Assembly: GCA_038227875.1 (NCBI GenBank)
Contig: JBBRPR010000012.1
Coordinates: forward strand, 96,001-160,000
Direction: 5' to 3'
DNA: 64,000 nt
Source: Planctomycetota bacterium
GTDB lineage: Bacteria > Planctomycetota > SZUA-567 > H5-PLA8
The notes beneath the pieces were generated by a model. The model saw only the letters and a list, made by a program, of their open reading frames with translations, was not told the origin of the DNA and did no database searches. Each line of letters begins with the position of its first letter. Position 1 is the stretch's first letter. A program made the translations under genes and the position numbers. Positions 1 through 64,000 of the stretch are shown here, in pieces.

Positions 1-228
1 TTGCATCAGCCCTCGACGCAGGCGTTCGGACAGGCCTCGGACATGGAAATCACCGCCCAGGAAATCCTGCGCACCCGCAAGAAGTACGCGGAAATCGTCG
101 CACAGGAAATCGGCTCAAACTCCGACAAGATCCAGCAGGATTCCAACCGCGATTTCTGGCTCTCGGCCGAGGAATGCAAGAAGTACGGTCTTGTGGATAA
201 GGTGATTGTGAAGCGATCGGACATGTAA
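1..228 (+). CDS. clpP: ATP-dependent Clp protease proteolytic subunit, C-terminal part (5' truncated by window)
   Basis: HQP (catalytic His), GQASDMEITAQEIL, and DSNRDFWLSAEECKKYGLVDKV match the ClpP C-terminus. Confidence 0.92.
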   Translation: MHQPSTQAFGQASDMEITAQEILRTRKKYAEIVAQEIGSNSDKIQQDSNRDFWLSAEECKKYGLVDKVIVKRSDM

Positions 229-497
229 TGCCGCAGCAGGATCCCAAGGCTCAGCCCCCCGCAACCACGGCCGTCGATCTGGCGGCCGTACGACGCGTGA
301 TCGATGTTGATATTCGTCCCTATATTCAAGCCGACGGCGGCGACATTGAAATTCTATCGCTCGAAGGCAACACGGTCCGCGTCCGCCTTTCCGGCGCCTG
401 CGTATCCTGCCCCAGTTCGCTGCAAACGCTCCGCATGGGAGTCCAGTCCCGCCTGCGCGAAAAATTCTCGCCGGACTTGGTTGTCGAAGGCGTCTGA
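228..497 (+). CDS. NifU/NfuA C-terminal domain Fe-S carrier protein
   Basis: IRPYIQADGGDIE...VRVRLSGACVSCPSS with CxxC; start overlaps the clpP stop (TAATG). Confidence 0.9.
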   Translation: MPQQDPKAQPPATTAVDLAAVRRVIDVDIRPYIQADGGDIEILSLEGNTVRVRLSGACVSCPSSLQTLRMGVQSRLREKFSPDLVVEGV

Positions 498-507
498 ACG
501 GCAATTC

Positions 508-805
508 GAAATTCAAAATTAAAAATTCAAAAACGCACGCGAAAGTACATGTCTTTTCGCCGACCCTCCGGCAAATTTGCCTGAGGGTCAAAATGACCTT
601 AGGGACAATCGTCCCCAAGGTGTTCTACAGGTACAACACTACCATTAGTTGTAGATCTGGCCAATTGGCCAGAAGTTAGTTGGACCCTGTTGCAAATTTG
701 CAACAGGGTCTCTTTGAAATCAGAGCTCGCGAACAAACACACGTCAATCCTAGACGGCTGTCTCCCGCGTGCGTTTTTGAATCTTTAATTTTTAATTTTG
801 AATTC
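508..805. repeat. Inverted-repeat-bounded intergenic element carrying a tandem series of distinct palindromes (MITE-like, copy 1)
   Basis: Ends: heptamer-like AATT(C/A)AA runs plus ATTCAAAAACGCACGCG (525-541) and its exact reverse complement (766-782). Inner palindromes at 539-560, 562-589, 596-621, 620-639, 639-654, 656-673, 683-710. Confidence 0.85.
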
Positions 806-2309
806 ATTCCGCGTTGTCGATCTGTGCCCGCTGCAGCTTCCCCGAATAGTCGACGTACACGCTCTTCCACTCGCTGAAAATGTCGAGCACGGCCTCGCCG
901 GCTTCACGGTGGCCGTTTCCGGTGTTCTTCACGCCGCCGAAGGGCAGATGAACTTCCGCGCCGATCGTCGGGCCGTTGATGTACGTGATCCCCGCGTCGA
1001 AATCGCGGATTGCACGGAAGGCTTTGTCGATGTCTCGCGTGTAGATGCTGCTCGACAGGCCATAGTTGGTATTGTTGAGAATGCCGACGGCCTCTTCAAA
1101 CGTGTCGAACTTCATCACGGCTACGACCGGCCCGAAGATTTCTTCCAGCGCGATACGCATCGTCGGCTTCACGCCCGCAAAAACCGTCGGCTGAAAAAAG
1201 TAGCCGTGATCGAGCCCCTTGCCGGTCGCAGGCTTGCCGCCGACGAGCAATTCGGCGCCGTCATCGAGTCCGATCTGAATGTAACGCTTGACGCGTTCGC
1301 GCTGAGCGTCGTTGACCATGGGGCCGATGTGGCTCTTCGGGTCGAGCGCATCGCCGAGGCGCAGCTTCTTCGCCATCTCGACCAGGCGCTGCAGAAACGG
1401 TTTGTAAATCTTGCGGTGGAGCAACAGGCGGCTGGTGGCCGTGCAGCGCTGGCCCGCCGTCGCGAATGAACCCCAGACGGCGCCTTCCAGTGCGAGGTCG
1501 AGATTGGCGTCGTCCATCACGATCTGCGCGTTCTTGCCGCCCATTTCGAGCGCGCAGCGCTTCAAGTTCTTGCCGCACGCGCCGGCGATGTGGCTGCCGG
1601 TTTCGCTCGAGCCGGTGAAGCTGATCAGGCTGACGTCCTTGTGTGCGACGAGCGCCACGCCGGCTTCTTCACCGATCCCCTGCACCAGATTCACGACGCC
1701 CGGCGGAACGCCCGCATCTTCGATCGCCTTCACGAACGCCGCGGCGCAAGCCGGCGTGTCTTCTGCGGGCTTGAGCACCATCGTGTTGCCACAGACCAGC
1801 GCGGGGAACATTTTCCAGCTTGGAATTGCGATCGGAAAATTCCACGGCGTGATCATGCCGCAGACGCCGACGGGCCGGCGCACGGACATCGCAAATTTGT
1901 TCGGCAGTTCGCTCGGCACCGTCTGGCCGCTCAGCCGCCGGCCCTCGCCCGAATACAAGTGGGCGCAATCGATGGCTTCCTGGACGTCGCCCCGGGCTTC
2001 GGTCAGTAGCTTGCCCATTTCGCGGGCCATCAGATGGGAGAGTTCTTCCTTGCGCTGCGTCAGCACGTCGGCGCAGCGGCGCAGCAGGTTGCCACGGTCG
2101 GGCGCGGGAACGAGCCGCCAGGATTCGAATGCCTTCTTCGCGGCAGCGACGGCTGCGTCCACATCCGCCGCACCCGAGCGCGGAAAGCGTCCGATCATTT
2201 TGCGCGTGTCCGACGGACTGCGGTCCTCAAATGTCTCGTTGCTCTTTGCCGGCTGCCACTTGCCGCCGATGAAATTCAATTCAGGCGCCAAACCCGCGGA
2301 TCGAGCCAT
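804..2309 (-). CDS. NAD(P)-dependent aldehyde dehydrogenase
   Basis: ITPWNFP, LKPAE, FTGS, LEMGGKN, GQRCTA (catalytic Cys), EEIFGP, PFGGVK motifs. Confidence 0.95.
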   Translation of the reverse strand: MARSAGLAPELNFIGGKWQPAKSNETFEDRSPSDTRKMIGRFPRSGAADVDAAVAAAKKAFESWRLVPAPDRGNLLRRCADVLTQRKEELSHLMAREMGKLLTEARGDVQEAIDCAHLYSGEGRRLSGQTVPSELPNKFAMSVRRPVGVCGMITPWNFPIAIPSWKMFPALVCGNTMVLKPAEDTPACAAAFVKAIEDAGVPPGVVNLVQGIGEEAGVALVAHKDVSLISFTGSSETGSHIAGACGKNLKRCALEMGGKNAQIVMDDANLDLALEGAVWGSFATAGQRCTATSRLLLHRKIYKPFLQRLVEMAKKLRLGDALDPKSHIGPMVNDAQRERVKRYIQIGLDDGAELLVGGKPATGKGLDHGYFFQPTVFAGVKPTMRIALEEIFGPVVAVMKFDTFEEAVGILNNTNYGLSSSIYTRDIDKAFRAIRDFDAGITYINGPTIGAEVHLPFGGVKNTGNGHREAGEAVLDIFSEWKSVYVDYSGKLQRAQIDNAE

Positions 2310-2372
2310 GTATGATTTTCTCCAAGAATGGCGAAGCCGGTCTCAATTGTTCACCCAGCGTTCACCGCATCT

Positions 2373-3380
2373 TTACCACACCTGCTCCGGACGCTTAAGC
2401 TTCGACGTCTCGTTCAGAATTTTATTGATCAGCTCCGGAATACCTTCGCCGGTCGCCGCGGAGATTTCTAGGATTTCGACTTTGAGCTTCTTGCGCATCT
2501 TCTTCGCGTTCTCGCGCGCGCCGGTCACGTCCATTTTATTGGCGACAACAATGCGCGGGCGCGAATGCAGCGCTTTGGAATACTGCTCAAGCTCGCGTTC
2601 GATCAGGTGGAAGTTGTCGAGCGGATCGGCGCCGTCCGGCGGCACGGAATCGATGACGTGAACCAATAGGCTGGTCCGTTCGACGTGCCGGAGGAATTCG
2701 TCGCCGAGGCCCGCGCCTTCGTGCGCGCCCTCGATCAGTCCAGGGAGATCGGCCACCACAGCCTGGCGGTAATCGCCGCCGTCGAGAATACCGAGCTGCG
2801 GTTGCTTGGTCGTGAAGGGATACGGCGCGATCTTCGGACGCGCGGAACTCAGGCGGCTGAGCAGCGTGCTCTTGCCCGCGTTGGGAAGTCCGATCAGTCC
2901 GGCGTCGGCGATCAGTTTCAGTTCCAGATGGAGGGTCTGTTCCGTTCCTTTTTCACCGAGCTCCGCGTGGCGCGGTGTCTGGTGTGTTGAGGTCGCGAAG
3001 TGCTGATTACCACGCCCGCCCTTGCCGCCCTTGGCGGCGAGATATTCCTGGCCGGGCTCGACGAGGTCGCAGAGAATTTCGCCGTTGTCGTCTTTCACCA
3101 GCGTGCCGCGCGGCACTTCGATGATGATGTCCTTGCCGGATTTTCCGGAGCAGTTCTTGCTGCCTCCGCCCTGTCCGTTCTGCGCATTGATCTTGCGCTT
3201 GCGGTACAGTGGCAGCAGCGTGTCGACGTTGTTGGTCGCGACGAGCGTGACGTTTCCGCCGCGTCCGCCGTCGCCGCCGGCGGGGCCGCCCCACGGCATG
3301 AACTTGAGGCGCAGAAACGCGACGGCACCGTTGCCGCCGTCGCCGGCCTTCACATGGATCGTTGTTTCGTCGATGAACAT
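2373..3380 (-). CDS. obgE: GTPase ObgE/CgtA
   Basis: Gly-rich Obg domain (AGDGGNG, GGDGGRGG), GLPNAGKST, PYPFTT, ADLPGLIEGA, NKMD. Confidence 0.96.
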   Translation of the reverse strand: MFIDETTIHVKAGDGGNGAVAFLRLKFMPWGGPAGGDGGRGGNVTLVATNNVDTLLPLYRKRKINAQNGQGGGSKNCSGKSGKDIIIEVPRGTLVKDDNGEILCDLVEPGQEYLAAKGGKGGRGNQHFATSTHQTPRHAELGEKGTEQTLHLELKLIADAGLIGLPNAGKSTLLSRLSSARPKIAPYPFTTKQPQLGILDGGDYRQAVVADLPGLIEGAHEGAGLGDEFLRHVERTSLLVHVIDSVPPDGADPLDNFHLIERELEQYSKALHSRPRIVVANKMDVTGARENAKKMRKKLKVEILEISAATGEGIPELINKILNETSKLKRPEQVW

Positions 3381-3383
3381 GAC

Positions 3384-3641
3384 TTACCTTTTGCTGACTA
3401 CGGCAACGATTTTGTTGACCGTGTTGAAATTCGCCGGGTCGATATCGGAAGCGTCGATGCGAATCTTGAATTCGTCTTCCAGAAATCCGATCAGGCCAAG
3501 CAGCCCGAACGAATCGATGACACCTTCGTCGATCAAATCCCTGTCGTCCGCTCCTGCTCCGGCGCCGAGGCCACCGGGGCCCACGTTCGCATTTGTATTC
3601 AGGTAGCCGACAACTTTTGCCTTCAACGTCTTTTCATCCAC
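3384..3641 (-). CDS. Stand-alone acyl carrier protein
   Basis: 85 aa, acidic, DLIDEGVIDSFG phosphopantetheine-attachment motif; GTG start. Confidence 0.85.
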   Translation of the reverse strand: MDEKTLKAKVVGYLNTNANVGPGGLGAGAGADDRDLIDEGVIDSFGLLGLIGFLEDEFKIRIDASDIDPANFNTVNKIVAVVSKR

Positions 3642-3701
3642 GTCAGTGTACTCCAGACCGGCGTCATTTTCTTGTCGCGAGTGAAACTTTCACGCTCACA
3701 T

Positions 3702-4820
3702 TCAAAGCGGCGCATCCGTGCACAGCCGCGCGATGCTTTTTAAGAACGCTGCCGCTCGTGCGCCGTTGACGATCGCATGGTCGAATCCGAGCACCAGGTT
3801 CACATGCTGGGCGAAGCGCAGGTTGCCGTGCTGTTCGACCGGCGCGAGGTACGGCGCACCCAGCAGCAACACCGCCGCTTGTCCGGCGTTGACGAGTGGG
3901 CTGGCCTGCGTCGCTCCGGATCCGAAGAGATTGCTGATCGTGAACGTCGCCACGCCGATTTTTGCGGGCGGAAGTTTGCGTGCGGTGAGTCCCCGGTAGA
4001 GTGCGCGGATTTCTTCGGCGAGTTGCGGGATTGTCAGCGTGTCAGCGTGCGTGATCGCCGGGACGACCAGTTCGCCCTGAACGTCGTAGACGATGCCGAG
4101 GTTCACATCCTTATAGAGCCGTAATTCCGCGCCGCAGCGGTACGCGTTGAATTCCGGATATGTCCGCAGCGCCTGGCCCGCGGCCCAGACAATGGCGTCG
4201 GTGACATTGAGCAGCTGTTTCGTGCTCGTGCGAACTGCGTCGACTTTTGCCTTGAGCCCGCCGATCTCCAGTGGATACGAGACTGACGACGAGGCAATGT
4301 TGCGCGCCGACCAGAGCATACGCTGCTGCGTGCGCAGACCGCTGCCGTGAAGCACGCGGGCTTCACTGACCTCCATGCCGCGCGCGGCGAAGGTTTGTGC
4401 GGAGTCCTCTTTGCTTGTGGCGACCACGACGGGAAGCGTGGGCACCGCGCCGGTGAAACCTTCGTTGAAGAGCACGCGAGAGGATTCGGTGCAACTGTAT
4501 GGATTTTCCTTCGCCGACGCTTCTGCTCCGCTGCTCGCTTTTTTGCTGCTCGCTTCCGGCTTGTAAGGGACGGCGGCTTCGTCGCTGGTTTCGAGCACGG
4601 CCAGCGGTGCGCCGACGGTCAGTTCCTGGCCGGCGCTGGCGAGGAGTTCCTTGATCGTGCCGGCGAACGGACTTTCGACCGTGAACGTGGCCTTCTCGGT
4701 TTCTATTTCAGCGACGGCCGCGCCCGTGGCGATTTTGTCGCCGGGCTGGACCACCAACCGCACCAGCGTGGCCTTCGCGCTGCTGGAATCGAGAGAGGGA
4801 ATGACGATCGCCGTTTTCAT
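3702..4820 (-). CDS. 2-oxoacid dehydrogenase E2-like acyltransferase (lipoyl domain + catalytic domain)
   Basis: Lipoyl motif EIETEKA, TFTISNL, C-terminal DHAIVNG (variant of DHRxxDG). Confidence 0.85.
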   Translation of the reverse strand: MKTAIVIPSLDSSSAKATLVRLVVQPGDKIATGAAVAEIETEKATFTVESPFAGTIKELLASAGQELTVGAPLAVLETSDEAAVPYKPEASSKKASSGAEASAKENPYSCTESSRVLFNEGFTGAVPTLPVVVATSKEDSAQTFAARGMEVSEARVLHGSGLRTQQRMLWSARNIASSSVSYPLEIGGLKAKVDAVRTSTKQLLNVTDAIVWAAGQALRTYPEFNAYRCGAELRLYKDVNLGIVYDVQGELVVPAITHADTLTIPQLAEEIRALYRGLTARKLPPAKIGVATFTISNLFGSGATQASPLVNAGQAAVLLLGAPYLAPVEQHGNLRFAQHVNLVLGFDHAIVNGARAAAFLKSIARLCTDAPL

Positions 4821-4850
4821 GGATTTGCGAATCTTACTGGGATTCCACGT

Positions 4851-6812
4851 TTAAGAAAGGAACTGCTCCAGCACCGCGAGCACCTGCTGCGAATTGGGAA
4901 AGCCCGCGCCTTCCAAGGGTGCGCTGAATGCGACGGGCGTGTCAGCGCCGGAAAGCCGGAAGGCGCGACGCAGCGGAATTCCTGCCTCCGCGACAGTCGC
5001 CAGAATTTCGCCGCCGATGCCAAATGTTTTGTGGCCATCCTCCACGACCAGCAGTGCGCCGGTCTTGCGCGCAGACGCTTCGATCGTGGCTCGATCCAGC
5101 GGCGTCAGACAGCGCAGGTCAATGACTTCGACGAGGCGCGGGTCTGCCAGTTTTTCGCGCGCAGCAAGAGCGGAGAAGACGGCCCGGCCGTAACTCACCA
5201 CCGTCACTTTGGAACCTTCAGCAACGATGCGCGCGCCGATCAGTGACGGTTCGATGACCTCCGGAATCGGCCCGGAATTGGCATAGAGCGTAATCGGCTC
5301 GAGAATCAGCACGGGGTCATCGCAGAGCAGCGCGCCGCGGTACATCGCCAGCACGTCGGCAGGTGTTGAGGGCACGGCGACGATCAATCCCGGCACGTGC
5401 GCGAACCAGCGTTCGACGCACTGCGAATGCGTCGCGCCGAAACCGTTGCCCGGCCCGAACGGCGCGCGCACGATCAGCGGGACGTTGACCGAGCCGCCGG
5501 AACAGAAGCGGAATTTCGCAGCGTGATTGATGAGCGCGTCGGCGCAGATCAGCAGAAAATCGCCGAACATCACTTCGAAAATGGGTTTCATCCCGCACAT
5601 CGCCGCACCGACAAGCATCTCGCAGACACCCAGCTCAGCAATCGGTGTATCGACGACGCGCTGCTTGCCGTATTTCTTCGCCAGCCCGCTGCTGGCCTTG
5701 TATGCACCGCCGAAGACGCCGATGTCCTGCCCGTAAAACGCGACGCGCGGATCGGAACTCAGTGCACGGTCGAGCGCATCGTGGATCGCCTGCCGGTAAC
5801 TGATGGTATGGCTCTTGGCTGTTGGCTCCTGGCTCTTGGGGGCGGAGATCGCGAACGTTTTTTCGAGAGCGGGAGTGGGCCAGGGCATGGCGCGCGCTTC
5901 TTCGAGCGCTTTGGCGAGCGTGGCGTCGGCAGCGGCGACCAGTTCGGTGACGGGGCGTACGAGGCGGTTCTCGTCGGCAAGGATTTTAGCGAAGCGGGCG
6001 ATGGGGTCGCGCGTCTGCCAATCGGTCTCCTCGTCTTTCGTGCGGTAATTTCGTGTGTCGCTTTTGCTGTGGCCGCGCAGACGGTAGGTCTTTGTCTCCA
6101 GCAACGCGGGGCCGCGTTCGGAACGGACGAGCGCGGCGAGTGTCGTCGCAACTCGCTTTACTTCGCGGATATCGTTGCCGTCGACGGACTGGGCGGCGAT
6201 ACCGTAGCTCTTCGCGCGATCGACGACCGGCATGGCGAGGCTGGCGGAGACCGGCGTCGAGATCGCGTAGCCGTTGTTCTCGACAATAAAGAGAATGGGC
6301 AGATGCCAAAGCCGCGCGAGGTTCAGCACCTCATGCGAGATGCCGGCGCCAAGCGCACCTTCACCAAGGAACGTGATCGTGATGCCGTCGGATTTCTGAT
6401 GCTTCAGCGCCAGCGCCGCGCCCGCACCCAGTGCCATCGAGGAGCCGACGACGGGATCGGTGCCCACGAAGCGCCGCGGCAAATCGAACAGATGCATGTG
6501 CCCGCCGGCGCCGCCGCAAAGTCCGCCGGCGCGGCCGAGCAGTTCTCCCAGGAGAGTGGCCGGGGGCGTGCCGAGGCAGAGCGCCAACGTTACATTGCGG
6601 TACGTGCCGTTGATCCAATCGCGTTCGCCAACCAGCGGTGCAATCGCGGCGGTGGTGGCTTCCTGGCCGATCGCCAGATGGGCCATGCCGCGGACTTCAC
6701 CCGCGAGCGCCAAGCGTTCAACCAGCACTTCAAACTGGCGGCAGAGGACCATGCGCTCCAGGAGCGCCATGTCGAACGACGGATGCGTGGGGTCGGTAAC
6801 AGGATCAATCAC
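4851..6812 (-). CDS. Fused E1 alpha/beta ThDP-dependent 2-oxoacid dehydrogenase-like protein
   Basis: HLAIGQEA, GGHMH, LGEGA...ENNGYAIST, YRLRGHS (alpha); DTPIAE, GATHSQ, EVIDLR (beta). Confidence 0.92.
   Translation of the reverse strand: MIDPVTDPTHPSFDMALLERMVLCRQFEVLVERLALAGEVRGMAHLAIGQEATTAAIAPLVGERDWINGTYRNVTLALCLGTPPATLLGELLGRAGGLCGGAGGHMHLFDLPRRFVGTDPVVGSSMALGAGAALALKHQKSDGITITFLGEGALGAGISHEVLNLARLWHLPILFIVENNGYAISTPVSASLAMPVVDRAKSYGIAAQSVDGNDIREVKRVATTLAALVRSERGPALLETKTYRLRGHSKSDTRNYRTKDEETDWQTRDPIARFAKILADENRLVRPVTELVAAADATLAKALEEARAMPWPTPALEKTFAISAPKSQEPTAKSHTISYRQAIHDALDRALSSDPRVAFYGQDIGVFGGAYKASSGLAKKYGKQRVVDTPIAELGVCEMLVGAAMCGMKPIFEVMFGDFLLICADALINHAAKFRFCSGGSVNVPLIVRAPFGPGNGFGATHSQCVERWFAHVPGLIVAVPSTPADVLAMYRGALLCDDPVLILEPITLYANSGPIPEVIEPSLIGARIVAEGSKVTVVSYGRAVFSALAAREKLADPRLVEVIDLRCLTPLDRATIEASARKTGALLVVEDGHKTFGIGGEILATVAEAGIPLRRAFRLSGADTPVAFSAPLEGAGFPNSQQVLAVLEQFLS
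5808..5854. repeat. Heptamer tandem repeat (TGGCTCT-like), in-frame inside the E1 alpha/beta linker
   Basis: ATGGCTCTTGGCTGTTGGCTCCTGGCTCTTGGGGG; near-identical copy at 50005-50050. Confidence 0.8.
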
Positions 6813-6827
6813 GTTGGACTCATTATA

Positions 6828-8765
6828 TCAGTACATGCGGCGGCCGCTGTTGATTTCGCAATCGAACCTGCGGCGTACGTACATCCAGCGCGCGAGGGAG
6901 TAGATCACACTATTCACGATGACCAGAATATTGACAGTGCCCAGCGCCGCGATGGCGAAGCGGTTTTGCGGGATCGATTCCGACCAGAGGTAGCCGATTA
7001 ATCCAATCACGCTTGCCAGAAGCAGGCCAATGAACGAAAGGGAAACGAGGAATTGCACCGCCGTCAGCAGTCTCGAGCGGCGGTAGTCCAGCATTGCGTA
7101 CATCTGCACGTAGCTCAGCGAAAGCACGAACAGAATCTGTAATAACACGGTGTAGCTGCCGAGCGCCGACCAACCCACGAGGTCCGCGGGCAGTCCCAGC
7201 AGCAGAGCTTCCAGAGCCGTGGTGGCGACGACGATCAGCAGCCAGAACATGGCGTAATATACGGGCAGCAAAACGGCGTCCTTGAATCCGATCGCGTAGA
7301 TTTCGATCAGCGGATAACGGTTGTCGCCGCGCGTGACCTGTACGCGCTGGATCAATCCCTGCTGCTGAAAGATCTGTGTGAAAATATCACGGCTTTGCGT
7401 GGTGTTGGGCGGCACGAGATTGCGAAACGAGAGCATGCCCCAGACATGAATCTTGATCATCGCGACGATGAACAGTGTGGCGGCCGACGCCAGCTGTCCG
7501 GCGGTGCGCAATTCCAGCACGTTGGCGCTGCGTTCGAAGATATTCAGAAAGGTCTCGAGCAGATTGGGTACGAGGCGATTGGCCAGCCAGCCGATGAGCA
7601 CGGCCGGAATGCAGAGCAGCAGCGTGCGTTGCAGATGAATATCCACGGCCCCCGCCTGAGCGTTGCGCGAAACGAGGCGCAGCGTGGCGCGCCCCATCCG
7701 TCCGATGCGCCGGATCAGTAGACCTTCGAGCGGTCCATTGATGGCATCGGGATCGAAGCTGCGCGGCTTGGACTTCGTGGCATCGGCCGGCCGCACCGCC
7801 CCGACGCCCAGCCAGCCGGAGCGCACCGAGACGCTCAGCGCACGGTTGAGACACAGGCAATTCAGCGCCGCGGAGCCGCCCAGCCAGGCCAGGCAGGTTA
7901 GTATCGCGGCCTGAAAATCGACGCTCGACCCGCGCACTGAGGACGTGATGGCGTCAAACCAGCAGACCGACGGAAAACGGGTGAGAATCACGTTCGGAGT
8001 GGAGCCCGGAACGTTCAGTGCTTCAAGCAGAGTGTGTCCCAGTTGCACCAGAGGCGCGCTGGCGAGGGCCGGCACGGGGACCGGCAGATTGGCGACGAGC
8101 AGGTCGAACAACATCAAGCCAACGGCGATCAGCGTGGCGTAGAGCACCGGCCTTCGCACAAACGCCCAGACGTAATTCATGAAGGCGTAATGGGGCGCCA
8201 CCCCGCCGACACCGAGCGACGCGGCGAGCAGGTTGGCGGACAGCGCCAGCGAATCGATCATGACCATCAGCAGCGCCGTGGAGACAATCGAACAGATGCC
8301 GCCAAGGACGATCTGCCAGACACCGAGATTCTCCCATGGAAGATCGACGAGCAGCAGTAGCCATTCCACGGAGAACCACGGATACAGGAAGAGCACAAAT
8401 GCCAGCGTATAGACGCTGCCCAGCGAGAGAATTTGCATGCGCGTGGCGATGCGGAGAATCTGCCATGGCGATGCGGGAGTGGTGACCAGATCGCGCATCG
8501 GCGGAGCGAGATACAACCGGTGCCGCCAGCGCACGCAGGCCGTTGAAAACCAGACGACGCCCAGCGCCAACGCCATCACATGTCCGGCGCCCTGACGCTG
8601 GAGCAGCGGCAGGCGGCGGTACGCACCCCACAGAAAGGTACCGAGATTCAGCGCCAGCGCCGTCAGGTAAATCACGTAGCACGTGACGGCGAAAACGATC
8701 AGCGCGACCACCCACTTGGAGCGGGGTTGCACCTGGCGTCTGAACGTTCGGCCGAAAATCTGCAT
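6828..8765 (-). CDS. Multi-pass membrane protein, probable ABC exporter permease
   Basis: Many hydrophobic segments; directly downstream of an ABC ATPase on the same strand. Confidence 0.7.
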   Translation of the reverse strand: MQIFGRTFRRQVQPRSKWVVALIVFAVTCYVIYLTALALNLGTFLWGAYRRLPLLQRQGAGHVMALALGVVWFSTACVRWRHRLYLAPPMRDLVTTPASPWQILRIATRMQILSLGSVYTLAFVLFLYPWFSVEWLLLLVDLPWENLGVWQIVLGGICSIVSTALLMVMIDSLALSANLLAASLGVGGVAPHYAFMNYVWAFVRRPVLYATLIAVGLMLFDLLVANLPVPVPALASAPLVQLGHTLLEALNVPGSTPNVILTRFPSVCWFDAITSSVRGSSVDFQAAILTCLAWLGGSAALNCLCLNRALSVSVRSGWLGVGAVRPADATKSKPRSFDPDAINGPLEGLLIRRIGRMGRATLRLVSRNAQAGAVDIHLQRTLLLCIPAVLIGWLANRLVPNLLETFLNIFERSANVLELRTAGQLASAATLFIVAMIKIHVWGMLSFRNLVPPNTTQSRDIFTQIFQQQGLIQRVQVTRGDNRYPLIEIYAIGFKDAVLLPVYYAMFWLLIVVATTALEALLLGLPADLVGWSALGSYTVLLQILFVLSLSYVQMYAMLDYRRSRLLTAVQFLVSLSFIGLLLASVIGLIGYLWSESIPQNRFAIAALGTVNILVIVNSVIYSLARWMYVRRRFDCEINSGRRMY

Positions 8766-8788
8766 GCGATTCCCAGGGAGAGGAATGA

Positions 8789-9640
8789 CTAAACGCGATT
8801 CTGGATCCGCCGAGGTGCTTCCTCGGCGCTGCGCGCCATGCTCTGCAAAACGTCGGACACGAGCTGGTCCTTGGCCTTGCCGGTGAGCACGGCGAAGATG
8901 CGGTCGAGGCTCGCGCCGGGCTCCTTGGCCTTCTCGCGCAGTTCGTCCAGTGTGCCGCAGACGATAATCCTGCCGTCATCGACAATGGCGAAGCGGTCGC
9001 AAAGCTTCTGTGCGAGATCCAGCACCTGCGTTGCCCAGACGACGGTGACGTCGTGCCGATCGCGCAGAGCCTGGATGATCTGCGCCAGCGACGAACTGGC
9101 CGGCGGGTCGATGCCGCCGGTTTCCGGTTCGTCGAGCAGGTAAATGCGGGCGTTGGTCAGAAAGGTCGCGGCGAGCGCGAGCTTCTTGTACTGGCCGTTG
9201 GAATAGTTCGAGATCGGGCGATCGAGGATTTCTTCCAGATCGAACAGTCCCGCGAAACTTTTGATGCGGCGATCGCGCTCGGTTTTTTCGACGCCGTAGA
9301 GATCGCCGATGAGCTGGAGATGTTCGACGCCGCGGAAATGGAGGAACAGATTGGGCTGGTCGGGCAGGTACGTGGTGAATGTGCGGATGGCCAGATGGTC
9401 GCGGAAGCGGTCGAGCCCGTTGACGACAATCGAGCCGCTCTGCGGGCGCAATAGACCGGCCATGCACTTCAGCAGCGTCGATTTTCCCGCGCCGTTGGGG
9501 CCGACCAGCGCGAGCACTTCACCGCGCTTGACCGTCAGGCTGGTCGACGAGAGCGCGACCTTGCCGCCCTCGAAGCTCTTGGAGACTTCGTAGAGGTCGA
9601 TGGCATTCCCGGGTTGATCACCGTTACGCGGCTCAGGCAT
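8789..9640 (-). CDS. ABC transporter ATP-binding protein
   Basis: Walker A GPNGAGKST, signature YSNGQ, Walker B YLLDEP. Confidence 0.92.
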   Translation of the reverse strand: MPEPRNGDQPGNAIDLYEVSKSFEGGKVALSSTSLTVKRGEVLALVGPNGAGKSTLLKCMAGLLRPQSGSIVVNGLDRFRDHLAIRTFTTYLPDQPNLFLHFRGVEHLQLIGDLYGVEKTERDRRIKSFAGLFDLEEILDRPISNYSNGQYKKLALAATFLTNARIYLLDEPETGGIDPPASSSLAQIIQALRDRHDVTVVWATQVLDLAQKLCDRFAIVDDGRIIVCGTLDELREKAKEPGASLDRIFAVLTGKAKDQLVSDVLQSMARSAEEAPRRIQNRV

Positions 9641-9679
9641 GGTTTTTAGTATAGGTGCGATGGGGAGGCGGTGACACTT

Positions 9680-11056
9680 CTAAAAAAGGGGCTTTGGAGC
9701 GCCGCTCCGTTTGAACCGCGACAGCCGTTCGCGAAGCTCCGCGGGCAATGCCAGCTCCGGCAGCGCGTCGAGTGCGCCGTTGAGCTCTTGAACCCGCGCA
9801 TTTAACACGGGCCCGGCGGCGAACTCGTCGAGCTTCCGCCGCAGGGATTCGACGCCAGCGTCAAACGGCTCGCAGGCGCGTTGCAGTTTTCGCGTGAATT
9901 CCGACGCGGGCCGGCCTTCGGTCTGAAAGCGGAGGCGCTCGAGCGTCTTCTTCAATTTTACGATGCGTTCGGGAATCGCCGGATCGGTCTGGACGGTCGC
10001 GGCGTGCTGGAGGAATGGCAGCCGGGCGCAACTCAAGAAAATGTTGGCCGGATCGATGCCGAGTTTGGTCAGGTTGTCGACGTTTTGCTGAAAGACTGTC
10101 GCGAAGCCGTCGCGGCTGAAGAGCGCGGCGGCGTCGATGGTGTCGGCTTGATTGAAGAGGACGATCGTGCGCTTCACGAGTTCCGGGCGCTGGCGGAAGG
10201 CTTTGAGCACCCAATCTTCAAACGTGAAGGGCAGGGGGAGCGAGATGGCGATGAGCACGTCGGCAGTGCGCGATTGTTCGAGAATCAGTTCCGTGCGCCG
10301 CGCTTCGTGGTAGGCGGGGATCCAAGGTGTGTCGAGCAGTTCGAGCGGACTGCCGGAACCCGTGTACGCGCGGATGATCTCGACGTATTCGAGCGACAGG
10401 AGGCGGCCGGTTTCCAGCGTGCGGCCGTCTGGGCGACGGATGCCCATCAGGTGCGCGCGCCGGTCTTCCCATTTGGCGTCGGACTTTTCTCCGGCGCGAT
10501 AATCCGGCGACTGGATGAAGGCGAGGAACTGTTCGAGTTCCTCCAGCGCATCAGTGAGTTGCTCATGCAGGATATAGAGCTTCGGATGTTCCTGAAACAA
10601 GCGCCGCGTGATGGCCACGGCTTCCTGCAATCGCTGCTCCGGAAGCAGATCGTCGAAACGCGGTGCGGCGGGGCCGAGCGTTTCGTCGATCAGGCTGGCC
10701 AGTCGATAAAACGCTGGCCCGCGCGTGGCGAAGTGGAGCGCCTTCTCGCGCGGCAGAAATGCCAGGCGAATGCTGCGATCGGTTTCGCCGGGGTCAGGTC
10801 GGCGGATGAGAGTATTGGTCTGCGTGCAATCGCGGACGGCGGTGGGCAGGACGTCGGAGTCGCCCCACAGTGCGCTGACGAAACTGCTTTTCCCCACGCT
10901 GCACAGTCCTGAGACCAGGACGCGCGGATGGTAGTGGAGCAGCCTCTGCACGGCGGCGCGAGCCGGTGCGGCATCGTTTTCCGGCGGAAGCAACGGCAGC
11001 AGTTCAGTGGCCGCTGCTTGAGCTTCGGCGAGCGAGAGTGGTACGCGGACGTCCAT
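9680..11056 (-). CDS. Dynamin-family (Dynamin_N-like) P-loop protein with degenerate G motifs
   Basis: VLVSGLCSVGKSSFVSALWG (G1), LPTAVRDCT (G2), LLDTPW (G3-like), LFNQAD (G4-like). Confidence 0.7.
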   Translation of the reverse strand: MDVRVPLSLAEAQAAATELLPLLPPENDAAPARAAVQRLLHYHPRVLVSGLCSVGKSSFVSALWGDSDVLPTAVRDCTQTNTLIRRPDPGETDRSIRLAFLPREKALHFATRGPAFYRLASLIDETLGPAAPRFDDLLPEQRLQEAVAITRRLFQEHPKLYILHEQLTDALEELEQFLAFIQSPDYRAGEKSDAKWEDRRAHLMGIRRPDGRTLETGRLLSLEYVEIIRAYTGSGSPLELLDTPWIPAYHEARRTELILEQSRTADVLIAISLPLPFTFEDWVLKAFRQRPELVKRTIVLFNQADTIDAAALFSRDGFATVFQQNVDNLTKLGIDPANIFLSCARLPFLQHAATVQTDPAIPERIVKLKKTLERLRFQTEGRPASEFTRKLQRACEPFDAGVESLRRKLDEFAAGPVLNARVQELNGALDALPELALPAELRERLSRFKRSGAPKPLF

Positions 11057-11096
11057 GAATGGAAGTCTACTCGAAGAAAATGCGCGCAGAAAGCCA

Positions 11097-11123
11097 ATGA
11101 GCGCGCTGGCTAGGCGCGCTCAT
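11097..11123. terminator. GC-rich hairpin, possible terminator or processing stem
   Basis: ATGAGCGCGC-tggctag-GCGCGCTCAT, perfect 10-bp stem downstream of the lipoprotein gene; no strong U tract. Confidence 0.35.
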
Positions 11124-11153
11124 GGGATGAGAAGGTTTTAGTGAGTCGATTTG

Positions 11154-11179
11154 ACCTCCGGAGCAATTGCACCGGCGGT
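11154..11179. repeat. Solo 26-bp ACC...AATT...GGT palindrome related to the 508-805 element
   Basis: ACCTCCGGAGCAATTGCACCGGCGGT followed by CCAAATGACC; compare ACCCTCCGGCAAATTTGCCTGAGGGT-CAAAATGACC at 563-598. Confidence 0.7.
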
Positions 11180-11194
11180 CCAAATGACCGGTGA

Positions 11195-12229
11195 TCAGGG
11201 TCCAGTTTCGACGAGGGCCTTGTAGTTGTCGAAGTTCACGCGGACGGCGACCTTCTTGATGTCCTTCACGCGCGACGGATGTTCACCGATCACGACGTAG
11301 CGGCGGGCCTTCGAGCCCTGGACGATGTCTGAGCCGAGCGTGATCGCGTCGATGACCTGCTCGGCGATCATGTCCTTGTGCGTGTCGGTCTTGAAACCAT
11401 CGAACGGAAACGCCGTGCAGTGATCGATGACGGTCTGGTTGTCCTTGTCTTTGAAGTAGGCATCGATGGTGTTCACACGATGGTCGTCTTCGGTGGTGTT
11501 GTTGACCTGAAAGTAAGCGTAGACGAAGGTGCCCTTGGTCGCGATCTTGACGATCATAATTTCAGGCGTCTTGGCGGTGACCGCGGCGAACGGCGCGCGA
11601 GCCGGCAGGATGGCGGCTTCTTCGGCCTTGGGTGGTTCGTCCGGGTTGGCAGCGTCGCCACCGGCCACCTTGCCGCCGCCCTTATCGGCATCGCCCGGTT
11701 TCTTGGCCGCAGCCGGCGCACCCGCGTCTTCATCCTTTTTCGAGCCGGTGCTGTCTTTCTTGGCCATCACCTTTTCAAGATCGGCCTGGGCCTGCGCGTT
11801 CTTCTTCGCTTCGGCATCGGCCTTGGCCTTGTCGTCGAGCTTCTGCTTGGCTTCCGCGTCTTCCAGCTTCTTCACTTCGTTGACGACGGGTTTGACGTCG
11901 ACCTTGTTGTCAGTGATCTCTTTCAATTCCGTATCATCGATCTTCTGCGTGACTTCATCGGCCAGCGACTTGACCTTGGATCGCTCCGATTCGCGCGCGA
12001 GAGAGCGAGCGTCGGCGAGGACTTCCTTGGCGGACTTGTAGTTGGACTTCGCCGCCGGGTAGTTGCGCTTTTGGTAAGCCATGTCGCCGGAATTGATCAG
12101 ACCTTGTGCTTCAGAAATTTTGTCGCCCGCGCCCTTAGGTGGGGGCGCCGAATCGCCACAGCCAACAGCGGCGAAAAGTAGAGCGCCCGTCAAGGTTGCT
12201 CCGGAGAGCAAGCGTGCTGCATTAAACAT
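11195..12229 (-). CDS. Hypothetical lipoprotein
   Basis: Likely start MFNAARLL at 12229; lipobox AVGC; helical Lys/Ala-rich linker and C-terminal globular domain. Confidence 0.75.
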   Translation of the reverse strand: MFNAARLLSGATLTGALLFAAVGCGDSAPPPKGAGDKISEAQGLINSGDMAYQKRNYPAAKSNYKSAKEVLADARSLARESERSKVKSLADEVTQKIDDTELKEITDNKVDVKPVVNEVKKLEDAEAKQKLDDKAKADAEAKKNAQAQADLEKVMAKKDSTGSKKDEDAGAPAAAKKPGDADKGGGKVAGGDAANPDEPPKAEEAAILPARAPFAAVTAKTPEIMIVKIATKGTFVYAYFQVNNTTEDDHRVNTIDAYFKDKDNQTVIDHCTAFPFDGFKTDTHKDMIAEQVIDAITLGSDIVQGSKARRYVVIGEHPSRVKDIKKVAVRVNFDNYKALVETGP

Positions 12230-12361
12230 TCGTAAGTTCTCCCTGTTGCTGCATTTACGACGACGCGACCACCCGCACCACACCGCTACGTACTAATATA
12301 ACGCAGGTGCGGTCATTTTCTTGCCTACAATTTAGACCTCTCTTCAGAGATCTGGTTGCGG

Positions 12362-14266
12362 CTATTCGTAAATGGTGTTGAACGACACGCCGATACCCCG
12401 GCATTTGGGACACCGCACAGTGATCGGTTTTCCGCCTGGACCCGGAAAAGTGATGGTGCCGTGGCCCGCGCAGTCGGTGCAACGCTCGTTCATGACGTCC
12501 TTGGCTTTAAACAATTTCTCCGACGCCATTGCACGCAGGATGCTCATCTGCGTTTCCGGCGTCTGATTCATCCACCAGACGTTCGGATCGTCGCTGATTT
12601 CCGGATCTTCCTGCGGCTGCTGTTGCTGCACGCCGCCCTGCTGTCCGTTTTGTCCGTTCTGGCCGTTGCGCCCGCCATTATTCTGCTTGGGTTGCTGCGG
12701 GCCGTCGCCGTTCGGATAGAGCGGCAGCGGCTTGGAACCATCGCGCAGCCAGCTGCCCTTGCCCCACTTGGCATCGTGGATCGTGACGTAACGATCGTCG
12801 CGCTTGAGCTGCCCATCTTCATAGGTGGCTTTGCGAGAGAGTCGGCCGTCGAAAATTTCGCGCACTTCCTTCTCGGTCACGCCTGAACTCTTCAGCGCTT
12901 TGGCGATCTTGGTGATCATCTGCGCCTTCAATCCGTCGGGCCGGCGCGTGTCGCAGACGTAGTCCTTCATGTCGTCGTACGTGGGCCGCACTTCCGCTGC
13001 GCCTTCGCTCAGGTCGACATCAGTGATGGCCATGACGTCTTTTTGCGCAATGGTCAGGTCCATATCGCCGACCTTCATCGCCAGGGCTCCGCTGGGATCG
13101 GGCGCCGAGAGCGTGCCACGGAAGATGTCGCCGTTCTTGGTCGTGACCTGTTTGCCGGGAATCGACGGGACCACGTTGCCCTTCTTGTCGATCTTGATCT
13201 TTTTGTAAACTTCATTCTGAATCAGATCCATCGCGACCTGATATGCGCGGAAGATGACCTGTTTCTTCAATTCGGTCTTGGTGCCCTGCTCGATCTCCGC
13301 CCGCTTGGCGTCCCAGCGGCTTTTGAATTCCGAATTCGGGAAATTGCGGTCGAGCTTGTCGAGGTACTCTGCGGCGGCGAAGTAATCGCGCGCCAGGCAG
13401 CGCTGGAGCATCTTGTTGTAGAGGTCCTGTGTCTGCTTATCGGCGTCCTGCTTGATGATCTGCTGGCGCATGTCCTTGTTGCGTTCTTCGGTGCGCGGAT
13501 CGATGATCTCGGCCATCTTCAGCTGGTCGAGCGCCTCGCGGTAGAGCTCCATGTTGGCGCACTTCTTGGCCAGCTCGAGGTGGGCGCCGGCATCATTCTG
13601 GCTCGGCGGCTTTTCCAGCAGCCAGCGGTCGTAGATTTCGCGGCCGGTGAAGAAATCGCTTTCGAAGCATTCGATCGCTTCCTTGCTCTTCACTTCGTAT
13701 TCGTGGATCAGCATCAGCGGACAGCCGGCGGTTTTGAACGCCAACAGTCCCTGGATCGGCAGATCGCGGTCGGGCATCGCCATCGCATCGAGCGTCTTGC
13801 CGCTGGCCAGATGCAGGCGTACGCCGGCCAGTTTCTCTTCGCCGACCCAGCCCTTGTGGCCGTTATGCATTTCCAGGCCGTAGAGTTTCTGGACGCGGCG
13901 CTTTTCCGCATCGTCGCCACGGCTGACCAGATCGTCCCAGTGCAGTGTCACAATTTGGCCGGTGTCAGTAAGCTTGAGTTTGAAATCCTTATCGTCGGCA
14001 GGCAGCACGGGACGCCCGGCGATCGGAACACCGCTGACGATGACCGTGATTTCGTCGTCGCTGACCGTGTCTGCTTTTGGCGCGTCGCCTTCTGCTTTCG
14101 GAGCTGGAGTCTCACCACCTGTCGCCGGCGCTGGAGCAGGAACCGCGGGACTGGTCGGCGGTGTGACATCGGCCGCGCGCGTATTAAAGGTGGAAAGCAC
14201 GAGAACGCAAGTGGCCAGGAGCATCGACAGTGCGCCGCAGCGGGTTGTCGACTTCACATTCATCAT
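12362..14266 (-). CDS. Secreted hypothetical protein with TPR-like helices and C-terminal CxxCxGxG zinc-finger pair
   Basis: Start MMNVKS at 14266 after an AAGGA RBS; signal peptide; CTDCAGHG and CPKCRGIG at the C-terminus; Q/N/G-rich tract. Confidence 0.75.
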   Translation of the reverse strand: MMNVKSTTRCGALSMLLATCVLVLSTFNTRAADVTPPTSPAVPAPAPATGGETPAPKAEGDAPKADTVSDDEITVIVSGVPIAGRPVLPADDKDFKLKLTDTGQIVTLHWDDLVSRGDDAEKRRVQKLYGLEMHNGHKGWVGEEKLAGVRLHLASGKTLDAMAMPDRDLPIQGLLAFKTAGCPLMLIHEYEVKSKEAIECFESDFFTGREIYDRWLLEKPPSQNDAGAHLELAKKCANMELYREALDQLKMAEIIDPRTEERNKDMRQQIIKQDADKQTQDLYNKMLQRCLARDYFAAAEYLDKLDRNFPNSEFKSRWDAKRAEIEQGTKTELKKQVIFRAYQVAMDLIQNEVYKKIKIDKKGNVVPSIPGKQVTTKNGDIFRGTLSAPDPSGALAMKVGDMDLTIAQKDVMAITDVDLSEGAAEVRPTYDDMKDYVCDTRRPDGLKAQMITKIAKALKSSGVTEKEVREIFDGRLSRKATYEDGQLKRDDRYVTIHDAKWGKGSWLRDGSKPLPLYPNGDGPQQPKQNNGGRNGQNGQNGQQGGVQQQQPQEDPEISDDPNVWWMNQTPETQMSILRAMASEKLFKAKDVMNERCTDCAGHGTITFPGPGGKPITVRCPKCRGIGVSFNTIYE

Positions 14267-14434
14267 AGCGTGTTCCTTATCGTGCCGACGTGGTCCAACA
14301 CAATCTCTGCCCATGATACAACAAAGCCTAGCAAGAATGACGGGAATTCAGTACACAATACTGCACTTAAGTCTCACCGGCGACTGCGCCTGTGCTCTTC
14401 CCATCCGCTTGAGTCTCCCTTTTTTAGGACGTTC

Positions 14435-15418
14435 TCAAGACTGGGCCGTTTCGAACAATGCCGCGCTGTTCTTGCACCAGACCGCCAGCTCCTTTAAATG
14501 GGCGATCAGATCCTCTCGGGCATCGTGGGACATGTAGTCGCGGTAGCGGCCCAGCATTTCGACTTTGCGTTTAAACTCTTTGGCAGAAACGGTTTTCGCT
14601 GCGGCGTCGATGGTGCTCAAGACCCGTTCATCGGGCTTGCCTGATTCGGGAAGCATCTCGACTTGAGCGTCCAGCGAGCGTTCTTTAACCTCGTCCAAGC
14701 CGCCGCCATCGCGCACATGTTCGCTAAGCACCTGTGCAACATGATTGGCTACCTTCTGGACTTGAGCGCGAACACGCTTCACTTCCTGATTGGTCGGGCC
14801 TTCGTCTTCGGTCGTCACCTGCTGCATTTTATCTTTGGCGAAGGCTTTCTCGACTTTCGCCACTTCGCGCTGGATCGTGCGCGCCGCGGAGTGCGACATT
14901 CCTTTCAGCAGATCTCGCTCCAGCATGCCGCGGTCGAAGAGTCCCAATCGCTGCAGCGAAACGGCGACCTTGTCTTCGTTCCAACTGCCGCCGAGAAACT
15001 GGCTGATGTCCGACGCGGTCAGTTCGGTCATCGGCGTCTTGGTTTCTCGGCAGAGAAATTCGCGCGCGACGCGGATCGTTTCGTCGATGATGTCGGCCGT
15101 CACTTTGAATTCGTTGACGTTTTCGTTGGCCATGATCTGGATCATGGTCGCGTCGTCGAGATGGCGCACCGGGAGTTCGAAATGCATATCCGGTTCGATC
15201 ACCTTCTCAGCGACCAATTCCTTCAGCGCTTCGAGACGGTGATGGCCATAAGCGATTTCGTAGTGGTGGCCGTCTTCCGCTTTGCGCAGAAGGATGTTGT
15301 CCCAGAAGCCGGTGGAACGGATGCTGGCTTTGATGGCTTCGACTTTTTCGCGGTGGATGGGGTAGTGAGCGGTATCGCGAAACGGGTTCGGACGCAAGTC
15401 CTTGAGACTAATCTTCAT
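14435..15418 (-). CDS. ParB N-terminal (ParB/Srx) domain protein
   Basis: MKISLKDLRPNPFR, SIRSTG, YEIAYGHHRLEA (GxxR motif), MANEN, followed by an HTH-like segment (ASDISQFLG). Start re-assigned to 15418. Confidence 0.82.
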   Translation of the reverse strand: MKISLKDLRPNPFRDTAHYPIHREKVEAIKASIRSTGFWDNILLRKAEDGHHYEIAYGHHRLEALKELVAEKVIEPDMHFELPVRHLDDATMIQIMANENVNEFKVTADIIDETIRVAREFLCRETKTPMTELTASDISQFLGGSWNEDKVAVSLQRLGLFDRGMLERDLLKGMSHSAARTIQREVAKVEKAFAKDKMQQVTTEDEGPTNQEVKRVRAQVQKVANHVAQVLSEHVRDGGGLDEVKERSLDAQVEMLPESGKPDERVLSTIDAAAKTVSAKEFKRKVEMLGRYRDYMSHDAREDLIAHLKELAVWCKNSAALFETAQS

Positions 15419-15566
15419 GCGCGCAGATTCTCTCCGGGAAATCGAATTTTGATGGGACAAAGTTACGCGGGTCGGGAATGATTGCAAACGCAACGCGCAA
15501 AGCAATTGTGGTGCAGCCGTCCCGCCTGCAAACTACCTGTATTCCCGATATTGAGGAGGTCTGTCC

Positions 15567-15974
15567 ATGTCCGCTCCCGATCCCGTAGCCACCGAACTGT
15601 TGAAACTGACCCAACGCCTGCTCGAGAGCATCGTCAACAGCGACTGGGCGACGTACGAACAACTGTGCGACCCTTCGCTGACCGCGTTCGAGCCCGAAGC
15701 GTTGGGGCATCTGGTGGAAGGTCTCGCCTTCCATCGCTTCTATTTTGAATTGCCCGGCACGAAGGTGTTACGTCATCAAACCATGAGCGACCCCAAAGTG
15801 CGCGTGATCGGCGATGTCGGCATTGTGACATACGTTCGCCTGATCCAGCGCGCTGGAGCGGAGGGCCGCGGTCCCGTCACCGGCGGCTACGAAGAAACGC
15901 GTGTCTGGCATTGTCAGAACGGCATCTGGCGCCACGTCCACTTTCATCGTTCGCCAATTGGGCGGACGGAATGA
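15567..15974 (+). CDS. NTF2-like protein of the CaMKII association (hub)/DUF4440 type
   Basis: LTQRLLESI..DWATYEQLCDPSLTAFEPEALGHLVEGLAFHRFYF, YVRLIQ, EETRVW, WRHVHFHRS; GAGGAGG RBS. Confidence 0.85.
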   Translation: MSAPDPVATELLKLTQRLLESIVNSDWATYEQLCDPSLTAFEPEALGHLVEGLAFHRFYFELPGTKVLRHQTMSDPKVRVIGDVGIVTYVRLIQRAGAEGRGPVTGGYEETRVWHCQNGIWRHVHFHRSPIGRTE

Positions 15975-16252
15975 GGCGGGGTTAGCATACGATTTCTGGC
16001 AATTCATGTTGTTTTTGACACAATCAATGTCCTCAAAACCCAGTTCATTTCGCCTTCGAAATAGCAACTTCGTCCGCCCCCGCGTGGCCGCCACGATAGG
16101 ATGGAACATTTCCCTCTAAACCCAATTGCACCTGTGACTTGGAATCACTGGTGCAGCAGATTTATTTAAGTTGACTGTGGGTTTTCTGACGCTTTCTCGT
16201 AAGACTGTCGTATAGACATTAGGCACACATTCATCTGAGCGGGCGGGTAGTA

Positions 16253-18610
16253 ATGGCGGATCTGAAACGCGTTGGAAACTACGAAATCCTGGGCCGCATC
16301 GGTCGCGGCGGGATGGGTGCCGTTTTTCGGGCACGCCAGATCAACATGGACCGCGTCATTGCGCTCAAGATTTTACCGCCCAGTCTTGCCAAGCAACCGA
16401 CGTTCATCGACCGCTTCATGCGTGAAGCCCGCGCGTCGGCGAAGCTCAATCACCCCAACATTGTCAATGGCATCGATGTCGGCCAGCAGGGCGGTTTGTA
16501 CTATTTCGCCATGGAGTACATCGAAGGCTCCAGCCTCAAATCGGTGATCGACAAAGAAGAGCGCCTGCCCGAAGAGCGCGCGGTTGAAATCACCCGCGAG
16601 ATTGCGCTGGCGCTGGAGCATGCGCATACGCATGGCATTCTTCACCGTGACATCAAGCCCGACAATATTTTGATTGATAAGAACGGCACCGCGAAGCTTT
16701 GCGATCTGGGCCTGGCGCATCTGGCCACGGAATCGGAAGATGAGAAAAGCCTGACGCAGAGCGGGCGGGCGGTCGGCACGCCGCATTATATTTCTCCTGA
16801 ACAGGCGCGCGGCGCGGCCGATCTCGATGCGACGACAGATCTGTACTCGCTGGGCGCTACGCTTTATCACATGGTCACCGGCGTGACGGTCTTTCAGGGC
16901 GCCACGGCCGTGGTGATCATGACCAAGCACCTCTCGGAAAAGCCAGTTCATCCCGGCGATTTCGGAGCGGACTTGAGCGAGGGCGTGCTGAAGGTTCTGG
17001 CCAAGCTGCTCCAGAAAAATCGCACCGATCGCTACACGTCGGCCCGCAAGCTCGCCGACGATCTCGAACGGCTTTTGCAGCACAAGGAACCGAAGTTCGC
17101 CGAACTCTCCGCGGACAAGTGGCCGTTCAAGGGCAAACCGCAGCAGAAGGAATCCGGCCCGGCCGCCGCTTCGCGCAACGCCATCGTGCCCGGCTCCGCG
17201 CTGGAAAAAAGCTCGCACAATCTACGCGTACCCGGCCGCCGTCCCACGCGCATGGGCGTGTCCGAGGGGGGCGTGCCTGTCGCGGCTTTCATTGGTATGG
17301 GCGTGGTGCTAGCGGGAGTGCTGGTCTTCCTGCTGACGGCGTCGGACAGCGACCCCAAGGTGAAGTCGGCCGCGGGTTCGTCCAAAAATTCAACTGTTGC
17401 AGCCGCCGAAACTCACCGCGAAGGTGCAGCCGTGCCTGAGGCCTCACGCCCCATCGCGACACGCAAGAACACCAGTGACACGCCGGCCGCTCCGAAGTCC
17501 AGCGAATCCACGCTTCCGCAGCACGAGGAACTGGCGCCAAAATCCACGACCGCGACGATGGAAGCGCTCTCGAACATCCCCAAGAGCCGAGTGATGGGCG
17601 ATTCGTCCGTGGATGCGCCGCCGTCGATCGAAACGCCGGCGTTGTTGCATCCGTCGATTCAAAAATCGCTCAGCGACGCGCGGGTGCTGCTGAATAACAA
17701 GGAATTCAAAGCCACGCTGAAGAAGCTCGAACAGATCCGTGGCGATTTCGCTGGAAGCAGCGACCTGAGCGAACAGGCCGCGGAACTGGCTCGCATCGAG
17801 AAGTCCGCCAAAGATGGCGACGCAGGAATCCAGATCGCCGCCATCCCGCCGACTCAGGCCCCCGTTCCGCCGGTGGCGCCGCCTCCGGTCGACGTCAAGG
17901 TCGCCGACACCAAGCCCGCCAAGCCTGATGTGTTGAAGGCCGTGGAACCCCCGAAAGTGGTTGCGGTCGCGAAGCCAAAGACGATCAATCTGATGGATAG
18001 GGTTCAGCGCTCAGATAACGATGGCGGCAACAATTCAGGGGCGAATGCTTTCTCCGCCAAAAAGAATGATCTCTATTATGTGGGTGGCAGGAACGGCGCC
18101 GTCGACTTCCTTTACCAGCCGCCGGAAGAGTACGATTACAAGATCGTCTTCAAATTCGACCTTCAGTCCGCCGTTCAAAACGGCGGTGGAAGTGGCAAGA
18201 AAAGCAACGCACCGTACGGTTTTGCGATGATGTACGTTCCCGTCGGCGGGAAGTCGCTGGTCTGCTACCTGCCATTTGGCACCAGCGGCCAATACGCCTT
18301 CGACTACATCAACCGGGCACGGTACACAGAATCCAGCAATCCGACGCGCCGGGAATACGCGCGTATGAAGATCGATACGGAGTACACCGCCGTACTGCAG
18401 GTTCGCAAGGACCTGATCACCCTTACGCTGGATGGCGAGAAAGTGACGCTCTGCCGCCGTGACGGCACGAACCCCACCAGCGATGCGGAAGTGAAACTCG
18501 ACGATGCCAAGAACCTTGGCATCGGCGCCGTCAACCGTATCAATCTCCACGTGATGGAGGCCACCGTCACGGAACTCTCTGCACCACCAGAAGTCGCGAA
18601 CAAGAAGTAG
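16253..18610 (+). CDS. Hanks-type Ser/Thr protein kinase with TM segment and extracytoplasmic C-terminal domain
   Basis: IGRGGMG, ALK, HRDIKPDN, DLGLA, GTPHYISPEQ, DLYSLG; hydrophobic helix near aa 345-362. Confidence 0.95.
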   Translation: MADLKRVGNYEILGRIGRGGMGAVFRARQINMDRVIALKILPPSLAKQPTFIDRFMREARASAKLNHPNIVNGIDVGQQGGLYYFAMEYIEGSSLKSVIDKEERLPEERAVEITREIALALEHAHTHGILHRDIKPDNILIDKNGTAKLCDLGLAHLATESEDEKSLTQSGRAVGTPHYISPEQARGAADLDATTDLYSLGATLYHMVTGVTVFQGATAVVIMTKHLSEKPVHPGDFGADLSEGVLKVLAKLLQKNRTDRYTSARKLADDLERLLQHKEPKFAELSADKWPFKGKPQQKESGPAAASRNAIVPGSALEKSSHNLRVPGRRPTRMGVSEGGVPVAAFIGMGVVLAGVLVFLLTASDSDPKVKSAAGSSKNSTVAAAETHREGAAVPEASRPIATRKNTSDTPAAPKSSESTLPQHEELAPKSTTATMEALSNIPKSRVMGDSSVDAPPSIETPALLHPSIQKSLSDARVLLNNKEFKATLKKLEQIRGDFAGSSDLSEQAAELARIEKSAKDGDAGIQIAAIPPTQAPVPPVAPPPVDVKVADTKPAKPDVLKAVEPPKVVAVAKPKTINLMDRVQRSDNDGGNNSGANAFSAKKNDLYYVGGRNGAVDFLYQPPEEYDYKIVFKFDLQSAVQNGGGSGKKSNAPYGFAMMYVPVGGKSLVCYLPFGTSGQYAFDYINRARYTESSNPTRREYARMKIDTEYTAVLQVRKDLITLTLDGEKVTLCRRDGTNPTSDAEVKLDDAKNLGIGAVNRINLHVMEATVTELSAPPEVANKK

Positions 18611-18637
18611 CGCACCGCCTGGTCGATTATCGATCTT

Positions 18638-19400
18638 TTAGTTCGGTCTGCGCATTCTGCTGAAGCGGAGTAGGTGGCGCGACGATTCGGACAATTGCTC
18701 CCAGACCGGTTCCTCCACGCAGACGGGTTCGACGTGAAAATAGCGAAACCACGGACGCGTGTACGCCAGCGCCAGCATGGCGCGAGGCTCATTGCCGCGG
18801 TTGGGCGTGCCCCGATGCCACGTACGTAATTCGCGCAAGAGAACCGAACCCTGCTTCATGGTCGCCTTGTAGGAATGCATTCCAGACGCCACCTGCTCGA
18901 TGCGCTGCGGGTTGGGAACCCACTGCGTGCCGCCCGGCCACAATTCCATCGGCGCGAGTTCCTCGGTAACTTCCTGCAACGGAATGTTGAGTGTTAATTC
19001 ATATGGCGGAGTAACAATTCCGGCCGCTTCAGGGAAAAGTTCCGCAGGTTCGTCGCGATGAATGGGTTGGTAATCGGTACCGGGAAGCGGCGTATCGGAC
19101 GCGTAGCATCCCAGTGCGCAGTCGGGCCCGAGCACCCCGCGGATGATGGGCAACACGCGCTCGTTGGCGTAGAGGAGGGGACTGTTGAACGGCGCGGTAA
19201 AAGGGATGACGATGTGATGGCGGCCCTTGCCGCGATTGTTGGCCGCGCGCTCAACCTTTTCCTTTAGTAGCGGCAAAAAGGCGTCCCGTGCCTCGCAGCA
19301 AGACGTAACCGTTGACGCGCAGTCGTTCGGCCAGCGATTCTTCGTCGTCTTTCGCGACCGGTTCCGGGATATCCGAACTCTGTCGATTGTTGCGATCCAT
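18638..19400 (-). pseudogene. Phytanoyl-CoA dioxygenase (PhyH) family Fe/2OG dioxygenase, apparently frameshifted near 19290
   Basis: AGGAG RBS + ATG at 19400 gives ...ERLRVNGYVLLRG then a stop; the catalytic part (QPIHRD, WPGG, WHRGTPN) is in another frame. Confidence 0.7.
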
Positions 19401-19478
19401 TGCGTTCTCCTGAGAGCCGCAAGGAACCTACCCCGCTGGCGGGGCATTAGAAATGCACGCGTCCCGGATTCGCGACAT

Positions 19479-20354
19479 TCACTTTTCTGCGGTGCGGTGT
19501 CTGGCGCGGAAGGCCAGGGCGGTCATTCCGGTCTTGTGTTTGAACTGCCGGTAAAAAAAGTACGGGGAGTCATACCCCAGCACGGCGGCGATCTCCTGCG
19601 CCGGCATGTCGGTGCCCGCGAGATATTCCTTCGCCTTGTTGATGCGGATTGAAATGGCGTAATCGCGCGGCGACATCCCCACTTCGGCCTTGAAGACGTG
19701 AGAGAAGTGAGAAGGGCTGAGGAAGCAACGGCGCGCCAGTTCCGTCAGTTCGGGCGGCCGGTCCAGGTTCTTCTGAATGGCATCCAGCGCTGCCTGCACA
19801 CGGCTGATTTTTCGCGGACTTTTCCTGTTACGCGCGATCCACTCCTGCATCGCCCGGCGCATCAACACGAAGAATTCGACCAGGTAGGCGCTGAGCAGCA
19901 GACCGGAATTCTCGAGCGCGCTGCGTTGTTCGTCGAGCATCCGGGTGAAGAGTTCCATGAACCGTTTGCGCTTTCCCAACTGTAACACGGGACCGGGCGC
20001 CTCCTCGAGCGGCAGTTCCACGCCTGATCGGAGCAGGCGTTCTGCTTTGAAACGGAGCGTCACGAAGGAAATGGTTTTGGAGCCGTGGCATTCCGCGTGT
20101 TCCTCGCCCGGCTTGAATAAAATCAAGTCTCCTGCTCGCGCCTCATAATCGCGGTCGCGCAGCCGCAGTCGGCGGCAGCCTTTCGTGATGTAGAGGACTT
20201 CGAAATGGGGATGCTGGTGGGGCTCAATGGCGTACGGCGCTTTTTCGTTGCTCGTCAGTTCGACCATGTTCGGTCCAAATTCCGAATAGAGAAACGAGTA
20301 CGAAACACCGCGCTCGTAATTCCAGACTGAACCCGGTTTGGGAAATACGGTCAT
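19479..20354 (-). CDS. AraC family transcriptional regulator
   Basis: Cupin (HQHPHFEVLY, GDLILFKPGEEH) plus double HTH (LSPSHFSHVFK, IAAVLGYDSPYFFYRQFK). Confidence 0.93.
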   Translation of the reverse strand: MTVFPKPGSVWNYERGVSYSFLYSEFGPNMVELTSNEKAPYAIEPHQHPHFEVLYITKGCRRLRLRDRDYEARAGDLILFKPGEEHAECHGSKTISFVTLRFKAERLLRSGVELPLEEAPGPVLQLGKRKRFMELFTRMLDEQRSALENSGLLLSAYLVEFFVLMRRAMQEWIARNRKSPRKISRVQAALDAIQKNLDRPPELTELARRCFLSPSHFSHVFKAEVGMSPRDYAISIRINKAKEYLAGTDMPAQEIAAVLGYDSPYFFYRQFKHKTGMTALAFRARHRTAEK

Positions 20355-20477
20355 GAGTCGGCTCCAGCACTTTGCTGCAGGTTATGGAAGGCCTCCCGCT
20401 TGCGAGACTCCAATTGTAACCCGCGGGCGTGGATCGCCATTCGACATTCTGTCACTTCGTCACTACTTTCTCTGGGC

Positions 20478-21731
20478 ATGAATTCGGCTCAGGAAACGTA
20501 CGCGCGATTGGGCTTGAGGGCTCCCGATGAGGCCACGGCCGGCGCATGGGATGAGACGCAACGCAGCTACCCTGGGAATACCGGCGGCGCCCCCTTTGTC
20601 TTTGCGCCGGAGTATGTCGCCCGCTGCTGCGCGGACTTGCGATTCAGCGCCGAGGTCGTCGATGCGCTGAAACTCGCAGCGGAAGAATGCCACCGGAGCG
20701 AGGATATCAACCGGCTGGGTTGGCACTGGTATCAGCGGCTGAGCATCGGGGCGAGGATTCCGCACTTTCCGGCGGTCTGGGAACTGAACGCAAACTGGGC
20801 CCGACTGTTCTTCGCGCTGGTTTTCGTCGCACGGTCACCGCGCGTTCTGGAATTTCATCGCACGCGACGGATCGTCCATGCGATCTCCATCGATACACTT
20901 TCGGATTTGGAACTTTGGGCCCGCGAACACAAACGCCTGAAAGGGCAGTGGGGCATGCACATGCCGGGCTGGCTCTCCAATCACTTTACCGGCCGCCTGT
21001 TCAAACTTGGACGTCTGCAATTTGAGTCCCACAATTCGTACAGCGATGTGGTGGCCTACCGGAATACGGCGACGCAAAAGGTCGTTCTCTTTGCCGGGTC
21101 GGGCGCTTTTCGTGCCGATGGCCAGTACGCGTCCGCCGATCGCGGGCGGGAACGCGCGGCGTTCACGGCCGAATTCTCTGATGACGGCTCACGTATTCGC
21201 GGCCATCCTGTGTCACCGCGCGGGTTCGTATTGCAGAAGCCGGTAGAGTTGAACTCCGCGGAGTGGACGCGGATTTTCGGACCGGGCGATCCGGTGCTCG
21301 GCATTCACATCGCAGCGACAGGACCCATGGACCACGCGGAATGCGGAAGTTCAATGTTCCGAGCGGCGCCATTTTACGCCGCTCATTTTCCCGACCGCCC
21401 GTTTAAGGCATTCGCCTGCGGATCGTGGTTGCTGGACCCGCAATTTGAAAAGTACCTGCCACGCGAATCCAACATCGTGCGGTTTCTTTCGGAATTTTAT
21501 CTCCATCCCGCGCCGCACGCGCATGACGAGCAGACCTACGATCGCGTATTCGACAATGCGCACATCGACGTCAACGTCGCGCCGCAGCGCTCCGCCCTGC
21601 AGAAAGCAATTGTGGAACACGTCAACTCAGGCGGACGCTGGCGAGCGGGATCGGCGCTGTATTTTCCAGACGATTTGAACTGGGGAACGCAGGTTTATCG
21701 CGCGATGTGGCCGAAGGGGCTAAATTTATAG
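20478..21731 (+). CDS. GNAT-like acyltransferase-domain protein (DUF5596-type)
   Basis: WLSNHFTGRLFKLGRLQFE, IHIAATGPM, CGSWLLDP..LPRESNIVRF; start uncertain. Confidence 0.7.
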   Translation: MNSAQETYARLGLRAPDEATAGAWDETQRSYPGNTGGAPFVFAPEYVARCCADLRFSAEVVDALKLAAEECHRSEDINRLGWHWYQRLSIGARIPHFPAVWELNANWARLFFALVFVARSPRVLEFHRTRRIVHAISIDTLSDLELWAREHKRLKGQWGMHMPGWLSNHFTGRLFKLGRLQFESHNSYSDVVAYRNTATQKVVLFAGSGAFRADGQYASADRGRERAAFTAEFSDDGSRIRGHPVSPRGFVLQKPVELNSAEWTRIFGPGDPVLGIHIAATGPMDHAECGSSMFRAAPFYAAHFPDRPFKAFACGSWLLDPQFEKYLPRESNIVRFLSEFYLHPAPHAHDEQTYDRVFDNAHIDVNVAPQRSALQKAIVEHVNSGGRWRAGSALYFPDDLNWGTQVYRAMWPKGLNL

Positions 21732-21944
21732 CAGATTTTCGTAGAGAAATTCGAAAGTCAATTGTCGGGGAAACTTTATCCATTAATTTCAGGAGGATCG
21801 AAGGCGGGCGGCCACGCGAAAAAACGGCCACCATTCCTTTCAATCCGCTCACAAGCGTGTAATCTCCTCCGCGGAAAAAAATACGCGGAGCTCCGGTGAC
21901 ACCACGTCCTCGGAGTGCCAACACAGGGAGTTAGAACACCTTAA

Positions 21945-25187
<3,243 letters not shown>

Positions 25188-25230
25188 CGCGCCACTCACG
25201 CAGCTGTTAAGAGAAGCAGGAGATTTGTCG

Positions 25231-26532
25231 ATGCGCATTACTGTTGTGGGTACCGGTTATGTAGGTCTGGTCGCCGGGACGTGTTTTGCCGAATTCGGCA
25301 ACCAGGTCTGCGGTCTGGACATCGACGCGGCCAAGGTTGAGCGTTTGTCGCGCGGCGAGATGACGATTTTTGAACCCGGTCTCGCTGACCTGTTTCACCG
25401 CGGACTGCGCGAAGGCCGCCTGAACTTCACCACCAATTACGATGACGCCGTGGCCAGCGCGGAAGTGATTTTCCTCTGCCTGCCCACGCCGCCGTCTGAA
25501 GACGGCTCGGCCGACACGCGGTATGTGCTCAGTGCCGTCCGCGAAATCGCCAAGCGTTTGAAGAAGTACACCGTGCTGGTCTCCAAGAGCACCGTGCCGA
25601 TCGGCACGTACAAGGAGATCATCGCGGAAGTAAAGCTGCACTACGCCGGCGATTTTGGCGTCGCGTCAAATCCGGAGTTCCTGAAGGAAGGCGCCGCCGT
25701 CGAAGATTTCATGAAGCCCGACCGCGTGGTGCTGGGCGTCACCGACGACCACTCGTTCAAGTTACTCGCATCGCTGTACGAACCGTTCGTCCGCACCGGC
25801 GCGCCGATCATGCGCATGGATCCGGCGTCGGCGGAACTGACCAAGTACGCCGCCAATGGATTCCTGGCGACCAAGATTTCATTCATGAATGAAATCGCCC
25901 GACTGTGCGAAAAGTGCGGTGCCGACGTGGATCTCGTGCGCACCGGCATGAGCAAGGATGCACGCATCGGCAGCGCGTTCCTCTTTCCCGGCATCGGCTA
26001 CGGCGGCTCGTGTTTCCCCAAGGACACACGCGCTCTGGTTCAATCCGCGCGCAAGCTGCAGTTGAACATGAACATCGTCGAATCCGCTGAGCTGGTCAAT
26101 GAGACGCAGAAGCTGATCCTGCTGCCGAAAATTCTCTCGCACTTCGGCGGCTCGATTGCCGGCAAGACCATCGCGATCTGGGGCCTGGCGTTCAAGCCGC
26201 GCACCGACGATATCCGCGATGCCCCGGCGCTGGCGCTGATCGATAAGCTGCTGCAGAACAAGGCCAAGGTCCGCGCCTTCGATCCGGAAGCGATGAACAA
26301 CGTCCGCAAGGTTGTCGGCACCAAGATCGAGTACGGCCAGAACGCCTACGACACGCTGACCGGCGCCGACGCGCTGGTGGTCGCGACCGAGTGGAACGAA
26401 TTCCGCTCGCCTTCGTGGGACCGCATCAAGTCCGCGCTGAGCACGCCGGTGGTCTTCGACGGCCGCAACATCTATCGACCCGAACAGGTCCGGGAGCTGG
26501 GCTTCACGTACTACTGCATTGGCAAGCCGTAG
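25231..26532 (+). CDS. ugd: UDP-glucose 6-dehydrogenase
   Basis: VVGTGYVGL, KSTVP, SNPEFLKEG, GYGGSCFPKD, GLAFKP, FDGRN. Confidence 0.93.
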   Translation: MRITVVGTGYVGLVAGTCFAEFGNQVCGLDIDAAKVERLSRGEMTIFEPGLADLFHRGLREGRLNFTTNYDDAVASAEVIFLCLPTPPSEDGSADTRYVLSAVREIAKRLKKYTVLVSKSTVPIGTYKEIIAEVKLHYAGDFGVASNPEFLKEGAAVEDFMKPDRVVLGVTDDHSFKLLASLYEPFVRTGAPIMRMDPASAELTKYAANGFLATKISFMNEIARLCEKCGADVDLVRTGMSKDARIGSAFLFPGIGYGGSCFPKDTRALVQSARKLQLNMNIVESAELVNETQKLILLPKILSHFGGSIAGKTIAIWGLAFKPRTDDIRDAPALALIDKLLQNKAKVRAFDPEAMNNVRKVVGTKIEYGQNAYDTLTGADALVVATEWNEFRSPSWDRIKSALSTPVVFDGRNIYRPEQVRELGFTYYCIGKP

Positions 26533-26540
26533 CTGCCCAT

Positions 26541-28973
26541 TCAACGCACGCGAGCCGCGGCCATCCGGTGCAGAACCGCTGCGAACAGGTAGATCATCGC
26601 TCCTGCGAAGATCGTCATGCGGATGCCCAATTCGATTGAGCAGAGCATGGCGAGCACCGAGCCAATGACGGACGTGGCTCCGTTGATCGACCAGAACCAG
26701 GCCGTGCGCGAATCCTGAACGCGTCCGGCCACATCCATGCCCATGGGAAAAGCGAATCCCATCAGCAGTGCCGGCGGACAAATGAGGACCAGCGTGAGCA
26801 GCACGCGCGTGGACGTCTGCGCGCTGATGTGATCATGCATCACTGCGGCGCCGATGTACTCCGCCAGCACAATTACACCCGCAGCAGCGAGCAGAATTGC
26901 GAAATGGCTCTGCGCCCCCAGCGATTTCAGCACTTGATTGGAGCTGAAGCTGCCCACACCCGTGGCCATTAACAAGCCAAACAGGACGATCGTGAAACCA
27001 TAAATGGGATGTCCAAGGAACAGGCTCAGACGCTGGATGAGCCCGATCTCCACAAACATGAACGCGATGCCGATGGCGCCAAAATAAAGAGGGATCGCGG
27101 CCGGACCCGTAGTGGCGCCGCTTTTTCCGCGCAGTCGCAGAAAAACCACGGGGAAGATGATCAGCAGTACTCCCAGCACAATCACGGTAACCGTGAGCGT
27201 CGCCAGGATGCGCACGGCCGGCAAATTGATCGCGGAATCGCCTTCTTCGGGAGCCGCGCCTCCCGCGATTACATCTTTAAGCCTGGAATGAAAAAAGAAG
27301 TACGGGCGGTCGTCGTACGTGGCTGTCACATCGAGCGGAAAGGCGCGCCGGAGTTCGTCGCTGTCCGTGGCCGCGATGAGCACTTTGAATTTATCGTCCA
27401 GCATCACGCCGGGAGCCAGCGCCAGATCGCAGCGGACATCGGCAGAGGCTTTCTTTGCGCGCTCGATATCCTCCGGTGAAAAGGGATCGGGAGAGATCAA
27501 CAGCGTTGCCATCTTCTCGACTTCGATGCTCTGTCCCACCGCGTGCTGCCGTCCGCGGAAGAGCAGAATGTGTTTGGCGGGATCGGTCACGCCTGCCTGT
27601 CGCAACGCGGCGGCGCTCAGTGCCACAAGCCGGTAAATCTCGACGGGCCAGGTGGTGGCGCCGTAATAGAATCGCGAAAACGAGAGCACTCCGCGCGGCT
27701 TGAGGCGCTGCATGAACAGTGTCCACGCCTCCACCGTATACAACCCATTTTCGGTGAATGCGTACGCGCCGGCGGAAGTCGCGGCAGCTGTATCGACGAA
27801 AGACGCTTGGATAATGTCAAAGCGCCGGTCGATCCGCGTCAGCGCGCTGCGGCCGTCGTCGACCATGAACGTCACATCGTTCCGACGGTCAAGATGTCCC
27901 GAGAAGTCGCCGAAGACCACGTTGTCCGCGTGCAGAATATCCGGATTCACGTCGATGCCGGTGACGCTGGCCTGCTTGAATGCCAGCGCTGCGAGCACGT
28001 CGCGGCCGCCTCCCGGGCCGATAATGCAGACGTCGGCGTTCTCGCGCATGCGATGCGCCACGGCGCTGAGTTCATGCTTCAAATACGACACCTTTTCCAG
28101 ATTGCCGTTGAACTCGGTAATGGGCGTGGCGGCGCCAGCGTCGATCTGCAGCCAGAGCTGATTGATCTCGGGCAGCTCGGCTTCAAATGATGAGTCAATG
28201 CCGTAGTTAAACGGTTTGCGGCTCCAGTATGGCGTCACGATGATGCGCGAGAAGGCGTTCCAGCTTTCATAGAGAGGAACGGGCGCTGGCCCATCGTGTC
28301 TGTACCGCACCCGCAGCCATTGCTGCGAAACATTGAGTTGTCCGACTGCAATCAAACCGACCGCAAACGTGACCAGCGCACCAGCGCGAAATTTGTCGCT
28401 CCGGCTGAAGACGATGGCTCCCGCGAGGGCGGACGCGGACGCCGCAGCCAGCACCGCACCCGGCCCGTTGAATGCAATGATCAGCAGCGGCATCAGGGCG
28501 CAACTCACCGCGGATCCGGCCAGATCGGCGGCGTACAGCGTGCCGGTGTCTTTAAAGCGCGTCAGCGCCAGGCAGATGAATGCGCCGCCTGGAACGAAGG
28601 GCAGCGCCGAGAGCACGTACGTCAGCGCTAGATATGTAGAAGGCACCGCGCCGTTGGCGTCGGGATTCAACGGGACGATCAATTGAATGAAAATGGCCGC
28701 AGCTGTCACCAAAGAAGTCAGGCCAGCGAGCACGCCCAGCCGGCTGTTCAACGTGTTCTCCGGCGGGGGAAACAGAAAAACCAGGACCGCGCCGAACGTG
28801 AGTCCGAACATCGAGACCGAGACGGCCATGAACGCGAAGTGGTAATACAGAATCGTGCTGAAAATGCGCGTCAGCAGGACTTCCCACAGCACCAGATTCG
28901 CCGAGACGAGAAAGATGGCCATACGCAGCTTCCAGCGCTGCTCTTTCAGTTCCTCGTTGGCCATATCAGTCAT
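26541..28973 (-). CDS. Membrane protein with central spermidine-synthase-like SAM-binding domain
   Basis: TM bundles flanking IIGPGGGRDV, DVNP, DDGRS, FDIIQAS, ENGLYTVEA; start re-assigned to MTDM. Confidence 0.8.
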   Translation of the reverse strand: MTDMANEELKEQRWKLRMAIFLVSANLVLWEVLLTRIFSTILYYHFAFMAVSVSMFGLTFGAVLVFLFPPPENTLNSRLGVLAGLTSLVTAAAIFIQLIVPLNPDANGAVPSTYLALTYVLSALPFVPGGAFICLALTRFKDTGTLYAADLAGSAVSCALMPLLIIAFNGPGAVLAAASASALAGAIVFSRSDKFRAGALVTFAVGLIAVGQLNVSQQWLRVRYRHDGPAPVPLYESWNAFSRIIVTPYWSRKPFNYGIDSSFEAELPEINQLWLQIDAGAATPITEFNGNLEKVSYLKHELSAVAHRMRENADVCIIGPGGGRDVLAALAFKQASVTGIDVNPDILHADNVVFGDFSGHLDRRNDVTFMVDDGRSALTRIDRRFDIIQASFVDTAAATSAGAYAFTENGLYTVEAWTLFMQRLKPRGVLSFSRFYYGATTWPVEIYRLVALSAAALRQAGVTDPAKHILLFRGRQHAVGQSIEVEKMATLLISPDPFSPEDIERAKKASADVRCDLALAPGVMLDDKFKVLIAATDSDELRRAFPLDVTATYDDRPYFFFHSRLKDVIAGGAAPEEGDSAINLPAVRILATLTVTVIVLGVLLIIFPVVFLRLRGKSGATTGPAAIPLYFGAIGIAFMFVEIGLIQRLSLFLGHPIYGFTIVLFGLLMATGVGSFSSNQVLKSLGAQSHFAILLAAAGVIVLAEYIGAAVMHDHISAQTSTRVLLTLVLICPPALLMGFAFPMGMDVAGRVQDSRTAWFWSINGATSVIGSVLAMLCSIELGIRMTIFAGAMIYLFAAVLHRMAAARVR

Positions 28974-29114
28974 CGATGTCTGCCTTTGCGGTCTTAACGC
29001 TACAATCTCACGATGTGGAGGCTGAAACTTACGGCAGACGCGCCGATTTTGACATGTAAGAAATAGCGGCGCCTTCCTTGACCTGCCAACACCCATGATG
29101 GTAATACGTGCGCT

Positions 29115-30914
29115 GTGCATCGCCTAAAGACCTCACCGCTGTATATTCGGCTTCTAGTCTGGATCGCTTGCGCGACTGCGTGTATCTCGTATTGGGCGGT
29201 GCCCTTCAAACTCGCGTGCGGTCACGGCGGCTCGTATTACGCGATCGGTTTTCACCCCGATGAATTCGACGATGCGCAGCGCCTGCAGCCGCTGATCGAC
29301 GACTCGACGCCGTTCAACACCATTAATGGCATTCAAGACCCAACCTTAAAGTCGCCCTACTATTTCGAAGATGTCGTGCGGCCGGTGCTCGGCGCGCTGC
29401 ATTTCGACATCTTCCTTTTCTTCTGGCTCTGGCGAATTTTCTTTCCGGTCGTTTTGCTGCTGCTGTTGATCCTGATTGGACGGGAATGCTTCGCTCAACG
29501 CCATGGTTGGCTGCTCCCCGCCGCTGCCGCCGCTGCCGCGTTACCGCTGCTGGCGTGCGCGCACGATCTGGTCCGCGCCATCCCGGCGTACGCGAAATTG
29601 TATGCACCGCTGCAAGGCTGGCTCCACCGCGTGCCGGCGAACATCGAATACATCCTGTCTGCGCTGATCGTACTGCTGGCGCTGCGCCTGCTTAAACGCC
29701 CGGGCGCCGGACGCGGCATTGCGTTGAGCTCCGTTCTCGCGCTTTCCGTCTACGTGCGCATCTTTGTCGCCGTGGCGTGGGCACCAGTGATCGCGTGCGT
29801 TGTGCTGTGGCTCGTGGCGGGACGGCGGCAGCGATTCTCCGCCGGCGCGGCGATGTTCGCCGTCTTCGCGCTGCTGGTCACGCCCTGGGTGCTTGACGTG
29901 CAGGCCAATCGCGCATCGCCGGTGTTCACAGAATTCGTGGCGCGCTGCTTCGTGGATCTGCCGTACCAGATCATGCCAATGATGGGACTGTACGTTGGCG
30001 CGGCTGTACTCCTTTTCGTTCTGGGTTTGTTCGTCGCGGATCGCTTTCGACCACTGATTACGATGGGCGCGCTCGTCCTGCTGGCGTTGCCATTTGTCGG
30101 CGGGCTGCTGCCATACTCCAGCGAAGTGCTGAAATCCGATCGTTTCGGCCAGTTTTATTGGATCGCCCTGGCCGCAGCGGCAATCGTGAGCGTTGGTGCG
30201 TACGCCGTGAACACGCGCTGCGAAGTCAAAGTGCTCGCGTGGCCGCTTTGCGCGCTGGCCATCATCGCGTCGACGGCGCTGACGCTTCACAATTACCATT
30301 ACGATTTCATGCTTGAAGTGGAGAGCCCGTACCGCAACGTGGCGACCGATCAGAATTACCTCACCGCGTACCACTGGATCCGCGATCACGTCAGTGACGA
30401 TGCGCTGTTTCTGGTCGATGACGGTTACGATTGGGCGCTGGCTTTCGACGGCTCAACGGAGCTCGACGAAACCGCGCCGGACAACACGCAGATGCTGACC
30501 AAGGCCGATCTGTTCCAGTTGGTTGCGCGCCGCAAGCGCGTCTACAACGAGCACGTGAAGTACAGCGGACTGTCATACGATCAGTACATGAAGCTGATGA
30601 TCGCCCACCGCGGCACTCTGGGATTTCCATTCAAGATCGGTCTCTACGACAGCACGCTGATGAACGTCTGGCCCACGCACATTCTCTGGCGCAAACTGCC
30701 GCTCAACCCCATCTCCGCGGCTGAAGTTCCGCGCGGCTTCGGTGTGCAGTTGAAGAAATTCCGGCATGTCGTGTACCAGGATGAATTTTGCGAAGTCTGG
30801 GAATTGAATTTCGCGATGACGCGCCCGATTTACCGCGGCCCCACGCACCCGCTGCCCGACGTGGGCAAACCGGTGACCCGTGCGCCGTTCGATCCGTTCT
30901 ATATGCAGCGGTAA
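29115..30914 (+). CDS. Multi-pass membrane protein (GT-C glycosyltransferase-like topology, unconfirmed)
   Basis: About 11 hydrophobic segments, early acidic loop (HPDEFDD), soluble C-terminal domain (YHWIRDHV). Confidence 0.6.
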   Translation: MHRLKTSPLYIRLLVWIACATACISYWAVPFKLACGHGGSYYAIGFHPDEFDDAQRLQPLIDDSTPFNTINGIQDPTLKSPYYFEDVVRPVLGALHFDIFLFFWLWRIFFPVVLLLLLILIGRECFAQRHGWLLPAAAAAAALPLLACAHDLVRAIPAYAKLYAPLQGWLHRVPANIEYILSALIVLLALRLLKRPGAGRGIALSSVLALSVYVRIFVAVAWAPVIACVVLWLVAGRRQRFSAGAAMFAVFALLVTPWVLDVQANRASPVFTEFVARCFVDLPYQIMPMMGLYVGAAVLLFVLGLFVADRFRPLITMGALVLLALPFVGGLLPYSSEVLKSDRFGQFYWIALAAAAIVSVGAYAVNTRCEVKVLAWPLCALAIIASTALTLHNYHYDFMLEVESPYRNVATDQNYLTAYHWIRDHVSDDALFLVDDGYDWALAFDGSTELDETAPDNTQMLTKADLFQLVARRKRVYNEHVKYSGLSYDQYMKLMIAHRGTLGFPFKIGLYDSTLMNVWPTHILWRKLPLNPISAAEVPRGFGVQLKKFRHVVYQDEFCEVWELNFAMTRPIYRGPTHPLPDVGKPVTRAPFDPFYMQR

Positions 30915-30990
30915 GGTGTTGTCGTGCTTTGACTTTCCCAGCCGTTGGAACTACAAGCGAGTCACGTTCATCCGGTCTGCGAGGCGGCTT

Positions 30991-31986
30991 ATGCGGTTGC
31001 TGCGACTCTTCCTTTTAGTGCTTCCCTTTACGCTCGCGTTTGATGCCGCATGCGCGGCCGACGCTCCGGGCCCGACGCCGCCCAAGGAAATTCCCAAAGA
31101 CGAACCGATCGATCCGGACGTGCTCCATAAAGTTCATAAGCTGATCCGCGGCACGCTCTCCTCCGATGACAAGGAACGCGAGAAGGCGTGGAACGACATC
31201 CGCGACATGGGCAACCTCGCAGTGCCGGGACTGATCGGCGTCTACCGCCAGAAAACCACGACGCCGGAAGAAGTGCGCTCGATCCTGCTGGCGCTGGGCG
31301 ATTCGAAAGATCCGCGCGCCGGTCCGGCTCTGGCCGAGCTGCTGACGTCGACGGACAAAAGCGTCCGCCGCGACGCCGCGCGCGCGATGGGCGACAGCGG
31401 TTACAAGGGCGGTATTCCGGCGCTGGAAAAAGTGGCAAAGGATGTGAAGGAAGACGAAGATGTGCGCCTCTTCGCAGCCTCGGCGGCGGCGAAGCTGGGG
31501 AGCACGGACGCGCTGAAGGTGTTGTCCGATCTGGCCAAGTCGACGCGTCCGGAAATCCGCTCGCGCGCGATTTTTGCCATCGGGAAAAATGGCGGGGTCG
31601 CGCACGTCGCGGAAATCGAGAAGGCGCTGGAAGACACTGACGCCAGCGTGCGCGAAGATGCCGTCGAAGCCTTGCGGCTGCTGGGCAAGGAGCCGGTCTG
31701 GCCCGGCTTGATCAAGGCGACGTCGGACACCGACTACAAAATCCGCGGCGCCGCGATGGATGCGCTGCGGCAATTGACCAGGCAGAAATTCGACAACGAT
31801 CCAAAGAAGTGGCAGGAGTGGTTCAAAAACGGCGCCAAGCCGCCGGAAACTCCGAAAGCCGACGACGAAAAAAGTGATGACACAGTGAAACCACTGAAAG
31901 AAAAAGCCAAGTCGCGCGACAAGACGGATGAGCCCAAAAGCGACGATGGCATGGACAGCACTGAAAAAGATGGCAAGGACGACTAA
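30991..31986 (+). CDS. Secreted HEAT-repeat protein
   Basis: Signal peptide; repeats VRRDAARAMG, IRSRAIFAIG, VREDAVEAL; ends KWQEWF plus charged tail. Confidence 0.85.
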   Translation: MRLLRLFLLVLPFTLAFDAACAADAPGPTPPKEIPKDEPIDPDVLHKVHKLIRGTLSSDDKEREKAWNDIRDMGNLAVPGLIGVYRQKTTTPEEVRSILLALGDSKDPRAGPALAELLTSTDKSVRRDAARAMGDSGYKGGIPALEKVAKDVKEDEDVRLFAASAAAKLGSTDALKVLSDLAKSTRPEIRSRAIFAIGKNGGVAHVAEIEKALEDTDASVREDAVEALRLLGKEPVWPGLIKATSDTDYKIRGAAMDALRQLTRQKFDNDPKKWQEWFKNGAKPPETPKADDEKSDDTVKPLKEKAKSRDKTDEPKSDDGMDSTEKDGKDD

Positions 31987-33189
31987 ATGAGCTCAAGGAT
32001 TCACACAATGAATAGCCGGATCGTCGCTGCGTTATGCGTGGCGCTGTTTCTCGCCAGCGGCCTGCGTGCGGCGGACATCAACGTCACCGTTGTGAGCGTG
32101 GAGGGCGAAGAGAAGGCGGCGGTGCTGCAGGGCATCGCAGAGGGCGGCTTCAAGCTCGCTTCCGGTGTCGTCGCGGCCAAGGATGTCGCGGAGATCCGCT
32201 TCGCGGCGACGTCGGGCGCGGACAGCGCGAAGCCAACTCTTTTTCTGCGCAACGGCGATCAACTGCGTGTTGCGGTGCTCACGGGAAATGACGCGAGCGT
32301 GAAAGTGAAGAGCGAAGCGCTGGGCGAATTGACGGTCGACAACAAGTTTGTCGACGGCTTTATCTTTCCGCAGAAGGATGCGCTTTCCACTGACACGATC
32401 GACGGATTTCTGAAATCGCCGCTGACCGAAGATTTGCTGCTGATGCCCAAGGGCGAAATCACCAAGGGAGCGTACGAAAAGCTGACCGAGAAGGATTTGA
32501 ATTTCAACGTCGAGAAACAGTCGAAGACGTACACGTTCGATCAGGTTGCCGGTCTGCGGCTGGTGCCGCTGGATGAATACAAAGCGCCGTCGGATCTGCG
32601 CGCGACGATCAACCTCGCGGAAGGTTCGCGGCTGACCGGCAAGCTGCAGAGCTTGGACGCCGGTGTGCTGGCGTTTGAGGGCATCGACGGCAAGCCGTGG
32701 AAAGTTCCGGCCGCGGCGATTAAAAGCATCGCGTTCAAGGGCGGCAATCTCGCGTACGTGTCGGACCTGACGCCGAAAGCCATCGAAGAGAAACCCTATG
32801 TCGGTGGCGTGCCGCTGCTCTACCACTGGCGGCGCGATCAGTCGGTGGCCGGCCGGCCGCTCTCAATCGGCGGCAAGACGTTCGACAAGGGCGTTGGCGT
32901 CCACAGCTACACCAAACTGACCTACGAACTTGGTGGCCAGTACGCAAAGTTCCTCGCTTCGGTCGGCATCGATTCGAGCGCACCACAGACGGGATTCTGC
33001 GCGTGGAAAGTGTCCGTCGATGGCAAGGAAGCGGCCGCCGGCGTCTGCAAAGCCAACGAAGCCGCGAAGCTCGTCAAGCTGGACGTGAAAGACGCGAAGG
33101 AATTGGAACTGGTCTGCGATTACGGCCCCGATGAAGACGACGCCGGCGATCACCTCGATTGGGGTAACGCGCGGCTGATCAAGCCGTGA
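31987..33189 (+). CDS. Secreted protein with C-terminal NPCBM/NEW2 domain
   Basis: Signal peptide; GKTFDKGVGVHS..LTYELGG..FLASVGID..GDHLDWGNARL. Confidence 0.85.
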   Translation: MSSRIHTMNSRIVAALCVALFLASGLRAADINVTVVSVEGEEKAAVLQGIAEGGFKLASGVVAAKDVAEIRFAATSGADSAKPTLFLRNGDQLRVAVLTGNDASVKVKSEALGELTVDNKFVDGFIFPQKDALSTDTIDGFLKSPLTEDLLLMPKGEITKGAYEKLTEKDLNFNVEKQSKTYTFDQVAGLRLVPLDEYKAPSDLRATINLAEGSRLTGKLQSLDAGVLAFEGIDGKPWKVPAAAIKSIAFKGGNLAYVSDLTPKAIEEKPYVGGVPLLYHWRRDQSVAGRPLSIGGKTFDKGVGVHSYTKLTYELGGQYAKFLASVGIDSSAPQTGFCAWKVSVDGKEAAAGVCKANEAAKLVKLDVKDAKELELVCDYGPDEDDAGDHLDWGNARLIKP

Positions 33190-34181
33190 CCGACCTGAAG
33201 CACACCCTCGTCATCCGCCCCGGCGCGCTGGGCGACTCCGTGCTCACGCTGCCGGCGCTCCACGCCTTGCGGCTGGCCGGCGCGGAAAATCTGCTGGTAC
33301 TCGGCACGCCGGCGAGCTGGGGTTTCGTCCGCCAGGACCACAACGGCCTGCGCGTCCGCGATTTTGCCTCGAGCGAGTGGCTGGGCCTGTTTTCGGAGAG
33401 CGCGCTGTTCGGCGAATGCGCCCGCGCCGCGCTGAGCAAGATTCATTCGGCCATCGTGTATCTGTCCGGCGACACCACTTCCGCCGAGCGCGCGCTCAAA
33501 GCGCATGGCGTCCAGAACGTGATCACGATTCCGCCGCCGCTGGCGGCTGGACACGAGAACGCGCCGCATGCGTCGCGGCAATTGACGAATGGATTGTCGC
33601 CCTGGATTTCGGCGGAGAGCATCGAGCAGTGTCACGCAGTTCACGACGCCGCGCACGATTGCTTCCTCATACTCGATGAGATGGAGAAGCACCGCGCGAT
33701 GTACGGCATCGGCCTGGATGCCGCTCCCGCTGGCGGATTCGTGGCGATGCATCCCGGAAGCGGCGGGATGAAAAAATGCTGGTCGCCGCAGCGCTTCGCG
33801 CGCATGGCCGTCGAACTGTCCTGCCATGATGGCGTCGTACCGCTGGTATTTTTCGGACCGGCTGATGAGTCGACGCGCGACGCCTTCGAAGCCGCGATGC
33901 CGCCGGGCGTCGAGTGGCAGCCCGTCGAATCGCGGCCGTTGCGGGAAGTGCTGGCGCTGCTGAGCCTCTCTCGGGGCTTCATCGGCAACGATTCCGGCGT
34001 AAGCCACCTCGCCGCGCGCGTCTGTCCAACGCTGACGATTTTCGGCCCAAGCAACCGCGACGTCTGGAGTCCAATCGGCGCGCGCGTGAGGATCGTGCAG
34101 GCACCCGACGGCCGCCTGGACAGTTTGAGCGTCGACGCCGTGCAGGAAGCGTGGGCGGAGCTCGCCGCGCTGAACGCGTAG
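33186..34181 (+). CDS. Glycosyltransferase family 9 (heptosyltransferase-like)
   Basis: IRPGALGDSVLTLP, MHPGSGG..KCW, FIGNDSGVSHLAA, IFGPS..WSP. Confidence 0.9.
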   Translation: MTDLKHTLVIRPGALGDSVLTLPALHALRLAGAENLLVLGTPASWGFVRQDHNGLRVRDFASSEWLGLFSESALFGECARAALSKIHSAIVYLSGDTTSAERALKAHGVQNVITIPPPLAAGHENAPHASRQLTNGLSPWISAESIEQCHAVHDAAHDCFLILDEMEKHRAMYGIGLDAAPAGGFVAMHPGSGGMKKCWSPQRFARMAVELSCHDGVVPLVFFGPADESTRDAFEAAMPPGVEWQPVESRPLREVLALLSLSRGFIGNDSGVSHLAARVCPTLTIFGPSNRDVWSPIGARVRIVQAPDGRLDSLSVDAVQEAWAELAALNA

Positions 34182-34188
34182 CGCGCCG

Positions 34189-34354
34189 TTTGTAGTCCGG
34201 GCGGCTCGCCCGGAATCACAGATTCAGTGACAAAAACTGAATTCGTTCGATGGACGTTGTCGCTCGCGAAGCCACTCATTTTGCTATCGCGATAGATGGC
34301 GAAATGGTTTTTGACTCTCGTTAATTTCTCCGGGCGGGCCGACCGGACTACAAA
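34189..34354. repeat. REPIN-like pair of inverted REP hairpins
   Basis: TTTGTAGTCCGGGCGGCTCGCCCGGA (34189-34214) and inverted copy (34329-34354, 2 mismatches); each has an internal hairpin and GTAG foot. Confidence 0.8.
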
Positions 34355-34398
34355 GGCCACGTCTTCCCAGCACCATTCAAAACAACTATACTGCGTCC

Positions 34399-36726
34399 GT
34401 GAACACAGTTGAAGATTCCGCCAGTACGCATCCGCATCCCGACTACCCTTTCTTGCGCGGGCTGGTCTGCCTGTCGTTCGTGAGCGTGGTGATCGGCTGC
34501 CTCGTCGGCGCGGAGTCGAACACAGGCCGCTGGATCGTGTTGATTTCGCTGGGCGCGGGAGTTCTCGCGACGCTCGCGCATCTGCTGGAAATGCTGACGC
34601 GCCGGCTGCGTACGCGGACGGCGGAGTTCCTCGGCCTGCTCGCCGCGTTTTCGATTCTCCTGGTTCTCTTTTCGAATTCCGGAGCGCTTTTCGGCGGCGT
34701 TCCGGCGGAGGGCGCGGCGCGTTCGCACACGATTGTTCCGCTCGCGGCGACGCTGTTGGTGTTGCTACTCCGCGCGACGGTACTGGCGCGCTGCTCGGCA
34801 CCGTTTCTGCCGCTCGGACTGGCGCGCACGATCACGCTCAAAGGACGCGGCGTGTTGTTGAAGGACGAGATCGTCGTTCCGCCACGCTGGATCTACGCGC
34901 TCTACTGGTTCTCGCCGGTCGGCTGGTGGCTGCTGGGCACGCTGCTGATCGTGAGCCACACGCTCGCCGTGGAATCGTGGCTGATGCTGGCGGCGATCGG
35001 CGTTCTCGCCTGCGCGCTGGCCGTGCGCACGCTGCTGGGTCTGGCGGCGTGGATCAAGGCCTACAAAGCGTGGCGCGAAGCGAAGTCCGGCGACGACCAC
35101 GCGCTCGCGCGGGAGGCGCGGTGGAATTTGGGATTCAATGGATTGACGTTGGGCGGGTTGGTGGTGTTTTATGCGTTCGCGGTGGCGGGGAATCGATTTT
35201 TAGATGAGGCGATGGATAAATTGGAGGATTCGAGATTCGAGCAGGTTGTTATGGAGCTTGTCCGCCTCAACCCACCACCCAAATTAACGGGGCTATCACC
35301 AGGACATCTTTATAGCCAGGCAATTCCTTATGACCCCAAACCAGGAAACGAACATATCTTTGATCGAGCATGGGCGACCCCCGGCGCTGCCATTCACAAT
35401 CGATGGTGCAGCGGTGTGCTAAGGAACTTGCCGAGTGATAGTTCCGGACCTACAGAATATTTTGCAACACCTGATTATGGTCTTCCTTACAGCGAAGATT
35501 ACAGGCAAACAGTTGCCAGTGATCTGATCCTGCTAGAGCGTTTTGCCGCAGAAGTTGGAAACTGGGACGGAATGACTAAGGACACGCGTGTGGCGCTGAC
35601 AATGGCTCGCCATACGCGTGAATGTCCTTTGCTTCATCGGTGGGAACTTGGATGCGCGATTGCTCATCAATCCTTGATGGGCTTGGTGGCGACCATCTTC
35701 TGGACCGAAAATTTTTCTCCACCTGATACGACACTTGAAATTGCGCAAAAAATAATTCGAGAGCACTTGGAAGATCGCGGATGTTCCTTGATCTGGCATG
35801 CCCAAGTGAACGCACTGCAACGTCTGGAATCAATGCACTGGTCGCGAATATTACGGGATAAGCCAAGCGGAGATCTCTCGTTTTCAGAATTGATTAAGTG
35901 CCGGCCGATTTCGACCTGGCGTAAACAAAATAATTTTTACCGGTTCACACACGAAGTACTTCCTGACTACGAACACGGCTATCTCGAAGTCCAACGTTAC
36001 GACCTGCTCGAACGCGCGCGCAAGTTTGGGGATTGCGATGCGTATTGCGATATTCCGCAGGAGCTCCCGGAGTACGTCGATCTCGAACTGAAAACGATCT
36101 GCGAATTCCGCATGACCGACGCGGCTATTGCCGTCGCGCGGTACAAGAATAAGTATCATTACTGGCCGCAGACGCTCCAGGATTGCGTGCCGGAATTTCT
36201 GCCGCTCGTGCCGGCGGATCCGTTCAATCCGAAAGATACTCTGAAGTTCGCGGTGGAACCGGCGCGCATCTACAGCCTCGGGCATGCGACGGGGTATCAT
36301 CCGGAAAATCACGGCGGCTATCCGTTCACTTCGCGCGTGTTGATGAACGACGTCTTTGAGCGCGACAATCTCGTGCTGTTTCTCGGCAACCCCGGCGTTT
36401 TCCGCGCGCTGCCGGATGGTGCGCCGGAACTGCCGGGCGTCGACATTCCCGGTGAGATTGCCAATCTCAAGAGTGCCGTCGTCGAAGACCGCCGCGCGGC
36501 GTTGCGGCGCTTGTCGCGCGTCGGCGCGAAGGCCGCGCCGGGCGTCGACGCGCTACTTCCGCTGCTCACCGACGCGGATGTCGAGCAGCGGATGTACGCG
36601 GCGTACATTCTTGGGCGCTGCGGCGTGAAGTCGGACGCGGTGCTCTCGGCGCTCCGCGCGGCGCGGCTGGACGCGGAAGCGGACGTGCGGTTTTTTGCAA
36701 GACAGGCGCTGCGTAAGCTGGAGTAG
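34399..36726 (+). CDS. Membrane protein with pseudopilin-like motif and C-terminal HEAT repeats
   Basis: N-terminal TM helices; AIAVARYKNKYHYWPQTLQDCVPEFLPLVPADPF; HEAT repeats at the C-terminus; start uncertain. Confidence 0.7.
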   Translation: MNTVEDSASTHPHPDYPFLRGLVCLSFVSVVIGCLVGAESNTGRWIVLISLGAGVLATLAHLLEMLTRRLRTRTAEFLGLLAAFSILLVLFSNSGALFGGVPAEGAARSHTIVPLAATLLVLLLRATVLARCSAPFLPLGLARTITLKGRGVLLKDEIVVPPRWIYALYWFSPVGWWLLGTLLIVSHTLAVESWLMLAAIGVLACALAVRTLLGLAAWIKAYKAWREAKSGDDHALAREARWNLGFNGLTLGGLVVFYAFAVAGNRFLDEAMDKLEDSRFEQVVMELVRLNPPPKLTGLSPGHLYSQAIPYDPKPGNEHIFDRAWATPGAAIHNRWCSGVLRNLPSDSSGPTEYFATPDYGLPYSEDYRQTVASDLILLERFAAEVGNWDGMTKDTRVALTMARHTRECPLLHRWELGCAIAHQSLMGLVATIFWTENFSPPDTTLEIAQKIIREHLEDRGCSLIWHAQVNALQRLESMHWSRILRDKPSGDLSFSELIKCRPISTWRKQNNFYRFTHEVLPDYEHGYLEVQRYDLLERARKFGDCDAYCDIPQELPEYVDLELKTICEFRMTDAAIAVARYKNKYHYWPQTLQDCVPEFLPLVPADPFNPKDTLKFAVEPARIYSLGHATGYHPENHGGYPFTSRVLMNDVFERDNLVLFLGNPGVFRALPDGAPELPGVDIPGEIANLKSAVVEDRRAALRRLSRVGAKAAPGVDALLPLLTDADVEQRMYAAYILGRCGVKSDAVLSALRAARLDAEADVRFFARQALRKLE

Positions 36727-36730
36727 TTTA

Positions 36731-36844
36731 GTGGTCCGGGCGTCCCGCCCGGTCAGCGAAGGACTCGCACGTCTTTCAAGATTAGTATGGTCGGGATGAA
36801 GGATTGCACATTTCCAAGATGACCGGGCGGGACGCCCGGACCAC
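36731..36844. repeat. REPIN-like pair of inverted REP hairpins
   Basis: GTGGTCCGGGCGTCCCGCCCGGTCA (36731-36755) and perfect reverse complement (36820-36844). Confidence 0.85.
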
Positions 36845-36891
36845 GAAAACGCCTCGCAAAAAACGGCGCGGGAAATCATAATCGAAAAGCG

Positions 36892-38409
36892 ATGAAAGAC
36901 TTTTACTTCAGCTCTGCCGTCAATCCGCTGGCCGCGCGCCGGTCGCTCATTTCGCTCCAGGGGCATCGCGTGCCGCTGCCGGGCGCGTCGTCGTACGAGC
37001 CGATGCTGCGCGGCTGCAATCAGGTCGAGTGGCTCGAGCAACTCGTCCGTATGGGACTGCGCCACCTGATCGTGCCGCTCAACGGACCAGAAGAGGACAC
37101 CTGCCTCTTCGCGCGCCGGCATCCCGGCTGGGCCATTCGGTCCGGCGAGAGCACGATCATGCCGAAGATCGAAATTCCCGATGCGACTGGGCCGACTGCC
37201 GCGCCCGCCGCAACAGTCGATCCGGCAGCGCCAAAACCTGTCGCTCGTCCGGCGAAGAAAAAGGCCACGACGGAAGTGCTCTACGATCTGCAGCACCGCG
37301 ACGAGGGCGCGTTCACGCGCATCCAGTTCCTGCTCAGCGCGGCGCAGAGCGCCGGGGTGATGGTCGGCTTTACCCTCTTCAACGTCTGGCCGGCGAACAA
37401 TCCAGGTCCGCTCCACCGCGGCGCAAATGTGCAGGGCATCGCGCTCGAGGATCTGCTCCGCCCGCAGAAAAAGCAACAGGCGGCCGATCAGCTCGCGGCG
37501 CTGGAAGCGGCGATGGCGCCGTGCATCGACTGGATCGCGGCGGAGATCCGCGGCCGCGCGGCGGTCTGGGTGCAAGCCTTCCGCGGACTGCCCGATATCG
37601 ATCCGACGCCCGAGGAAAGTTTCGAGCCCCTGCGGCAGATCGAATTCAATCTCACGAAGAAACTGGCGACCGGATTGACGCGTCCTGCCGAAGACGCCGC
37701 GAAAGCGCGCTCCGGGCCGTGGGTAGTCACCCGCGCGGATTTCAACTGGAGCGGCATGGACACCGCGCACCGCGCGCCGTTCGATATGTGTCGCGAATTG
37801 CTCGTCGACAATCAGAACGTGGGGCGCGTCTGCAGCGCCGACGACTTTTTACTTCCTGAATCGCCGCTGATTGAACTACCAGCAATTGAGCAGCGGCGGC
37901 CGGCGTTGTGCAGTTACGTCATGTCGGATCGCGACGAGTACAAATCGATGCGCCGGTTTGCGCAGTCGCGGTTGTGGCGTTCGGCAGTGAGCGGGAAGTG
38001 GCCGATCGTGCCCGGCGGATTTGAGAAGGGGAACAAGCGCCATTGGTTTTTCAGCGCGAAGATGGCGGAATTTTTCAAGCAGTGGGCAGGGAAGGGGTAC
38101 TTCCGCCCCGCGCCGGAAATTCTTGAAGCGGCGACGACGCGCAACCGTATGACGCCGGCGGCGGGTACCGACGGCTGCGGACGCTACTTCGTGTTTTTCG
38201 AAGAGACTCCGAAGCGCGGCGTCGAAGTTTCAATTCCGCCCGGCTGCTACCGCTTTTACTGGCTCGACCCCACCAACGGCCGCGCGATGGATATCGGCGA
38301 AGGGCTTCCCGGCGGCCCGCACTGCCGCGTGCCGGAAGTCGCGACGGAAATGCCGGCACTGCTGGTCGTCGAGCAGGAAGAACTGCCGGACCCCTTGTCC
38401 GTCTGGTAA
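36892..38409 (+). CDS. Hypothetical protein, possible degenerate glycoside-hydrolase-like barrel with C-terminal beta-sandwich
   Basis: Long ORF with host-like codon use; C-terminal YRFYWLDPTNG resembles collagen-binding-like domains appended to GH-type proteins. Confidence 0.6.
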   Translation: MKDFYFSSAVNPLAARRSLISLQGHRVPLPGASSYEPMLRGCNQVEWLEQLVRMGLRHLIVPLNGPEEDTCLFARRHPGWAIRSGESTIMPKIEIPDATGPTAAPAATVDPAAPKPVARPAKKKATTEVLYDLQHRDEGAFTRIQFLLSAAQSAGVMVGFTLFNVWPANNPGPLHRGANVQGIALEDLLRPQKKQQAADQLAALEAAMAPCIDWIAAEIRGRAAVWVQAFRGLPDIDPTPEESFEPLRQIEFNLTKKLATGLTRPAEDAAKARSGPWVVTRADFNWSGMDTAHRAPFDMCRELLVDNQNVGRVCSADDFLLPESPLIELPAIEQRRPALCSYVMSDRDEYKSMRRFAQSRLWRSAVSGKWPIVPGGFEKGNKRHWFFSAKMAEFFKQWAGKGYFRPAPEILEAATTRNRMTPAAGTDGCGRYFVFFEETPKRGVEVSIPPGCYRFYWLDPTNGRAMDIGEGLPGGPHCRVPEVATEMPALLVVEQEELPDPLSVW

Positions 38410-38469
38410 CCCTGTAACGAATTCGTGACAGGGTGACTACTTTTAACCAGGTATTAATTTAATACCGGT
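38406..38469. repeat. Two-palindrome mini-array between convergent genes, related to the 508-805 element
   Basis: ACCCTGTAACGAATTCGTGACAGGGT (38409-38434) shares ACCCTGT/ACAGGGT arms with 684-709; second palindrome GGTATTAATTTAATACC (38450-38466). Confidence 0.75.
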
Positions 38470-39284
38470 CAGCTTCCCGTCGAACGGTAATGCCGCACGC
38501 CGAGCTTCCAAATCTGCAGCGCGACAATCAGGAAGATCACGCCGATCAGCGGAGATGCGGCTTGGAAGGCGACGCTGGTGCCGAGTTCTTCGTGACGTTC
38601 CAGAATTACGTGCGCAGGGAAATAGTTGATGCAGGCCAGCGGCACGACGTACGTAAAAATCGCGCGGAACCACGGTTGATAAAACGTCAGCGGAAATTGC
38701 GTGGTCTCGACGCCGCCGTAAGTGACAGTGTTGAAAAGCTCCAAGGATTCCGTCGTCCAGAACGAGACAGTGGCGTAGAGCACAAACAATCCCGTGAAGA
38801 GGCAGACGCCGCCGAAAATCGCCGCGAGCAGCAGCAGAATTTTGGCGGCGCTCCACGCGATGCTCAGGTTCGCAATCGACCAGATAAGCACGAGCAGTCC
38901 CTGCGCGAGTTTGCCGACGCGCATGAGTTGAAATTCGAGACCGAAAATCTGCAGGATCGTGCTGCGGGGCCGCAGGAGCAGCGTGTCGAATTGGCCGCCC
39001 TTGACCATCGGCGGAAAAATGTCGAAGCCGCGGCCGAACATCTCGGCGATGGCGAAGGCCGTGTTGACGATGCCATAAAATAAGCCCACCTCAGCGAGCG
39101 TCCAGCCGCGCACATTTCCAAAGCGATTAAAGAGCGCCCAGATGCTGACGAAGGTGATGACGTTGAGCAAGAAATGCCCGAGCGTGGTCATCGCGAACGA
39201 GGCGCGGTACTGCAGCTGGCTGCGGATCGAGACGCCGGCGTAGCGAAAATAGAGTTTCAGTGCGTTTAGCATGTATTCAGCCAC
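38469..39284 (-). CDS. ABC-2 type transporter permease (DUF990-like)
   Basis: QLQYRASF, GQFDTLLLRP, FPLTFY, GVRHYRSTGS. Confidence 0.88.
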   Translation of the reverse strand: MAEYMLNALKLYFRYAGVSIRSQLQYRASFAMTTLGHFLLNVITFVSIWALFNRFGNVRGWTLAEVGLFYGIVNTAFAIAEMFGRGFDIFPPMVKGGQFDTLLLRPRSTILQIFGLEFQLMRVGKLAQGLLVLIWSIANLSIAWSAAKILLLLAAIFGGVCLFTGLFVLYATVSFWTTESLELFNTVTYGGVETTQFPLTFYQPWFRAIFTYVVPLACINYFPAHVILERHEELGTSVAFQAASPLIGVIFLIVALQIWKLGVRHYRSTGS

Positions 39285-40071
39285 CTTGGATGGTCAGTTT
39301 TCGTGTGCCGAGCGCCAGCAGCCAGCGACTGAGCAGAATCAGCGCGGCGGTCCAGAGCAACTGGTGCCCGATCGCGCCGGCGAATTCGTTCAGCGGAATA
39401 TTTCCCGTGTAGATGCGGAAGGGAATGTCGAGCAGTCCGCGGAAAGGCAGGAAGTTGATCAGCGACTGCATCCACTCCGGGAAGAGCGGCAGAGGCAGCA
39501 TGATGCCGCTGAAAATCCAGACGCACGGCCCGGTCAGATCGGTGATGCCGCGCCCGGAGACCGTCCAGAGCGTGGTGATCAGCACGAACGTCGAAATGGC
39601 GCAGCTGAGCAGCAGCGCGCTGAACATCGAGAGGATCCAGCCAGCGGCGGCGGCCAGCGAGGCCGGAAATTGAAGTCCGAAAAATAATCCGGCCACGATC
39701 ACCAGCGGAACTGAGCGCAGCAGCGTCGGCGCGGTGCGGCTGGCAACGGAGCGTGCGAACCAGAGCGAGTAGAGGTCCAGCGGCCGCGCCAGTTCGTAGC
39801 CGACGGAGCCGTCGCGGACCATGTTGCGCACTTCGGCGTCCTGCCACATCGGCAGCAGCATCAGCGTCGCCTGGCCCAGCCAGATGTAGCTGACGACCTG
39901 CGGCCAGCTCATCGGCGCTGACTTGGCGCTGGGCATCGCGTAGAATGCGCCGAAGATCATCAGGCGGATGAGTCCCCAGAAAACCTGCGTGCCCAGTCCG
40001 GCCAGCGCGGCGGCGCGGTATTGCAGAAGCATGCGAAATCGCGCGCTGATGATGGCGAGATATGCTTTCAC
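39277..40071 (-). CDS. ABC-2 type transporter permease
   Basis: LQYRAAAL, VRDGSVGYELARP, FSGIMLPLPLFPEW, LTIQGG. Confidence 0.88.
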   Translation of the reverse strand: MKAYLAIISARFRMLLQYRAAALAGLGTQVFWGLIRLMIFGAFYAMPSAKSAPMSWPQVVSYIWLGQATLMLLPMWQDAEVRNMVRDGSVGYELARPLDLYSLWFARSVASRTAPTLLRSVPLVIVAGLFFGLQFPASLAAAAGWILSMFSALLLSCAISTFVLITTLWTVSGRGITDLTGPCVWIFSGIMLPLPLFPEWMQSLINFLPFRGLLDIPFRIYTGNIPLNEFAGAIGHQLLWTAALILLSRWLLALGTRKLTIQGG

Positions 40072-41060
40072 GCGCGCGCCTCCGTGTAGTAACGCGCGAT
40101 GATTTCTTCGATCGGTGGATTCTGCACGAACAGGTCGCGCACCGGATAGGCGGCGGCGAGGCGGCCGATCAAGGCCGCGGGCGAAACTTGCGCCGGGTCA
40201 AAGCGCAGGCAGACGCGCGCGCCCTCGCGGCGGATCACGGTGGCCTGCGGGTCCTGAATCTGCGCGCCTTCGTTTTCAAGATCGATGATCAGCCAGCGTT
40301 CGGTGGTGACGTTGGCGCGGAGCTGCGCGAGGCCGCCGTCGGAGAGGATGCGGCCATGATTGATCACGATCACTCGGGAGCAGAGTGCTTCGATGTCGTC
40401 CATGTCGTGCGTGGTGAGAATGACGGTGACGCCGCGCTTGCGGTTGAGTTCCTTGATGAAATCCCGCACCGCGAGTTTGGCGGGCGCGTCGAGGCCGATC
40501 GTGGGTTCATCGAGGAAGAGCAGTTCGGGCGCGTGCAACAACGCCGCGGCCAGTTCGCAGCGCATGCGCTGTCCCAGGCTGAGCTGGCGCACGGGCGTGT
40601 CGAGAATTTTATCGAGCGAGAGCAGCGCAATCAGCTCGTCGCGCGATTTTGCGTAATCGCTTTCCTTTACTTTGTAGATGTCGCGGAGCAGCTCGAAGGA
40701 TTCGATGACGGGCAAGTCCCACCACAACTGGCTGCGCTGGCCGAAGACGACGCCGATCTGGCGGACGTGCGCGATGCGGCTTTGCCAGGGAACGCGCCCG
40801 GAGATTTCACAGCGCCCGGAATCGGGAACGAGAATGCCGGCGAGGATTTTGATGGTGGTCGATTTGCCTGCTCCGTTGGGGCCAACGTAGCCGACGATTT
40901 CTCCGGCATTGAGCGAAAAACTGATCGCGTCCAGTGCGTTGACGGTGCGATGCCGCCGCCGGATCAGTCCGCGCACGGCGCCCCAGATTCCCGGATCGCG
41001 TTCGGCGACCTGAAACGTCTTGGTCAAATTTTCGACGATGATGTGCGGCGAAGTGGGCAT
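40068..41060 (-). CDS. ABC transporter ATP-binding protein
   Basis: GPNGAGKST, VFGQRSQLWWDLP, LSLGQRMR, LFLDEPTIGLD, LTTHDM. Confidence 0.95.
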   Translation of the reverse strand: MPTSPHIIVENLTKTFQVAERDPGIWGAVRGLIRRRHRTVNALDAISFSLNAGEIVGYVGPNGAGKSTTIKILAGILVPDSGRCEISGRVPWQSRIAHVRQIGVVFGQRSQLWWDLPVIESFELLRDIYKVKESDYAKSRDELIALLSLDKILDTPVRQLSLGQRMRCELAAALLHAPELLFLDEPTIGLDAPAKLAVRDFIKELNRKRGVTVILTTHDMDDIEALCSRVIVINHGRILSDGGLAQLRANVTTERWLIIDLENEGAQIQDPQATVIRREGARVCLRFDPAQVSPAALIGRLAAAYPVRDLFVQNPPIEEIIARYYTEARA

Positions 41061-41357
41061 CGCGATAGTCCTCGGTTATTTTTGAGACGAAGGGGATGAA
41101 AGATACCACATGGATTCTCGCGGCTCGCATCGCCGCCGGATTTTTCTTTTGGGGGACCTTTTGGACTGTAGTTCATAAGTAAAAACTACAACAATCACTG
41201 CACTGATGTGCAAAATAAATCGCTTGTTGCACTAGGTGCGTCTTGGCGGAAGGGACTTCCGTATGGTTTTCTGCGGCGAGGATGATAAGATGGTGATGTC
41301 AGAAGTGTTGCCATCGCTTCATTTGGTGATTCAGCTTGCACAAAGGGCTCGGCGCGC

Positions 41358-44273
41358 ATGGACAATCAGGCCGCAAGCGCAGCCAAAACGCCACCCAACG
41401 GCACGCCTGCCGAAACGGGGAAGTCTGCGGCCTTCGATCCGAAAACCAAAACATTATGTATTCACGCGTTGCAGAGTCTCCGCGCGGGATTTTCGCAGGC
41501 GCTGTTGTATTCACAGGAAACCCGGCAATACGAAAAAGTAGTAGAGACCACATTTGAAGCGTTGAACGCGGCCGTGGAAGCGTTGAACGGATTTCATCTC
41601 AGCATTTCCCGCTCCGAAGCGATCATCAACGCGCAGCGACTGGACACGCCGCTGGCGGCGCGCTCGTCGATCGATCAGATCGACCGCTTCATCTACAACG
41701 CCGGCTTAAGCAGCGTGAAATTCGACAAGGGCCTGACTCGGCAGGAGATTGGGCCGTTTCTGCAGGTGGTCGCGCGGAAGAAGTTTGTCTCTTCCGACGG
41801 CGCGGCCATCAACAATCAGCTGCGCGAAATGGGCGTCAGCCACATTCTCGTGGGCGAATTGCGCTACGTCGGATTGACCGAAGGTGAGCAGGTTGTTACG
41901 CGCACGCAATCGCCAAGCTCCGCCAACCACTCCGGCGTGCAGGATGCCGTCAGCGAGATGGCCGACAGTTTCCAATCGCGGATGGACCTGATCCAGGACG
42001 TCGAAGCGCGCAAGCAGCTCCAGGTGGAGATGACCGGCCAGCTGATCGAGAAAGACGATGCGATGCTGGCGAGCCTGCTGATGGTCGGCGCGGAACATCT
42101 GCGCGAGATTGCGTCCGAGGAGATCGTGGCGCTGGCGGCTCTGCCTCGGCGCGATGGTGAACTGCTGAACTCTATCCTGCGCTTGGGCCGGCAGGTGCTG
42201 CTTAAAGGCATCGACCAGGACGACCAGATTTTCGTCAGCCTCCGCGATTTCATCCAGAAGTTGACGGAGCCCTATCGCCGGCGCGCGGAAGACATTCTCA
42301 ACCTGCTCGAATACGACGAGATGACGGCGTTCCTGTTGCCCGAGTGGCTGAGGCGCGCGGCGGCGTCGCTGAAGGGCGGTTCGGCGGAAGAACGCCTTGA
42401 GGGCATTCTCGTCCAGTCGCCCAATGCGCTGCTGGACGAGCGCATGTTCCCACAGATTCTGGACGTGCTCGACGAACTCTCCGTCGCGCGGTTGGACGAA
42501 CACGCCGAACGGCTGACGACGCACGTCGCCGGCGCGGTCAAAGCGCCGACGAAGAAGATGCGCATCAAGGCGGTGCAGCGGCTCTCGAAGCTGCTGGAAC
42601 GCTCGATGGAACAGACCTCCAACGCGGTCAAGATCATCGAAGACGCGCTGCTCGATGCGTGTCTCCACGAGACCTGCGACGAGGTGATGGTACTGCTGCT
42701 GGAGCATCTCGCGCACCGTAGCGAGCACCATTATACGCTTGAGAACTACGAGCGGAGCCTGGAGCACATCGAATTCATCGCGAGCCTGGAGCTGGCCTCG
42801 CGCTCGGCAATGCGGGCCGAAGCCGTCAACATGGCGCGCAAGACGCGCGAAAAGCTGCTCAAGTCGGAATTCGCCAAGGGGCTGCTTAAGGACATCCTCG
42901 CGCCGGAGCCCAAGGGGCACGTTGCGGTCCGGATGATTCAACTGCTCGGCAAGGAATTGTGGCTGAAATTGATCGACCTGATCGTCACCACGCCGGACAT
43001 CGCCACGGCGCGCACGCTGACGACGCACTTCGCTTCGTTTGGCAAAGACGCGCACGTCTTGTTCTTCTCGCTCTTTGAACGCGCCGACAACCGGCCGGCG
43101 ATGGTGCGGCTGCTGGACGTGGCGCCGCTGATCAGCGTGCATCCGGCGCTGTGGAAGCCGGCATTCAATTTACTGATGAATCCCGATTCGATTGTGCGCG
43201 ACCACGCGGTGGACGCGGTGCTGAAGCTGGATCCGGACATCTCGTACAAGACCATCTTCGAAGCACTGCGCGAAGACCGCGACCCCGCGCACCGCAGCGG
43301 GTTGCTCGCGGCTGTGGCGCGGACGTCGGATCCGAAGGCGCTGGCGATGTTGATCGAGGAGTTGAACAGCGCGCTGAGCAGTGAAAGTTATGACGAGATG
43401 CGCGTGGTGCTGGCGCTGGATGCATTGAGCGGCTTCGAGCATGAAGATCTGATCGAACCGGTGGCATCGTTGATCTGCCCGAAACACCGCACCCATTTGA
43501 ACGTCGACCGCGCGCTCTCGAAAACGGTAACGATTGCGGCGATCAAGTCGCTGGCCAAGATGTACAAACATCCGAACGCGATCGAAGCGCTGGAACGCGC
43601 GCGCACGCACAAGGATCCGGAGATCTCGCGCCTGGCGCTGGCGGCGCAGCGCGGGTTGGTCGCGGCCAAGCATCAGTATGAGGAAGTGCCGCCGACGATT
43701 CCGCCGTCGTCTGCCTCCGCGCCTGCGGTGACCGTGGTGAATGCAGTGGCGGCCAAGAGCGGCGGAGCCACGGCGATCCGTCGCCGCAGCTTCGAAGACG
43801 CGCCCGATTCGAGTGGAGCGACGGGCAGTTCGATTTTACGCGGAACACCAAAACAAGCGGGAGGATCGACGACGATCACGCGCGCGATTCCGCGCGAGGG
43901 AAGCGGGACCACGGCGGCTGTTCCGCCCACGCCGGACGCGAAGCCGATTCTCGAAGGCCGATTGGAAGACGTCGGATTGATCAACACGGTCCGCATGATT
44001 GGCGGACGCGATGGAACGCTGGTGATCGGCGCCGCGAACACGGATGTGCGGATGACAATTCGCGGCCGCAAGATCATTCATTGCATCTATGGCGATAAAT
44101 ACGGCGTCGAAGCGCTGACGAAGATCTACGAAATTCAGGAAGCGCCCTTCGCGTACTTCAGCACGCTCCCCGCACCGCCGGCGAATATGGAAATCGAGAT
44201 CAACAACATCGACCAGGCGATCCGCGAGTTCTTCCGCACGGGCGCCGCGCCGGATGAGACGGCGTTTTATTGA
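41358..44273 (+). CDS. Large helical/HEAT-repeat protein with C-terminal DUF4388-like domain
   Basis: HEAT-like helices; C-terminal LEGRLEDVGLINTVRMI..DGTL..IIHCIYG..GVEAL. Confidence 0.72.
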   Translation: MDNQAASAAKTPPNGTPAETGKSAAFDPKTKTLCIHALQSLRAGFSQALLYSQETRQYEKVVETTFEALNAAVEALNGFHLSISRSEAIINAQRLDTPLAARSSIDQIDRFIYNAGLSSVKFDKGLTRQEIGPFLQVVARKKFVSSDGAAINNQLREMGVSHILVGELRYVGLTEGEQVVTRTQSPSSANHSGVQDAVSEMADSFQSRMDLIQDVEARKQLQVEMTGQLIEKDDAMLASLLMVGAEHLREIASEEIVALAALPRRDGELLNSILRLGRQVLLKGIDQDDQIFVSLRDFIQKLTEPYRRRAEDILNLLEYDEMTAFLLPEWLRRAAASLKGGSAEERLEGILVQSPNALLDERMFPQILDVLDELSVARLDEHAERLTTHVAGAVKAPTKKMRIKAVQRLSKLLERSMEQTSNAVKIIEDALLDACLHETCDEVMVLLLEHLAHRSEHHYTLENYERSLEHIEFIASLELASRSAMRAEAVNMARKTREKLLKSEFAKGLLKDILAPEPKGHVAVRMIQLLGKELWLKLIDLIVTTPDIATARTLTTHFASFGKDAHVLFFSLFERADNRPAMVRLLDVAPLISVHPALWKPAFNLLMNPDSIVRDHAVDAVLKLDPDISYKTIFEALREDRDPAHRSGLLAAVARTSDPKALAMLIEELNSALSSESYDEMRVVLALDALSGFEHEDLIEPVASLICPKHRTHLNVDRALSKTVTIAAIKSLAKMYKHPNAIEALERARTHKDPEISRLALAAQRGLVAAKHQYEEVPPTIPPSSASAPAVTVVNAVAAKSGGATAIRRRSFEDAPDSSGATGSSILRGTPKQAGGSTTITRAIPREGSGTTAAVPPTPDAKPILEGRLEDVGLINTVRMIGGRDGTLVIGAANTDVRMTIRGRKIIHCIYGDKYGVEALTKIYEIQEAPFAYFSTLPAPPANMEIEINNIDQAIREFFRTGAAPDETAFY

Positions 44274-45530
44274 ATGGTGCGAATGTCGAATCGAACGGAA
44301 ACGACAAAGCGAATGACGAAATGGCGACTGGCATTTGCAGCCCCACTGGTATGGGTGGGAATGTCTTTTGCGATTGCGGGGGAAGCCTCGGCTGATCGTG
44401 AAGGCAAGGCTCAAGAATTGGAATTGCGAATTTTTCGCATCGCTTACATTTCGCCCAATCTTCCGTGCCCGAGCTTGTCGGATGAGTCGCTCTTAGACGT
44501 TTTGAAAATGATGAAGAGCCCGGGCGGGTCGATCGATTTCGAAAAGCGCGTGAACGCGCTTATTGTTCACGATGAATTGGACAATCTGAATGCGATGCAG
44601 CAGGTCGTTGAGCGAGCTGATTTGCCGCCGAAAGCCATTGACGATCCGGATGCTGTAAATCGCAAAAGTCGCCGTGATCCGGATTCGATCTTCTCGGCGA
44701 ACTTTACCGAACGTCCGCTCAAGCAGGTGTTGGATTATTTGAGCGAAGTTAGCGGCAAGGAAATTACGACTGCAAAGGCCAAAGACCAGAAGATGCTCGT
44801 CTCCATCAATCTTAAGAATACGACCTACCGGGCGGCGCTCGCTGTCATTGCGCTGAAGTACAACATGGATATCGACTGTTCTCAGACGAAGGACAACACG
44901 GTTGTGATCTCCTCGCCGGAGAAAGTTTCGATGGTCGTTAGGCACGCCGACATCCGCGACGTGATCAATCTCATCGCGATCCAATCCGACGCCAAAATCG
45001 TGATGGGACCCGAAGTAACCGGCGACGTATCGGCGCGATTTGAGGGTACGAGGTGGCGGGAAGCGCTCGACGCTGTCACCAGGCAGCTCGATTTCGTCGT
45101 CGTCAACGAAATCGACGGCACTGTTCGCGTGACGAGTCCTTATAAAATCACTTCTTATCATGGCGCTGCGGATAAAATTCCGATTACAGACGAACTCCGC
45201 AAATCCGCCGCAGCAGCAATCGCAGCCTACGGAAAAGAAATTGTCATCAGCCACACGCTGGAAATTGGGCAGCGTATAGAAGGTACAGTTCTGCTGCGAA
45301 ACAACGGCGATAAGCATGTGGTCAAGTTGGAACTGACGCTGGTCATTCCAATCAAAGATCAGGAAGAGCCCTTCGAACAGAGATTGGTGTTCTCGGAGAA
45401 AGACTGGAACTTCCCCATCCTCACAACAGAAAAAGATGTGCCGGTGGTGTTACGCCGGATCGACATGCCCTCGCCGACATTGAATGCCGAACCCGAATTC
45501 CGCATCACCTACCTGCAATTCGCACAGTAG
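44274..45530 (+). CDS. Protein with secretin-type N-terminal (N/STN-like) domains but no evident secretin barrel
   Basis: GSIDFEKRVNALIVHD..VVERADLP, ANFTERPLKQVLDYL, HADIRDVINLIA..VTGDVS..WREALDAV; start uncertain. Confidence 0.7.
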   Translation: MVRMSNRTETTKRMTKWRLAFAAPLVWVGMSFAIAGEASADREGKAQELELRIFRIAYISPNLPCPSLSDESLLDVLKMMKSPGGSIDFEKRVNALIVHDELDNLNAMQQVVERADLPPKAIDDPDAVNRKSRRDPDSIFSANFTERPLKQVLDYLSEVSGKEITTAKAKDQKMLVSINLKNTTYRAALAVIALKYNMDIDCSQTKDNTVVISSPEKVSMVVRHADIRDVINLIAIQSDAKIVMGPEVTGDVSARFEGTRWREALDAVTRQLDFVVVNEIDGTVRVTSPYKITSYHGAADKIPITDELRKSAAAAIAAYGKEIVISHTLEIGQRIEGTVLLRNNGDKHVVKLELTLVIPIKDQEEPFEQRLVFSEKDWNFPILTTEKDVPVVLRRIDMPSPTLNAEPEFRITYLQFAQ

Positions 45531-45799
45531 ATAGCACCCCTTTTTAGAGCCGTTCTATGCGCCTTTGCGTCCTTGCGCGAGATAAAAACTCCGCTCGACC
45601 TCGCCATTTTTGCTGAAATCTGAAAGAATTTTTAGAAATTCAAAAGAAGGCAGTTTCTTCTCACTGGTGCAAACCACAACTAATTGTGTTTTTGAAAATC
45701 TCCGACCACATTCTGTAGTCGCGTCTGTAAATGCTGAATTTCGTTGGAGTTACCTCTTGACGCTCTCAGTAGGGCGAGGTATCTTTCCCGTGCATGAAG

Positions 45800-45825
45800 T
45801 AGTGAAGATTAGTGAGCTTTAGTGG
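45800..45825 (+). promoter_or_regulatory. Putative MraZ-binding direct repeats
   Basis: TAGTG at 45800, 45810 and 45820 (exact 10-bp period) directly before mraZ. Confidence 0.7.
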
Positions 45826-46335
45826 ATGATGAAGGCCATGAGTGACTTTGGACCCGTAACCGAGACTGTCAGCGCGCCGCTCAAGGGCGGTCGTGCGACG
45901 TTCTACGGCACGGCGTACCACAAGATCTCGGGCCGCAACCAAGTCGCGATTCCCAAGCACTTGAAGCGCGCGATCGATGAAGCTCAAGAAGGTCAGCTCC
46001 TGCTGCTGCGGCTGCCGAACGAAAATTTCGTCCGCCTGTACACCAAGAAGCAGTTCGACGCGAAGTTGGATGAACTGAAGCAGAAAGCCGCGACGCAGCC
46101 GGTCGTCGATCAGCTGGCGCGGCTGGCCGAACCGATTGAACCGGACAGCCAGGGACGTTTCGTGCTGCCGGCCAAGTGGACCGATGCGCTGAATATTCGC
46201 GAAGAGGTCGCCTTCTGCGGCGCGTTTACGTTCATCAAGATCTGGCCGGCGGAACTGCAGCGCGAACAGGAACGCAAGGAAGCAGAACAGCTGGCGCAGG
46301 TCGGCGATCAGGTCAGTCAGATTCTGAATATGTAG
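45826..46335 (+). CDS. mraZ: Division/cell wall cluster transcriptional regulator MraZ (divergent)
   Basis: FYG..HKI..QVAIP, second repeat DSQGRFVLP, GAFTFIKIW; sits at the head of rsmH-ftsL-ftsI. Confidence 0.82.
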   Translation: MMKAMSDFGPVTETVSAPLKGGRATFYGTAYHKISGRNQVAIPKHLKRAIDEAQEGQLLLLRLPNENFVRLYTKKQFDAKLDELKQKAATQPVVDQLARLAEPIEPDSQGRFVLPAKWTDALNIREEVAFCGAFTFIKIWPAELQREQERKEAEQLAQVGDQVSQILNM

Positions 46336-46381
46336 TGAGTTGAGTGGACCGGGGCGAAGTAAAGAAGAGGGGCGGTGCAAC

Positions 46382-46633
46382 ATGGCTACAAAGAAGAGCT
46401 CGTTCGATCGAATCAAAACGCATCTGGATACGAAGGGCTGCGCGGCGCCGATCGCCGACGATTTGTCCCGCGATCTGGAGATGCTGGTGCGGCGCTGCGA
46501 CGAAGTGCGCAGCCTGAGCCGCGAGTACGGCGCGGTGGAGCTGTCACCGTACATGGTCAGCTTGTTGCACGTCTCGAGCGGCCTGCCGCGCGAAGAAGTG
46601 CGCTCGAATGCACAGGCCGTCGCGAGCGTCTAA
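46382..46633 (+). CDS. Small hypothetical protein between mraZ and rsmH
   Basis: GAGG RBS, ATG 46382, 83 aa, host-like codon usage. Confidence 0.6.
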   Translation: MATKKSSFDRIKTHLDTKGCAAPIADDLSRDLEMLVRRCDEVRSLSREYGAVELSPYMVSLLHVSSGLPREEVRSNAQAVASV

Positions 46634-46773
46634 AACGCAGCGCAGTCGTTGTGCTTTCCAACAGTACGCGGGACCTTGCGTAACCCGCGGCTGCGTGCCT
46701 CTCGCACCCGTTCGCATATTTTGAAAAACCACGGCTCAGACCAGCCCCGGTGCTGAGCCCTTGGCGCCTGACT

Positions 46774-47700
46774 ATGGCGGCTCACCAGAGCGTCCTGCTT
46801 CACGAATCCATTGAACTGCTTCAGCCGCAGCCTGGCCGCATCATCGTCGACTGCACGCTCGGCGCGGGCGGTCACAGCGCAGCAATCATCCCCAAACTTG
46901 GTCCAGGCGGACGGATGATCGGCTTCGACGTCGATCCTGAAGCGCAGGCCCTCGCTCGCGAGCGCCTGGAGCCTCTGGCTCGCGACGCCAACGTCACGCT
47001 CAACCTTGTCTCTGCGAATTTTCGCCGCATCGCTGCTGCCCTGCAAGAACTGGGCGTCTCCCAAGTGGATGGCATTCTCGCGGACTTAGGGGTCAGCTCG
47101 ATGCAATTCGACCGCCCCGAGCGCGGTTTCAGCTTCCGCTTCGATCACCCGCTCGACATGCGCATGGATCCCACGCTGCCGGAGACGGCGGCCGATCTGC
47201 TCTACACGCGTAGCGAGGAGGAGATCGCCGACATCCTGTTCCACCTCGGAGAAGAGCATAAATCGCGGCGCATCGCGCGGGCGATCGTGCGGCAGCGGGA
47301 GTTGGAGCCCATTGCCACGACCGGGCAGCTCGAAGAGCTGGTGCGTCGCGCGCTGCGGGTGCATGGGCACCGGCGCATTCACCCAGCCACGAAGACGTTT
47401 CAGGCGCTGCGGCTGGCGGTCAATCAGGAAATCGACGCGCTAACCGAATTTCTCGACGCCGCGCCGGAGCTGCTGTCCCCCGGTGGAACGCTGGCGCTGA
47501 TCACATTTCATTCATTGGAAGACCGTCCTGTTAAACAACGGTTTAAAGCTTTGGACCAATCCGGACGATTCCAACAGATAGGGAAGTTTGTCGCGCCGAC
47601 GGATGCCGAGGTGGAAGTCAACCCGCGGAGCCGGAGCGCCAAAGTGCGCGCAATTCGCGCAATAGAAGCGACTGAAAGTCCTGGAGCGGAAAGCCCATAA
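46774..47700 (+). CDS. rsmH: 16S rRNA m4C1402 methyltransferase
   Basis: HQSVLLHE, DCTLGAGGHS, DLGVSSMQ, PLDMRM, HPATKTFQALR, ITFHSLEDR, NPRSRSAK. Confidence 0.96.
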   Translation: MAAHQSVLLHESIELLQPQPGRIIVDCTLGAGGHSAAIIPKLGPGGRMIGFDVDPEAQALARERLEPLARDANVTLNLVSANFRRIAAALQELGVSQVDGILADLGVSSMQFDRPERGFSFRFDHPLDMRMDPTLPETAADLLYTRSEEEIADILFHLGEEHKSRRIARAIVRQRELEPIATTGQLEELVRRALRVHGHRRIHPATKTFQALRLAVNQEIDALTEFLDAAPELLSPGGTLALITFHSLEDRPVKQRFKALDQSGRFQQIGKFVAPTDAEVEVNPRSRSAKVRAIRAIEATESPGAESP

Positions 47701-48056
47701 TGTTGAGCGGCCGGCACTTCATTCTTCTCGGAATCCTCGCCTGCGCGGGCCTGATTTCCGTCCACGATGGTCAGCAACAGATTGAAATCTGCTACAAGCT
47801 CGGTTCGATGGAAAAAGAGATCCGCGACGTCCGCACCGATATTCAGCTCTGCAAGATCAAGCACCGCGCACTCCAGTCGCCCAAGGCCGTCATTGACCGC
47901 GCCAACGAATTGCACCTGACCGTGCGCCCGGCGAGCTCCGAAACGGAAGCCGTGACACCGCAAGCTCCCACGATTCCGCATCTGCCCGCCAAGTCTGTCC
48001 AGATTCCCAGTTTGCCGGTGATGAATGTCGCGGTCCGTCCGCCACAGGGGCACTAA
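47700..48056 (+). CDS. ftsL: FtsL-like cell division protein
   Basis: One TM helix plus coiled coil ending LQSPKAVIDRANELHL; between rsmH and ftsI. Confidence 0.65.
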   Translation: MLSGRHFILLGILACAGLISVHDGQQQIEICYKLGSMEKEIRDVRTDIQLCKIKHRALQSPKAVIDRANELHLTVRPASSETEAVTPQAPTIPHLPAKSVQIPSLPVMNVAVRPPQGH

Positions 48057-48058
48057 GT

Positions 48059-50002
48059 ATGAGCGACGACGCGAAGATCACCGATCTGCCCAAGGCCAAC
48101 ACCTATTCCGGCGGCTGCGATCACGATCACGGCCCCAGCGCCAGTTGGATGAAGACGCAGGGCGCCGGTTCCGCGCCTCGCGTGCGGACGGGCGTGATTC
48201 TCTCTGTGATTCTGCTGATGTACGCCGGACTCTCCGCGCGACTGTTTCAAATTCAGGTCGGCCAGCATAAGGTCTGGGACAAACGCCAGGGTGACCAGGA
48301 AGTAACCCGTGAATTGATAGACGCGCAGCGCGGTCCGATTTGCGATCGCAATTGGCTGCCGCTGGCCTTCTGCGTTCCGCGCGACACGGTCATCGCGGAC
48401 TTGCTGTTGATGAAGGATCAGGCCGATCGCGACAGTGCTGCGGCCAAGATTGCGCCGCTGCTGAATATGCCGGTCGCGGAGCTCGAACAGAAACTCAACC
48501 GCTACAGCACGACCTCGACGCCAGCTCCGGCCTCGATTGAGTCTTCGCCTGCGGGAGCCGCTCCGCCGAAAACGCAGGAGAAGCACCGCATCGTTTACCT
48601 CGCGCGCAACATCGATACCGACGTCGCCGACAAGATTCGCGCGCTAAAGATCAAGGGCATCGGTTTTGAGGATACCTTCCGGCGCACGTATCCGCAGGGC
48701 AATCTGGCCTGCCATGTCATCGGCTGGGCCGGGTTGGACGGCGGCATGGAAGGCCTCGAGATGGAGCTCGACCCGCTGCTGAAGGGTACGCCGGGTTATC
48801 TGCGGTATTATCGCGACGCAGCCAAGCGGCTGATCGCACTCAACGACGGCAGCGTCTCGCCCACGACCGGCACACCGCCGCGCGACGGACTGTCGATCTG
48901 CCTGACCATCGACGCGCGCATTCAGCAGACGGCCGAAGAAGAGCTGAACAAGATCCAGGAAGAGTTCCAGCCAAAGGCCGCGACCTGCATCGTCATGGAC
49001 GTGAGCACCGGCGCGATTCTGGCGATGGCGGTGACGCCGAATTTCGATCCGAACTCGCCGTCGAAATCGGCCAATGAAAACCGCCGCAACCGCACGATCA
49101 CCGACTTCTACGAACCGGGCTCGACGTTCAAGTCGTTCGTCGCATCCGTCGCGCTGGAACGGAAGCTCTGGCGCCGCACCGAAATGCTCGACTGCGAAAA
49201 CGGCGCCTGGCACCTGGGCTGGCGCACGCTCCATGACGCGCACGCCTATGGCATTTTGAGCTTCGATGACGTCATCGCCAAATCGAGCAACATCGGCGCG
49301 GCGAAAATCGCGTCGCGACTGGGACTCAACGGCCTGTGGGATGTCGTGAATCTCTACGGATTCGGACATCCCACGGGCATCAAGTTTCCCGGCGAACGCG
49401 CGTACGGCGTGCGCCCGCGCAAGAAGTGGTCGAACGACAGTTTGTACTCCGTCGGCATGGGCCAGGAAATCTGCGTGACGCCGCTGCAACTGGCGACGGC
49501 CTATTCGGCGGTAGTCAACGGCGGGATCCTCTACCGCCCGAAAATCGTGCAGCGCATCACCAATGAAGGCGGCGACGAACTGTACGCGCTTCATCCGCAG
49601 TCCGTGCGCCGGGTGATCAGCGAACAGACCAGCGCGCAGATGCGCCAGGTTCTGGCCCGCGTCGTTCAGCCCGGCGGCACCGGCATGCGCGCGTTCTGCG
49701 CGGAATGGCAGATCGGCGGCAAGACCGGCACGGCGCAGAAAGTCGATCCCGTCACCCACAAATACAGCAACAGTATGTACGTCGGTTCGTTCTGCGGCTT
49801 CGCCCCGGTCGACAACCCGCGGCTGGTCTGCCTGATCACCGTCGATGAGCCCCACAAGGGTATCGGCTACTACGGTGGCACGGTGGCCTGCCCGGGCGTG
49901 CGGGAAGTGCTCCGAAAAGGCATGACAGTGCTCAATGTTCCGCCCCGTTCTGCCGATGAACAGAAGAAGGCAATTGCGGACGCAAAGGTAAGCGGGCACT
50001 AG
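48059..50002 (+). CDS. ftsI: Class B penicillin-binding protein (FtsI/PBP3)
   Basis: RGPICDR, RTYPQG, EPGSTFK (SxxK), SSN, KTGT. Confidence 0.92.
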   Translation: MSDDAKITDLPKANTYSGGCDHDHGPSASWMKTQGAGSAPRVRTGVILSVILLMYAGLSARLFQIQVGQHKVWDKRQGDQEVTRELIDAQRGPICDRNWLPLAFCVPRDTVIADLLLMKDQADRDSAAAKIAPLLNMPVAELEQKLNRYSTTSTPAPASIESSPAGAAPPKTQEKHRIVYLARNIDTDVADKIRALKIKGIGFEDTFRRTYPQGNLACHVIGWAGLDGGMEGLEMELDPLLKGTPGYLRYYRDAAKRLIALNDGSVSPTTGTPPRDGLSICLTIDARIQQTAEEELNKIQEEFQPKAATCIVMDVSTGAILAMAVTPNFDPNSPSKSANENRRNRTITDFYEPGSTFKSFVASVALERKLWRRTEMLDCENGAWHLGWRTLHDAHAYGILSFDDVIAKSSNIGAAKIASRLGLNGLWDVVNLYGFGHPTGIKFPGERAYGVRPRKKWSNDSLYSVGMGQEICVTPLQLATAYSAVVNGGILYRPKIVQRITNEGGDELYALHPQSVRRVISEQTSAQMRQVLARVVQPGGTGMRAFCAEWQIGGKTGTAQKVDPVTHKYSNSMYVGSFCGFAPVDNPRLVCLITVDEPHKGIGYYGGTVACPGVREVLRKGMTVLNVPPRSADEQKKAIADAKVSGH

Positions 50003-50004
50003 AA

Positions 50005-50050
50005 ATGGCTCTTGGCTGTTAGCTCTTGGCTCTTGGGGGTGTGATCGCGA
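50005..50050. repeat. Heptamer tandem repeat (TGGCTCT-like), intergenic copy
   Basis: ATGGCTCTTGGCTGTTAGCTCTTGGCTCTTGGGGG; 33/35 identical to 5808-5842. Confidence 0.8.
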
Positions 50051-50106
50051 CTGCGCCCAGCAGGATTCTTGAACTTCAGCAATGGCGAACTTTTCGGAGA
50101 GCTTCG

Positions 50107-51570
50107 ATGAAACTTGAGACACTGGCGACCTACGCGACGGCCCAACTTCTGACACCCGCCGAACAGAAAGTGGAAATCACGGGCATCACCTGCGATTCGC
50201 GCAGCGTGAAGGCCGGCGACCTGTTTGCAGCGCTGCCGGGCTCAAAAATCGACGGTTCGGTCTTCGCCAAACAGGCGGCCGAACGCGGTGCGGCGGCGAT
50301 TCTCACGGAAACTCCCGAACTCCTGACTGGTCTGCCGCAACTCGTCTGCAAAAATGCGCGCTTGAGCCTCTCGCAGGCCGCGCGCGCGTTCTACGGCTAC
50401 GCGGACAAGGAATTGAAGCTGGGCGCGGTGACGGGAACGAATGGCAAGTCGACCACGGCGTATCTCGTCCGCCACCTGCTGAACAAAGCCAACCTGCGCT
50501 GCGGAATGCTCGGCACCATTGAATACGATCTCGGTTCGGAAAGCATCGAAGCGCCATTGACGACGCCTGAGTCGCTCGATCTGCACCGCTACCTGCGCAC
50601 GATGGCCGATGCCGGCTGCAAAGCGGCGATGATGGAGACCTCGAGCCATTCGCTCTGCCAGCACCGCGTCGCGGGATTGGATTTCGCAGTCGGTGTCTTC
50701 ACCAATTTGACGCAGGATCATCTCGACTACCACCGCACGATGGAAGAGTACCGCGCGGCCAAGGGCATTCTGTTTCGCAATCTGTCGAGCGACGCGGTGG
50801 CGGTGTTGAACCTCGACGACGCCGCGAGCGCCATTTATGCCAAAGAGACAAAGGCGAAAGTCCTGGGCTTCTCGACGAAGAATACCGGAGACATCTGCGG
50901 CCGGATTCGCAGCATGGATATTCACGGCACGCGCTTCCAGCTCGATACGCCGTGGGGCAAGCGGCAGATCATCTGGCGGCTGGTCGGCCTGCATAACGTT
51001 GAGAATTGCATGGGCGCCGTCGCCGCGGCCGTTTCGCTTGGTGCGAAGTTCGACGATGTCGTCGAAGCGCTCGGCTCGTTCGCCGGCGTTCCCGGACGGC
51101 TCGAGTCGGTCGGCGATCACGACAAGGTCCCGTTCCGCGTCTTCGTCGATTACGCGCATACCGACGACGCCTTGAAGAGTGTGATGCGCGCGCTTCGTGA
51201 ACTGAAACCCTCGCGCCTGATCACCGTGTTTGGTTGTGGCGGCGACCGCGACCGAACTAAGCGGCCGAAGATGGCCAAAGCCGTCGAAGAGATGGCCGAC
51301 CTGGGCGTGATCACCAGCGATAACCCGCGTACGGAAGATCCCGAAGCGATCATCGCCGACATTTGGAAGGGCATTCAAAACGAACGCCGCTTTATTGTGG
51401 AAATCGACCGCGCGCGGGCCATCGGCATGGCGATCCGCGAAGCGCGGCCCGGCGATGTAGTGCTGATCGCCGGTAAAGGTCATGAGAACTACCAGATCTT
51501 CGGCAAGGAGAAGCGTCACTTTTCCGACGTCGAAGCGGCCACGGAAGCGCTGGCCAAGCTGCAGTCCTGA
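50107..51570 (+). CDS. murE: UDP-MurNAc-dipeptide:meso-DAP ligase
   Basis: VTGTNGKST, LTTPE, METSSH, FTNLTQDHLDYH, VDYAHT, DNPR (DAP-specific), AGKGHE. Confidence 0.96.
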   Translation: MKLETLATYATAQLLTPAEQKVEITGITCDSRSVKAGDLFAALPGSKIDGSVFAKQAAERGAAAILTETPELLTGLPQLVCKNARLSLSQAARAFYGYADKELKLGAVTGTNGKSTTAYLVRHLLNKANLRCGMLGTIEYDLGSESIEAPLTTPESLDLHRYLRTMADAGCKAAMMETSSHSLCQHRVAGLDFAVGVFTNLTQDHLDYHRTMEEYRAAKGILFRNLSSDAVAVLNLDDAASAIYAKETKAKVLGFSTKNTGDICGRIRSMDIHGTRFQLDTPWGKRQIIWRLVGLHNVENCMGAVAAAVSLGAKFDDVVEALGSFAGVPGRLESVGDHDKVPFRVFVDYAHTDDALKSVMRALRELKPSRLITVFGCGGDRDRTKRPKMAKAVEEMADLGVITSDNPRTEDPEAIIADIWKGIQNERRFIVEIDRARAIGMAIREARPGDVVLIAGKGHENYQIFGKEKRHFSDVEAATEALAKLQS

Positions 51571-51614
51571 GTGTTCGAGTGGAGTTTTTAAGTGGAGCCG
51601 CGGGAGCGACATTC

Positions 51615-53111
51615 ATGGGCGTGACATTATCTTCGGCTGCGACAGGCCTCCAGACGTCCGCGCAGAAGCTCGGCGACCTTGCCGTTGCCGCGGGTGGTTA
51701 TCTGGCTCGCGGACGAGCGGACATGACGGTGCGCGGTATTTTCACGGACACGCGTACGCCGCTCAAGGGCGGGCTGTTTGTCGCCCTGCGAGGGGACAAT
51801 TTCGACGGCAATCACTTCGCCGCCGATGCAATCACAAAGCTCGGCGCGGCGGCGGTGCTCATCGACCGACCTGAAGCGCTGGACACGCTGCCGCCCAACG
51901 CCGCGGCGATTCTCGTCGAAGATTCGCGCGAAGGATACCTGGGCATCGCTGCGCACCATCGCCGTCAGCTCAACCAGGTGCTCTGGATCGGCGTGACCGG
52001 CTCCGTGGGCAAGAGCACCACCAAGGAGATGCTCGGCTACATTCTCGAACACGCGTCGGGCTGGCGCGATCAGGCGGCGTGCTGGAGCGTGCACCGCGCC
52101 AAGGAAAGTTTCAACAATGCCGTCGGCCTTTCGCACACAATTCTCGCTGCGAACCGGCAGCACCAGGCGTCGGTGCTCGAACTGGGCACCAATCATCCCG
52201 GTGAGATCAAGCAGCTTGCCGCCGTAGCGCGGCCGCAGATTGCCGTGATCACCTGCGCGGCCGAGTCGCATCTTGAAGCGTTCGGCAGCATCGCCAATGT
52301 CGCGCGCGAGAAGGCGGCGATCCTCGCGTTTCAGACCGAGCGCGAAATCGCAGTACTGAACGCCGACGATCCGCATTTCGAACTCTTTCGCCAGGCCGCT
52401 CGCGGCCGCGTGGTTACGTTCGGCACTTACGCACATGCCGATTACTGCGTGCGACAGTTGACGCTGACGCAGGGCATGGCGCGATTCCTGATCCGCCACG
52501 GCGACAACATTGCCGAATGTGCGCTGCGCGTTCCGGGCGTGCATCAGGCCATGAACGCCGCCGCCGCGATTGCGGCCGCCTGCAGCGCGGGGCGTGACCT
52601 GCAGGACTGCGCTGCCGCGGTGAGTCACTTCGACGGCGTCGCGCGCCGTTTTGCCGTGCGCACGGTTCGCGGCGTGACGGTGATCGACGACGCGTACAAC
52701 GCCAATCCGGCCAGCTTCCGCTCTGCGCTGGCGACGTTGAAGTCAATGTCGGCGCTGCGCAAATTCGTGGTGGCTGGCGACATGCTGGAACTCGGTGACG
52801 CCACACACACTCTCCACCAGATGCTCGGCTCGCAGCTGGCGGAATGCGGCCTCCATCGTCTCATCACGGTCGGCGCGCTGGCGGGAGAAGCCGGTGAAGC
52901 GGCGATCGCATCCGGAATGAAACCATCGCAGTGGCTGGAGTGCAAGACGCCCGAGCAGGCCGCGCAGCAGCTTACGCCGCTGCTGGAGCATGGCGATGTC
53001 GTACTGGTGAAGGGTTCGCACGGCATCCATCTCGAACGCTGCATTGAACGGCTTTGCGGAGACTTCCGGCCCGCTGCCAACAGCTCGCGACTGGAAGTGC
53101 GCACGGCTTAA
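51615..53111 (+). CDS. murF: UDP-MurNAc-tripeptide:D-Ala-D-Ala ligase
   Basis: DTR, GDNFDGNHF, VTGSVGKSTTKEM, FNNAVG, ELGTNHPGEI, DDAYNANP, GDMLELG, VKGS; start uncertain. Confidence 0.94.
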   Translation: MGVTLSSAATGLQTSAQKLGDLAVAAGGYLARGRADMTVRGIFTDTRTPLKGGLFVALRGDNFDGNHFAADAITKLGAAAVLIDRPEALDTLPPNAAAILVEDSREGYLGIAAHHRRQLNQVLWIGVTGSVGKSTTKEMLGYILEHASGWRDQAACWSVHRAKESFNNAVGLSHTILAANRQHQASVLELGTNHPGEIKQLAAVARPQIAVITCAAESHLEAFGSIANVAREKAAILAFQTEREIAVLNADDPHFELFRQAARGRVVTFGTYAHADYCVRQLTLTQGMARFLIRHGDNIAECALRVPGVHQAMNAAAAIAAACSAGRDLQDCAAAVSHFDGVARRFAVRTVRGVTVIDDAYNANPASFRSALATLKSMSALRKFVVAGDMLELGDATHTLHQMLGSQLAECGLHRLITVGALAGEAGEAAIASGMKPSQWLECKTPEQAAQQLTPLLEHGDVVLVKGSHGIHLERCIERLCGDFRPAANSSRLEVRTA

Positions 53112-54016
53112 CGGTCTTTGATCGCGAGTCCTTCGAGTTTCTTGAGATCGTCCGAGCGCCTGTAGTGGAACGCCCAGAGGAAGATCTGGTTGCGTTCGGG
53201 GAAGTGTTGCACGCCGATCTTGTAGCGGAAGCAGACGCGGAAAATCTGGTCGGCGTGGCCCAGCGCCCAGATTGCGCGGCGTTGGTAGGCGACTCCGCCG
53301 TCCTCGCTTGGAATGAATTTCGGGCCGCGCAGACCCGCGATTCCGTTCAGGAATTCCGCGGCGAAGACATTCAGCGGCCGGCCGCTCAGCGCCATATCCG
53401 CCAGTGAAATCAAAAAGACATACAGTCGGCGGCTGCGCCACTCAAAGACCATCTGCTTGCGTCCCGAGAGGAAAATCGTTTCGGCGAGCTTAAAATCGCT
53501 GCTCAGCCGGAACGCAAAATCGAACGTTTCCCAGGGAACAATGGGGCTGTCGTGGATTTTCAGCGAATCGGCAATGCTACGCAGCAGCTCCGTCTCCTTC
53601 GTGCCGCTGGTGTTGTGGATTTCTTCTTTGTAGAAGTAGATCAGGAACGAGAAGAAGCGTCGTTGTTCGGTGGCCAGGCACGACGCGGCGAGCAGGTGGT
53701 TGCCGTCGGCCATCACGTACAGCGTGGCGAACCAGCCCTTGGGCAGTTCCGACAATTCCTTGCTGCTGAGCGCCTGCTTTTTGAATGCGCGCCCGGCCTT
53801 GGCGTAACGCTGTTGGATGCGCAGTGCGTTGAAGCGCGGCGGGAGGCGGGTCCATTCGGCGACCAGGCGCCGCACGGAGCCGTCGTCCATTTCAACATGC
53901 GAGCGGGTGGTGTTGGTTTCGTACGACGACATCTCCCACTCGTCGGGGACGCTGAACGAAATGCCGTCCCATGAAAAGGTGTGGAGTTTCGTTGCGGGAG
54001 TGGGCTTGCTTGGCAT
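53108..54016 (-). CDS. Hypothetical soluble protein, last gene of the membrane-transport operon
   Basis: 302-aa ORF (FSWDGISFSVPDEWE); same strand as the upstream ABC/OPT-like genes. Confidence 0.7.
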   Translation of the reverse strand: MPSKPTPATKLHTFSWDGISFSVPDEWEMSSYETNTTRSHVEMDDGSVRRLVAEWTRLPPRFNALRIQQRYAKAGRAFKKQALSSKELSELPKGWFATLYVMADGNHLLAASCLATEQRRFFSFLIYFYKEEIHNTSGTKETELLRSIADSLKIHDSPIVPWETFDFAFRLSSDFKLAETIFLSGRKQMVFEWRSRRLYVFLISLADMALSGRPLNVFAAEFLNGIAGLRGPKFIPSEDGGVAYQRRAIWALGHADQIFRVCFRYKIGVQHFPERNQIFLWAFHYRRSDDLKKLEGLAIKDR

Positions 54017-54026
54017 CGGAGCATTA

Positions 54027-54248
54027 GAAATTAAAAATTCAAAATTAAAAATTCAAAAACGCACGCGGGAGAATGTTGTTTTGGTTTAAAGTCGACTGTC
54101 GCGATTTCGGATTCCGCAGTCACCCTGTTGCAAATTTGCAACAGGGTTCCAGTAAATACCTTCTGGCCAATTGGCCAGAAGCACAACTAATGGTGGTGTT
54201 GTACCTGTAGAACACCTTGGGGACTGTAGTCCCTAAGGTCAGTTTGAC
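54027..54248. repeat. Second, inverted and one-ended copy of the palindrome-array element
   Basis: Reverse complement of ~587-805: heptamer runs + ATTCAAAAACGCACGCGGGAGA, then palindromes at 54122-54147, 54160-54181, 54195-54216, 54214-54239. Confidence 0.88.
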
Positions 54249-54989
54249 TCAGTGCGAGCCCACGCCTTCGATGCCGCCGATTTCGATGTTCACCTCGCCC
54301 TTCTTGGCGATGCGTTCGATCTGGCCGTCTTTGATCCAGATCACGCGGTCGGAGGCGTTGAGCATTTTCAAGTCGTGCGTGGCGGTGATGATCGTGATGT
54401 TGCGGTCGTTCTTGAGGCCGTTGAGCAGCTTGATAATCTCTTCACCGGTCTTGAGGTCGAGATTTCCGGTCGGTTCGTCGGCGAGAATGATCGCGGGCTT
54501 GTTGACCAGCGCGCGAGCGATGGCGATGCGCTGCTGCTGGCCACCGGAGACTTGATGGGGGAGGTGGTCGAGGCGATGGCCGAGGCCGACCTGCTCGAGG
54601 ACCTTCGCCGCGTCCTTGCGTGCGGTTTCCGGATCGATGCCGGCGAAGATGCGCGGAATGGCAACGTTTTCCAGCGCGGTCATTGTCGCGATCAGATTGA
54701 AGGACTGAAAAATGTAGCCGAGTTTGTGGCAGCGGACGAGCGCGAGTTGATTTTTGGAAATCGACGCGAGCTTGTAGCCTTCGACGGTGACGTTGCCGGA
54801 CGTCGGCGTGTCCAAGCCGCCGATCATGTTAAAGAACGTCGACTTTCCCGAACCCGACGGGCCCATGATCGAGAGGTATTCGCCGCGAATGATGTCCAGC
54901 GTGATCCCGCGCAGGGCGTGCACTTCCTCGTGGCCCATGCGGTAGACCTTGGTGACGTTCTCGGCGCGGACGATGATGTTGTCGCTCAT
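54249..54989 (-). CDS. ABC ATP-binding protein (LolD/MacB-like)
   Basis: GPSGSGKST, IFQSFNL, VSGGQQQR, ILADEPTGNLD, ATHD; start MSDN at 54989. Confidence 0.93.
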   Translation of the reverse strand: MSDNIIVRAENVTKVYRMGHEEVHALRGITLDIIRGEYLSIMGPSGSGKSTFFNMIGGLDTPTSGNVTVEGYKLASISKNQLALVRCHKLGYIFQSFNLIATMTALENVAIPRIFAGIDPETARKDAAKVLEQVGLGHRLDHLPHQVSGGQQQRIAIARALVNKPAIILADEPTGNLDLKTGEEIIKLLNGLKNDRNITIITATHDLKMLNASDRVIWIKDGQIERIAKKGEVNIEIGGIEGVGSH

Positions 54990-55669
54990 TCTTCCACCCT
55001 GAGCGCTTCGACGGGCTGCTTGGTGGCGGCCCAGTACGCCGGCGCGATTGAGGCAGCGACGGAAATCACCGTGCCGATGCCAAACGAAGCGGCAATGACG
55101 CCCATGATTTTCAGCCATGGGCAGTAGGTCCAGGCAAAACCGTGGAAGCTGAACGTCGAAGCGGCGAACCCGAAAATCAGCCCGATGAGGATGCCGACGA
55201 TAGTCGCCGCGACGCCCTGCAGCAGCGATTCGATGAAATATGTCTTCACGATGAACGAGTCAAGCGCGCCGACGCACTTCAGTGTGCCGATTTCCTTCAC
55301 GCGTTCGGTCACGGACATCAACATCGCGTTGACGATGCCGACCAGGCAGGTGATCAGCGATAAGGTGATGAGGATGAACATGCGGGTGTCGGTGCCGGCC
55401 ATGCGCATCTTGTCGATTCCGGCATCCTGGAGCAGCGCATTGATCGCGTCGCGGTCGGTGGTGCTGACGTCGATCAGGGCGTGGACCATGACGTGGTTGA
55501 CCAGCATGTAGCAGAGAAAGGCGATGGCCAGAATCACGCCGATCATGGCGACGAACGCGCGCATGCGGCGGCGCTTCAAGCTGCCCATGCTGACGGAAAA
55601 AACCACGGACCACGGCACCGTGTAGCTTTCAGGCACATCCGTCGAAGTTGTCACGGCATTTTCAGCCAC
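54986..55669 (-). CDS. Small FtsX-like ABC permease
   Basis: GIVNAMLMSVTERVKEIGTLKCVGA, PVEALRVEE. Confidence 0.88.
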   Translation of the reverse strand: MAENAVTTSTDVPESYTVPWSVVFSVSMGSLKRRRMRAFVAMIGVILAIAFLCYMLVNHVMVHALIDVSTTDRDAINALLQDAGIDKMRMAGTDTRMFILITLSLITCLVGIVNAMLMSVTERVKEIGTLKCVGALDSFIVKTYFIESLLQGVAATIVGILIGLIFGFAASTFSFHGFAWTYCPWLKIMGVIAASFGIGTVISVAASIAPAYWAATKQPVEALRVEE

Positions 55670-55683
55670 ACCACACCCGTTTC

Positions 55684-58650
55684 TTACGCCGCGCGATCCA
55701 GATCGATACGCGAATTGGGCAGATTGAACCAGTACCCCAGCACAAGCACGAGGGTTACCACGATCAATTCGCCGACAATCAAACCAATGAAGAACGCGCG
55801 CACGCGCGTGTATGTATCACGGCTGCCGTAGCGCGTCACCAGCGCCTTGGCCAGCCAGCCGAGGAAAATCGGGAACCAGTAGAAACGCATCAGCGGGTTG
55901 ATCAGCATGATCATCCCGATCGGATGCGGCAGCCAGAAGAGCGACTGGCGGAAGAAGAGCAGCGCCGCCATGGCCGTGGCGCCGGCGATCATCCACATGC
56001 CCAGCGAGAACGAGGCGGCCGGCGGATTCTGATTGACGCTCTTGAGCTGCGAATACAGATCCGGCGGCATGCCGGAGTAGAACCAGCCTTCCAGGCCGTT
56101 GGCGCCGTGCGCGTAGGCCATCATCAATGACGTGCCGATGGAGACGATCGCCGCCAGCGAAACGGCGACGACGATGGCCACGTGGTAGCGGCCGCGTTCG
56201 AGGCGCAGTTCATCGCGCATTTTCAAACTGTTGGCGATCATTGGGGCGATGAACGATTTGATGTCGAGGAAAAAGACGGAGTAGTAAACCATGAGCGGGG
56301 TGAACATTGCCGGCGAACTGTAGGACTGATCGAAGCCCAGGAACGTGCGGATAAAATGGAACGGACCGGCGAAGGCCTGGAAGCCCATGATGCCGCCCTC
56401 GGCGACCGCGCGGACCAGGCCGATGGTCAGCAGCAGAATTCCACCGAGGATCACCAGCGTGAAGCCGAGGTTCGCGCCCATGCCCTGCCACAGCATGAGA
56501 ATCAGCCCGAGGGTGCAGCCGACGAAAAGACCCGAGGACCAGCGCAATTCGCGCTGTTCATCGAATTCCAATTCCTTCACGACGCTGGGTGCAAACGCGC
56601 AGAGGAGATATTTGCGACACGTGTACAGCGCGACGCTGGCGAACACGATCATCGCACCTTCACCCTGGGCGGTGGCGAAATTGAGCGTGTACCACCAATT
56701 GCTGGGGAACGAGTCCATGTTCTCGCCGTAACCCAGTCCGCAAAGGATCAGCACCTGCAACAGGAAGAACAGGTAGAAGAACCAGAGCGAGAACGAGGTC
56801 TTCGCCGGCGTAAAGAACGAGAGCCCGATCACGGTGAAGAAAATTTGCGACTGCGCGCGGGGGATCAGCGCTTTCAGGAACGTATCTTTGATGTACTCGG
56901 CCCAGCCACCGTCAAGATTCAACGGCGCGATACCCTCAATCAGTCCGGCTTTGCTTAAAAAATTCCAACCCAGGATGCTGGCGGAAACGAAGAAGCCCAG
57001 CCAGAAGAGCCCGCTCTTAAACAGGTCGGGTACGCCACCCGGCTTCTCGTCGGAGTTTCCACCGATGATCATGGGCAGTTCGGCCAGTGGGTAGATCAGC
57101 TTTTCGTTGTGCGCCCATTGGCGGAAGATCAGCACGTTGAACGTCATCAGGATCACGTAGGTCAGAATCGCCAGCAGTCCCCAGCGCCAGAGCACCGGCC
57201 ACCACTGCGCCCATGGGGTGTCGCCGAAGAGGTAGCGCTTGGTCGAGACGTCGAACGACGGAAACTGCGCCACGATGGCACTCAACTGCGTGCGAGCCGC
57301 AGCGGCGGTCAGTTTGCCGGCAGTGATCTGCGTCGAAAATTGACGGAGATCGGCGACACAGGTCTTGATGCGGTTGGCGATTTCGAGTTGCTGATCCTTA
57401 TTTGTCCGTTGCAGCGTGAGGCGGTCGCGCTCGGCCTGGGCGCTGGCCTTCTGCTTGTTCAGGTCCTTGATCTCGGCGGTCAGCTGCGCCATCTGTTCCA
57501 TCGAAGCGCTCCGCTTGGCGGCGGTGCGTTTGGCCAGTTCCTGGTCGAGGCGTTCGATCTCCGCGCGGAGGTGTTCGACTTCGGCGATCAGATTTGACTG
57601 TGCAGCCGCGACGTCTTTGGCATCGCTGAGCGGTTCGAGCTTCGTGATCGCATTTTGCAGTGCACTGTCTTCGGACGATGCGACGAGGTCCTCGTCTTTG
57701 AGCGCTGCGAGTTTCGTGTTGAGTTCAGTCAGTCCGCTGAGCGCCGATGATCCGGTCGTCAGGCGATGCAGGCGGCCCCAGTAGCTTTGCGAATCGTCGC
57801 CGGGCACAGGGATGATGCCGGGATAGGCCTGCATCGTTTTTGGCAGGCCGCGCCGGAAGAGCTCAACCTTGGCGGCCGCTTTGTCGGTCAGTTGTTTCAG
57901 CGATTCCCTATGCGCCTCGACGAGCTTCTTCTGTTCGACAATTTGCGAGGGATACGTTTTGACGATCTCTTCGGGCGCGGGCGGGGGAGGGTTCTTGCTG
58001 GCGGCGTAGTTCTTCCAGAGCTTCTCCGCGTCGTCGGCGTAGCGTTGTGCGCGCGCGACGGCTGTTGCATGCGCGGGCTCCGGCAGGGCCTCTGCGGTTT
58101 TGACTTCGGCCTTGCGCGCCACGACGTCGTCGGCGAGTTTCTGGACCTTGCTCAGGTCTTCGTAGCGCACCAGGACTTCGCGGTACTCCTTCGCGGCGTC
58201 CTGGATGCCGGGCTCGGCCAGGAAATAATTTTCGCTGACGAACGGTTCGACGTAGCGGTTCCATTCGGCCTGCTCGGTGTTCCAATCCTTATAGAACATG
58301 CTGCCGACGATCGGCACCATCTGCATCGTCAGTCCGTAGATCGAAATGCCCGACGAGACGGCGCCCATGATGAAGACGATCAGGATTTCGGGAATCGTAA
58401 ACGGCTTGATGAAGCGAATCAGCTTTAAGAAAGGATTGAGCAGCAGGACCATCGCCAGCAGCAGCGCGTAACACAATGGTGCGATCTGCGTCGACGCGAT
58501 GTAGACCGGCGACGACGTGTTCATGCCGAGGATCGCGACGTAGGCGAAAAACGCGGAGAAGAACGCCCCCGCGAGCATCGCGCGGAAGGTGATCATGCGG
58601 GGTTTCTTCACGTTCGTTTCAGACACAATGGTTCCCAATTTCCCAAACAC
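55684..58650 (-). CDS. Large membrane protein, DUF6785/DUF6784-like, with long coiled-coil insertion
   Basis: ITFRAMLAG, RQWAHNEKLIYPL, WLPHPIG, ALVTRYG, FFIGLIVGE; heptad-rich segment at about aa 340-430. Confidence 0.72.
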   Translation of the reverse strand: MFGKLGTIVSETNVKKPRMITFRAMLAGAFFSAFFAYVAILGMNTSSPVYIASTQIAPLCYALLLAMVLLLNPFLKLIRFIKPFTIPEILIVFIMGAVSSGISIYGLTMQMVPIVGSMFYKDWNTEQAEWNRYVEPFVSENYFLAEPGIQDAAKEYREVLVRYEDLSKVQKLADDVVARKAEVKTAEALPEPAHATAVARAQRYADDAEKLWKNYAASKNPPPPAPEEIVKTYPSQIVEQKKLVEAHRESLKQLTDKAAAKVELFRRGLPKTMQAYPGIIPVPGDDSQSYWGRLHRLTTGSSALSGLTELNTKLAALKDEDLVASSEDSALQNAITKLEPLSDAKDVAAAQSNLIAEVEHLRAEIERLDQELAKRTAAKRSASMEQMAQLTAEIKDLNKQKASAQAERDRLTLQRTNKDQQLEIANRIKTCVADLRQFSTQITAGKLTAAAARTQLSAIVAQFPSFDVSTKRYLFGDTPWAQWWPVLWRWGLLAILTYVILMTFNVLIFRQWAHNEKLIYPLAELPMIIGGNSDEKPGGVPDLFKSGLFWLGFFVSASILGWNFLSKAGLIEGIAPLNLDGGWAEYIKDTFLKALIPRAQSQIFFTVIGLSFFTPAKTSFSLWFFYLFFLLQVLILCGLGYGENMDSFPSNWWYTLNFATAQGEGAMIVFASVALYTCRKYLLCAFAPSVVKELEFDEQRELRWSSGLFVGCTLGLILMLWQGMGANLGFTLVILGGILLLTIGLVRAVAEGGIMGFQAFAGPFHFIRTFLGFDQSYSSPAMFTPLMVYYSVFFLDIKSFIAPMIANSLKMRDELRLERGRYHVAIVVAVSLAAIVSIGTSLMMAYAHGANGLEGWFYSGMPPDLYSQLKSVNQNPPAASFSLGMWMIAGATAMAALLFFRQSLFWLPHPIGMIMLINPLMRFYWFPIFLGWLAKALVTRYGSRDTYTRVRAFFIGLIVGELIVVTLVLVLGYWFNLPNSRIDLDRAA

Positions 58651-58666
58651 TCTCTTTTTAGAAACG

Positions 58667-60664
58667 TCAGTACACCAGCGGCGACATCATCTTGATCAGG
58701 ATCGTAATTGCCACGGAGATCATCGCGATCAACCCCGTCCCGCACGCGAATCCCGCAGCCAGCACTGGAGCGTAGCGGTACCACATTTCGCCGAACTTCT
58801 TGTGAAAGTAATAGCGCCCCAGGAACGCGCCGGTCAGTTCCAGAAGCGCGGAGCAGGGCATGTTCTGCCCCAGGCCGCGGACAACGCCGAAGACCAGGAG
58901 CGTCGGCATGCCGAAGAAGGAGAGAACGAAGAACGAGCCCAATCCCGTGCCCAGTCCCCAGAGAAAATTCGGCCACTTCCACGCTTCGAGGAACGGCGAG
59001 GTTCCGCCGGTGGTTGCGCTGAAGGTCAGCGCAGTCTGCTTGGCTTTCAAGTCCCACATCTGCTGTGCGTAGGGATAGGCACCGGACGGGATGTCGGCCA
59101 TCTGCCAGAGCAATTGCGAGAAGATCAACGATGAGATGACGACAATCGGCAGCACGACGATCGTGGCCTTGATCACGCTTTTAAGTTTGGTGCCGGTGAG
59201 TTCCATGACGCGGAACGAGACGGTGGCTTCGCCGTAATTGGGAATCGGCGCCGGCGCGAACCAGATCTTTACTCCTTGATAGCCGCTGAGAATAAACGTC
59301 GCTTCTTTAATCAGCGGGATGCTGACCGCCTGGCCGGCGAGGCCTTCGAGCTTCGCTGTCGCGTAGGAAATCAGCGGCGTGTAGACCGTCGCGTAGAACG
59401 CGAAGAATTGCCACGGGAAACCTTCGATCAGGTAGCATGAGAGGACAATCCAGAATGTGCTGGTGAAAACGTAGATGCCCAGCGCGGCGTAGATCGAAAA
59501 GTCGCCGCGCCGCGGGTCGTTGGTGACCAACCGTTGCCAGGCGCTGGGCTCCGACGCATCGACGCTCTTGTCTTTGGCCACGCCGGCCCTGGCGAGCCTC
59601 CGCAGCGCGATCATTGGCGCGATGATTTGAATCATGCTGATGATGACGATGGCGATGGTCTGCCCCACGCCGAACGACAGGTAGAAGTCGACGGTGTTGC
59701 TGTAGAGCGTATCGGTCACCCGCATCTGCGGATTCCAAGTGGTGAGAATGCCCCACTTATAGAGCAGCGGATTGAGGATGAACGTGGAGAGCACCCCGAT
59801 CGCGCTGCCGATCACCGCCCAGAACGGCAGCACCATACCCCAGATGATCGAGCCGATATCGAAGGAAAAGTTGACCGGCGTCGCGGGAAGCACGGAGGAT
59901 GTTTGCGGCGTGAAGTCGACCCAGGGAATGGGCAGCAGTTCGATCTTCTTGCTGAGAATCTGTGAGGTAATCGCCGGGATTCCGATATAGATCGAGGCGA
60001 AAATGATTCCCACCACGCCGCCGATCGAGAAGCAGCGCCAGCGCCACGGTTCCTTCGAGCCCTTCGGATCCGTCAGTGCCGTGATGCCCGACGCGCTGAC
60101 CGGCGCCATGGGAAACGGCAGCTTTTCGACGTCGTTGGTGATGCGGTAAAGAACGTAGCCCAGTCCATATTGATCGAGCTTGCCGATCACCAGCCCCAGC
60201 GAACAGAGCATAATCGGCGTGAACCAGCCAGCGGTGAAGAAGGTGCGCCCGCTCGCACGGATCGTCGCCGCCGAGGGCGCGAACCAGGTGGGAATATCCT
60301 GCGCCATGCCCATGGAGCGCATCGCGTCGGACTGGACGAGGTACTGATTCCAGAGCAGGCCTTCAAAGGGGGAACTCAGCGCCATGCCGGACATGAAGAA
60401 GAGGATGTAGACTTCCTGCACTTTCAATTCTTTGAGCGAGCGGCGGGCAATTTCGGCGAAGAGAATGACCGTGACCCACTTTGCCGCGTCGCTGACGCCG
60501 CCGGATCCACCGACGAAGAGATTCAGGTACATCGACGCCGGGAGCATGAAGAAGCCCACGAACGCCGCGCCGGCCGCCGCACGCCAGTTGAAACCATCCT
60601 CGAAGTGCTCGGGCGGTTTCATCAGATCGCGGTAGCGATTGAGTTCTGCGTCCTGTTTGAACAT
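58667..60664 (-). CDS. OPT-like oligopeptide transporter membrane protein
   Basis: FEDGFNWRA, MLPASMYL, AAKWVTVILFAEIARRS, DVEKLPFPMAPV, IPSGAYPY; many TM helices. Confidence 0.7.
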   Translation of the reverse strand: MFKQDAELNRYRDLMKPPEHFEDGFNWRAAAGAAFVGFFMLPASMYLNLFVGGSGGVSDAAKWVTVILFAEIARRSLKELKVQEVYILFFMSGMALSSPFEGLLWNQYLVQSDAMRSMGMAQDIPTWFAPSAATIRASGRTFFTAGWFTPIMLCSLGLVIGKLDQYGLGYVLYRITNDVEKLPFPMAPVSASGITALTDPKGSKEPWRWRCFSIGGVVGIIFASIYIGIPAITSQILSKKIELLPIPWVDFTPQTSSVLPATPVNFSFDIGSIIWGMVLPFWAVIGSAIGVLSTFILNPLLYKWGILTTWNPQMRVTDTLYSNTVDFYLSFGVGQTIAIVIISMIQIIAPMIALRRLARAGVAKDKSVDASEPSAWQRLVTNDPRRGDFSIYAALGIYVFTSTFWIVLSCYLIEGFPWQFFAFYATVYTPLISYATAKLEGLAGQAVSIPLIKEATFILSGYQGVKIWFAPAPIPNYGEATVSFRVMELTGTKLKSVIKATIVVLPIVVISSLIFSQLLWQMADIPSGAYPYAQQMWDLKAKQTALTFSATTGGTSPFLEAWKWPNFLWGLGTGLGSFFVLSFFGMPTLLVFGVVRGLGQNMPCSALLELTGAFLGRYYFHKKFGEMWYRYAPVLAAGFACGTGLIAMISVAITILIKMMSPLVY

Positions 60665-60717
60665 CAGCGGTTCGTTTTCACTCCGTCGACTTCAACACAT
60701 CATGAACGTCAACAACG

Positions 60718-63700
60718 TCAGGCCACGGGCCCGGCACTCACGACTTTCATCGATTCTTCCGCCGCCAGCGCGTAGGCGGACTGCTCCTGCTTGCTCAGGC
60801 TGCGCCAATGCATCAGGTACGTGCGCAGTTTTTCGAGGAACGGTTTGTTGGTCGTGACCCAGTTGGTGTCCTGACCCGAAACTCGAACCGTCGTGAGCAT
60901 GATGCCATAGGATTGTACGCGCTCATCGTACGCAGCGGTGAAGGTCACCCGTTGCGTTACGCCAAGATCAAAAGGAGCGAGTGCCAGGTCGTACGAGAGC
61001 GAGTACGTGTCGCGGCCCTTGTCGTCCTTGCCTTTGTTGCGCGAGGGATGCGACGCGATCAGATCGCCCATCGACGCTTCGGTAAAGCGCGCGAAGTATT
61101 CTTCCAGGTAGCCGACGACACCGCTGACGACTTCCGGGTGATAGATGAAGGGGAACGTGGTCTTCATGGTGTGGCCATCGTGTTCGGGGAACGACCATTT
61201 GCGTTTTCCTGACGGCACTGCCGCACGGGTCGCCACGATGGCGGGATAGAGCGTCGAAACCAGAACCATCGAAATGGTGAAGAGGATCACGTAGATGACC
61301 TTCAGCGACGCGAAGTTGAGGTCGATGCCGGTGATGCCCAGATGAATCAGCAGGATGCTTAAGAACTGCCCGATCAGATACCCGCCCACCGAACCGACAA
61401 TGCCATACACAAATGCTTCGGAAAGAAAGAACATGCCGATGTGATTGGGATTGAGTCCGATCGCGTTGTAGATCGCGATCTCCCGTTTGCGTTCGAAGAC
61501 GGAGCCGAGCATGGTGTTGAGAATGATCGTGCCGGAGATCAGCAGCGGAATGATCAGCGAGGCGAGATTGCCGACGGCGGTTTTGAATCCCGAGCCGATG
61601 TAGTATACGCCGGAGCTCATCGTCTGGGCGTCGTTGCCTTTTGTGGTTTGGTCTTCCGAGCCGCTGGCTTTAAACGGAGCCTGGCTGGCGATATAGAAAT
61701 TCGCCTGCGTCTCTGTGAGCAGGTGGAGCACGTTCTTCCAGACGTCCTGGTTTTCGGCGTTGAAGCGGATTGAAATGCTGTACGGTGTCGCGCCCATGCG
61801 CTCGGCGCGTTCGACCGGCAGGATCAACATGGTCGACGTGTCGTTGTACAACCCGGTCTGATCCTTAGCCGCGCCGGCTTCGCCGCCAGCACCGGGGACA
61901 GCCGCCGGATCCGCAGCGCCTTCCTTCTGCGGCACGAGCAGGTATCCATCGATGTCCTTCATGCGACGGAAAGATTCGTCGTCGACGATGCCGGCGACCG
62001 TGAAATCGACGTCGCGGAAATGAATTTTTGCCGTGGCGATGTTCTCTTTGGTGATGCCGAGCACTTCGGCGATGCTGTTGGGGATGAGCACTTCGTCGGC
62101 GCGGTCGGACGTGAAGTAATGTCCCGCCAGCAGCGGCATGCGGCCGAGGAATCCGTCTTCGAGCATGGACAGACCGAGCACCGATTCGATGCGCACCGTT
62201 TTGCCGCTCGGCGCTTCGGCAACAAAGGGCTGAACCATGCGGTCGTACTGCGCCTGTAGCATCCAGCGCCGGACATTGATGTCGCCCTTGCCGTAGAACA
62301 TTTCGCGGAAGGCGGTGAGCGATGCTTCGTCCATGCGCTTGCCGGGCCAATGGTACATCAACCCGGTGTACGGCGGAATATCTTTAGAGACCGAAACGGT
62401 GGTGGGGCTCATCGTCTGCGAAATGCTGGTGAACGAAAGCATGGTGAACGTGATCAGGACAATCGTTGCCGTGGTCAGCGCCGTGCGCACACGGCGGCGG
62501 CGCATGTTGTTGACGCCGATCAGCATCGCTTTCTGCCCGACGGTGCCGTAGCCGACGTCCGCGCCGTCGTGGCCGGCGAAATTCTGGAAGAGCAACGTCA
62601 TCTCGCCTTCAAAACGGCCGTGCAGAATCTTGACGACAAAGGTGGCCAGGCCCCCCATTACAAAGGCGATAAGAATCCCTTCCGGTGCCTTGGCGATGGC
62701 GAACGCGGGATGGATTTCGCGGAAGAGCACGTATGCGAGCACGAACAGACCGAAGAACGCGCCGATCTGCGCTTCGATCTTGACCACGTTGAAGAGCAGT
62801 TTCTGCATGAAGAAACAGAAGGGTAGAATCAGCGCCATGTAGAAAATCACGCCGCGGAGCATGTCGTTTGTGGTGCCGGCCAGTTGCAGATAGGCCTGGC
62901 GTTCGGCGCCCATCGCCGTGTGCTGTGCCTGCAGGTAGGCGGTGTAATCGTTGGCCTTGCGCTTAGCGGCGGCTTCGTCCAGATGCGCTTTGCCCTGTTT
63001 CATGAAATCGCTGGCCAGCTCAATCGAGACGCCGTGCAGACGGCCCAGGCGGAAACGGTTGAGCGCATCGAGATCGCGGGCGGCCGCGGCGAAGTAATCG
63101 GGACCAAGTTGTTGCGGCGAATCGTAGCCGATGCCTTCGGGCTGTTCGGTCGTGGAATTCAGTGCAGGGACTTGCGTCAGAATCTTTACGCTGGCGGCGG
63201 TCGGATCGATATAGAGGGAGCCTGGAAAGGAGGACGTCGGGATCGCGGTGGTGTAACGTTTGCCGGAACCGCCGAGCACCAATCCGCTCGCCCCCATTTT
63301 CTGAGGCGGAGATTCGCGCTTGCCGTCGAGAGGCCTGAAGTCGGTCACGGCAATCGGAGAAACGGCGATCAGCGCCGGATTATCACGCGTCAGAATTGGA
63401 AACTCGCGGCACTGGAACATCACGAACGACTGACTGGTCAAATTCATCGCGAAGTTCGAGGTCAGCGTCGCTTCCTTTTCACCGCCGTCGACAGTTTGCA
63501 GCACCTCGCGGTAGTCCTTGTCCATTTGAAAGGCGTTGTTGAGTACGTGAACTACGTAGTGATTGATGCAATAGAAGGTGACGGTGGCTCGTTCGTCGGT
63601 CAATTGGCTGTAGGCCTGCACGACATCGCCAACAACGGCTTGCGCGACACTGACGTTGCGCAGTTGGACAAACGCATTGGATACGAGAACTTCAGGTAGC

Positions 63701-64000
63701 ACCGCCGAAGAAAATTTATCGAACTGCAGCGTCTTAATCTGCAACGGCCAGGCTGTGCGCCCGTTCGGATTGGGTTTGCCCAGTCCGGAAACATCCGTGG
63801 CGAGCATGCTGCGCAGCAATTCCTGGACGTACGCCGACTGGCTTCCGACAATCTGCGCATCGAGGCGGCTAAACGTATCCTCAGGTGTGAAAATGCGGTC
63901 GCCAAAGGCGAAGACGTCGAGCAGCGCGAGCGCGGGCGTTTTCTGGCTGGTCTGGATGTACATGAGATCGCCGGGCGCCGCGAAGTAGTAACTCTCCGGC
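60718..64000 (-). CDS. Large FtsX/MacB-like permease with big extracytoplasmic domains (5' end beyond window)
   Basis: NNMRRRRVRTALT, LNTMLGSVFERKREIAIYNAIGLNP, LYPAIVA; frame stays open to the window edge. Confidence 0.82.
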   Translation of the reverse strand, partial: PESYYFAAPGDLMYIQTSQKTPALALLDVFAFGDRIFTPEDTFSRLDAQIVGSQSAYVQELLRSMLATDVSGLGKPNPNGRTAWPLQIKTLQFDKFSSAVLPEVLVSNAFVQLRNVSVAQAVVGDVVQAYSQLTDERATVTFYCINHYVVHVLNNAFQMDKDYREVLQTVDGGEKEATLTSNFAMNLTSQSFVMFQCREFPILTRDNPALIAVSPIAVTDFRPLDGKRESPPQKMGASGLVLGGSGKRYTTAIPTSSFPGSLYIDPTAASVKILTQVPALNSTTEQPEGIGYDSPQQLGPDYFAAAARDLDALNRFRLGRLHGVSIELASDFMKQGKAHLDEAAAKRKANDYTAYLQAQHTAMGAERQAYLQLAGTTNDMLRGVIFYMALILPFCFFMQKLLFNVVKIEAQIGAFFGLFVLAYVLFREIHPAFAIAKAPEGILIAFVMGGLATFVVKILHGRFEGEMTLLFQNFAGHDGADVGYGTVGQKAMLIGVNNMRRRRVRTALTTATIVLITFTMLSFTSISQTMSPTTVSVSKDIPPYTGLMYHWPGKRMDEASLTAFREMFYGKGDINVRRWMLQAQYDRMVQPFVAEAPSGKTVRIESVLGLSMLEDGFLGRMPLLAGHYFTSDRADEVLIPNSIAEVLGITKENIATAKIHFRDVDFTVAGIVDDESFRRMKDIDGYLLVPQKEGAADPAAVPGAGGEAGAAKDQTGLYNDTSTMLILPVERAERMGATPYSISIRFNAENQDVWKNVLHLLTETQANFYIASQAPFKASGSEDQTTKGNDAQTMSSGVYYIGSGFKTAVGNLASLIIPLLISGTIILNTMLGSVFERKREIAIYNAIGLNPNHIGMFFLSEAFVYGIVGSVGGYLIGQFLSILLIHLGITGIDLNFASLKVIYVILFTISMVLVSTLYPAIVATRAAVPSGKRKWSFPEHDGHTMKTTFPFIYHPEVVSGVVGYLEEYFARFTEASMGDLIASHPSRNKGKDDKGRDTYSLSYDLALAPFDLGVTQRVTFTAAYDERVQSYGIMLTTVRVSGQDTNWVTTNKPFLEKLRTYLMHWRSLSKQEQSAYALAAEESMKVVSAGPVA

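Follow-up and report, generated by a model that had tools for sequence, protein, structure and literature searches.

A probable REP/BIME-like mosaic nested inside a heptamer-armed inverted repeat between two converging genes of a planctomycete

The window analysed here is a stretch of 64,000 nucleotides (positions 96001-160000 of contig C12) from the genome of an uncultured sediment bacterium of the Planctomycetota, represented by a 9.34-Mb assembly of 176 contigs (G000) that is 88% complete and has a GC content of 59.6%. Near its start an open reading frame (ORF) for a nifU-like protein converges with one for an aldehyde dehydrogenase (ALDH), and the 306-nt spacer between them is filled by an element that we term E1 (503-804). 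An initial annotation of this DNA had described the converging genes, a spacer of about 300 bp richer in AT, inverted heptamer ends and a 17-bp inverted repeat, all of which lie where it placed them. It had also taken the region for a non-coding array built of repeats, which it is. Small ORFs within E1 (47-65 aa) overlap the palindromes and were rejected as genes. The features of the locus, and of a second copy of the element elsewhere in the window, are as follows.

228-497, plus strand: nifU-like ORF (89 aa), which ends with its stop codon 5 nt short of the left T arm
503-541: left T arm, in which the inner box AAACGCACGCG comes after the heptamer run AATTCGA AATTCAA AATTAAA AATTCAA
539-560: P1, an imperfect 22-bp palindrome, 82% complementary, whose sole copy in the genome is itself
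562-589: P2, a palindrome of the ACC-N8-AATT-N8-GGT family, 93% complementary, with an AAATTT centre and 1 mismatch
590-595: spacer AAAATG; the inter-palindrome junction GGTCAAAATGACC is found again at loci C56, C2 and C1
596-673, plus strand: M module, composed of H1, a conserved core and H2, with 14 full copies aligned
596-621: H1, a palindromic hairpin of the M module (P3 of the initial annotation)
620-656: conserved core of the M module, GTGTTCTACAGGTACAACACTACCATTAGTTGTAGAT (P4 and P5 of the initial annotation)
656-673: H2, the other hairpin of the M module (P6 of the initial annotation), a 100% palindrome with a CAATTG centre
683-710: P7, a perfect 28-bp palindrome of the ACC..AATT..GGT family, 100% complementary
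710-727: P8, a small hairpin CTCTTTGAAATCAGAG, unique in its exact form and loosely similar to the REP beside one RAYT-like gene
728-765: X, a non-palindromic stretch with a diverged version only in the second copy, E2
766-804: right T arm, which repeats the left arm in inverted form
804-2309, minus strand: ALDH ORF (501 aa), convergent with the nifU-like ORF; its stop codon (804-806) forms the outermost three bases of the right T arm, an overlap of gene and element
54029-54248, plus strand: E2, a second, truncated copy of E1, with a T arm, an X-like stretch, P7 and then the M module in inverted order

A repeat search recovered the two arms of E1 as an inverted repeat of 39 nt, 92% complementary and 224 nt apart, within which lies a perfect inner part of 17 bp. 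E1 has a GC content of 42% (26-28% in its arms and 48% in its interior), against 59% and 63% in the flanking genes. As RNA, its plus strand folds at -137.2 kcal/mol (z = -15.2) and its minus strand at -149.3 kcal/mol (z = -13.6), with 0 of 100 shuffles as stable in either case. In both folds the arms close a multi-branch loop of hairpins, and the structure is far beyond chance. A consensus terminator scan of positions 300-1000 called 0 terminators; a GC stem and a U-tract are present, but the stem halves stand 224 nt apart. A consensus promoter scan returned no sigma-70-like promoter. A search of Rfam at E <= 10 over positions 300-1000 gave only chance matches to hairpin models, the best of them scoring 21.8 bits, where the threshold is 80, with a model of a microRNA hairpin, so nothing described there matches the region. 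The earlier exclusion of a CRISPR array is likewise borne out, as there is no constant direct repeat alternating with spacers. A retron and an integron attC array were also rejected, there being no reverse transcriptase or integrase in the neighbourhood.

Used as a query against its own genome, the 313-nt E1 sequence gave 87 BLAST matches. At 80% or more of length and identity, and with palindromes counted on both strands, the arms have 33 matches each, P7 has 32, P2 15, P6 12, P4 11, P5 5, P3 4, P8 2, and P1 and X 1 each. Mapped across the genome, the E1 units form 113 clusters with many unit combinations. All the major units of E1 come from families that are spread across the 9.3-Mb genome, and the notion of a unique cassette, as the initial annotation had it, must be given up. 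Its count of about seven distinct palindromes needs a smaller correction: abutting palindromes do exist, but P4 and P5 (620-655) are one recurring conserved 37-nt core and not separate units. About 220 nt of E1 reappear collinearly, as the reverse complement, in the second copy, E2, at an unrelated locus; the column identity is about 80%. E2 lacks P2, P1 and the second arm and ends at the stop codon of the neighbouring gene, and its arm is found upstream of a start codon on the minus strand, at a distance of about 11 nt. At five further loci (C70, C17, C19, C57 and C85) an arm, a linker and an M module make up composites that are collinear, with 72-87% identity. Gain, loss and change of order of units between copies, which had been anticipated, are evident from the comparison of E1 with E2 and from these five composites. 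In another spacer of the window, a lone P-type palindrome ACCCTGTAACGAATTCGTGACAGGGT adjoins a smaller AT-centred palindrome (38409-38434 and 38448-38468).

A genome-wide palindrome scan (arms of at least 10, at most 1 mismatch) yielded 2260 merged sites, the commonest centres being AAATTT (135), CAATTG (81) and GAATTC (24). The frame ACC-N8-AATT-N8-GGT, which defines the family of P2 and P7 (hereafter the P family), has 178 matches in the genome, against 5 for a reversed control pattern and 0 for a second control; a looser definition gives 272 copies against 5.9 expected by chance. Although the 178 matches were collected without any requirement on the interior, the latter is complementary at 8/8 positions in 60 of them, 7/8 in 52, 6/8 in 34, 5/8 in 20 and 4/8 or fewer in only 12. 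In the 112 best copies (7-8/8 paired) the arm takes 75 distinct forms, which differ from one another, in the mean, by 4.8 of their 8 positions. What stays constant is the length, the ACC/GGT foot, the G-C pairs beside the centre and the AATT tip, around a stem that is variable yet paired. Variation of this kind, with self-complementarity preserved, indicates that it is the hairpin in its folded state, whether as single-stranded DNA or as RNA, that is constrained. Among 248 AATT-centred palindromes, the units of which are symmetric, the ACC...GGT ends are exact in 106. The same 248 are distributed over coding sequence (32), convergent (53), tandem (138) and divergent (24) spacers and one contig edge. 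P palindromes are 87% intergenic, with densities per kb of spacer of 0.32 between convergent, 0.20 between tandem and 0.07 between divergent genes. Stem mismatches on the sense strand of tandem spacers comprise 49 G:T, 40 A:C and 12-22 of each other type; G:T is not favoured over A:C, and hence there is no sign of strand-specific selection on RNA. P units are preceded by T-rich and followed by A-rich sequence, the opposite of a terminator. The 24-nt core of P7 recurs at 6 loci with unrelated flanks, and therefore the palindrome alone is the dispersed unit. A sub-family GTGGTYGCAAATTTGCRACCAC of about 21 copies in both orientations (e.g. C2:109525, C9:111885, C16:73510 and C30:69464 of G000) has conserved, asymmetric flanks, CATTGTGCGCGAAAYC on one side and CAAAAACCAACGA on the other, and is perhaps a distinct motif of about 55 nt with a regulatory or RNA role.

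In 40 other genomes the frame has 0-8 matches each, against 0-6 for the control; this count includes one unpublished genome (G017, with 1 match), on which the claim of expansion does not depend. A narrower P pattern gave 40 matches in G000, 2 in G006, 1 in G012 and 0 in the other 58 genomes. Among the genomes compared, the P family is expanded only in G000. Viral-labelled contigs contributed 33 matches to the P pattern, of which 25 are true palindromes (at most 2 mismatches in 11 pairs), some of them adjacent, and the palindrome type therefore exists outside G000. Four such contigs of high GC from IMG/VR (L253, L269, L278 and L284) carry 2-3 ACC..AATT..GGT palindromes side by side.

The arms that enclose E1 belong to a different class of repeat. 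A T arm consists of 3-5 tandem heptamers (AAATTCA or AAATTAA) followed by the GC box AAAAACGCACGCG, and 52 such arms, paired or solo, occur in the genome. A full inverted partner, 52-240 nt away, is present for 13 arms (7 loci), and a short partner, with the box and a short heptamer run, for 8 of the 52; the other 31 have no detectable partner. The content between paired arms, 72-240 nt long, differs at every one of the 6 strict pairs compared, while 5 composites are collinear. Gene-relative positions were taken from a simple gene caller made for this analysis (6765 genes, 85.8% coding). By this measure 30 of the 52 arms have a stop codon ahead of their outer end, at -14 to +20 nt in 28 cases, and in 7 of these 30 the distance to the called gene end is zero or negative, so that arm and gene abut or overlap. 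In the other 22 the outer end precedes a start codon at scattered distances. Of the 7 full pairs 2 lie between convergent genes, which is no enrichment. Direct repeats indicative of a target-site duplication flank none of the 11 arm pairs inspected, and the arm list, checked by eye, holds no pair in opposite orientation 0.5-5 kb apart that could bound a gene. The initial annotation had spoken of terminal inverted repeats; with no target duplication, and with partnerless arms so frequent, these are not transposon-like ends.

In 40 related genomes only the heptamer part of the arms finds matches, in 5 of them, and each of the 9 loci inspected there is a simple hairpin whose arms are separated by about 10-55 nt and which often lies between a stop codon and the next ribosome-binding site. 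The bare heptamer run has more than 126 exact matches in a species-level genome collection, spread over Nostocales, Bacteroidota, Verrucomicrobiota, Acidobacteriota and candidate phyla. It is mostly an unpaired tandem repeat, with an inverted arm word within 200 nt downstream in 9 of 80 loci inspected. Against viral contigs the arm box has a single match, without heptamers. A second family of heptamer hairpins in G000 has the opposite polarity, opening with the T-rich arm (TTGAATT)n and closing with the A-rich one; it has a conserved loop similar to GCTGCCGCAGCGAAGT and likewise sits at gene ends. Its members are as follows.

C2:62879-62950: opposite-polarity heptamer hairpin
C15:147353-147416: opposite-polarity heptamer hairpin
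C19:95728-95794: opposite-polarity heptamer hairpin
C24:95653-95726: opposite-polarity heptamer hairpin
C31:36115-36177: opposite-polarity heptamer hairpin
C38:52847-52909: opposite-polarity heptamer hairpin
C40:78159-78228: opposite-polarity heptamer hairpin
C94:2899-2962: opposite-polarity heptamer hairpin

Downstream of the stop codon of the closest ALDH, which shares 75% identity and lies on a metagenome contig, there is a heptamer run (GAAACCC)n (L029:4085-4135). Heptamer repeats at gene ends seem to be common in the lineage of this genome.

Two further families accompany the P palindromes. In the 78-nt M module two P-type hairpins stand on either side of a conserved core (GTTCYACAGGTACAAC.CTACCATTAGT.GTGG). 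Used as a BLAST query, this 37-nt core found 25 places in the genome, of which the 14 with both core halves were aligned and 11 short or partial ones set aside. In the 14 aligned copies both hairpin stems covary and the core is nearly invariant; the core has 0 matches in the viral contigs. The Q family has about 67 copies, each a hairpin about 52 nt long whose loop of 12 nt is conserved; they are often arranged as inverted doublets about 35-60 nt apart and very often located directly inside a T arm. Whole elements of the form arm-Q-Q'-arm are long palindromes, and E1 itself has no Q unit. P units number 18 within 200 non-coding nt on the inner side of T arms, where 1.2 would be expected, and Q units 11, as against 0.33, and 24 of the 52 arms have at least one P or Q unit inside; this enrichment is inflated because some composites are copies of one another.

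A gene that might mobilise these repeats was sought in the same assembly. It encodes four intact Y1 transposases (Y1_Tnp, RAYT-like), along with fragments, at the following positions of G000.

C72:36218-36556: intact RAYT-like gene
C9:158303-158644: intact RAYT-like gene
C79:279-614: intact RAYT-like gene
C3:47816-48160: intact RAYT-like gene

Each is bracketed by its own small hairpins (e.g. TTGTCCTGAAAGGACAA, GCGCCCTGAAGGGGCGC and GCTCTTTCAGAGC) of low copy number (6-36), and these four loci are classical REP-RAYT arrangements whose REPs are other than the P family. Among the four intact Y1_Tnp genes of this 88% complete genome none is flanked by P palindromes, and of the 3 genes in the genome that do have P palindromes on both sides, 0 are transposase-like. 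For the ALDH there are 595 metagenome relatives (best 75% identity) with different neighbours; nifU homologues are present in 13 of 16 family genomes, and in three family genomes the orthologues are followed by other genes and the element is missing. Neither these three genomes nor the ALDH metagenome contigs revealed an empty site or an insertion polymorphism; the neighbourhood is not conserved in the nearest genomes examined, which belong to other genera. Contigs from four other metagenome DNA runs cover positions 1-3000 in part (e.g. 667-846 with 0 differences), and none of them bridges an empty site. One contains a joint from 532 to 775 with 36 foreign letters, the shorter side of which is 24 letters only, and is best read as another arm pair from elsewhere.

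Taken together, these findings lead us to favour the view that E1 is a REP/BIME-like mosaic nested inside a heptamer-armed inverted repeat, assembled from at least three independent dispersed families of hairpin repeats. The outer layer would be the heptamer-armed inverted repeat formed by the T arms, a class with tandem 7-nt arms directly after stop codons. The inner layer would comprise two 26-bp ACC-N8-AATT-N8-GGT palindromes, one 78-nt M module and three minor pieces. We infer that the repeats spread as DNA, by a mechanism that recognises or depends on the folded hairpin and not by a transposon-style cut at terminal repeats. They would accumulate where insertion is tolerated, here a few bases after two converging stop codons, with a result resembling the BIMEs of E. 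coli. Transcripts from either gene would acquire a very stable multi-branch fold closed by A5-CGCACGCG and CGCGUGCG-U5, with a U-rich 3' arm, and an end so folded could terminate or protect both mRNAs; a role as a substrate of RNase III or as a transcript-end structure is plausible. Three observations speak against termination: the consensus scan calls no terminator, the flanks of the P units run the opposite way to those of one, and full arm pairs are not concentrated between convergent genes. E1 is probably selfish DNA that may also give both transcripts a structured end, and selfish accumulation at a tolerated site is in itself an explanation for every observation reported above. A more far-reaching scenario, which we consider possible but unlikely, would make the P family a new REP-like superfamily, with no RAYT gene found beside it, whose stems diversify freely as pairing is kept by correction within the folded hairpin. 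P members and Q hairpins would then insert preferentially into or beside the loops of heptamer arms, and gene-end hairpins would be landing pads that grow stepwise into cassettes. The passage from E2 to E1, by addition of P2, P1 and the second arm, would represent one such step.

One alternative is that E1 is a MITE, that is, a non-autonomous transposon with the palindromes as cargo, for which a transposase acting in trans would cut at the 39-nt terminal inverted repeats. The length and 92% complementarity of the repeat, the 7 full arm pairs, the five collinear composites at 72-87% identity and the about 220 nt shared by E1 and E2 at unrelated loci are what such a transposon might leave behind. 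Nevertheless, none of the 11 arm pairs inspected has a flanking direct repeat, 31 of the 52 arms are partnerless, there is no common internal sequence, with contents varying from pair to pair, and the survey by eye revealed no oppositely oriented pair 0.5-5 kb apart to bound a gene. Moreover, the arms are tandem heptamers of 3-5 units, and the heptamer run is a plain tandem repeat in many phyla; we regard a MITE as unlikely. The extreme stability of the fold, the covariation of the stems across the copies in the genome and the conserved 37-nt core between two variable hairpins would also be accounted for if E1 were a gene, about 300 nt long, for a structured non-coding RNA made up of five or six hairpins and the stem that closes them. 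This proposal sits poorly with the overlap between arm and ALDH stop codon, the similar folding of both strands, the unrelated contents of other arm-bounded loci and the failure of G:T (49) to exceed A:C (40) on the sense strand, as well as with the lack of any sigma-70-like promoter and of any Rfam match at E <= 10 other than the hairpin-only chance ones. A single structured RNA, one of the options offered in the initial annotation, is accordingly very improbable.

The remaining alternatives invoke proteins that bind the palindromes. E1 could be a hub of sites for a protein that reads hairpins or cruciforms through the AATT tip and ACC/GGT foot, for instance a nucleoid-organising, gyrase-like or RNA-binding protein; this transfers the proposal of the initial annotation from duplex DNA to hairpins. 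A constant frame round a variable stem of fixed length is indeed what a reader of structure would select, and binding of gyrase, IHF and Pol I to BIMEs has been reported in E. coli; but no candidate protein was found, and an enzyme that mobilises hairpins specifically would keep the same frame equally well, making the hub a rather unlikely choice. The initial annotation had preferred sites on double-stranded DNA for dimeric proteins, in the form of captured operators or decoys for sequence-specific regulators. Perfect, loop-free dyad symmetry about an AATT centre agrees with that idea. However, a dimer that reads sequence would conserve the half-site and not the pairing, whereas 75 distinct half-sites are seen among the 112 best-paired copies, which make up 112 of the 178 frame matches; the sites are also depleted in the divergent, promoter-bearing spacers (0.07 per kb against 0.32 in convergent ones). 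Operators or decoys of this kind are highly improbable. Our preference accordingly stays with the nested mosaic of hairpin repeats.

How REP-like repeats spread, and why they are retained, are unsettled questions that have been pursued almost entirely in Proteobacteria. The uncultured sediment bacterium studied here offers a compact natural experiment, with at least 4 hairpin families in one genome. One of these, the P family, has about 180-270 copies in which the stem varies at nearly every position and the length, foot and tip are fixed, and its units are strongly associated with a very different class of repeat, the heptamer-armed hairpins. Stepwise accretion, if true, would supply a concrete model for the building of BIME-like mosaics and would point to a hairpin-specific enzyme. 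There is also a lesson for annotation, in that such "cassettes" are mosaics of repeats, and neither genes nor operators.

A literature search for such repeats in Planctomycetota found no papers, and comparison was made with systems described elsewhere. REPs and BIMEs, in the account of Di Nocera et al. (2013, PMC3733652), are extragenic palindromes of 20-40 bp in high copy, occurring singly or in mosaics with recurrent linker motifs; the same source places REPs at gene ends and mentions hypothesised roles in supercoiling, termination and mRNA stability. The P family resembles the REPs of Enterobacteria and Pseudomonas in being short, extragenic (87% intergenic) and present in 178-272 copies. 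E1 resembles a BIME in that it combines 3-4 family units and in that both its junction GGTCAAAATGACC and the 37-nt core recur elsewhere. The initial annotation had set REP/BIME aside on the ground that the units differ; that ground gives way, as the main units are genome-wide families and BIMEs are by definition mosaics of different palindromes. The units of a BIME alternate in orientation; P units are near-perfect palindromes and therefore have no orientation. There are nonetheless clear differences: 1) the E1 units lack the GTAG or CGTC tag of tagged REPs, and have ACC/GGT ends and an AATT centre instead. 2) The stems of P units are far more variable, and no RAYT gene is flanked by them. 3) The E1 cluster is nested inside the inverted arms of another repeat. 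REPINs, reportedly introduced by Bertels and Rainey in 2011, are said to be REP doublets that form hairpins; the Q hairpins beside many T arms are likewise inverted doublets, although E1 has no Q unit and no cognate RAYT was identified for Q.

The closest parallel for the outer layer is the inverted heptamer repeats of Xanthomonas. According to Rehm et al. (2015, PMC4692102), GGGAATC heptamer repeats form 70-75 inverted pairs in each genome, preferentially of four units, which lie within 50 bp of stop codons and are scarce between divergent genes; heptamer repeats in Nostoc are mentioned there as well. T arms share with these the 3-5 tandem 7-nt units, the inverted arrangement and the intergenic location, and the 28 of 52 arms found at -14 to +20 nt from a stop codon fall within the same distance of about 50 bp. 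T arms differ in their AT-rich unit (AAATTCA or AAATTAA), as opposed to the G-rich, quadruplex-forming GGGNATC repeats of Xanthomonas and Nostoc, in their fixed GC box and in having loops filled with other repeats. The STRR heptamers of cyanobacteria are comparable heptamer repeats. In Neisseria the Correia or NEMIS elements, which are MITEs, have terminal inverted repeats of 26 bp round a homogeneous interior and duplicate a TA target. The T-arm elements agree with them in their size of about 100-300 bp, intergenic location, terminal inverted repeats and ability to form a long hairpin when transcribed, and depart from them in having neither TA target duplications nor a homogeneous interior. 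Finally, E1 has the order of parts of a bidirectional intrinsic terminator (A-tract, GC stem, complementary GC stem and T-tract), symmetric and placed between convergent genes, but its "loop" is 224 nt of hairpins and the consensus scan calls none. E1 is thus of the REP/BIME-like and heptamer-hairpin kinds already known, and not a new kind of system; what is new here is the filling of one repeat's arms by others, together with a hypervariable but strictly paired 26-bp family without a transposase found beside it.
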